64,000 bases of DNA from Octopus vulgaris (lineage: Eukaryota), in the NCBI GenBank assembly GCA_951406725.2, contig OX597829.1:41292001-41356000 (forward strand), read 5' to 3'. A program made the translations under genes and the position numbers. The number at the start of each line of letters is the position of its first letter. Position 1 is the first letter of the stretch. The notes below the pieces were generated by a model. That model did no database searches, was not told where the DNA came from, and saw only the letters and a program-made list of their open reading frames with translations. Positions 1-64,000 of this stretch are shown in pieces.

Positions 1-1
1 C

Positions 2-85
2 CTGTATATGCCACACACTCATCCCATCCTGGTCGCCGCCAAGCTGCCTCACGTGTTTCCTTCCTCGTCTGGAGGTCTTCATATG
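2..85 (-). CDS. NIPSNAP: NipSnap exon 9 (gene continues beyond the left edge)
   Basis: cttcattag|CA...ACA G|g, 84 nt; (A)[27 protein letters not shown]; only the first base of the donor is in the window. Confidence 0.95.
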
Positions 86-451
86 CTAATGAAGTTATAA
101 AAATGAAAATAATCAACAGAAGATAATTGCCGACAGTACATTCGTCACTGCATAAAAGCATGCATGGGTTATTAGGTAAGAAAACAAGGCAATGAAATAA
201 GCAAGGAATAAATAAATACAAGTCGGAAGGACAGCACAAATTAATGCATTAACAGTGAGGATTTAACAAATTAGGACAAGCCAGAAGCATGGTTATATGC
301 AGAAAATATGGTAAACAAAAATGTAGGATGAGACTTCGGTTAGAAAAGAATTTTCAGAAAAAAGCAATGCAGTGAAGAGAAGCAGTTAGTAAGAGAAAGA
401 ATATGCATGCTTGCATGTATATGGTTGTGTGTGTGTTTGCGTGTTACATAC

Positions 452-537
452 CCCACAAATGGTGCACATTGTACAGTGTCCCAAGATGGCTGAACAAGCC
501 AGCTACAGCCCCAGGTCGGTGCCGAATGCCGCGCGCC
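452..537 (-). CDS. NIPSNAP: NipSnap exon 8b (duplicated, alternative to 8a)
   Basis: atacgttcag|G...G|gtatgt, 86 nt, phase 2->1; ARGIRHRPGAVAGLFSHLGTLYNVHHLW; no stop; clearly homologous to 8a. Confidence 0.9.
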
Positions 538-856
538 CTGAACGTATATAAACGGGAAAAAGACCACATAGACAAAAAAGTGAACATTGGTGTAATAAGT
601 GCTCTTAACTGTGCTTCTTGGGCAATGAGTATATGTATGTAGATATATAAAATCTATGTGTATACAAATATATATATATATATAAATATATATATCGAAA
701 TCGATCAAAAACCAATGGAAATTGTAGTTGTGATACCAGTGCCGGTGGCACATAAAAAGATCCATCCAAACATGGCTGTTGCCAGCGCTGCCTCGACAGG
801 CCTCTGTGCCGGTGGCACGTAAAAAGCACCAATCGATCTTGGCCGTTGCCAGCCTG

Positions 857-1060
857 TAAGTTAAAGGTTGAGTAGAACAATGAGCTCAGTTCTCAGCATT
901 TTCCTGTTTATATAAGTCCTCCAAGCCTTAACAGAGGAATTTAAGACTGGCTGTCCCTGGGAGTTCCTTTATGTTGATGACCTTGTCCTTACAGCTGAAT
1001 CACTATGTGACCTCCTAGAGAAGAATTTTCAGGTGTGGAAGCAAGGCCCGGAATCTACAA
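857..1060 (+). mobile_element. Short RTE RT-core fragment
   Basis: LQALTEEFKTGCPWEFLYVDDLVLTAES, homologous to 54354-54463. Confidence 0.8.
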
Positions 1061-1558
1061 AGCATAAGTTCCTTCAGGGAGATGACACTGCTCCATATGT
1101 AAGAAGGGTGTTGGTAGGAACTCCATTTGTTGTACTCAGTGCAAGCTTTTACCTCTCTTTTATTCAAATATTTCATATTATACTTATTAAGGTACAAGTC
1201 TTGCTGACCAGCCCATTATTACTGTTTTTAACAGAAATAATGTTTCATATAGTTGCTTTTTTATTGTTTACGATAATTTTCTCTTTTAACAGAGCAGAAT
1301 GTTTAAAGTTTGAAATGTACACGAGTTGATGTAGTGAATATTTTTAAAATGAAGATTGCAAAGCATGTTTCTCATGCACAGCATGAAATCAATTGATATT
1401 GGGATATGTAAACTACCTTCAAATTCAATCCTGAAGGTAGGCCTATTTCTTGAAGTGTTCATTGCATTGCTCATGTGTGTATTTATTTATTGTAGGATTG
1501 GTGGTTTCTGAAGCTTTTGCTTTCATCTTTGGCAATCGGTATTTTTACCCTTCTTTTA

Positions 1559-1595
<37 letters not shown>

Positions 1596-1861
1596 TAGAA
1601 TTAACAAATTATTTTATACTGTATATATGTATGTTATTATGGTTATAGTTTTGATGATTGAATAAGGCGACATTATAATATCCTAAAGCTGATAAACCAA
1701 TTAATGTGTTTCTCCATTTTCTTATTTGTATTATATATATATATATACACACACACATATATCATATATATTTATATATATAAATATATATCATATATAT
1801 TTATATGTATAAATACATCATATATATTCATATGTATAAATATATCATATATATGATATAT

Positions 1862-2437
1862 ACAGCTATGGTGTGACCTCACCTGGAATTTGCATTACCC
1901 CTGTCTTGCCCAGATATTAATCGTCAGGAAACTGTTCAGTGATGGGCAACCAAGAGAATACCCTCCATCAGGCTTTTGCCATATTCTGAACACCTTACTT
2001 CCCTGGGCATGGACACATTGAAACTCCGACGTCTGGCAGCTGACTTGGCAGATACCCATAAAATTATTAACCATCATACAAACAATAACTCTGAGCACCT
2101 TTTCAAACTCCACCTCTCTAACACCCATGGACATGTTTACAAAGTCAGAAAACAGCACAGCTCCCATGATTTTCGGAAACATTTTTTCACGCTAAGAGTT
2201 ACTGAATTACGGAACAAACTGCTGGCATCAGTTGTTAGTTGTTGGAGCACTGCATCCTTCAAAACTGAGATTCGCCAACACTACACCTGATTTTCTCCAC
2301 TCCATGCACACGCAAGCATGTATCTGACTCATACACTGTTCACTTCCCAGACATTTGTACATTACTGCATATGCTTTATATGCACTTTTGACAAGTTGTG
2401 GTGCACCGGAGCACTGTATACAATAATTTCATAAAAT
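1862..2437 (+). mobile_element. CR1/L2-group LINE 3' fragment
   Basis: PYSEHLTSLGMDTLKLRRLAADL...THGHVYKV...RKHFFTLRV...NKL, a typical CR1-group C-terminus. Confidence 0.85.
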
Positions 2438-2723
2438 TATATATACATATATCATATATGCATACACATATATCATATATACATACACATATATCACATA
2501 TACATATATCACATATATATATATATATACATATATCATATATATATACACATATATCATATATATATATATACATATATCATATATATATATACACACA
2601 TAAATACATATCCACATCTATATACACATATACATATATATATGCACAAACAGATATATACATATACAGATAAATATATACACACACATATATACATATA
2701 TACATACACATATATATACACAC

Positions 2724-2766
<43 letters not shown>

Positions 2767-2917
2767 CATATATATAAACACAGACATATGTATATACACA
2801 TATATATACACACAAATATGTATATATATATATACATATATGTATATACATGTAGATATATATATATACTTATATATATATATACGTATATACATATATA
2901 TATACGTATATACATAT
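2438..2917. repeat. Compound (TA/CA) microsatellite; similar tracts at 3763-4000, 49484-49790, 61455-61540, 62288-62383 and many others
   Basis: Direct inspection; these tracts produce the YI/HT-rich spurious ORFs. Confidence 0.95.
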
Positions 2918-4449
2918 AGTGAGAATTTACAGAAAAACAAAAGACGAAGACAGCTGTGTAAACAACAAACAGATGTTTAACGCTTGGGAGGTGAGAAAGT
3001 CTTTTACTTTTCGAGCCTACACTCTTCAACAGAAAGGAAAACAGAAATATACAGGGTGAGTAAATAGAAAAAGGTATAGTGGATAGCGATCTATCATGGC
3101 AAATGCTGGACAGAGGGGTCACACAGGAGAGCTAGGAAGAAGGGGAGATAAGGTAGTGGTGATCCCAAAACGAAGGTGTGCATGCCTATGTGAGAACGTG
3201 TATGTATGTGTGGAAGGGGACTGGTGACCTTGACATGTGCATGTGTAGGTGCTTAGAAGTGGTCAGTGCTAGTGTGTGCAGGGTGGTGTGGTTGTGTTGG
3301 AGTGTGGAAGAGGTGAGAGTGGGGGAAGCAAGGGTGGGGTCTAAGGGATATATATATATTTATACATATATATACTCATATATATATATATATATAATTT
3401 ATAAATGAGGGTGAAAAAATACTTTTGGCGGGGGAATTTGAATCATAGCTACTAATGCAATTGATTGAACCGCACGTGTATTTTGGCGCTGCGTCGAAAT
3501 ATAATGAGCAATTTAATAAATTGTATTTAAGACGAACTCCTGCTGATGATTTATGGATGCTGTGTAAGTAAAATTGCATTTACATTAATAATGAAACAAT
3601 TGTTCAGAGTTAATCTATTTTTTTCTTGTTATTTTTCACTTGCACCACGGTAAATGTTGTGTTATTTCTCCTCGGAAACAATTTTTTAGTGGCTATACCA
3701 TAGTGGATCTATTTTTAGCCCTAGAGTAGACCACATAGTGGTTGCTCTCTCATATTTATGTATTATATATATATACATATATATACATACATATATATAT
3801 ACATACATATACATATATATATACATACATATACATATATATATATATACATACATATACATATATATATATATACATACATATATATATACATACATAT
3901 ACATATATATATATATACATACATATACATATATATATATATACATACATATACATATATATATATATATACATACATATGTATATATATATATATACAC
4001 ATAATACAAATAAGAAAATGGAGTAACAGATTCGTTTCAATCATGAATTGGTAATATCTGTAAGTCGATGATTGAAACGAATCTGTTCCTCCATTTTCTT
4101 ATTTTGAATTATGAATTTGAGGTAAAATATTTTACCTTTGCCCATCTAATACAATAAATGAATTAATTTCATTGCGATTATAAGCATTTATGTATTTGCC
4201 TTTTGGGTACTTCACCAGCAGTATATTGGATAACTGATATCCCATATTGGGTTACATTCATAACCCCTATCTCACTTTATACATGCTTCTTCTAGCATGT
4301 AAAAATTACCTGTTAAAGGTAGTTTTCTCTTGTGTTTGAATGTACATTATTTTATTTTGAGAATATGTCATCTATTGACTTTTTATACATGCTAGGCCAT
4401 TGGTGGTGAAATTTCTAAAAATATTCGCCACCCTATATATTTACGAATA

Positions 4450-4514
<65 letters not shown>

Positions 4515-5115
4515 AATAAAATATTAGGGAATAAATCCAAATTTATTGTAAAATATTATATAATATTAATTAGAGACAAAACCACTATTTTGTAAATCAA
4601 ACAAGGAAAGACTTAATCAATACATAAAAAAATTTTAATATAAAGTAAATAAATAAATAAATAAATAAATATTTACTTTATATTAAAATTTTTTATGTAT
4701 TGATTAAGTCTTTCCTTGTTTGATTTACAAAATAGTGGTTTTGTCTCTAATATTATATATATATATACATATATACATCTATAAATACAAGTATATATAT
4801 AGACACACGCACACACATATATATATAGTAACGAGTTATTGTCTGTGTGATTACTGTTATATTCAGTGATTAATGTACCAACTCAGGCAGTGCTTACTGA
4901 GGTATTCACTTAGATCTCTTCAATCTTCATTTCCCTTTACTAATATGGTTTTTTTTTTTACACAGACACAAACCTTCAAATTATTTTTCAAGAGAGAGGT
5001 ATTTAGTCAATTATGCCATCACCCATATTTTTAACATGAAAAAGATGGAAAAGCAAAGTTGACCCCTCAACAGGATATGAACCCAGAACTCCATGCCTTT
5101 TAGGAACAGTATACC

Positions 5116-5521
5116 TATTTCTTTACTACCCACAAGGGGCTAAACACAGAGGGGACAAACAAGGACAGACAAACGGATTAAGTCGATTATATTGACCCCA
5201 GTGCGTAACTGGTACTTATTTAATCGACCCCGAAAGGATGAAGGGCAAAGTTGACCTCAGCAGAATTTCAATCAGAACGTAGCGGCAGACAAAATACCTA
5301 ATTTCTTTATTACCCACAAGGGGCTAAACATAAAGGGGACAAACAAAGGTATTAAGTCGATTACATCGACCCCAGTGCATATCTGGTACTTAATTTATCG
5401 ACCCCGAAAGGATGAAAGGCAAAGTCGACCGTGGCAGAATTTGAACTCAGAACGTAGCGGTAGACGAAATACTGCTAAGCATTTTGCCCGGCGTGCTAAC
5501 GTTTCTGCCAGCTCGCCACCT
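5116..5521 (-). mobile_element. tRNA-derived SINE family A (Nin/Deu-domain-like), dimer
   Basis: Head GGCGAGCTGGCAGAAACGTTAG, B-box GAGTTCAAATTC, core CCTTTCATCCTTTCGGGGTCGATAAATTAAGTACC; TSD AGTATACC. Confidence 0.88.
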
Positions 5522-6743
5522 AGTATACCACTCTGACCTCAATATTTGACAGGTATTTTATTTTAGAAAGAGTAAAAGCAAAGTTGATGTCAGTATGATT
5601 TGAACCCAGAACCTAAAAGGAACTGAGTATATACTGCAAAGCATTTTGTTCAATGCTTTAATGACCCAGCAATTCCACTGCCCAATATCATTTAATATTA
5701 GCATTACATTTCTTTTTTTACCAAGAAATTACCACATTCTCATTTTTGTCTCCAAGTAAAAAGAACCACTGCAATAACATTAACACAAATGCATTATAAA
5801 CATTTTCAAAACACTCAATGATATATATACACATGCACTTATACACTCATTAATATACATGCAATATTATACAGCCCAATATAAAACAACATCAAAATTA
5901 TCACTTTCTGTAATAGTGAAGGTTAAAACATCAGTTTGTTGATATGTGTTGCTCTGCTTATAAATACTGCTTAATCCATTTTAATACCAACATCTGAGAT
6001 CAACTGCAGTTCTTTAACACAAAATTCCCCGTTTTGATGTGTTCATATTTAAATTGAAATCTTCCCTCAATAACTTTTATGCAAGAAATATTTGTTGTGT
6101 ACTTAGCCCAGCTCAATAAAGAACAAGATAAATATTTCACTAAAACCCATGCAAATTCTGGATTATTTTCAAAATTAATCGAAAGTTTATAATTAAATAT
6201 TGAATGTTGTGTTTCGTATCTAAATCAAAACCTTCAATAATTGTAATTCTTGGAGAGACAGAGCTGGTTCTTTTCAAAATTAAATAAAATACATGAAAAA
6301 AAATGGTTTATTAGAAAAATTTGATTGCAACAAAAATATTAATAAATAAACATAATAAAAAGAAGAAAAAAGGTTATCTTCAAAAAGAAAAGGAAAGAAA
6401 CAAAAAAAAAATGGTAAAAATGAGCTAAAAGACAAGAACTGATAAAATATGTTAGAAAGAAGATAATAAAAAAAAAAAATTGAGTGAAAGCAACAAAATT
6501 CTGATAATCTCCAGTGATGAATCTGTAATTGGTAGATTTTTTTTTTTTTTTCCCATTTCCAATATAAGAACTTGTAGGGTTCCAGCAGCGGTAGAAATGG
6601 GAGATAGTGAAAGAGAGAGAAGGGGAAGCAGAGTTAACTAGACCTTAAATTTATAAACCATATGAAAATAAAGGCTTCTGCAGTTTCAGGGCTTCTAACA
6701 AGGGAAATAATGTGTGTGTGTGTGTGTAAACACACATACATAC

Positions 6744-6791
<48 letters not shown>

Positions 6792-7885
6792 CATATATAA
6801 CATGTATGTATATATAAAAAATACATAATATGAAAATATATATATATATATATTATATTTTATGTATGTATAATGTGTAAGATATATATAATATGCATAA
6901 TAAAATAAAGAATGAGAAAAATAATCTGTATTATTTCAGAAACTTAATGTGTGAATTTGTGGGTATAGATTGATCTCGTTTTTGTTTCTCTGTCTCATAT
7001 TAAGAAACATTTCTTGCACATCTCCCTCACCAGCCTCTGAGTCAATGCCTTTTCCATTTTGTCTGCTGAGGCCATGAGAAATGTCTTTTTTTTTTTTTAA
7101 TAAAGGATATACAAAATGTATAAGAGGTGAGAGATAGAATTTTGAAATGAAGCAAGACGACAAGATTACATGAGGAAGATTAGAAAAAGAAAAACAAAGA
7201 GAAAATTCTTAAGCAATGCAAAAAAACATTGAAACAATGTGAAGCAAACTGCTTTTAGAATAGCACAGATCTACCTTGGCAAAAAAAAGCAACACCACAC
7301 TATGAAATATAAAAAAAAACAATCTAGCATCACCGGCAACATTATGAATATGCATTTGTATGTATATAAATAACATATATTATAAAATATACATATTATA
7401 TATATGTATGTACTAACATGTAAATATATACATATATACATTTTCATATATTATAGAACATAATGTATTTTATATAGACATATTTGTAACAAATATATAT
7501 GTATACAAAAATGTATAAGTGTATATCATATATATAAATATATATATATATGTACACATACACACACGTTATATAATATACGTGTATATCTACACACACA
7601 TATGTACTGTGTTTTTATATATAAATATGAACATTTTCCCTTAAACTTTGGTGTGTGTGCGTGTGCAACCTTCTCTTCCCATTGCTTAACATCTAGTGTT
7701 AGTTTATTTACATCCCTGTAACTTAGTGGTCCAGCAAAAGTGTACTAGGACCAATTTGTTTGACCAAAACTTTAAACGCTGTGCCTCCAGCATGGCCGCA
7801 AGTCAATGACAGGAACAAATTTTTTTGTTGATTGTTTCCAGTATTATGACATATGAATGATATCTGTTATTAAGATATTCTTTTC

Positions 7886-8296
7886 TACTCTAGGCACAAG
7901 GCCCGAAATTGTGAGGGAGGGGGGGCAGTCAATTAGATCGACCTCAGTACGCAACTGGTACTTAATTAATCGACCCTGAAAGGACGAAAGGCAAAGTCGA
8001 CCTTGGCGGAATTTGAACTCAGAACATAAAGACAGACGCAATACTGCTAAGCATTTCGCCCGGTGTGCTAACATTTCTGACAGCTCACTGCCTTAGGCAC
8101 AAGGCCCGAAATTTTGAGGGAGGGGGGGCAGTCAATTAGATCGACCCCAGTACACAACTGGTACTTAATTAATCGACCCTGAAAGGATGAAAGGCAAAGT
8201 CGACCTCAGCAGAATTTGAACTGAGAACGTAAAGACAGACTAAATACGGCTAAGCATTTTGCCCAGTGCGCTAACATTTCTGACAGCTCGCTTCCT
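7886..8296 (-). mobile_element. SINE family A variant, tandem pair
   Basis: Same head and core with an alternative tail (TTTCGGGCCTTGTGCCTA). Confidence 0.85.
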
Positions 8297-8605
8297 TAAA
8301 ATATTAAAGGATGAGTGTTTATTCCAGTTCTGATGTTTTCTTAGTTTCTTTTCCATGTTCTCGTAGTTGGTTTGTTTACATTAAATGTTTTTCAATTTTT
8401 TAGTTTTTTTTTCTTAATCCTTTCCAATATAAAAATAAATTACCATTTCCATAGAAGTAAAGAAGTAGACCGTCTTGACAACATAAGCTCTATTATTAAA
8501 ACTGGAAATAGTGTAGAGTATGGTCAGTGTTCTTCACAATTATTAAAAGGAGACAGAATGCTAAAATCATCCTTCTCTACACTTGGAACGAAGAAATATA
8601 TATAT

Positions 8606-8957
8606 ATCGCCATGATAGATCATTAGCCACTACACACATTTTTTTCTCTCCTTGTTTTTTGTGTCCCTTTCTGTAGAAGAGCGTAGGCTCGAAACGTAAA
8701 AGACTTTTTCTATTCCTGAGCGTTATACTAATACATCTGTTTGTTTTGTACACCACCTGTCTTCATCTTTTCGAAATGTAAAAGACTTTTTGTATTCCTG
8801 AGCGTTATACTAATACATTTGTTTGTTTTGTACACCACCTGTCTTCGTCTTTTCGAAACGTAAAAGACTTTTTTCTATTTCTGAGCGTTATACTAATACA
8901 TCTGTTTGTTTTGTATACCACCTGTTTTCGTCTTTTGTTTTTTTCTAAACTCTCCCT
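8606..8957 (+). repeat. Dispersed repeat (possibly a Penelope-like terminus) with an internal ~82-bp triplication; other copies at 2918-3100 (-), 38897-39077, 48408-48592
   Basis: GAAGAGCGTAGGCTCGAAACGTAAAAGACTTTT...CCTGAGCGTTATACTAATACATCTG; unit occurs three times in 8690-8935. Confidence 0.7.
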
Positions 8958-9641
8958 GTGTGTGTGTGTATGTGTATGTGTGAATGAAAACCAAACATAC
9001 TGAAACTGGTTAAGTGAAATTGTTTTAAGAACCATCTAAACCAATTGAAACTGTTCTTATGTATATATAAAAACACACACATACATGCATGTGTGTGTGT
9101 GTATATACATGTATGTATATATGATACATAAATATATACAAACACACATGCACATCCCCTAACATTCATGCATACTCACACACAAGTAGACTATCTTAAT
9201 ACTAAACAAAGCTGGAGCAGAATGCATATCAGAAAAGAAATATTAATGAAAAAATTTTTTTTTTAATTCCATCCATTTATAAAGAAGATAAAAACGGCTA
9301 TATTTATTGCAAGCAATGGAAGCCGCAATTGAAAACAGCAGCATGCAAGTAGAGATATACCCCTTTGACACAAAGAGAGTGTGTGGGGGGTGACATCTAC
9401 TTCTACACTACAAATGAGGGGGTGGAGGTAAAGCTGTAACAGTGCTAATTAATTAACTAATTAAAAGAAAGAATGCACCCGTTAGAGACATATACACACA
9501 AACATACATGGAAATGGTGCACTGTGTACAGTTAGAGGTATTTGAAAAAAAAAAAAGAAATTAAAATCTATCTCCGCCCCACACATTGCTGGTGTAGGCA
9601 AATCTGCAGTGCACAGTGCAGTCGTGCAGAGGGAAACTTAC

Positions 9642-9736
9642 CCCACAAGTGGTGAGCTGTATACAGGTGTCCGATGGACGAAAAGAAGCCTGCAACGGCT
9701 TCATTGTTGGTGCGCCGATGCTGGATACCACGAGCC
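9642..9736 (-). CDS. NIPSNAP: NipSnap exon 8a (one of two homologous exons)
   Basis: ctcctgctag|G...G|gtaagt, 95 nt, phase 2->1; [31 protein letters not shown]. Confidence 0.95.
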
Positions 9737-10143
9737 CTAGCAGGAGAATTGCAGAGAGGAGAGGTGGGCAAGGTTTCTTAAAAAAAACATGTATAAATTT
9801 TCACATGTGCACAAGAACAACAAAACCAAAACCAAAACATTTTAACCTTAACGTGAAAAAAGGAACAAAACAAATAAATAAATAAATACAAATTGCATGT
9901 ACATACTTACGCATACATGAAATCCATTTCATAAAACGATGAACATATAATATGTTTAAAAAAATCAAAAACTAGCCCTTACTGTTGAGTAGTGGAAGCT
10001 GTCTGTGACTGATATTGAAGCCTTGATGTGAATATAGCAACTTAACTTTTGGCATTTGAGAGCGATATCTATAACATGAAAGTTCAAAGGAGGTCAAACT
10101 GAAGATATTAACTCCACCACAACTAACACCACCAAAAATATAT

Positions 10144-10359
10144 GTTTCTTTATTCCCACAAGGGGCTAAACACAGAGGGGACAAACAAACGGATTAAGTA
10201 AATTATATCGACCCCAGTGCGTAACTGGTACTTAATTTATCGACCCTGAAAGGATGAAAGGCAAAGTCGACCTCGGCGGAATTTGAACTCAGAACGTAGC
10301 GGCAGACGAAATACTACTAAGCATTTCACCCGGCGTGCTAACGTTTCTGCCAGCTTGCT
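10144..10359 (-). mobile_element. SINE family A
   Basis: Family match; TSD ACCAAAAATATAT. Confidence 0.9.
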
Positions 10360-10597
10360 ACCAAAAATATATCTTTACCTTTAAATTTCCCCTTTGAAAA
10401 CTTCTAATAATAGTTACTTTGAGTCTGATGCCAAACTTACATGGAATAAAGCAGAATGAAAAAAATATACACGTAGAAGGAAAGCTGAACAATTACTAGT
10501 GATATTCTCAGACGGCCTGGTAGTTATTCCTGATGATGTTAGCTGAGCTGTGATCATGTAGAATAAAGTGTTCAGTCAAGAAACACATTGACATATC

Positions 10598-10897
10598 ACC
10601 GTGACCAACCAGGCTATCAGATGTTGCTACACATCGCTAGTCACAATACGCTTCGCATTGTTTTAGCCTTCGAATAACGCCACCCCGCTGGCTAAGCGAG
10701 CAGGCCAACAGACGAAAGAGTGAGAGAAAGAGTGGTGAAAGAGTACAGCAGGGATTGCCACCACCCCCTGACGGAGCCTCGTGGAGCTTTAGGTGTTTTC
10801 GCTCAATAAACACACACAACGCCCGGTCTGGGAATCGAAACCGCGATCCTACGACCACTAGTCCGCTGCCCTAACCACTGGGCCATTGCGCCTCCAC
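10598..10897 (-). mobile_element. tRNA-derived SINE family B (other copies at ~17800-18110, 57127-57442)
   Basis: Head GGAGGCGCAATGGCCCAGTGGTTAGGGCAGCGGAC...GGTTTCGATTCCC (A and B boxes). Confidence 0.85.
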
Positions 10898-11904
10898 ACA
10901 TTGAGATATAAGCTGTTGAAAATGAATTCAAAGAACTATGAGCTGGTAGCAGTCTAATACTCCATCAACTCAGCCAATTTGTTTCTTTAAGAGGAAACAA
11001 TTATATTTTGTTCCTGTATTTTTAAATGAATGAAAGAAAACTTTATCTGTATTTTTCCTATGAGGAAGACACCATAGACAACTAGAAACATCTAAAAAAA
11101 AATCGTAGATAAGTGAAGCAGGCTAGTAAAGGGGGAGAGGATCAAGGAAGAGGACGGCAATGTTTTGATACCCAAAAGTTTGGCAGCAAGAAGGTTAACC
11201 AAAACATAATTACGAACATCCAGTAACATCCTACCCGTACCCCTTCTCAGATAAAATACCATCATAGATGATTTGGTATCTGTATTTCCTAGAGCAAAGT
11301 GAACTGAAGTAGAACTAATTATCATGACATGCAACAAAACAATACCAATAAAATAGGAATTCCCTTAATTTTTTTTTAAAAACCCAATAAAAGAATATCC
11401 TATGAAGTCAGCTATTTTCTTTATATTCTCATACTTATAATAATATTTCTGTATTTAACCCTAGGTCAAATTTGATTGAGCAGATTTTTCTATGATCAAA
11501 TACATTTCAGCTTTGACCATTCTGTGTTTTCTTTGGGATTACGTTTACCAATGTATCTTTCCTAAAGATTTGGTTGCTATTTCAAATAGCTGAAGTGACA
11601 ACATAGCAGCTTCTTTTCGCTAATGATGTTGGTTAGTTGTGTAATACTGATGGGCCATGTCATCTTCTATTGTATATCTGCTCAGTTAATGGGTTGCTAT
11701 CAAAGGCCTGATGAATTGTTGGGTCACCTCTGAAGAACTACTGGGTCATTGGGTTACTGCTTAAGGCCTGCTATGTCATTTAATTTACTTTACATGTTTT
11801 GCTTCAAGGGAGAAGTACTTTCAAGTGATCCCCACATCCCTAATAGCCTTATTTAGGCCCACACGATAACTTGAACAGAGCACCCTCATCCAACAAAACG
11901 GCCG

Positions 11905-12740
11905 TCAATTTGGTGGAATTCTGCGCTATGCACACCATACAACTCCTCATAACTCTTATTTTTTTGGAATTTTCATAAAATTTTTCCGAATGTTTTCTAT
12001 ACATGGGAATTCATACGACTGCAAAAACAAAAATAAAATCAATGGAAATTGTAGTTGTGATCCCTGTGCTGGTGGCATGTAAAAAGCACCATCCGAAAGT
12101 GGCTGATGCCAGCGCCACTTCGACTGGCTTCCGTGCCGGTGGCACGTAAAAAGCACCAACCGATTGTGGCCGTTGCCAGCCTTGCCTGGCACCTGTGCCG
12201 GTGGAATGTAAAAAGCACCCAATACACTCATGGAGTGGTTAGCATTAGGAAGGGCATTCAGCTGTAGAAACACTGCCAGATCAGACTGGAGCCTGGTGCA
12301 GCCTTCTGGCTTTCCAGATCTCGGTCAAACTGTCCAACCTATGCTTGCATGGAAAACGGATGTTAAATGATGATGATGATTTAAGACCTATTTAGCTGTT
12401 ATTTTTACCACATCTCACAACCACCTCATACCCTCCCCTTTGTTTGTCACTCTGACATATTGATGTTTTCCAATATCATTTTTTCTCGTAAACACATTTA
12501 ATGGTCTATTACTGCAGTTGAAGCCAAAAATTTGCATTGTTCAAATTTTAAATTGATTTTAAAAGAAAATTTCAAAAAATTAATTAAAAAAATCTTTTTG
12601 ATCATTTTTTCATGGTTGTGTGAATTCCCATGCATAGAATACAAATTCACAAAAATTTTATGAAAATTACAAAAAATAAAAAAAATTATGAGAGGTTATA
12701 TGGCATGCGTAAAGTAGAAAATCTACTATCAATTTTAAAT
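11905..12740. mobile_element. Old TIR element interrupted by an RTE 3' fragment (12035-12380)
   Basis: 11930-12026 is inverted relative to 12606-12710 (CATGGGAATTCA / TGAATTCCCATG; TTTTCATAAAATTTTT / AAAAATTTTATGAAAA). Confidence 0.6.
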
Positions 12741-13012
12741 TCCTCCACTACATACAACCAGGTTGACTCTCCCTTTTGTATTGACTGTCACAGTCTACAA
12801 CAGACAACACAATTATCTTGCAAGGTCTTCTGATAAACAAGACCAGCCACGCTCTTTCTCTTTCCTTTATGTTAATATGAGACATAATGAATGTCAGGTT
12901 GAGGTAGTAAACTACTTCGTGCATTGTCATAAGTTAAGATCTTACTACAGACATTATGCACAATTCTGTTTCCCTAACTTTACCTGGCTGACAAAACCAA
13001 GTTCTACTTCCT

Positions 13013-13237
13013 TATTTCTTTATTGCCCACAAGGGGCTAAACATAGAGGGAACAAACAAGGACAGACAAAGGGATTAAGTCGATTACATCGACCCCAGTG
13101 GGTAACTGGTACTTAATTTATCGACCCTGAAAGGATGAAAGGCAAAGTTGACCTCGGCGGAATTTGAACTCAGAACATAGCGGCAGACGAAATACCGCTA
13201 AGCATTTTGCCTGGCATGCTAACGTTTCTGCCAGCTC
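13013..13237 (-). mobile_element. SINE family A
   Basis: Family match; 17-bp TSD ACCAAGTTCTACTTCCT. Confidence 0.9.
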
Positions 13238-13619
13238 ACCAAGTTCTACTTCCTATTCTGAGTTAAGCAGTTAATAGTGATAATAATTGTCACTGCTATC
13301 ATCATCATCATCATCATCACTATTAATTGTTATTACTAACAGTACTCCTGGAATTCCACAGCTATTTTGAAAACTGTAAGATGGTTGCAAGTTTATAGAG
13401 AACCATGAAATAAGTGCTTTTAAAATCATATTCTTTTATTCTTGTACTAGTCTGTCGCTTGACTGCAGCCATGCTGGAGCACTGCCTTGAAGGGTTTTAG
13501 TCAAACAAATCGACTCCATGACATTTCTTTTTTATCGGTCTCTTTTGCCGAATTGCTAAGTTACAGGGACATAAAGACATCAACACCAGTTAAGCGGTGA
13601 TGGGCAGACAGACACAAAG

Positions 13620-13658
<39 letters not shown>

Positions 13659-14765
13659 AAACGGGCTTCTTTCAGTTTCCATCTACCAAATTCACTCACA
13701 GGGCTTTGGTTGGCCCGAGGTTATTGTAGAATACACTTGCCCAAGGTTCCAAGCAGTGGGACTGAACCTGAAACCAGGTGGTTGGAAAGCAAGCTTTTTA
13801 GCACATAGTCACACCTGCGCCACACAAACACACACACTTGATTCTTTAGACAGTACAGAAGTTTCCTATAGGTAGTGCTGAATGTTCAGTCACAGATGAC
13901 AGCATCCCTGAAAACTCTTATTCTTCTTATTATTATCATCATTGCTATCTGTTACTTGTAAGATGGATTTGGCTATTGGCTGAGTCCATCATAGCAATCA
14001 CCCAGCTGCTCTCCTTTAATAGGACAGGGCAGGCAGTTTAGACGTCAGGAGGCAACAGCATCAAGGACTAACGACAGACACTTACCCCTTCAGTCAAACC
14101 CTCAACAGCATTTGCAAGTTGGAAAGACAAATGAAGGAGGAGAAGGAATTGCTCTCCAATGAGGTGAGTGACTGTGGTGAAAATGGTAAAAGCAGATGGA
14201 ACTAATCTAAGCATGTGCATGTAAGTTGGAGAACAACGGTTGGGAGAGGGCAGCTGCCCTTGGTGGTCAGGGTGATCTCGGATCTCTGAGGTTCTTTGAC
14301 TGGCCAGGTTCTACTCCCCACTCCTCAGTTGAGTGCTTACTGGTAGGAAAGACATCTAGCTGTAAAAAAGAATAATTACTCTAATATTAACTAATTTAAT
14401 TATGTAAAGAGTAAAAAAAAAAAAAAAATTGGATGTAAAAAAAAAAACAGTAAAAGAAAGCTACTACAAGAAAATATTTAATGTAAAAAGAAACTGACTG
14501 ATATGGTTTCAAAATTTTGGCACAAGGCCAGCAATTTTGACGGAGGTGGTAAATTGATTACATCAACCCCCCCAGTGTTCAACTAGTATTTATTTTATAG
14601 ACCCCAAAAAGATGAAAGGTTTACCGTAGAAAAATTTGAACTCAGAATGTAATGTAAAGAACCAGAAGAAATGTTATTAAACATTTCATCCAACTCACTA
14701 ATGATTCTATCAGCTTACCACCGTAAAAAAAAGGATTCTTCATATATGATTATAACACCAGTAAT

Positions 14766-15093
14766 TCTGTTGTGTGTCTGGAGAGAGTAATTTTCCTTTC
14801 GTGCCTTATTATGTAACACACTCACCGGTAAAATTTCCACTAATTTTTATTTTCCTAAAATTTTCGTTGCGTCTTGCAACCTTTTCAATAGTCTTTTCGA
14901 TGAGAGTCAAGACCATTGAAAAGGTTGCAAGACGCAACGAAAATTTTAGGAAAATGAAAATAAGTGGAAATTTTACCGGTGAGTGTGTTACATAATAAGG
15001 CACTAAAAGGGAATGACTCTCCCTAGACACAACAGAAAATGCTTCAACACACGAACTCACATAAAGAATCTTGCAAACCAAATCCAAAAACGA
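14766..15093. mobile_element. Fold-back insertion (about 130-bp inverted arms) with 12-bp TSD
   Basis: Arms ~14765-14895 and ~14909-15037; AACACCAGTAAT at 14754-14765 and 15094-15105. Confidence 0.85.
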
Positions 15094-15748
15094 AACACCA
15101 GTAATATAAATCTAAAAATTTATATTATTTTTGGCCCAGAAACTGTAGAATTTAATTATTTCTTGCTTTTTCCACATTGACATTTATGGATTATGTTGGT
15201 TGTCTGCCACTTTTCACAGCAGCAACTTGACGTGAATCAGGCAACACAACAGCTACAATCTTTCTAAGTGATTCTTTTTAAAGCCAACTATTTTGAAATT
15301 GAAAATGAGTGAAAGAGAAAGTAAATGGGAAAGAAGAGAGAGGGGGAGAGAGATGGAATTATATATATATATACATACATACATGTAGATATATCTATAC
15401 ATACAAAGAGATACATGGGGCTATATAAAACCCAAATGCATACAGATACATCAACACATAGTTCTTCAACATGTTTTAGCCATCACAACCAATGCCCAGC
15501 TGGAGTACCACCTTCAAACTTAAATGTTCTCCCTATTTTCTCCTCTTCTTTCTATAGCCAGAAGAACAATGCCTTAACTAAAGTTTCCAGTAAATGTTGC
15601 ATGTCTAATTGATGGATCAATGAATTTAAGAGAGACTACTCTGCTCCAGAAGCAATTTCTGCTGATAGTTCATTGGTATGTCAAAGAGAATCACATCAAG
15701 ATGTCACTTAAAAATCTCAGAGGAAATTTGGTCACAATTTATAAACCA

Positions 15749-17312
15749 CTAGCAGTATAGCCCAGCATTGCCCAGGATTAAGTTAGGATTATTAAGCTAA
15801 TTAAGTGCTTTGTTTCAAACCAAACTAAGTAACACCGATGTGAAATTTGAGCAAAATCCATTGAAATTGGTAAACATTTGGCTGAAAATGGGTTGCAGAC
15901 AATTTGATTGGAAATCCCATAAGGATTCAGTTCATTGATTTTTCCACTCATCAATTGTTTTTTTTTTTGAGAACTTAAAGCATTCAAAGTTCCCATGAGT
16001 CCTAAGTAACACTGGCATCAAGTTTGAACAAAATATGTCAAAATTGGTAAAAGTTATGGTTGAAAATGGGGTGTAACCAATTTTAGTGGGAAATCCTATA
16101 AGGAATCAGTTTATCGATTTTTCATCCTGATTGAATGGAAAACCTCATAAGGAATCAGTTCATTGATTTTTCACCCCAAATAGGACTTAACCAAATACAA
16201 CACTGCTGGTTCAAAAAATCTATATTTATACTTTAAAATTAGTTTTCACACCCAACCCAGTTCTGCAGAATCAGTGCCATGACGGGAACACATGGGTTGG
16301 GAGTTTGACCGGCAGAGGTGATCAGAATGCACATGCTGGCTCTTTCAAAACCATTACCCCCATCATCTAAACCTCACCCCTTGGATGGGAGCCCTTCTGG
16401 CAAGGAAAATAGAACACCCAAAAGCCTCTGTGTCAGAAGAAGTTATGTTCAGATCACAACTAAGCCTTAACTTAAGCTTAAGCTAACTTAGCGAAAGGGG
16501 GCTCAGGAGCCTCTAAAAGGCAGCGACTAATCCTGATCTAGTCCTAACCCCCTCCAAGGGGTACTATCAGCCAAGGTTGTATCGAAGATATGCATTGGAG
16601 GTTGCATCAAAGGTTTGCATGGTATTACATATATATATATATATATACACACAATATGTCACATTTTCTACTATATATATATATATATATTTAATAATGA
16701 ACCATGTAATTCACACTATGGAAAATTTATTTCTGTAAAATGTTGGGAGTGGGTAAAATTTCCAAGGCTGCCACCTCACCCCACCCCGTTTTTCAGATCT
16801 CAAAAAGGGTTTTGTAGCATATTAGGTCACAGGAATTCATTCAACGAAAAAAAAAAATCCAATGATTCCAAAATGGGGTGTCCCCTCCCTCGCCCTACCC
16901 CCATTCTTTTTTCCAAACCAAAATAAGGGATTTGCAGCATAGATCAGGGTACTTGATTCCATGCAAAAAAAATCCAAGTTTTTTTTTTTTTATTTCTTAG
17001 TGAAAATTGTGCAGGTGTTAATCTAAAAATTTACCTTTCGTTTATCTTTTCCGTCATTGCTAGACAAGAGACTTAACTCATGTTAGCAAACTTACGGATT
17101 TCACCAACTTGGAAAATAGTAAAAGTTATGGTTGAAAATCAATTTTTACCACTATCCGTGGATGCTTTGGGAAAAATAAGTTGACAAAAAACACAGCCAT
17201 GGTCGTGACCAATGTCATCCTAAAATTGGAGCTACATGCATGCTAATTTGTGGATGCGCATAAATTACCTTCACGTAGACACATACACACATCCTGTCTT
17301 TTATAGATATAA
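15749..17312 (-). mobile_element. Larger Helitron-like non-autonomous element
   Basis: Left end ACTAGCAGTATAGCCCAGCATTGCCCAGG resembles the CTAG/hairpin terminus above; right end TTTTATAGATATA; internal sub-repeats. Confidence 0.5.
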
Positions 17313-17523
17313 ATTAAGGATATAATTTTTTAAACAAAGACCTTTAAATGCCAAACTGTTGCTGTAGACGCTTCTGAGGCAAGAACTTCAGGAAAGAGAT
17401 GTTTAGATATAACATTACCACTGATTTCTTTTGTATTTTATCTCATGTAGCAAGGTTTAGAATAAAACTTATGAGAATCTTCCACAACACACAGCTCTCG
17501 TCAACATTCCAAAAGAGTAAAGA

Positions 17524-17751
17524 TTAGCCCTTTAGTGTTCAGATTAATCTGCCAAATGCAATGGTCATACATTCAAATTGCTTTGAATTAATCATGCATT
17601 ATCTCATAGTTTTGAGATTACAATGATGTGATTGCTTATTTTTAGAATGACATTGTAGGGTAGGTGTGAGAGGCTAGAGCTGGCTAGTTTGAACACCAAA
17701 CTGGTAGAATATATAGGTGGCATATGGCCGTTTTAAATGCTAAAGGGTTAA
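17524..17751. mobile_element. piggyBac-like MITE family 2 (other copies at 32665-32848, 38049-38270, ~38500-38639)
   Basis: Ends resemble TTAACCCTTTAGCATTC ... AATGCTAAAGGGTTAA; internal sequence shared between copies. Confidence 0.7.
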
Positions 17752-18602
17752 ATGTTCAATGTTCCCTAGGTATGTGTTTGCTTAGAAACTGAAATTATTT
17801 ATTTATGCACCCTTTTCAAGCCTAGCCAGGCTCATGGGCCCGGTTTCCCGGTTTCTGTGGCGTATGTCTTCCTCCCAGCTGGACGGGACACCAGTACATT
17901 GCAGCATTACTCAAGAAACAGGATGAGAGAGTGAGAGAAAGTTGGAGCAAAAGAGCACAACAGGGGTCGCCACCCCCGCCTGCCGGAGCCTCATGGAGCT
18001 TTAGGTGTTTTCGTTAAATAAACACATACAACGGCCAGTCTGGGAATCGAAACCGTGATCCTCCGACAGCGAGTCCGCAGTCCTAACCACTAGGCCATTG
18101 TGCCTCCACAGAAACTGAAATACAATTTATAAATATGCAGATCTCCCCATGCAATCATATGTGCATGTGTTTGGATATAAGTATGATTTTATCTTTTACA
18201 TGGCTTAGTCAGAAGAGAATCAGGGTTGCTGTGGTTTGTGGTTTGAAGGGAAGAAGTTATCCTTAGATCAACAATCTGGCTCAAATGCTTGGACATTTAG
18301 TGGACACCAGTAAAGACATCCAGGGGACTGGGTAGTGGCATTAATCCAATCAAAAGATTAAGTTTACCACTCAAGAATTAGTATAGACAGGCTTTCACAG
18401 TCTCTGTGAACCAAATTTCTAAGACAAAAATAAATAAATAAATTTTAAAAATTGCTTTGGTTGTCCTGAAGCTATGACACAAGACACTTGCCAAAAGAGC
18501 CGCATAGTGGAATTGAAACCCCACACCAACCTACCACCAAAAACATATTGTTGCATTGCTAACTACTTATCCACAAAGCATAGACAGATATTCATTACTC
18601 AC

Positions 18603-18634
18603 CAATTGTTACCCCACTCAATCATGGTACCAGG
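18603..18634 (-). CDS. NIPSNAP: NipSnap exon 7
   Basis: gtctttcag|CCT...TG|gtgagt, 32 nt; encodes the highly conserved PGTMIEWGNN(W). Confidence 0.97.
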
Positions 18635-19075
18635 CTGAAAGACAAAATAAATAGGAAGTCAGGTATTTCAATTCATAATAGACAAATACACATCAGCTAT
18701 TTCATTAGTAAAATATTAAACAAAAAAGAGTTAATATTAAAATATAGATGCTATTTAGTATGCACATACTAAGCTTTCTGCAAGATAATCACACCTTCCT
18801 TATTTCTTTATTGCCCACAGGGGGCTAAACACAGAGGGGACAAACAAGGACAGACAAACGGATTAAGTTGATTATATCGACCCCAGTGCGTTTACTCAAG
18901 AAAACAATACCCCATTTGGGTCTAGGAATTGACACCAGAATCTTGTGATTGGAATTGCAACATGCTAACCATAAGGCCCCATTCCTTCAAACCACACATA
19001 CATACCCATTATATACATAACATATAAGTATATGAATAAAAGTTCTCAGATGTGTACAGTGAAATATATTAATAA

Positions 19076-19405
19076 CTAGCATTATGACCTGGCGTACATG
19101 CATGTACAGCTGCGTGCGTGTGCACATACGCGCGAGTACTGTCCAAATCTCCGACCAATCACATACAGCTAGCTGGCATTCATTTGGCGTATCAAGATTG
19201 GGCATTTTGATTGGGTTTTGGATAGAAAATTCACAAAAAATCACTTCTATTGATTTTTTAATGGCTTTGCGGGGTGACTGGGGAAATGTAAAGATGTGCA
19301 CGACCACCCTTGGATGGTTTTGAATGACCATAGAAAGTGCAAGCCCTCTAACTGAAAAATTGTGGATTTGTATAAAGGATACACACACACACCGACATTT
19401 TGCCG

Positions 19406-19453
<48 letters not shown>
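19076..19453 (-). mobile_element. Second copy of the Helitron-like element (3' hairpin partly deleted)
   Basis: Reverse complement of 45596-45965 over about 340 nt. Confidence 0.78.
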
Positions 19454-19485
<32 letters not shown>

Positions 19486-19813
19486 GGATAAATAACTCAC
19501 AAATGGAGTTAACTTGTCTTTTCTTTCTTTATTCATATACAACTATAAACATTATCAATTCACACACACACACACATATATATATATTCTGTTTGATTGC
19601 TGCTATTTCCAGATCAAGAAACTATGTAAGGTCTTCCTAGTTGGAACTTGAAATCAGAAGTCTACAGTTGTAACAATTCTGCCAGTCCTCGGCCACCATT
19701 TTAAATAGCTAGACGTAAAAATTTCTTCTTTAGGCACAATATTAATTTTGTTACAGTTAATTCTTCACACACACGCACACACATACACACAACGGGCTTT
19801 TTTCAGTTTCTAT

Positions 19814-20045
19814 TTCTTTACTACCCACAAGGGGCTAAACACAGAGGGGACAAACAAGGACAGACAAACGGATTAAGTTGACTATATTGAGCCCAGTGAG
19901 TAACTGGTACTTAATTTATCGACCCGGAAAGGATGAAAGGTAAAGTCAACCTCGGCGGAATTTTAACTCAGAACGTAACGGCAGGCGAAATACTGCTAAG
20001 CATCTCGCCCGGCATGCTAACGTTTCTGCCAGCTCGCCGCCTTTA
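19814..20045 (-). mobile_element. SINE family A nested in a family C SINE
   Basis: Family match; flanked by TTTCAGTTTCTAT duplication. Confidence 0.85.
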
Positions 20046-21245
20046 CTTCTTTCAGTTTCTATCTACCAAATCCAATCACAAGGCTTTGGTTGGTCTGAGG
20101 TTATAGTAGAAGACAGTGAGACTGAACCCAAGACTACATTTTGGGGAAGCAAGCCTTTTAGCCACACAGTCACACTTGTGTCCCCATATGAACCTTCTAT
20201 ATGAAGACGTATGGCTTAGAGGTTAAAGTAATCAGCTTACAATCATAAAGTCGTGAGTTCAATTCCTGGCAATACAATGTGTCCTTGAGCAAGACACTTT
20301 ATTTTACGTTGTTCCAGTCCACTCAGCTGACAAAAATGAGTAGTACCTGTATTTCAAAGGGCCAGATTTGTCACACTCTGTGCCATGCTGAATCTCCCCA
20401 AGACCTGCATAAAGAACACTCGTGTCTGTAGAGTGCTCAGTCACTTGCCCGTTAATTTCACAAGCAGGCTGTTCCGTTGATTGGATCAACTGGAACCTTT
20501 GTCATCATAACTAGTAGAGTGCTAATATATGAACCCTCATTAAATGTATTCTTAGAAGCCAAGTGTGTCTAGTTTAACTGATTGTCTGAGTTAACCAATG
20601 GTCAGGGCTAACATTAAATACATATACAGAGGTCAGCACCCATGCCAGCTTAGATTAACCAAGACCTTTGATTAAATGAATTTCAGCCATGACCATTTTG
20701 TTTTTTTTATTCTGAGACTCCCTTCGGTCAAGACTGACCATGGAATTACACCTAGAAAGTTAGCCTCCCAGACACAAGTCCGGGCAAGGTTGTTTATAGA
20801 AGGCCAGCAGTCGCCCATGCATACCGGCCTCCCCTCTCCACACCACTGATGTTATCCAAGGGAAAGGCAAAGGCCAATACAGCTTGGCACCAGTGATGTG
20901 GCTACTCATTTCTATAGCTGAGTGAAATGGAAGCAATGTGAAATAAAGTGTCTTGCTCAAGAACACAACACGCAGCCCGGTCCGGGATTCGAGCTCACAA
21001 CCTCACAATCGTAAGCTCGACACTCTAACAACTGAGCCATGCATTTTCACATTTTTTTCATTAAGCACCATATTATACCACATCCTTTTCTTCTTTGTTT
21101 CATTTCAAGTCGGTAGAATATGATATGAAATTTGGTTGCTATTTCTAGCAGATTGTCAACCATGTAAAGGCTGCTTTATTGACTAGAGAGGAGAATTATT
21201 AAATTTGGTGGAAGACCTTAGAAGGTACATTCAAATCTAACTTAC

Positions 21246-21389
21246 CTTCAACACATAACTACGCAACTCATAGATGTGACTGCGGTCGGGTGTTGGTGTT
21301 TCACGTGGCCAAAAGCTAAAACGTAACAAAATCTGGTTACGTCGAGAACGTAACATCTTGTTACGCTTTGATCGGAACTCCAAGAAGTC
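21246..21389 (-). CDS. NIPSNAP: NipSnap exon 6
   Basis: cctttcag|GAC...AAG|gtaagt, 144 nt; DFLEFRSKRNKMLRSRRNQILLRFSFWPRETPTPDRSHIYELRSYVLK. Confidence 0.97.
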
Positions 21390-22203
21390 CTGAAAGGGGA
21401 ATATATGATATAATTAAAAAACATGAGAGAGAGAGAGAATAGGTGTGTATATGTGTGAAGAAGTGTTAAAATGATTGTGTGAGATTGTGCATGTCAGGGA
21501 AAACGTCTGTATGTGAAGGATTAGCTGTGTGTCATCATCATCATCATCATCATCGTTTAACGTCTGCTTTCCATGCTAGCATGGGTTGGATGATTTGACA
21601 GAAAACTGGTGAACCAGATGGCTGCACCAGACTCCAGTCTTGATCTGGCAGAGTTTCTACAGCTGGATGCCCTTCCTAACACCAACCACTCCGAGAGTGT
21701 AGTGGATGCTTTTACATACCACCAGCACAAGGGCCAGTCAGGCGGTACTGGCAACGGCCATGCCCAAATGGTGTATTTTTAATGGTGTTTCTACAGCTGG
21801 ATGCCCTTCCTAACACCAACCACTCCGAGAGTGTAGTGGGTGCTTTTACATACCACCAGCACAAGGGCCAGTCAGGCGGTACTGGCAACGGCCATGCCCA
21901 AATGGTGTATTTTTAAGTGCCACCTGCACACCGGCACAAGTGCCAGTAAGGCGATGCTGGTAATGTGTGTGAATGAGAAAATGTGTATGAGAGAATCTGA
22001 TATTGCATGCAGGCAAAAAAGAAAGAAGGAAAGTAGAGAGAGACAGAGTAAGAGAGAAGAATACAGAAGATATAAAACTGAATAGAAGAGATGTAACAAA
22101 GATGTGATAAAAGAATGAAGAGACGGCAATGAAACAGACAACTAATAGAAAGAAGGAAGGAGACAAAAAAATGAAAGATATGAGTGTGTACATATATATA
22201 TAA

Positions 22204-22239
<36 letters not shown>

Positions 22240-22789
22240 AGATACACACACACATCATCATCATCATCGTTTAGCGTCCGCTTTCCATGCTAGCATGGGT
22301 TGGACAGTTCAACTGCGGTCTGTGAAGCCAGAAGGCTGCACCAGGTCGAGTCTGATCTGGCAGTGTTTCTACGGCTGGATGCCCTTCCTAACGCCAACCA
22401 CTCCATGTGTGTAGTGGGTGCTATTACATGCCAGACGAGGCTGGCAAATGGCCACGATCGAATGGTGCTTTTTACGTGCCACTGGCACGGAGGCCAGTCG
22501 GGGTGGCGCTGGCAATGGCTACGTTTGTGAACTTTAGTTTACTTAAAATATGCTTGTGAAATATTTCATCTGCTACAAGACAAATTCACTACACTTACCA
22601 TGGAGAAAGATTCTCTTATGGTAAAAAAGGTGTAAAAACGGCACATCTATCTAGTGTCACTCCTCAGATTCCTAGACATCAATGTTTCTAGCTCTTTAGC
22701 CATTATCCATTTGCCTCTTAGCAGTTGAAATATTTCACCTGTTTTAACTAACTCAAAGTTTACTTATGCCTACACAGTCTGGCACTGAT

Positions 22790-23387
22790 CAGTTTGTTGT
22801 ACAATTTTGCAGCAATTGACATTAGAGATATACCCCTGTAGTTGGTGACGAGGGATAAATCACCTTTTTTGGGTATTGGGATGGTTTGAGATTGGTGCCA
22901 AATCTTTTGGAACTATAAAAGTGGAAAGTGTGTGATTGCAAAGATTGAGCAGAACTACGTGAAATCTATCATCCTTCCAAATTATAGCTGTGTTGTTGTC
23001 GGGACCAAATGCTTTCGAGGCTTTCAGTTGTTTAGTCGCTGCTGTTAGTTCAAATATGGTAAAAGGGGAGGTGTTGATGTTCAGTGTATCTGATATAGGC
23101 ACACTTGGAAGAGTGGGGTTATCAGGGATTTTGGCATTCTTTCCAGGAAGGTTTTTAAAATGAGTTCACCAATTTTCTAAACACTTCTTAGCTGATCCTC
23201 CTTTGATTCTAATTGATGACCCAGAATTTTCGCGATACCAGAGGGTGCACACTCTCCTACCCTGATGTAATCTCCAGGGATACAGGCATCCAGCAACAGG
23301 ACCTCCGTAATGCTATGATGGACCGTGAAGTCTGGCGCAACATAGTAAATTCCATTGTCTCGACCATGGTCAAACAATGATGATGAT
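22790..23387. mobile_element. RTE insertion with inverted 5' segment, flanked by TSD TGGCACTGAT
   Basis: 22790-~23237 antisense RT N-terminal part (KASKAFGPD...PKKGDL...NYRGISLMSIAAKLYNKL); ~23238-23387 sense 3' end plus (GAT)n; TSD at 22780-22789 and 23388-23397. Confidence 0.88.
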
Positions 23388-23545
23388 TGGCACTGATATT
23401 ACAGTAATATGTGTGTGTGTGTGTGTGTACATACACACACAGTTTTACAAAAAAGAAAAGAAGGTGTGAGAGAAATGATAATAAATCAGAGGGATGCTCT
23501 TATAAAATTCCTCCAAGCTTGTTAAAAAAAAAAAAAGAGAGTTAC

Positions 23546-23616
23546 CTTATCAGTACGATACTTCACTGTGGCATTGTTTAGTGCTGGGTAGCCACCATCA
23601 TATTCCCAGATGTGAA
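23546..23616 (-). CDS. NIPSNAP: NipSnap exon 5
   Basis: cttccacag|TT...AAG|gtaac, 71 nt; (I)HIWEYDGGYPALNNATVKYRTDK (H.W...GGYPAL motif). Confidence 0.96.
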
Positions 23617-23799
23617 CTGTGGAAGAAAGAATGATAAAAAAGAAAATTAAAAAAATAAGACAAGATGTTTTCTTGAGCTTAAATAAAAACTGGGAGGCCA
23701 TGAATTACGGCAGTGAAAAGTTAATAAATTGTCACATTCCACTCCAAGCCAGCATGGAAAATGGATGTTAAATGATGATGATGTTAACCACTGTAGCCT

Positions 23800-24215
23800 T
23801 ATTTCTTCATTGCCCACAAGGAGCTAAACATAGAGGGGACAAACAAGGACAGACAAACAGATTAAGTCAATTACATCGACCCCAGTGCGTAACTGGTACT
23901 TAATTTATCGACCCCAAAAGGATGAAAGGCAAAGTCGACCTCGGCGGAATTTGAACTCAGAACATAGCGGCAGGCCAAATACCTATTTCTTTACTACCCA
24001 CAAGGGGCTATACAACGAGGGGACAAACAAGGATAGACAAAGGGATTAAGTTGATTACATCGACCCCAGTGCGTAACTGGTACTTAATTTATTGACCTGG
24101 AAAGGATGAAAGGCAAAGTCGACCTTGGCGGAATTTGTACTCAGAACGTAATGGCAGGCGAAATACCGATAAGCATTTTGCCCGGCGCGTTAATGTGACT
24201 GCCAGCGCACTGCCT
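23800..24215 (-). mobile_element. SINE family A dimer
   Basis: Same dimer junction as 5116-5521. Confidence 0.87.
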
Positions 24216-37282: not shown

Positions 37283-38428
37283 CTGCAGAGTACATGAGAG
37301 ACAAGACCATATAAATAAAACTGTGGATAAGCTGTGTGAACAACGTGTTACTATTGAATAAGGCATGCAGAAAAGATGATTAACCTAGACATACAATAGA
37401 TAATCTATGGTCAACTTATGTGTAAAACTCAGTGGAATTGTGATGGGGGAGGGAAGCCGGATATTTAAAGAGCTGTGTAATATCATCATCATCATTATCA
37501 TTACCATCATCGTTTAATGTCCGCTTTCCATGCTAGCATGGGTTGGACAATTTTGACTGAGGGCTGGTGATCCAGATGGTTGCATCGGGCTCCAATCTTG
37601 ATTTGGATGCCCTTCCTAACGCCAACCACTCCGAGAGTGTAGTGGGTGCTTTTACATGCCACAAGCACAGGGGCCAGTCAGGTAGTACTGGCAATGACCT
37701 CGCTGAAATCTTTTTACAGATGTCACCGGCACAGGTGCCAGTAAGGCGATGCTGGTAACGATCATGCTCAAAAGGTGCCCTTTTACGTGCCACGATCACG
37801 CTCGGATGGTGCTCTTGCCACCCTACTAGCACGGGGCACAAGTGCCAGTAAGGCGATGCTGGTAACAATCACAGTCGAATGGTGCCTTTTATGTGCCACT
37901 GGCACGGAAGCCGGTTAGCTGCTCTGTCAATGATCACGCTCGTATGGTGCTCTTTGCACGACATATGATGTGAATGAATAGTGTGTCGAGTGAAAAGGTA
38001 TGGTATGTGTATAAGTTCAATATCACACACACACACACAAATATATAATTAACACTTTAGCATTCAGATTTCTTGTCAAATCCAATGCCTATTTATTTAC
38101 ATTGTTTTGAATTAATGACACGATATCTTGGAGCTTCAAGATTTCAGTGGTGTATTTGTATGTTTTATAAAATGACATTGTAGGGCAGGTGTGAAAGGCT
38201 AGATATGGTGGGTTTGAACATAAAACAGGTAGAATATTTGGGCTGGATTAAATAAATGCTAAAAGGTTAACTGGCAGAGAGTACATAAGTAACTCAAGCG
38301 TTGAGAGCTTCATGCACTGACACTTATCAAATTATTGACCCTTGTGTCACTCAGTAACTTCTGCTGTTTAATAAAAAAATTGTTTGCGTGTGTATGTATG
38401 TATGTATATATATATATATATATATATA

Positions 38429-38490
38429 GGCAATAATGGAGGAATTCAAGACAGGATGCCCCTGGGAGCTCCTCTATGCTGATGACCTTG
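38429..38490 (+). mobile_element. Very short RTE RT fragment next to (TA)n
   Basis: MEEFKTGCPWELLYADDL. Confidence 0.75.
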
Positions 38491-39119
38491 ATGATCTCTT
38501 AACTTCAAGATTTCAATGATGTTTATTTGTAGAATGACACTATAGGATAGGTGTGAAAGGCCAGACCTGGGCCAGTTTAAACATAGAACAGGAAGAACAT
38601 TTGGTCAGGATATGGCTAGTCTAAATGCTAATGGGTTAAACCTGTACGAATAAAGAAATAATTAGAATGTGCATGTGTGAGTAGCAGAAAAATCCCTCCC
38701 ACCAAACCACCAACTTTTCTCTTTCTCCATCACCATACATTCTCACTCTTCACACACACATATATATAAATATATATACATATATATATTCGTCCAACCC
38801 ACGCTAGCATGGAAAGCGGATGTTAAACAATGATGATGATATACATATATACATACATATACATATATACATACATATACATATATATATATATATCATG
38901 ATAGAGCGTTAGCTACTACACACATTTTTCTCTCCTTGTTTTTTCTGTGTCCCTTTCTGTAGAAGAGCGTAGGCTCGAAAGGTAAAAGACCTTTTCTATT
39001 CCTGAGCGTTATACTAATACATATGTTTGTTTTGTACACCACCTGTCTTCATCTTTTTTTTTCTCTTAAACTCTCCCTATATATACATATATATACATAG
39101 ATACATATACATATGTAAT

Positions 39120-39727
39120 CTATGCTGCCAACAAAGCACGCGGAATTCTGTTCTTGATTCGACGGTCATTCGGAATGCTCACAGCAGCCATATTCCTACC
39201 ACTCTATGTCACACTGGTGAGTTCAAGCCGCTTCTCCTTATCTCCTCAAAGACATACAGCATCTCGAAAGAGTCCAGAAGCTGGCTACCCGCATGGTTCA
39301 TGGTCTCAAAAATTTGTCCTATGAAGAAAGGCTGAGGACGCTCGACCTTTATTCTCTAGAAAAACGCTGCTGCCGTGGTGACCTCATTCTCGCCCACAAC
39401 ATCATAAGCGGAAAGTGTAACCTCTCAAAAGAGCTGTTCTTCACTCCTGCTCCAGAGCATCGGCTGCGGGGTCATTCCGAAAAGCTCTACCTGCAACGAT
39501 TTCATCTCAATCGAAGGAGAGGAGCTTTCTCCGTCCGGGTTGCAGATCCGTGGAACAAGCTGCCAGACGAGATGGTGAAGATGCCGACGACCGCTTTGTT
39601 CAAAGCCTCCCTTGACCTCAAGTGGCCTGAACTCTTTACATGAACACCACCCTGTACTTAACTCCATGTCCCCCTACATGGCCTTGCTATTTGCTTTTGA
39701 GTCAAATTAACTAACTAACAAACTAAC
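39120..39727 (+). mobile_element. CR1-group LINE 3' fragment
   Basis: GLKNLSYEERLRTLDLYSLEKR..RGDLI...LRGHSEKL...FSVRVADPWNKLP; (CTAA)n tail. Confidence 0.9.
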
Positions 39728-40027
39728 ATATATATACATATACATATACATATATATATACATATATATATACATATATATACATATACATACATATATA
39801 TAGTAGCGAGAAGTTGAGGTTATAAGAGATAACGGTGTCATTGATACCCAAAGGCGTCAGGTAAAGCTTATAAGTGCTATAGACAGACCATAGTTAAGTT
39901 CCAGATTCAGTAGTATTGCGAATATAGGGTTCAACGTTGGTTCTATGTCAACATATGTTTATAAGAATTTTTTGCATAAGATAAAAAACCAAGGCTGTAT
40001 AGATATTAGAGCATTTATAGATAGATG

Positions 40028-40079
40028 GTCTTACATCTGTTTCTAGGATATTTATTAATAATATCCCTTCATCAGAGAC
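40028..40079 (-). ncRNA. Minimal type-I hammerhead ribozyme motif (Penelope-type)
   Basis: GTCT-CTGATGA-AGGGATATT(loop)AATATCCTA-GAAAC-AGAT-GTA-AGAC. Confidence 0.65.
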
Positions 40080-40155
40080 AGTGTATCTTGGTCCTTTGTC
40101 ATCTCATCTGAAAGGTTCAGCATTCTGAGGTCATCATTCAGCACTTCATCCCATA

Positions 40156-40203
<48 letters not shown>

Positions 40204-40378
40204 CAGTAAATTAAACTCCCTGCCTTTGATTTACTACTAATGTAGACAAATGTCTGCAACATTGCAATGGAATCTATTCCAACTCATTCCTGCCTAATGA
40301 CTTAATCCTATGGTAACAACATGCTGTATTAGAACCAAGGGGAAACAGAGTTTATTTAATGAAATACTCCTTATAATA

Positions 40379-40482
40379 TCACCTGATGAAACACTTCTGC
40401 ACCAAATGATGCACCACAACCAGTTGTACAGTCTCCCACCTACAAGGGATCAATGCAGGATGTGTTGAAACGATCATTGTGA
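40379..40482 (+). ncRNA. Decayed hammerhead motif with long stem II
   Basis: TCAC-CTGATGA-AACACTTCTGCA...TGCAGGATGTGTT-GAAAC-GATC-ATT-GTGA. Confidence 0.55.
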
Positions 40483-40807
40483 GCAATAAAGTTCCTCGTA
40501 TATATTCTATTTTCTGTCTCCATCATTTCTTATATACTCAATAAACACTGAAGAATTCCTGAGTAGATCCACTGACAACTGCGTAAATACTATGGATGAT
40601 ATCAGGCAGCCATAGACAGTGAAAGTGCTTTATCAGCTAACTACTATGAACATACCCAACACATAACGAATTACTTACATTTATATAAATATATATATAT
40701 ATATGTACTTTTATATATATATATATATAATATTGGCTATCAGATATGGTTGTAAATTTTATTTACCAAACACATGTTTGAAAATTGCAAACATCCATAA
40801 AGTGTTT

Positions 40808-42118
40808 ATAATGACAAATAAAAGGAAGAGTGACTAAATGATTTTACTACTTCACTTTACAATTATGACATTTTAGTTTAATGCAATCAATCTTGCAATG
40901 TTAGGTAATAATTCATGCAACTATTGATAACTTTTCCATGTGTTGTTCAGAGTAACTTTAGTACCACATGTTGGATAAGATCCTTCAAATCTGCATACAA
41001 ATATGATAGTATTATTTTGTATGCACTTCTGAATAACCTTATCCACCATCTATAATATACTAAAAATCAGTTTGATTCTTGCTTGCTTGCTTGCAGTATT
41101 ACTCAACCAAACTGGTGCATAATGGGAAAATACTATGAATTAAGTTACCCTGAAATTTTAATACAAACAGAATGAAACAAGTTTTGCATAAATCGGTAAA
41201 GTGGTTTTCAAGAGATTAGAGATTTTCAGGGTAAAAATAGCTAAAATGGTGCATAATGGGAAAATGTTCTGAAAATAATCTTCATCCTGAAAGGGAAGAA
41301 ACTCTTATCTTTCTATTAGACAATGAGTTGACAACGAAAAAATATGTTGTTTCTTTTACAGTAAATGTTTCTATTTTTCACTTTTGTTAAACACAGTATT
41401 TTAATCATTTAGAAATATTTTTAAGTGAATGTGATTTCAAAAATTTAAGTTGTTTGTACAGTAAGTATTTATATTTTAGCTTTCTTTAAACACAATATTT
41501 TAATGTTTTTTCAATTATATTTAAGTGAATACCATTACAAAAATTTTTTTGGCATATTTAAAAAATATTTTAAAGGGAAAATGACTTTAAAAATACAGCA
41601 AATACTTCATAAAAGATAAGTTTGTAACATCATTGTGAAATAGTTTTTTTTCCATAGGTTTTTTTTTTAGTGCATTCAACATATGTGGTTGCTATTTCTA
41701 GCATGCCATGCAACTATGTAACAGCTATTTGTGATAAAGGACCCAAATAACTGTTACATGGTAGCAGGACATGCAAGAAATAGCAACCAAATATTTCCTT
41801 TTCTGGGGAAAGGAGCTGTTTACATGTGATTTCGATGCTACATTTGTTGAAAGCATGCGAAATAACCTGGAAAAGAAAAAAAAACCCACAAAACAAAAAA
41901 CGGTTGCTGGGAAACTCAGAGTTACCTGGTGACTCAACAGATCGTGGGTAGTCTAGTGTAGTATTAAAGTTACCCTGAACAGCACATGGAAAGTAATCGA
42001 ATAGTTGCATGAATTATTACATAATGTTGCAAGATTGATTACATTGAGCTAAAATAATTGTAAACTGAAATAGCAAAATGATTTGCTCACTCCATTTTTT
42101 TTCTTAGTTGTTATTATA
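40808..42118. mobile_element. Non-autonomous DNA element with ~160-bp imperfect TIRs
   Basis: 40810-40967 is the imperfect reverse complement of 41957-42117 (e.g. GTAATAATTCATGCAACTATT / AATAGTTGCATGAATTATTAC). Confidence 0.7.
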
Positions 42119-42161
42119 TATATACACACACACATACATACGTGTGTGTGTGTGCATGTAC

Positions 42162-42208
<47 letters not shown>

Positions 42209-42538
42209 GTCTATGACTTAACAAAGCTACCAAGGGTTTCATGAGTTAAATGATAAAATGATATCCACAATTTTTCAAGCACTCAACTTACAAATGTTGG
42301 TAATCATCTTCGTTTGATGAGAATACCAAAATGGAAACAATTACTAGTACTTTTAAGTGAACTGGTTGAAGAATTGTAGGTATCTTATTCAACTATTGAT
42401 AGTTTTGTTAATCCAAAAATAAAGAATATTTAACCACCAAATGTGGTGTTGAACACTCACTGTCATTGTTTGATACCACTATATATATATATATATATTT
42501 GTACATATGTCTCTTGGACATGCCATCATGTACATAAA

Positions 42539-42571
<33 letters not shown>

Positions 42572-42573
<2 letters not shown>

Positions 42574-42971
42574 GGCCGTTGCCAGCGCCACCTTGACTGG
42601 CTTCTGTGTGGCACATAAAAAGCACCATCCGAATGTGGCCGATGCCAGTGCTGCCTCGACTGGCTCCAGTGCCGGTGGCACATAAAAAGCACCATCCGAA
42701 CGTGGCCATTGCCAGCGCCGCCTTGGCTGGCTTCCGTGCCGGTGGCACGTTAAAAGCTCCAACTGATGCCGGACCCCCCTGGCACCTGTGCAGGAGGCAT
42801 GTAAAAAGCACCCACTACACTCGCGGAGTGGTTGGCGTTAGGAAGGGCATCCAGCTGTAGAAACTCTGCCAGATCAGACTGGAGCCTGGTGCAGCCCCTG
42901 GCTTCCCAGACCCCGGTCGAACCGTCCAACCCGTGCTAGCGCGGAAAACGAACGTTAAACGATGATGATGA
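42572..42971 (+). mobile_element. RTE 3' UTR-only copy, representative of about 15 similar copies (e.g. 700-855, 12035-12380, 21533-21965, 22254-22525, 26785-27133, 31412-31597, 34910-35146, 35462-35686, 37482-37960, 44236-44553, 47508-47752)
   Basis: Shared GTTGGCGTTAGGAAGGGCATCCAGCTGTAGAAAC...CCATGCTAGCATGG...CGTTAAAC(GAT)n end. Confidence 0.88.
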
Positions 42972-42992
42972 TATGTTACTGTATCATTCAGA

Positions 42993-43975
42993 CATCATCA
43001 TCATCCAGTTAAAGGGGGTGGCTGAATCTACCTTAATGCCATAACAACCACCCTCACGCCATCTCACCCGGTTTTGGGCATCCTCTTTTTAAAACCAACA
43101 CTCCCAATCGCCTCCTCCTGTTCCCTCCATCTTTTCCTCAGTCTACCTCGCTTTTATGCTTCATTTACCTCAAATGCAATCACCCTCCTCAGAACACACT
43201 CTTCATCCCTCCTCAACACATGCCCATACCACCTCACTACTTTTGTCCTTGGCAGCCATTCCACCGATTCCTCCTACCCCAGCATTCCCATCAAATCTTC
43301 AGTACTCCTCTTATCAAACAGCTTCACCCCACACATTTCTCTCTCAGTCCTTCTCAAAATTACCACCTCTCATACAACTCTTATAGACCCTTCCTTTTAT
43401 CGTTAATGAGAATGTTTTGCCAAACAAATGTGCTCCACATTCCTTGTACTTCACCCAGCCAAGTCTTGCACTTGCTGTCACAGCTGCTTCACATTCAACC
43501 TATCTCCCAAATAACAAAACCCGCTCACCGTTTCCACCAGCCCTCCAGCTCCTTTCTCACATCTACAAACAAACTCTCTCACCAGTCTTGATGTCACCTT
43601 CTTCATTTTTGTACATCTATCATGAATCTATTTCTCACATCTCATACACAACACTGCATTTGCCATTACTCTCCTCCCACATACACCACATGGATCCACC
43701 TTACTCACTAACACTTCTCCTTTCATCCCGCTCACCATCACCTTTGTCTTCCCGAGGTTTACCTTTAAACCTTTGCTTCCAAACGCCTCCTCCCATTTCT
43801 AAAACTTCTCCCTCAATCCTTCCATTGTCTCACTCATCGGAACGAGGTCATCCGCATACAGAATCTCCATTATTAGTCCCTCTCTTATACTTTGTCACCA
43901 TCTCAACTAGTCTATCACTCAGACAAATGTTATACACCGCTGGTTGCTATGTGCTTCCAAATCTTTCTTGATTGC
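42993..43975 (-). mobile_element. Old RTE-clade LINE fragment (second family, also with a PHD-like insert)
   Basis: Minus frame EILYADDLVPMSET...SKGLKVNLGKTKVMVSG...DPCGVCGRRVMANAVLC...RWYGHVLRRDEE; (GAT)n tail near 42993. Confidence 0.85.
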
Positions 43976-44799
43976 ACCATTCTTCCCCCAATCTTCCCTT
44001 CAATCTTCCCCCAAAAAAGTTTGTGCTGGCAATAATTTCAATAGAAAATCTGTAGAGATGACCTTACACATGATTTAAGTGCACTGCTAACACAGTAGTA
44101 CACAGTATTAACTTTTGAAAATGTTTAATATAATTTGTTGCATAACAAAATACTCTCTACCTACAAGCCATTAATATTTACATACCAGCTTCCAGGAATG
44201 TGTTTAATATGTAAATTGGTATACCTAATAATGAACTGGTGGCACGTGAAAAAAACATTTGAGCAAGGTCGTTGCCAGTGCTGCTGGACTGGCTCCTGTG
44301 CCAGTGGCACATAAAAAGCACCATTTAAGTGTGGCCGTTGCCAGTACTGCCTGACTGGCCCTCGTGCCGGTGGAACTTTAAAAGCACCCACTACACTCTC
44401 GGAGTGGTTGGCGTTAGGAAGGGCATCCAGCTGTAGAAACTCTGCCAGATCTGATTGGAGCCTGGTGCAGCCATCTGGTTCGCCAGTTCTCAGTCAAATC
44501 ATCCAACCCATGCAAGCATGGAAAGCGGATGTTAAACGATGATGATGATGATGTTATTTTGCTATATGTAATGGCTATTTAAGCAATGAGTTTATGGATA
44601 ATTAATGGGTTGGATGGGTTCTGATGAAGGAGGCAAAAACTCATGAAATATGGCATATGCATCCCTTACCCATTTTTTTTTCATCTCCAATCTCATTGTT
44701 TACATCTGACATCTCAGATATGAAACGTCATAACAAAATCAGTGCCAGCTAAAATTTCTGCTGAAAATCAGTAGAGATGACCTTAACATCTAACTAAAT

Positions 44800-45590
44800 T
44801 GTCTTCGCATCATTATGGAGACATTCCAAGTAGTTCAAACTCTTGGACACTACTCAGCAACTGCACAGGTCCACCCGTTGTCAGTGAACCTTGCAACATA
44901 TCCTATTCAGCTTCTGTTATTTTGCAATCACATCAATCACTCTGCTCCTTTTTCAAATTGGACCATGTTCTCATAATGACATTCCAAGTATGGATCTTTC
45001 CTTGGCTTTTAGTGCCATAGCTAACTGATGTTTCCCCCCCCCCCCACTTCGTAGTGGCCTACATCTCACATGTATATTATTGCACAGATAGAACAGTACT
45101 ACTGAAGAGTCTGGCATGTATGGTCTTGTCCTGCTTTGCTTTGAGAACATCCGTTAATGAAGTAAACACTCTCCATCCTGCCTTATTCTCCTTGAGATTT
45201 CAGCATCCTTCTTTTAGGGTGTGCCCTTAGCAGATGTACTCCTTTACCTCTTCAATTTCATTGCTTCCCACATCTATTCAATCTTTTGCAGTTTTCAGAC
45301 AACATGTATTTTGATTTCATGCAGTTCCTTTGAAGTTCTACAGCTGAGCTATTGGTGTGCAAGTCTGTCAGCAGAGTCTGAAGCTGATCTATGGTTTTAG
45401 CAATGAGTTCAGTGTCTTCTGCGAATTGGTGGTGAGTTAGTAGATCAGCATTGATGTTCACACCATCTGTTCAATCAATGTATCAATTGACCATTACTAG
45501 ACATGCAGTGAAGCACTTTAGAGAGATGGTAACTCCTTGTTTGGCACCCTTCCCAATTGCACAAGTACTCAACACCATAGTAGAGATTAA
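44800..45590 (-). mobile_element. Decayed RTE-like RT fragment
   Basis: KGAKQGVTIS...HQFAEDTELIA (degenerate QG and ADD motifs). Confidence 0.7.
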
Positions 45591-45595
45591 TTATT

Positions 45596-45965
45596 TCTAT
45601 ATATATAAACGGCAAAATGTCTCTGTGTGTGTGTGTGTGTCCTTTATACAAATCCACAATTTTTCAGTTAGAGGGTTCGCACTTTCTATGGTCATTGAAA
45701 ACCGTCCAAGGGTGGTCATGCACATCTTTACATTTCCCCAGTCACCCCGCAAAGCCATTAAAAAATCAATAGAAGTGACTTTTTTGTGAATTTTCTATCC
45801 AAAATCCAATCAAAATGCCCGAAACTTGATACGTCAATTGAATGCCAGCTAGCTGTATGTGATTGGTCGGAGATTTGGACAGTACTCGTGTGTTTGTGCG
45901 CACGCATGCAGCTGTATATGCATGCACTAGCACTATGACCCGGCGTTGCCGGGTCATAGTGCTAG
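45596..45965 (+). mobile_element. Non-autonomous Helitron-like element
   Basis: 5' TCTATATATATAAA; 3' GC hairpin plus CTAG followed by T; no TSD; second copy at 19076-19453. Confidence 0.78.
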
Positions 45966-46455
45966 TATATTTTATTTTGGTTTTCAGTTTGGTCTTGTCC
46001 TGCTTTGCTTTGAGAACATCCGTTATTGAAGTAAACACTCTCCATCCTGCCTTATTCTCCTTGAGATTTCAGCATCCTTCTTTTAGGGTGTGCCCTTAGT
46101 AAATGTACCCTTTTACTTCTTCAATTTCATTGCATCCCACCTCTATTCGACCTTTTGCTGTTTTCAGACATGTAGAGGTTAATTATATATTTTAATAGTA
46201 GAGTTTAATTGTATATTTCATTTTGGTTGTCAGTTTTTTGCTACTCTGAGTTTCGCTTCTTACTCACATTTTCCCTTTTCATGTTTCTCTTTGTTTTTCT
46301 TTTACCTCTTTTATCATTGCTTCCCTTCTTTCCACTACCCTGCCCTATGACAAGAAACATATAGATGTGCAAATCTCATGATTCTTCAGTCATAACTTGC
46401 CTGAAAGCCCTGTGCACTGATAGGTTGAACTCAGAGTAGCAAAAGATTGACTCAA

Positions 46456-46496
<41 letters not shown>

Positions 46497-46811
46497 GTAA
46501 GACTTTATTATTGTTCACTGATATTTTTTCCTATCATGTCTGTAATGGATTTGTGACTATTTGGTGGTACAGAAGTATTTTTTTACTTCTGTCTTTAGCG
46601 ATATAGGTACTCATGTAGTACCCTTGTGTATATATGTACACGTCTAATATTGTATGTATATATTTTATTAATTTGCCTGTATGGCTGATAATTCGCTTAA
46701 CACTCATGATGGTATTTTAATAATACCATCCCTATATATATATATCTGGCATATACAGGTGCTTACACTTATCAAGTATTCACCCTGAATTCATTGTACC
46801 TAACTCACCTT

Positions 46812-46861
<50 letters not shown>

Positions 46862-49691
46862 TTTGGTCAGCCCAGGGTTTTTGCAGAAGACACTTCCTAA
46901 GGTGCCACATAGTGAGATTGAACCCAAAACTATGTGATTGGGAAGCAAACTTCTTGACCACACAGTCAGTGAGTGTGTGTGTGTGAGAGCATGTGTAGAA
47001 AAGAAAACAAAACATGAGAGATTGTTTACAAGATATTTAATTACACAATCCTATGCAGGTTTCAATAGCTTAAAAGTGGTGCATGGAAACCTAATACATA
47101 ATACAAAATTACAAATTGTGCAGTCACCACCAACTAACAAATTGTCAGGGACATGTAATTGTTAAATGTGATACTGTTGAAGTGAACAGGTGACAGTAAC
47201 GATCATCATGGAGATAACTTGTGACCTAGTGGTTGCCGGGCGAAATGCTTAGCGGTATTTCGACTGCCGTTACGTTCTGAGTGCAAATTTCGCTGAGGTC
47301 AATTTTGCCTTTCATCCTTTCGGGGTCGATTTAATAAGTACCAGTTACACACTGGGGTCGATGTAATCGACTTAATCCATTTGTCTGTCCTTGTTTGTCC
47401 CCTCTATGTTTAGCCCCTTGTAGGCAATAAAGAAATAAATATATACATAGAAAGGTGTGTATGTATATCTCATATACATACACATATCACAATTGATATA
47501 TATATATATCATCATCATCATTTAGCGTCCACTTTCCATGCTAGCATGGGTTGGACGATTCAACTGGGATCTGTGAAGCCAGAAGGCTGCATCAAGCCCA
47601 GTCTGATCTGGCAGTGTTTCTACGGCTGGATGCCCTTCCTAACGCCAACCACTCCGTGAGTGTAGTGGGTGCTTTTTACGTGCCACCTGCACAGGTGCCA
47701 GACGGAGCTGGCAAACGGCCACGGACGGATGGTGCTTTTACGTGCCACCGGTACATATATATATAAAGTTAATCCAAACAAGAAAGCACAAAAAACACAA
47801 CAACGTGAGGACGTGGAACAAATATAGTATTATTGGACGCTCAGGAAAGAAGGAGGGTTTAACATTTCAAGCGGAGCTCTTCGTCAGAAACATAGGAGAA
47901 GGAAAGATCCAGAGAAGGGAAGACAGAGGAAAAAAAATCGCCAACGGCACACACGCGGTCACATTTTGATATATATCTATATATATCACATTTGACCATG
48001 CATTTACCTATGTTCACCAACCACTGCACCCCCATCTCTGCTTATCTCTCACTCTTCTTCAGCACTTTTGTCAACGTACCCACTCATTCTGATCAATTCT
48101 GTCTCCTCATATATTCCCCTTCCGCTAACTTGAGGGTACACTCTGACATGCCTTCACCTTCCACCTTTATCTCCTCTGTTTTCAAGGGTAGCCATGTATC
48201 TTCACTAAAACAAGACAGCTGTTCCCATCTCTCTATCATACTTTAACCTCCTATCACCTGGCATAAAGCACCTCCCTCAATATTACACCTTTTGTCTTGC
48301 AAGTTACTTGGCAACCTCACTGGTGCTGGTTCCAAGTAGGAAGCACTCAACACACTCTGTAAAGTGGTTGGCATTAGGAAGGATCCCAACCATAGAAACC
48401 ATGCTCACCATGATAGATCGTTAGCCACTACACATTTTTTTTCTCTCCTTGTTTTTTCTGTGCCCCTTTCTGTAGAAGAGCGTAGGCTCGAAATGTAAAA
48501 GACTTTTTCTATTCCTGAGCGCTATACTAATACATCTGTTTGTTTTGTACACCACGCGTCTTCGTCTTATGTTTTTTTCCTAAACTCTCCCTAAAGCTTA
48601 CATTAGATTGCTTGCCACACCTCATTTTAAACGCACTAACGACCTATCACTCTCTTTTCACACTCTTGAGGACTTACCTCTTCCTCCATAATCCCTGATC
48701 CTGTTTGTATTCTCTTGAACTCATGTTTTTGCATCTTGAGGACACCTTTTCACTCTTCATCAACACCATCTTTATCTCTCTTTTCAGTTAATTCCATCCA
48801 CCCTTATATAATTACGTAAAACACCTGTTCCCACCATTCTATCATACTTTAGCTTCTCAACACCTAGCACAATACACAGTACACTCTGTCAAAAACGAGT
48901 CTCGCGTTCGGAAGGGCATCCAGTCGTAGAACCCGTGCCAAAGTAAACATTGGAGTTTGACAATGAAAAACCTGCCTCTTCAAACCCTCTCGAACTGTCC
49001 AACAACCTATGTCAGCATGGAAGGCGGTCATTAAACGATCACACACACTTAAACAATTAATCGGTACAAGTTGTGACTCAAGAGCCGACAGCTTCGAACA
49101 TTGGCCCTTATCAAACTCTCGCACCTTAGGTCACTAATCACTGCGCCTATTAAAATCATTTATACTGATGTTTTGAATTCAGTTTCTCTGTTTGCATCAC
49201 CAGTATGTGTGTGTGTGTGAGTGTGTTTGTTTTTATATATATATATACATCGAGAGAGAAATATATGTATATACTCTTTTACACGTTTCAGCCATTTCAC
49301 TGTGGCCATGCTGGAACACCACATTAAAGGGTTTTAGTCGAAGAAATCAAGCCCAGGACGCATTTATTGTAACCCTAATACTTATTCTATCGGTTTGTTT
49401 TGCCGAACCGCTAGGTTACAAGCACATAAAACACACTGACATAGGTTGTCAAGGGGATAAACGCAAAGACACACACAAATAAATGTGTGTGTGTGTGCAT
49501 ATATATATATATATATACGTGTATGTATATGTGAGTGTATGTATGTATATATATATGTGCGTGTATGTATGTATATATACATGTATATATATGTGTGCGT
49601 GTATGTATGTATATATACATGTATATATATATGTGTGCGTGTATATATATACGTATATGTATATGTGTGTGTGTATGTGTATATATGTATG

Positions 49692-49764
<73 letters not shown>

Positions 49765-50226
49765 ATAAATTTATGTATATATGTATGCATAATTCTACTA
49801 AGTTTTCTCATTATACTTAGTCCATATTACAGCAGAACAATTCTAAATCAATACAAATATCATTTCCACCCGAAGGAAAAAATAGTTTTTACATAGAACC
49901 TGGTAGTTAATAATAATTCGGGACAGAAATGAGAAGAAATTAAAGTTCATAACTTTTATACGTTGAAAAGTTCAAATAGAATAAAAAACATACATGGAAA
50001 TATACATCTGATGAAACATTATAAAATAAGGCATACATAAAAATTCATCAAGGATAATAAAACTAGTAAATAAAATTAAAAAATCGCTCCGAAAGTGCGA
50101 GCTGACGCGAAATGTTTGGGTGGATGTTATGAAAAAGAGGAATGGGTCTAACGAAATGGAAGGATTTTATGAAGCAATTAAACATGTATAATTGGAAAAT
50201 GTTTTTGTTTTAAACATATTTCTTAC

Positions 50227-50324
50227 CTGGCTACTATATTTTTATGTGGCTTAAACGTTTCTCTTAGGCTCAGTGTGGCAACTGGAGAACGTAGAACGGC
50301 CGAGAGCCGCGTGGTAAGATACAT
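50227..50324 (-). CDS. NIPSNAP: NipSnap exon 1 (start codon; probable mitochondrial presequence)
   Basis: GGCGCC-ATG context; encodes MYLTTRLSAVLRSPVATLSLRETFKPHKNIVA(R), rich in R/S/L/A; ends AG|gtaaga; 98 nt, phase 2 fits exon 2. Confidence 0.85.
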
Positions 50325-50419
50325 GGCGCCCAATGTAATGGGAATAGATTGATGTGAGAGACGACTACAGGGAAGTCAATGGCTGAAGGTGATATGGTGT
50401 GTAATAGAGGTTAAAGAGG

Positions 50420-50590
50420 GAGAGAGTGAGTGATTACAGAGAATACAGGAGAGAGAGGGAGGGAGTGATCACATCGAATATAGCAGAGAGAGTGAGGGAG
50501 TGATTACTTAGAGTGAACTAGAGAGGGGGTGATTACACAGCATATACGGGAGAGGGAGTGATTACATTGAATATACAAGAGAGGGAGTGG
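50420..50590. repeat. Five-unit GA-rich minisatellite (core GAGTGATTAC) just upstream of the NipSnap ATG
   Basis: Cores near 50428, 50463, 50499, 50527 and 50556, with 28-36 nt spacing. Confidence 0.75.
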
Positions 50591-52459
50591 AGAAGGAGGA
50601 AGTGGTGCCACTTAAGATAAGGGGTGTTGGAAAGAGGGTTCGTAATAACAGAGACAGGGATATAGAATGTTTGTGAAGGGGAGGAAAATTGTAAATAACA
50701 TTGACATTATAGATATAAACAAGTCCGATGGCTTGATATACTTTAGCGAAGAAATATCGACAGCTTTTTTTCTATTTTACTTAAACATTTATAAATAGAA
50801 ATTTAAAGAAGAGAAACATAGAGTATGAGACTGTACATAGATATAAAACTTCATATATTGTCATCTTCATGAAAAAAAAGAAAAGGTTTATGTGTTATTG
50901 GTCCGTGCTTTTTCCAAGGACATCCTCGACACAGGTGAATCGAAAGGGTTACATGCAGCGATCGAGAATCAGTTGGAAATACGTTTTCCTAGGATTTAAT
51001 GTCTGTTTTGGAATAGGGATTTACAAACTGAATGCTATTAAATATTCATGTCCTTTCACTTTGGCAAAAAGGACGATTTTAGGGTGTGGGACAAAGGAGA
51101 AGTTACAAGTGCGTGTTTTGTTTCAAGGACATTAAGAGGGTGACGTGTATGTTGAAACGATGAAAGATATGTATGTATGTTTGGTTAAGGCACACGATAA
51201 ATGAACACAGATTACTGGGATTTTACACTTTAATAAAAAAAAAACTGAAAAAAACTAACAGAAGTTTCTAAATAGTCACTCCATATGTTAGAAATAGTAA
51301 CCAAATATTCAAATGACACAACTGGGTCTTTGGAAAGGTACGTTGTAAATATTGCAGCCGTCAATATCAAATAACTAAACAAAAACAAGATAGGACTGGT
51401 CACAGCTGGAATGTTTTTTGATCAGACATGACCTGTGGTTAAACAACAAAGGCAATAACATCAAAATAAAACCGGTTTAATAAGGTCGCAGATGAATAGG
51501 AGAGAACCATGCGGTAAATTTACCACTTATATTAACAACTCGATTAAATTAAACTACAATATTTAACTGGTATTTATTTATTTTATCGCTCTTTGAAATG
51601 AGAAAATGCGACCTTGGGAGGATTTGAACTCGGGATGTTACTAAATATGATTAACCTTACTGACTAGGCTCTAAAATGAATAATGAACTAAAAAGTTTCT
51701 GAGCGAAAAGGGTTTAAAAAATCGGGGAAGTCAGTTTTTATTTAAAATATATTTATGTCTTAATAATTGTAAACAATAAGAGAAAGCGAAGATAGATAAC
51801 ATGTTGAAATATGTGGTTGTATGCGTGTGTTAGTGTATGTATGATTATGTAGCTGCAAAAAGAGCCAAGAAATTCACTTCGCAATCATGTGGTCCTTCGT
51901 TCGACACTACTGAATGTGATATAGGACGAATGTCTTGATTTTAAAGTTACTTAAGTGTTATGGGCTGAAATTAAGTAGATAGAAACTATGTCGAAAGCAC
52001 CTCCGGACGAACTATACCTACAATCTAAAGATCCAACTTTCTCACATATTGTTACGCTGATTTTACGTGGGAATTACATTGAAGATACTTGTGTGTGGAA
52101 TACTCAACTGGTGGCATCATAAATTGATTAGTAGATTGCCTAATGCTCACGGTAGAGGCTGATGCTGGATTCGATTCTTCTCATGCTTTCTCTAAAGACG
52201 GTAGGCTTCACTAAATTTAAAATGCCCTACATACTCCGTATGTTAGAGTAGCGCGGAAAGGCAAGCGAAGGTTTGGGGGAAGATTTGCAGTTATTTCTGA
52301 CCGGTAAAGCGACTACATAGACGTTATTAGTTTGTTTCTCAATAATGACATTGACGGATATCGATAGAGCATCAGACACGATGCCTTACCATATTAAGTT
52401 ATGTCTATTCACGTCTTGTGTCCAAATTCCATCGAAGTCAACTCAACATACACACACAC

Positions 52460-52494
<35 letters not shown>

Positions 52495-52822
52495 CTGTCT
52501 GACTTTCTACCACTGAGCTTGCCTTTTAATTCTAGAAATAAGAAAGTAAAGTATATGCACAATATATCACAGGGATATATATGAGTGCATATACACACAC
52601 ATGTATGTGTGTGTTAATAAATTAATATATACATATATCATCGTCAACATTATTTAACGTCCTCCTTCTATACTGGCATGGGTTGGACAGTTTGACAGAA
52701 GTTAGCTAGGCAGAGGCCTGCGCCATGCTTCCGTGTCTGTTTTGGCATGTTTTTTAAAGCTGGATACCCTTCCAAACGCCAACCACGTTACAGTGTGGAC
52801 TGGGTGTTACATATATATATAT

Positions 52823-54463
52823 ATCATCATCATCATCAACATCGTTTAACGTCCACTTTCCATGCTAGCATGGGTTGGCCGATTTGACTGAGGACTGGCG
52901 AACCAGATGGCTGCGCCATGTTCCAATCTAATATGGCAGAGTTTCTACAGCTGGATGCCCTTCCTAACGCCAACCACTCCGAGAGTGTAGTGGGTGCTTT
53001 TATGTGCCACCGGCACGAGGGTCAGTCTGGCGGTACTGGCAACGGCTACGCTCGAAAATGGTGCTTTTTACGCGCCACCTGCACAGGTGTCAGTCCAGCA
53101 GCACTAGCAACGACCTCGCTCGAATGTTTTGTTCACGTGCCAGTGAGGTGATGCTGACAACAATCACGCTCAAATGGTGCTCTTTACGTGCCAGACAGCT
53201 GCACTGGCAGTGATCCCGCTTGGATGGAGCTGTTAGCGCTCCACTGGCATGGGTGTCAGTCATCGAATTTGGTTTAGTTTCGATTTCACCTGCCCCAACA
53301 GGTCTTCGCAAGCAGAGTTTAGTGTCCAATGAAGGGAGGTTGGCATGGGTGCCAGTTGACGAATTTGGTTCAATTTCGATTTCACTTGCCTCAACAGGTC
53401 TTCACAAGCAGAGTTTTGTATCCAAAAAAGGAAAGGTATGCATATGTGGGCTGGGTACATCCTGGTAAAGGCCATGGGTTATGGTCTCACTTGTCCTGCT
53501 GGGTCTTCTCACGCACAGCATACTTCCAAAGGTCTTGGTCGCTAGTCATTGCTTTGGTGAGACCCAATGTTCAAAGATCATGCTTCACCACCTCATCCCA
53601 GGTTTTCCTGGGTTTACCTCTTCCACAGGTTCCCTCAACTGCTAGGGTGTTCACTTTTTCACACAACTATCTTCATCCATTCTCGCCACGTGACCATACC
53701 AGCGTAGTCATCTCTCTTGCACACCACATCTGATGCTTCTTAGGTCCAACTTTTCTCTCAAGGTACTTACACTTTGTCAAGTATGTACACTGACATTACA
53801 CATCCATTGGAACATACTGGCTTCATTCCTTGCAAGCTTACGCATGTCTTCAGCAGTCATGGCCCATGTTTCACTGCCATGTAGCATGGCTGTTCGTACA
53901 CATGCGTCATACAGTCTGCCTTTTACTCTGAGCGAGAGGCCCTTTGTCACCAGCAGAGGTAAGAGCTCTCTGAACTTTGCCCAGGCTATTCTTATTCTAG
54001 CAGTTACACTTTCAGCACACCCGCCCCCACTACTGACTTGGTCACCTAAGTAATGGAAGCTGACAACTACTTCTAGTTTTTCTCCCTGGAATGTGGCGGA
54101 AGTTGTTCTCTGCACATTTTCAATGTTTATTGCATACAAAAACTATCTTCCTAGTTAGTCTTCCTTTGATATTGCTGCACCTCTTGTGTGCCCATAGCTT
54201 ACACTGGGTACATCTTATAGAGTTTCTACCTATGCCTTTTCTACAGATCGAGTAGGGCCATCTACCTGAAGGCGTTTGTGGTTTGTCTACCTTCCTACTT
54301 ATGACTTTGGTTTTACCTAAGTTGACTCTAAGGCCCTTCGATTCAAATCCTTGCTACCACACCTGAAACTTTCCCTCTAGTTCTGATAGTGACTCAGCAA
54401 TTAGAGCAAGGTCATCAGCATAGAGGGGCTCCCAGGGACATCCTGTCCTGAATTCCTCCATTG
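52823..54463 (-). mobile_element. 5'-truncated RTE-clade LINE (RT C-terminal part with PHD-like insert, 3' UTR, (GAT)n tail); decayed
   Basis: EEFRTGCPWEPLYADDLALIAES...KGLRVNLGKTKV...FHYLGD...RIRIAWAKFRELLPLL...LHGSETW; contains stops and frameshifts. Confidence 0.92.
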
Positions 54464-54487
54464 ATATATATATATATATATATATTT

Positions 54488-55023
54488 GGTACGTAAAAAG
54501 CACTATCCGACTCGTGGCCGATGCCAGCGCCGCCTCCACTGGCTTCCGTGCCGGTGGCACGTAAAATACACCAATCTGACCGTACGACAGGCACCCATGC
54601 CAACCCCCTTGCTTGCGAAGACATGTTGGGGCAAGCGAAATCAAAATCGAATTGAACCAGCCAGGATCCCTGGTCTGGTGGTACGTAAAAAGCACTATCC
54701 GACTTGTGGCGTAAAAAGCACTATCCGACTCGTGGCCGATGCCAGCTCCGCCTCGTCTGGCTTCCGTTCCGGTGGCACATAAAATACACCAATCTGACCG
54801 TGGCCATTGCCAGCCTCGCCTGGCACCTGTGCAGGTGGCACGTAAAAAGCACCCACTACACTCACGGAGTGGTTGGCGTTAGGAAGGGCATCCAGCTGTA
54901 GAAACACTGCCAGATAAGACTGGAGCCTGGTGCAGCCTTCTGGCTTCCCAGATCCCCGGTCGAACCGTCCAACCCATGCTAGCATGGAGAACGGACGTTA
55001 AACGATGATGATGATGATGATGA
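54488..55023 (+). mobile_element. RTE 3' UTR fragment, head-to-head with the previous element across a (TA)n tract
   Basis: GGCACGTAAAAAGCAC units, GGAAGGGCATCCAGCTGTAGAAAC core, (GAT)n tail. Confidence 0.85.
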
Positions 55024-55059
55024 TATAATTTTTTGTAAGCCTAGTACTTGTGCTGGAAG

Positions 55060-55412
55060 CTCCAATATGAACATTTCAGAGTGTTTGGGTGTCAATCTGA
55101 AGACATGTCCCAAGAGTGATAAAAACCAAACATCCAGTCAGCATCATGGTGTTTGGAGTGATCACTAGTGATGGTGACGATATGCCTCCATTTATCTTCC
55201 CACACGGCCTCACACTCAACACAGCGGCCTACATCAAGTGCCTGGAAGAAGTAGTGCTGCCCTGGGTCAAGAGGGTGGCAGCTGGAAGACCCTATGTCTA
55301 GCAACAGGACTCTGCACCATGCCATAAAAGCAGGAGAACCCAGTTGTGGCTGTTAGACAATTTCTGTGAATACATCACCCCCTAACATCTGGCCACCTAA
55401 TTCCTCAGACAG
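55060..55412 (+). mobile_element. Tc1/mariner-family (maT-like) transposase fragment, pseudogenised
   Basis: KHPVSIMVFGVITSDG...YIKCLEEVVLPW...*QQDSAPCH...WPPNS; contains a stop and a frameshift. Confidence 0.85.
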
Positions 55413-56477
55413 TTATGTGAAAATTGTATTTAAGTACTATTGCACTATTTTTTCCATCTTATGTGCTCACCTGTGTGTGTGTGTGCATATATATATATAT
55501 GTAACAATAATTATTTGAGGGAATATTATTCCTAACTTACAGGGAAAAATTCAATTTAGGAATACTAAATCAAATTTCACAAAATATAATATATATATAA
55601 AAATTAGAAAAAAACCACCTTTTATCAATTCAAAATGAACAATTAAATTACACCATCTAGAAAATTACATATAATAGAAATATTAAAATTAAAATAACAA
55701 TGATATACCGATAATTAAGTAAATTGCAAAATGATAATAAAAACATATTATATATACCAAATATATACGTTTTTATTATTATTTTGCAATTTACTTAATT
55801 ATCGGTATATTATTGCTATTTTAATTTTAATATTTCTATTACATGTAATTTTCTAGATGGTGTAATTTAATTGTTCATTTTGAATTGATAAAAGGTTGTT
55901 TATTTTCTAATTTATATATATATATTTATACACACATATGTATGTATGTATATGTATATATGGAAGACAGAAACAAGTGGAAGCATGTGGCTTAGTGGTT
56001 AGAGTGTTGGACTCATGATTGTATCGTTGTCCTGGACAAGGCAGCACATTATGCTCTTGAGCAAAACATTTCATTCCACATTGTTCCAGTCCACACAGCT
56101 GACAAAAATGAGTAAACCTGTGATGGACTGGCATCCTGTCAAAGAAGAGTGTATATATATATATGTATATATATAAAATCAAATAAGGGTAGAAATTGAT
56201 ATTAATCAATTAAAACCAGTGGCCTAGCATTCAAAGATTAAACATTTTTTTACATACAAAATTTAGAGGACTGACCACTAAAAGTGGACAGCCTTTATGC
56301 TAGATATAGACGTCAAAATTGCCATTTTCCCACAAAGAATGTGTTCTCAAGAAAAAAACTCGGCAAAAAACCAAAGTGTAATAATAAGCAAGACAAATGA
56401 AAATATTTTGACGTCTATATCTAGCATAAAGGCTGTCCACTTTTAGTGGTCAGTCCTCTAACATTTGTATATATATA

Positions 56478-57105
56478 TACAAAATAAGAAAATGGAAGAA
56501 TAGATTCCTTTCAATCATCAACTTACAGATAATACCAATTCATATACTTTATTAACTAATTAAAAAGGAACATCCAAATCCAACAGAATAAAACAGAGTA
56601 AAACAATATACATCAATAAATAAGATAATACCATAAAAATAATACATATAAAATGGATCTTACAGCTGTTTCAGCCTGTAGATAAGGATACATATTCTTG
56701 TGTATGTGTACTTTGTTTCATATTTATATTTGCATTTTATATCTTCATTTTATATCTTCATAATTGTACTTTATAATCTCTGATGAGGCCTTGAGATATA
56801 TATTATTGATGTATATTGTTTTACTCTGTTTTATTGGATGTTCCTATTTAATTAGTTAATAAATTATATGAATTGGTATTATCTGTAAGTTGATGACTGA
56901 AAGGAATCTATTCCTCCATTTTCTTATTTTGTATTATGAACTTGAGGTAAAACATTTTACCTTCGCCCATATAATACAATAAATGAACAAATTGCATTGC
57001 AGTTGTAAGCATTTATGTATTAGCCTTTTGGGTACTTCACTGGCAGTATATTGGATAAATGATATCCCATAGTGGGTTACACTCATAACCCCTATCTCAC
57101 TTTGT
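56478..57105. repeat. Penelope-like remnant with inverted head; homologous to 4000-4280
   Basis: 56478-56620 inverted relative to 56805-56935; hammerhead half-motifs CTGATGAGGCCT (+) and AGGCTGAAACAGCTGTAAG (-). Confidence 0.65.
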
Positions 57106-57440
57106 ACTTTTATATATATATATATCACCGTGACCGACCAGGCAATCAGATGTTGCTACACATCGCTGGTCACAATGCGCTTCGCATTGTTTTAGCCTTC
57201 AAATTGTTTTAGCCTTCAAATGACGCCACCCTGCTGGCTAGGCGAGCAGGCCAACAGAAGAAAGAGTGAGAGAAAGTTGTGGCGAAAGAGTACAGCAGGG
57301 ATCGCCACCACCCCCTGCCGGAGCCTCGTGGAGTTTTAGGTGTTTTCGCTCAATAAACACTCACAACGACCGGTCTGGGAATCGAAACCGTGATCCTACG
57401 ACCGCGAGTCCGCTGCACTAACCACTTGGCCATTGCACCT

Positions 57441-57498
<58 letters not shown>

Positions 57499-58583
57499 CA
57501 TCATCATCATCATCATTGTTTGACTTTAATCTTCCGTGCATGCATGGGTAGGACGGTTGACAGGAGCCGGCCACCTAGAAAAACTACCCTAGGCAACTGT
57601 GTCTGTTTTGGCAGGGATTTTACAGCTGGATCCTAACACCAACAACTCCACAGAGTAGGCTCAGTGCTTTTTACATGACACTAGCACAGATGAGGTTAGT
57701 TTTGGCATGATTTTTACAGCTGGATGCTCTTCCAAATGCCAACCATATTACAGTGTAAAGTGGATGCTTTTAACGTGGCACTCTCTAGGATGTAAATGGA
57801 TTTATGGTCAATTTTGTGATTTAATTGTAAAATATGAATGAAAGTAGGAATTGAAACATGAGTAGGTGACATGGAAATGACTCTCTTTACTCTTTTTTCT
57901 CTTTTTACTTGTTTCAGTCATTTGACTGTGGCCATGCTGGAGCACCACCTTTAGTCGAGCAAATCGACCCCGGGACTTATTCTTTGTAAGCCCAGTACTT
58001 ATTCTATCGGTTTCTTTTGCCGAACCGCTAAATGACGGGGACGTAAACACACCAGCATCGGTTGTCAAGCAATGCTAGGGGAACAAACACAGACACACAA
58101 ACATATTCACACACACTTATATATATATACATATATACGACAGGCTTCTTTCAGTTTCCATCTACCAAATCCACTCACAAGGCATTGGTCGGCCCGGGGG
58201 CTATAGCAGAAGACACTTGCCCAAGATGCCACGCAGTGGGACTGAACCCGGAATCATGTGGTTGGTTAGCAAGCTACTTACCAAACAGCCACTCCTGCGC
58301 CTATTATTAAATAAATTGATTTTTTTCTGTGTTCACACTCTCCATTTTCTTTATATTATATTATTAAAATTCTGTTCTCCTATTTTGGATAGATGAAAAT
58401 ATCTATTGCAACAACTTGAACTTCATACGTTTTAAGTACTGAGGTTGAAGGAAAACCATCGATAAACACCAATACTAACACAAATTAACAAATTCCAGGA
58501 AAATTAATCGATGTAGAGCTAAACAGGTGTACGCTTTGATGAAATGCATCCCTGTTGAAAGAACAACCTCTTTCCATTTGAAA

Positions 58584-58625
<42 letters not shown>

Positions 58626-58628
<3 letters not shown>

Positions 58629-58983
58629 ATGGAACCTACACTCGCCTCCTTATGAGAGCTCAAAATCTCTCGTGGAAGCGTCATCCAACCAAAGTACAAA
58701 TATATGGGAAATTACCACCTGTATCATCTCTTGTGAAAGGTAGGAGAGTCCAGTTTGCTGGACATTGTTGTAGAGCTGAAAATGAGGTAATTTCTACTCT
58801 TCCCCTCTGGAAGCCATCTACTCGCAATGCTAGAGGGCGCACACTCTCCTACCCTGATGTAATCTTCAGGGATACAGGCATCCAGCAACAGGACCTCCAT
58901 AATGCCATGATGGACCGTGAAGTCTGGCGTAGCATGGTAAATCCCATTGTCTCGACCACGGTCGAACAATGATGATGATGATG
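58626..58983 (+). mobile_element. RTE 3' fragment (same family as 23238-23387)
   Basis: DGTYTRLLMRAQNLSWKRH...QFAGHC...AMMDREVWR; (GAT)n tail. Confidence 0.88.
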
Positions 58984-59886
58984 ATATATATATGGGCTGA
59001 GGATAATAATATGCAGTTTAATGCTGAAAAATTCCAAGCCCTGCGCTACCAGCATCCAAAACTGAATATGAAACTTACAGGGTACACCAGTCAACAGGGA
59101 ATTTCAATCCCAGAGCCTAAGGTCAGTGAGGGACCTGGGTATCAATTGATGATACCTCTTTCCAAGTGCACATTACCAGGATGGCGACAAAGTGCAGACG
59201 ACTGACTGGATGGATCCTAAGAATATTCAGAACCAGAGATAAGGAATCCATGATGGTCCTCTGGTGGACATATGTCCTCAGTTGCCTGGATTACTGCTCA
59301 CAGCTATGGTCACCCACCAGTGTGAAATTAACAGTGGAACTAGAAGCAATACAGAGAAGATTCACAAAGAAGATCGTCTCTTTGCAACAGCTCAGCTGCT
59401 GGGAAAGGTTGAAACAGTTAAGACTCTACTCCCTGGAGAGAAGATGGGAGAGGTATGCAGTAATATATATATCTGGAAGATCCTGGAAGGAATTGTGCCA
59501 AATTTTGGCATTGAAAGCCATGAAAGCCAATGCCAGAACAGGACAACACTGCATATTGCCAAAGGTCCCAGCAATGCCATCACACTTCAGGACCAGTTAC
59601 TGCAACAGCCTGGGTTTCAAGAGCCCACAGCTTTTTAATATTCTCCCAAAGAGTCTGAGGAACTTGCACAAAGTAGATGTAGGGGTTTTTAAATCAAAGC
59701 TGAACCTCTTCCTGTTGGGAGTCCCAGATGAACCTACCTCACGGCAAGATGTGCAAATGAGGGTATCTATATCAAACTTCATGCATCACAAAATGCTACA
59801 TATTAGAGTAGGCTCTTAGTAATAACAGTGTAGCAAAACGGAAGTGCATCAGCATGGCCACAGCTCTGAGCTGAAACTAAAAAGAA
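58984..59886 (+). mobile_element. CR1/L2-group LINE 3' fragment; candidate partner of SINE family C
   Basis: WAEDNNMQFNAEKF...LDYCSQLWSP...LEAIQRRFTK...WERLKQLRLYSLERR...LFNILP; 3' end CAGCATGGCCACAGCTCTGAGCTGAAAC. Confidence 0.9.
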
Positions 59887-59904
59887 TATATATATATATA
59901 TATA

Positions 59905-61165
59905 TAAATTAAAGAAAAACCACTATTATGCAATTCAAACAATGATAGACATAAACCAAATCATAAATAAAAATAAAATATATTTTTATAAAACATATAA
60001 CTAAATCACAAAATGTATAAAAATGAATAATCAATATACAATAAGTAAAAAAAACTAAGTTTCATGGCTATAATTAAATTCGAATTACAATTAAATTTAA
60101 ATTTAATCAAAAATCAATTCAATTTAAAATTATAGTCACTCTTCAGGTTAACAATAATAGCTAAATAAATAAGCAAATAGAGTTAAACAATATTTATTAA
60201 AAAAATAAAATAATGAATTTTTATTATACAAGAAACACCATTAACTAAATTTGAAACTTAAAATATGAGGATCAGTTGCCTACGATACATTTTTTATGTT
60301 AAATATTTAAGGTAAAAAAATAGAGTAAATAGAAAAATGTATTTATCTGTGAAGATATAATTTAGCTTAATAAAAAACATTAATAAGCTATAGAATATCT
60401 TTAACCTGGTAATACTCTAATATTTAATTATCAAACTATTTTACAAAACAATCACTATTAATTTTTTTAGATTTTAGTTCATATATAATAATTATAAAAT
60501 AATAAATATATAAAAATAAGTATCTAAATTATAATCAACATATACAGTAATTAAAAATCTATATTTTTTATCAATAAATATATAAACAATAAATAAATTA
60601 GTCCATTATTACTTACATAAATATTATAGATATCTTTTGAAAATATTTATGAAATTAAAAAAATAAGAATTGAAAAATTCCAAAGTAAAAACGTATAACT
60701 TATCTTTATAAAATACTTATTATTACTATTATTATTAAATGTAATAGTACCAGAAATATAATAAGAAACTTTTAGTTAAATTAAAACATTTTTACAATCT
60801 AGATCCCAAAGTGACTAACTAATATTTTAAAATATTAGAGTGACTATAATTTTAAATTGAATTGATTTTTTATTAAATTTAAATTTAATTGTAATTTGAA
60901 TTTAATTATAGCCATGAAACTTACATAGTCTTTTTTACTTATTATATATTGATTTTTCATTTTTATACTTTTTGTAATCTAGTTATTTGTTTTATAAAAA
61001 TATTTTTTTTTTATTTATGATTTGGTTTATGTCTATCATTGTTTGAATTGCATAACAGTGGTTTTTTTCTCTAATTTATTATATTATATATTTATATTGT
61101 GAAATTTGATTTAATACTAAATTGAATTTTTCCCTGTAAATTTGGAGTTATACTCCCTAATATTA
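59905..61165. repeat. AT-rich Penelope-like remnant with ~240-bp inverted arms; related sequence at 4512-4751, 55505-55920, 62385-64000
   Basis: 59905-60143 inverted relative to 60838-61080; shared motif ACTTACAGGGAAAAATTCAATTTAG. Confidence 0.65.
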
Positions 61166-61281
61166 TATATATATATATATATAGCAAGAAGAAATGGAGG
61201 GGATCCAGAGGTGATATGCATCAACTGTTAGACATTATAATATCTATTTATGCATTTTAAACAATTATGAGAATATATATA

Positions 61282-61374
61282 CATAGATCAGATGCAACAA
61301 TTAGACAAATTACAGAAGCTACACACATAATAGAAAATAAACCTAGCCTGAATAGAAAACTGAATGAGCACTAA
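61282..61374 (+). mobile_element. Penelope-like GIY-YIG endonuclease C-terminal remnant
   Basis: HRSDATIRQITEATHIIENKPSLNRK resembles the R..TEA..I....P.LN end of PLE endonucleases. Confidence 0.6.
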
Positions 61375-61450
61375 CACACACCACAACGATGACGATAGAG
61401 GATCCTGAAAACATAATAAATACACAGATAAATAAACTAATAGAAATAAA

Positions 61451-61545
<95 letters not shown>

Positions 61546-62276
61546 TTATTTTTTTATAAATTTTTTTTTCGATTCGATTTATTATTGTTATTACTAGTAT
61601 TGTTTTTATACATACAAGCATATGTAATGACAATAATAAGTGGATGTAAACACATGAACAAAATAAGAATAAACAAAAACAACAAAAACAAAATACAAAT
61701 TACATGAACATATATAAACAGAAGATACAAATATTACAGGCATCCCCCCACATACACACACTAAATAAACATAAACGCACATAGAGATATAAGCATGCAC
61801 AAATGATGACATACAATAGAAATACAAAATGGCTGATGGTTAGTAAGGAGAGACACAAATAAGAAAGAAGAAAACAAAGGACCACTGATGCGGTTACAGG
61901 AGTGTGATGAAAGAACTCTGGCTGAAATAAGATTAAGATTAATGTAAAAAATAAATAACACTGAAGCAAAATAACACCAAATATATAGTGCGTGTGTTTT
62001 TATTGGCTAAACTGGCAAAATGACCATTCCGAAATATAACAATATGTAAAGATTGTGTTTTACATATATAAAGTACCAGTAATTTCTAGAATAGAGAAAG
62101 AACTAGTACTTTATATATGTAAAGCACAATCTTTACACTTGTATATATATTCTCATATTTGTTTAAAATACATAAATAGATATTATAATGTCTAACAGTT
62201 GATGTATAACACCTCTGAATCCCCTCTATTTTCTTCTTGCTGTATATATGCATATATATATATATCATCATCATTG

Positions 62277-62395
<119 letters not shown>

Positions 62396-62449
62396 CCAAA
62401 CTTACAGGGAAAAATTCAATTTAGAAATACTAAATCAAATTTCACAAAA

Positions 62450-62482
<33 letters not shown>

Positions 62483-64000
62483 AATTAAATTTAAAAAACC
62501 CACCTTTTATCAATTCAATAATGAAAAATTAAATTATGATATTTAGAAAAACTACATCTTATAGAATGGTTAAATATAAGATAAAACATATAACAATGAT
62601 TAAGTAATGTGCAAAATAATAAATAAAACATATATATTTGGTAGAATAACGACACATATTTTGTGGCTATATTTAAGAAATGATAGTAGCAAAATCCCTT
62701 CAATATAAATATAGTCACTCTTCAGGTTAAAGATAAAAACAATAAAATAATTAATTAGATAAATTAATAAATATACGTATATAATCTTGTAAAATGCAAC
62801 ATATCTTAACAAATATATTCTTGTGTAAATAAAAAAATAGAATAAAAAGTTATAAATATTTATTATATCTATAAAAATAAAATTTTAACATATATAAGAA
62901 AAGAATAATAAACTATAATATATCATTATTATTAGGAAATAAAATGCAATTAATTAGAATATTTAAAACAGACAATATATATATATATATATATAAAATA
63001 CAAAATATACATTAAGTGAAAACTAAATACTATAATTTAATCTATATACATTAAATTAAATTATTAATTAATTAATCAATTTAATAAACATCTAAGTAAA
63101 ATCTTATACTCATTGAGTAATTTATATTAAAAAACAAAACTTAATGTTAAGTAATATACATAATGCTAGTACAATCTGTAAATATTAGAATTAAAAATAG
63201 GAAATGTTTCAAATATATACACACCTATTATATAAACTAACGATATTATTAATGTATTTATAGTATCTATAGATTTAATATTTTACTCAGTTATATAGTT
63301 GACCAAAATATCAATTGATATTAAACTTATTTACTTAAATGTAATACTATGTAATAAATAGACTACCTAACTATCAAATAATATATTGTCTTACAAAACT
63401 ATTTCTCAATTTAAATTATATGTAATATGTTAAATCACATTATAAAAATAATAATAAACATAATAAATGAATAGATATAGATATCATAACTAATAATTAT
63501 CAAGAAATTATATATAAATTAATATTTTAGCAACAATAATAATAATAATCAAACATTATACAATTCAAAGGTTAAATAATATTGTTAAATAAAAAACGTT
63601 ACTTAGCTTATCGATGAATATTATATAACTGAATTTTAAATGTAAAAATGTAGGTCTTAGTGTGAAGACGTGTAAAAAAATAGAATAAAATTATCAATGA
63701 AAATGATGAAAAATATTTATTAATGAAAAAGATGAAAAATATTTAAGCTTCAAGAATTAAAGAAAAATAGAGTAATGAAAGAAACTATAAATGACTATTT
63801 ACTATAAATTAAATTTCAAATAAATATTATGTAAAATATACATATAATATTAAATTATTTATATTACTATAACTAATAGGTCTTAATAAAATTATATATA
63901 ATCATTTATGTATTAAGAAATATCTAAGTTTAAAATTATTCAAATATATTAATATAACACGTAATAATATCATAAATTATACACTAATACTACTAAATTA

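Follow-up and report, generated by a model that had tools for sequence, protein, structure and literature searches.

Mutually exclusive exons (MXEs), or tandem duplicated exon substitutions, are described in the available text of PMC9741552, PMC8373072 and PMC5740500 as adjacent homologues of equal phase, old and conserved, of which one enters each mRNA. They are often not a multiple of three in length, double inclusion then shifting the frame, and orthologous genes are documented to have gained them convergently; the length is not a multiple of three in 377 of 629 human MXE clusters (PMC5740500). As far as that text goes, the surveys centre on human, fly, nematode and ion channels. A close parallel to the case presented here is the pair of exons 6a and 6e of coq-2, an MXE pair in a mitochondrial metabolism gene of molluscs and annelids, for which the text of PMC7434440 reports a tested output, ubiquinone versus rhodoquinone. 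A third system is the mrp-1/MRP1 exon cluster (Yue et al. 2017, cited in PMC7434440), whose title links it to competing RNA structures.

We analysed a window of 64,000 nt from Octopus vulgaris (contig OX597829.1, positions 41,292,001 to 41,356,000), in which the NipSnap gene lies on the minus strand and possesses two copies of its eighth exon, 8a and 8b. The first-pass annotation knew of no description of such a pair in NipSnap. No paper on alternative exons of this gene was found in a search that judged mostly titles and abstract openings and covered subscription journals thinly. The word "nipsnap" has no match in the main text of PMC7434440, PMC9699675, PMC8373072 or PMC9741552, nor in three supplements of PMC9699675, a further file of which (file 2) might list these isoforms. 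The pair is, however, already present in public automatic annotation. In two other octopuses, O. bimaculoides (XP_014779773.1, XP_014779774.1) and O. sinensis (XP_029648532.2, XP_036367604.1), RefSeq isoform X1 carries the 8a peptide and X2 the 8b peptide; this annotation is silent on exclusivity, conservation, tissue and function. The parts of the gene are as follows.

50227..50324, minus strand: exon 1, coding part (MYLTTRLSAV...); start computed from the reading frame, in agreement with the N-terminus of protein P0002
37128..37282, minus strand: exon 2
34691..34736, minus strand: exon 3
31735..31826, minus strand: exon 4, encoding the domain 1 helix end and strand, counterpart of most of exon 8; single in octopus
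23546..23616, minus strand: exon 5
21246..21389, minus strand: exon 6
18603..18634, minus strand: exon 7 (PGTMIEWGNN), shared upstream neighbour of the exon 8 pair
9642..9736, minus strand: exon 8a, 95 nt, phase 2 to 1, TAG/GTAAGT, residues 214-244 of the 293-aa isoform; present in annotated proteins P0013, P0016 and P0001
452..537, minus strand: exon 8b, 86 nt, phase 2 to 1, CAG/GTATGT, residues 214-241 of the 290-aa isoform
86..451, minus strand: intron 8b-9, 366 nt, with TACTAAC at +61 and TGCATG at +288
2..85, minus strand: exon 9, shared downstream neighbour of the exon 8 pair
Outside the window, L003:4702 downward: exon 10, the last exon

The sequence bears out the first-pass description of two intact homologous exons with AG/GT boundaries and phase 2 to 1, now placed on the minus strand. 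The two are adjacent, equal in phase and bounded by canonical splice sites, as is usual for MXEs, and the 8b peptide reads ARGIRHRPGAVAGLFSHLGTLYNVHHLW. Over 28 aligned codons they share 19 amino acids, 14 of which are specified by different codons, and the nucleotide identity is 50/84. The value of pS is 0.86, which is saturated, and that of pN 0.25. The sequences flanking 8a and 8b are unrelated except for a 21-mer, which is taken up below.

Both single-inclusion messages, 7-8a-9 and 7-8b-9, are open through to ...PTPFSPLQ*. If both exons are included (7-8a-8b-9) the reading frame ends HLWGRAAFGTDLGL, and if both are skipped the 7-9 join ends WGNNCI; as had been proposed, protein is obtained from single inclusion only. 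A stop codon more than 50-55 nt upstream of the last exon junction marks an mRNA for nonsense-mediated decay (NMD). Because the premature stops fall 135 nt (double inclusion) and 77 nt (skipping) upstream of that junction, messages with both exons or with neither would likely trigger NMD. The exon lengths of 95 and 86 nt, together with these distances, are those expected, by this rule, of a pair whose exclusivity is enforced through decay. We propose that 8a and 8b would be spliced in a mutually exclusive manner, 8a as the common form and 8b as a minor or tissue-restricted one, and that wrong choices would shift the frame and be removed by NMD. It is quite probable that this explanation holds as a whole, namely that the tandem copies are intact and likely mutually exclusive, that NMD cleans up the errors, and that the choice swaps a hairpin of domain 2 near an invariant histidine.

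To what extent is 8b used? Sequence from four of 24 candidate runs, whose RNA nature was guessed, none being recorded as RNA, was compared with 861 nt around exons 9 and 8b, and in all four 8a was spliced to exon 9 (loose end at 9643-9672). Neither an 8b-9 joint nor a loose end at either 8b boundary appeared among the matches listed for the four runs. The only coverage of 8b came from a single contig that continued without a break through the introns on either side, at a depth of 9-25 compared with 494-1835 for the spliced 8a contig. Joins with both exons or with neither were likewise absent from the matches listed for these contigs, a listing that left 40 loose ends aside, the stretch compared lying outside exons 7 and 8a. 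Thus, of the junction mapping proposed at first pass, the 8a-9 junction was seen in every run, while splicing of 8b was seen in none. The suggestion of two single-exon isoforms nevertheless receives support from the X1 and X2 annotations of the two octopuses and from single-exon isoforms of each kind annotated in several gastropods and bivalves.

These data might mean that 8b is a once-used exon, now nearly silent, and that the gene in practice makes the 8a protein. The exclusive splicing of 8a in the four runs fits this reading, and 8a alone is present in the annotated protein found for Octopus vulgaris (P0013), in Argonauta (1 member) and in a 6-member cephalopod transcript cluster. Further, a bivalve contig, likely of venerid type (L070), has one exon-8 copy, so that loss of a copy likely happens. 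We regard near-silence as improbable, because the 8b splice sites and frame are intact and the 8b peptide is identical to the RefSeq X2 peptide at 28 of 28 residues in O. sinensis and 27 of 28 in O. bimaculoides. The runs, moreover, were ranked by mostly intronic words and carry no tissue labels, and assembled contigs drop rare variants. We conclude that 8b is very probably spliced in Octopus vulgaris, where it is probably minor or tissue-restricted. The notion that 8b is a product of misassembly or a displaced piece of a paralogue carries a negligible probability and may be set aside in view of the X2 annotation in relatives and of the independent contigs that join 8b, its introns and exon 9 in four runs. 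A search of the 2.8-Gb genome with the 8a peptide matched 8a and 8b themselves and nothing else, and there is therefore no detected second locus to account for 8b; the divergence of the two exons and their flanks, given above, also speaks against such an origin. A lenient tblastn search revealed no extra copy of exon 8 or exon 9 in the octopus gene.

How might exclusivity be kept? Steric interference requires a distance from donor to branch point of less than about 50 nt. The first-pass annotation had argued that it cannot explain exclusivity here, and this stands, judged from the length of the intron between 8a and 8b (9,104 nt) and its canonical GT-AG ends. A second candidate involves the 21-mer.

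9512..9532, minus strand: 21-nt intronic element, +110 to +130 from the 8a donor, matching the 3' part of 8b (457-477) at 19 of 21 positions and in the same orientation

This element (blastn E 8.6e-4 against 8b) and its twin within 8b could serve as selectors that compete for one docking site. Like selectors sharing a docking site are a known design, according to the available text of PMC6071210; a pattern built from the two sites is absent elsewhere in the genome, and the identity of the 21-mers includes third codon positions, despite the saturation of silent sites between 8a and 8b. Yet duplex scans between exon 7 and exon 9 and a local fold revealed no docking partner for the element, whereas the title of the mrp-1 study links that cluster to such structures. 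No strong partner is common to the two sites, for which the top partners differ, and the best candidate nearby, which directly follows the 8a donor, is placed 4 of 370 with the intronic element and 17 of 364 with 8b. The local fold has a z of -0.05. The element reads LYTVHHF followed by GTATGT, as would a decayed exon, and the annelid-like contig L075 holds a comparable relic of the 3' end of exon 9. From its sequence, the element is likely the relic of a third exon-8 copy, and competing RNA pairing is an unlikely explanation. We are inclined to believe, with reasonable confidence, that exclusivity is kept by NMD and a factor-driven choice rather than by RNA pairing. The motifs in intron 8b-9, which we take to be candidate sites for QKI/STAR (TACTAAC) and Rbfox (TGCATG), each occur once and constitute weak evidence. 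An inverted-repeat search yielded 4,376 pairs and was swamped by TA repeats, and comparison of octopus with L075 and L077 gave no conserved intronic element other than exon-like and simple-repeat matches and one 13-mer.

The search for counterparts in other molluscs that had been suggested was productive and extended beyond that phylum. Two exon-8 forms are present in 7 of the 30 clusters examined, those of Octopus, Haliotis, Sinanodonta, Liolophura (a chiton), crinoids, Mytilus and Aplysia, and the X1 and X2 isoforms of Argopecten likewise hold both; both exons are conserved between species. One chiton and two crinoids (feather stars) have exon-8 pairs of their own, and transcript-sized contigs of other molluscs contain His-type exons (P0009, P0051, P0098). 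Multiplication goes further in two annelid-like contigs, L075 with four intact tandem copies and L077 with four intact copies and a fifth, longer one; in both, one exon 7 and one exon 9 flank the copies, and all lengths equal 2 modulo 3. In the nemertean Tubulanus it is the domain 1 counterpart, equivalent to octopus exon 4, that is alternative. A motif-based metagenome scan of 80 loci, many of them transcripts or short contigs, gave several copies in 2, one in 70 and none in 8, and among these loci no mollusc contig had both exons. Exon 8 is a duplication hotspot and likely a repeatedly exploited tuning site, and the copies in the chiton, the crinoids and the annelid-like animals probably arose in separate duplications. 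The splicing mode is ordinary; it is the recurrence of the duplication that is unusual. NipSnap differs in this from the surveyed MXEs, since one exon has been multiplied, to between 2 and 5 copies, in molluscs as well as in crinoids and annelid-like animals, and since the protein is soluble and mitochondrial. It differs from coq-2, on the text available for that gene, in that the pair is also found in crinoids and was not seen in the likely venerid-type contig; in both genes the origin may be single or repeated.

For the octopus pair itself, we lean towards a duplication event shared with the gastropod-bivalve pair, and consider this fairly probable. A score of parallel minus crossed similarity was above zero in 27 of 28 gastropod/bivalve species pairs (zero in the other) and in 7 of 8 octopus comparisons, a result that is partly circular, the 1/2 labels of five isoform pairs having been set from the His motif; against three order-labelled models, octopus scored +7, +20 and -4. 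Three gene models join both exons, and the octopus order, Ser type then His type, matches that of Nucella and Batillaria, Gln type then His type. Exon 8b is closer to the second than to the first exon in 8 of 8 gastropod/bivalve species. The same is true, though, for the chiton and crinoid pairs, and the alternative, that cephalopods duplicated the exon independently and converged on His, is a serious if less probable one, which would bear on history only. Exon 8 duplicates readily, the G[EQ]Q motif that second exons have in gastropods and bivalves is missing from octopus 8b, and His at the switching site is also found in Bugula, Lineus and annelid-like sequences. The Gln/His contrast is itself imperfect, since the other exon of Physella carries His and the second-type exons of Elysia and Biomphalaria carry Gln. 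Topology tests on exon trees of 31 and 26 columns, in which little is resolved, rejected neither a single origin in conchiferans (p-AU 0.45) nor a duplication confined to octopus that groups 8a with 8b (p-AU 0.30); in the larger tree octopus 8b sits on a long branch beside the crinoid copies.

The proposal that the isoforms differ in the second NIPSNAP domain agrees with models of both. Exon 8 specifies the end of the helix and the beta-hairpin in domain 2; in the 8a model it comprises strand 226-234 together with the end of helix 206-223 and the greater part of strand 239-246, and the helix of the 8b model stops at 219. The switching residue (Ser/Gln/His/Asp) is Ser233 in 8a and His230 in 8b and probably sits beside the invariant His242. 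Among 206 distinct segments, 169 have Q and 30 have H at position 233; E is found in 3, S in 2, and N and L in one each. G229, G235 and H242 show no variation across the 60 aligned sequences. The exon swap is predicted to alter the hairpin next to His242. We place slightly better than even confidence in the prediction that residue 233/230 lies on the same side of the sheet as His242 and Trp244 and tunes the binding of a ligand or partner.

NIPSNAP1/2 are mitochondrial and tied to mitophagy and lipid oxidation, by a precise mechanism that a preprint, in the part available, calls unknown (10.1101/2024.12.29.630678); as far as its available text goes, PMC11387482 treats the pockets of NIPSNAP3A/3B only. 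By analogy with coq-2, it is conceivable, though doubtful, that exon 8 is a specificity cassette which underwent duplication on at least four occasions (conchiferans, chiton, crinoids, and annelid-like animals with 4-5 copies), with a nemertean doing likewise in domain 1, the residue beside the conserved histidine being varied each time (Gln, His, Ser, Asp), and that a tissue or oxygen switch changes what NipSnap binds in mitochondria. If so, the isoforms would be natural variants that mark the ligand site throughout the family, in human NIPSNAP1/2 as well. That several phyla have repeatedly duplicated and kept one 30-residue segment points to it as a likely place of functional tuning, and paired isoforms differing in 9-15 residues offer material for comparisons of binding or complementation. 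A soluble mitochondrial protein would also join the cases of convergent exon duplication, so far mostly ion channels.

Precomputed PF07978 assignments on matching proteins place the octopus protein in the NIPSNAP family (NIPSNAP1/2 type), with a tandem ferredoxin-like (dimeric alpha-beta barrel) fold. A sequence search of structures matched no animal NipSnap; domain 2 aligned with bacterial 1VQS, 2AP6, 1VQY, 5KAK, 5K9F and 5IXU (E 1.9e-11 to 1.3e-4), and by fold with Z of about 10 and rmsd of 1.7-2.8 A over 101-109 residues. These bacterial members of PF07978 are single-domain proteins of unassigned function, and two that were aligned carry Glu or Asp at the switching position.

Most of one NipSnap gene lies on the minus strand of the window, and the exons found there, listed below, agree with the annotated Octopus vulgaris protein P0013.

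50324-50227, minus strand: first coding exon
37282-37128, minus strand: coding exon
34736-34691, minus strand: coding exon
31826-31735, minus strand: coding exon (exon 4)
23616-23546, minus strand: coding exon
21389-21246, minus strand: coding exon
18634-18603, minus strand: exon 7
9736-9642, minus strand: exon 8a
537-452, minus strand: exon 8b
85-2, minus strand: exon 9
just beyond the window, in the adjoining octopus sequence L003: last exon

As the first-pass annotation described, 8a and 8b are homologous, each with AG/GT ends, phase 2->1 and no stops; no further match to exon 8 was found in the octopus genome. They share 19 of 28 residues, and 14 of these 19 have different codons (pS 0.86, pN 0.25), in keeping with the many synonymous differences reported earlier. 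The reading frames also bear out the claim that only single inclusion yields protein. Either exon alone gives a full-length product, double inclusion meets a stop after HLWGRAAFGTDLGL, 135 nt upstream of the last junction, and skipping of both meets one after WGNNCI, 77 nt upstream. Nonsense-mediated decay applies to stops beyond 50-55 nt upstream of the last junction, and both distances agree with a scheme in which wrong joins, taking both exons or neither, would shift the frame and be removed by this route. According to PMC5740500, 377 of 629 human clusters of mutually exclusive exons contain exons whose length is not a multiple of three.

RefSeq annotates both forms in O. bimaculoides and O. 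sinensis (X1 with 8a, X2 with 8b), the 8b peptides matching that of the window at 27/28 and 28/28 residues respectively. The 8a form is the sole form in Argonauta and in a six-member cephalopod transcript cluster. Splicing was checked on an 861-nt stretch containing exon 9 and 8b in four of 24 listed runs, from four studies; these were seen as contigs, which drop rare variants, the runs had been ranked by a mostly intronic query, their RNA nature was guessed and their tissue was unlabelled. A spliced contig joining exons 10, 9 and 8a was present in all four (depth 494-1835), its loose end from exon 9 being matched to 8a, and no 8b splice joint appeared among the contigs and loose ends listed for this region in any of the four, so 8a dominates in the sampled runs. 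Among the contigs listed, 8b was covered in each run solely by one that continues unbroken across it and the introns on either side, at depth 9-25. These low-depth contigs, spanning the 8b-9 intron, 8b and the upstream intron (window 86-660) in four RNA-like runs, may represent retained intron, pre-mRNA or DNA. Of the two isoforms proposed in the first-pass annotation, the 8a form is thus seen spliced, whereas use of 8b in Octopus vulgaris is inferred from the annotation of the two related octopuses. The two are a real, conserved exon pair, and probably mutually exclusive.

Steric interference was rejected as the basis of exclusivity, as had been argued before, since it fits poorly with the 9,104-nt GT-AG intron between 8a and 8b. 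Splicing factors probably determine which exon is used. One TACTAAC and one TGCATG occur in the short 8b-9 intron, and we take them to be candidate QKI and Rbfox motifs, as weak evidence. Guidance by RNA pairing was suggested by the following element.

9512-9532, minus strand: 21-nt intronic element, 110 nt past 8a

It matches the 3' part of 8b at 19 of 21 positions, and a pattern built from the two sites has no other site in the genome. It resembles a selector twin of the 8b site; against this, no common docking partner stood out and the local fold was not unusual (z -0.05). Because the element reads LYTVHHF followed by GTATGT, it is more likely to be the relic of a third exon-8 copy than a selector twin. 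It might also be a decoy donor. The 8a-8b intron carries tandem repeats at 7891-8298 (203 nt x2) and 8689-8936 (82 nt x3), and the 82-nt unit is among the best duplex scores against 8b. Within intron 7-8a, an inverted repeat at 14764-15040 (132-nt arms, 89%, with 13 nt between them) could fold into a stable hairpin or serve as a substrate for editing.

The two isoforms were modelled with AlphaFold2 (mean pLDDT 80.6 and 81.3; 85-95 across the exon). In these models exon 8 forms a helix end and the following beta-hairpin of domain 2, and the helix is about one turn shorter in 8b, which lacks three residues. The protein folds as a tandem ferredoxin-like barrel, a fold also found in bacterial NIPSNAP proteins, sulfur oxygenase reductase and putative monooxygenases; this likeness shows no function. 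Residues G229, G235 and H242 do not vary among 60 sequences, and F231 and W244 hardly vary. Position 233 (230 in the 8b isoform) is Ser in 8a and His in 8b; among 206 distinct segments it is Gln in 169 and His in 30, and its equivalent is Glu or Asp in the bacterial chains shown. From strand alternation, residues 233, 231, 242 and 244 may lie on one sheet face.

In Haliotis, Aplysia, Mytilus, Argopecten and Sinanodonta, a single gene has two exon-8 forms. Their order is known in Nucella, Batillaria and Elysia crispata, because gene models there join both exons in frame via extra residues. The first typically reads F[ST]Q[IM]G and the second F[ST]H[LI]G[EQ]Q, with exceptions in Physella, Elysia and Biomphalaria. 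When the exons of eight gastropod and bivalve species are compared, matching like with like scores higher than crossing the pairs in 27 of 28 cases, a partly circular test in that five of the eight were labelled by the analyst from the motif; this supports one old duplication behind the gastropod-bivalve pair. The octopus pair fits more weakly (7 of 8 comparisons), and tree tests rejected neither a shared (p-AU 0.45) nor an octopus-only origin (p-AU 0.30).

Isoform pairs differing solely in the exon-8 segment were also found in the chiton Liolophura and the crinoids Antedon and Anneissia; these are likely to be separate duplications, because they give only small scores, some positive and some negative, against conchiferan pairs. 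Two forms were present in 7 of 30 clusters; no second form was seen in those of sea urchins, sea stars, cnidarians, Bugula, Mercenaria, Callorhinchus and spider, nor among the 15 of 63 fly cluster members listed. Arrays were found in two of 80 metagenome loci, both of them genomic contigs with proteins similar to a Capitella sequence; each array stands between a single exon 7 and a single exon 9.

L075:3675-5411: four exon-8 copies of 95, 89, 89 and 89 nt
L077:10964-15661: four copies of 95, 95, 95 and 89 nt, and a fifth of ~113 nt

All copies have AG/GT ends and lengths of 2 mod 3 and appear intact, and the last reads FVDLG in both arrays. Three other genomic contigs spanning the interval (L070, L078, L083) have one copy. 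About 200 nt past exon 9 of L075 (~6850-6900), ~31 nt resemble the 3' end of exon 9 with its donor, possibly a decayed duplicate and a remnant comparable to the 21-nt element past octopus 8a. Tubulanus (proteins P0075/P0148) alternates exon 4, the domain-1 equivalent of exon 8, exchanging Ser for Asp at the position aligned with residue 233. In Lineus (P0149/P0142) the last exon alternates. Capitella-type proteins (P0010 versus P0030/P0031) show two exon 9 versions with 9 differences, possibly another pair used in mutually exclusive fashion; two of these proteins, P0010 and P0031, come from the transcriptome records of a different organism, perhaps through host contamination. Several Branchiostoma species (P0138, P0287, P0288, P0291) have an optional 26-residue insert directly before exon 8, beginning AKA[VI]P.RRG, like the exon 8 start.

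In function, the closest parallel is coq-2, where alternative exons switch quinone synthesis in helminths, annelids and molluscs (PMC7434440); a comparable switch in NipSnap is hypothetical, and neither the crinoid pairs nor a bivalve contig with one copy fits the analogy neatly. We found no description of alternative NipSnap exons in a literature search mostly outside subscription journals that took in PMC9699675 with three of its supplements. The octopus pair, of which the first-pass annotation knew no description, is apparently undescribed in the literature but already present in automatic annotation. What makes it interesting is that one exon has been multiplied repeatedly in several phyla, beside a conserved histidine, in a protein without known molecular activity.

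In the intron after exon 9 (L003:8800-8985), a repeat directly past the exon reaches a summed contig depth of up to ~65,000, with CCCTAA-like loose ends. Reading frames in large introns, on the minus strand at window ~53800-54045 and 22764-22912, resemble retrotransposon fragments.
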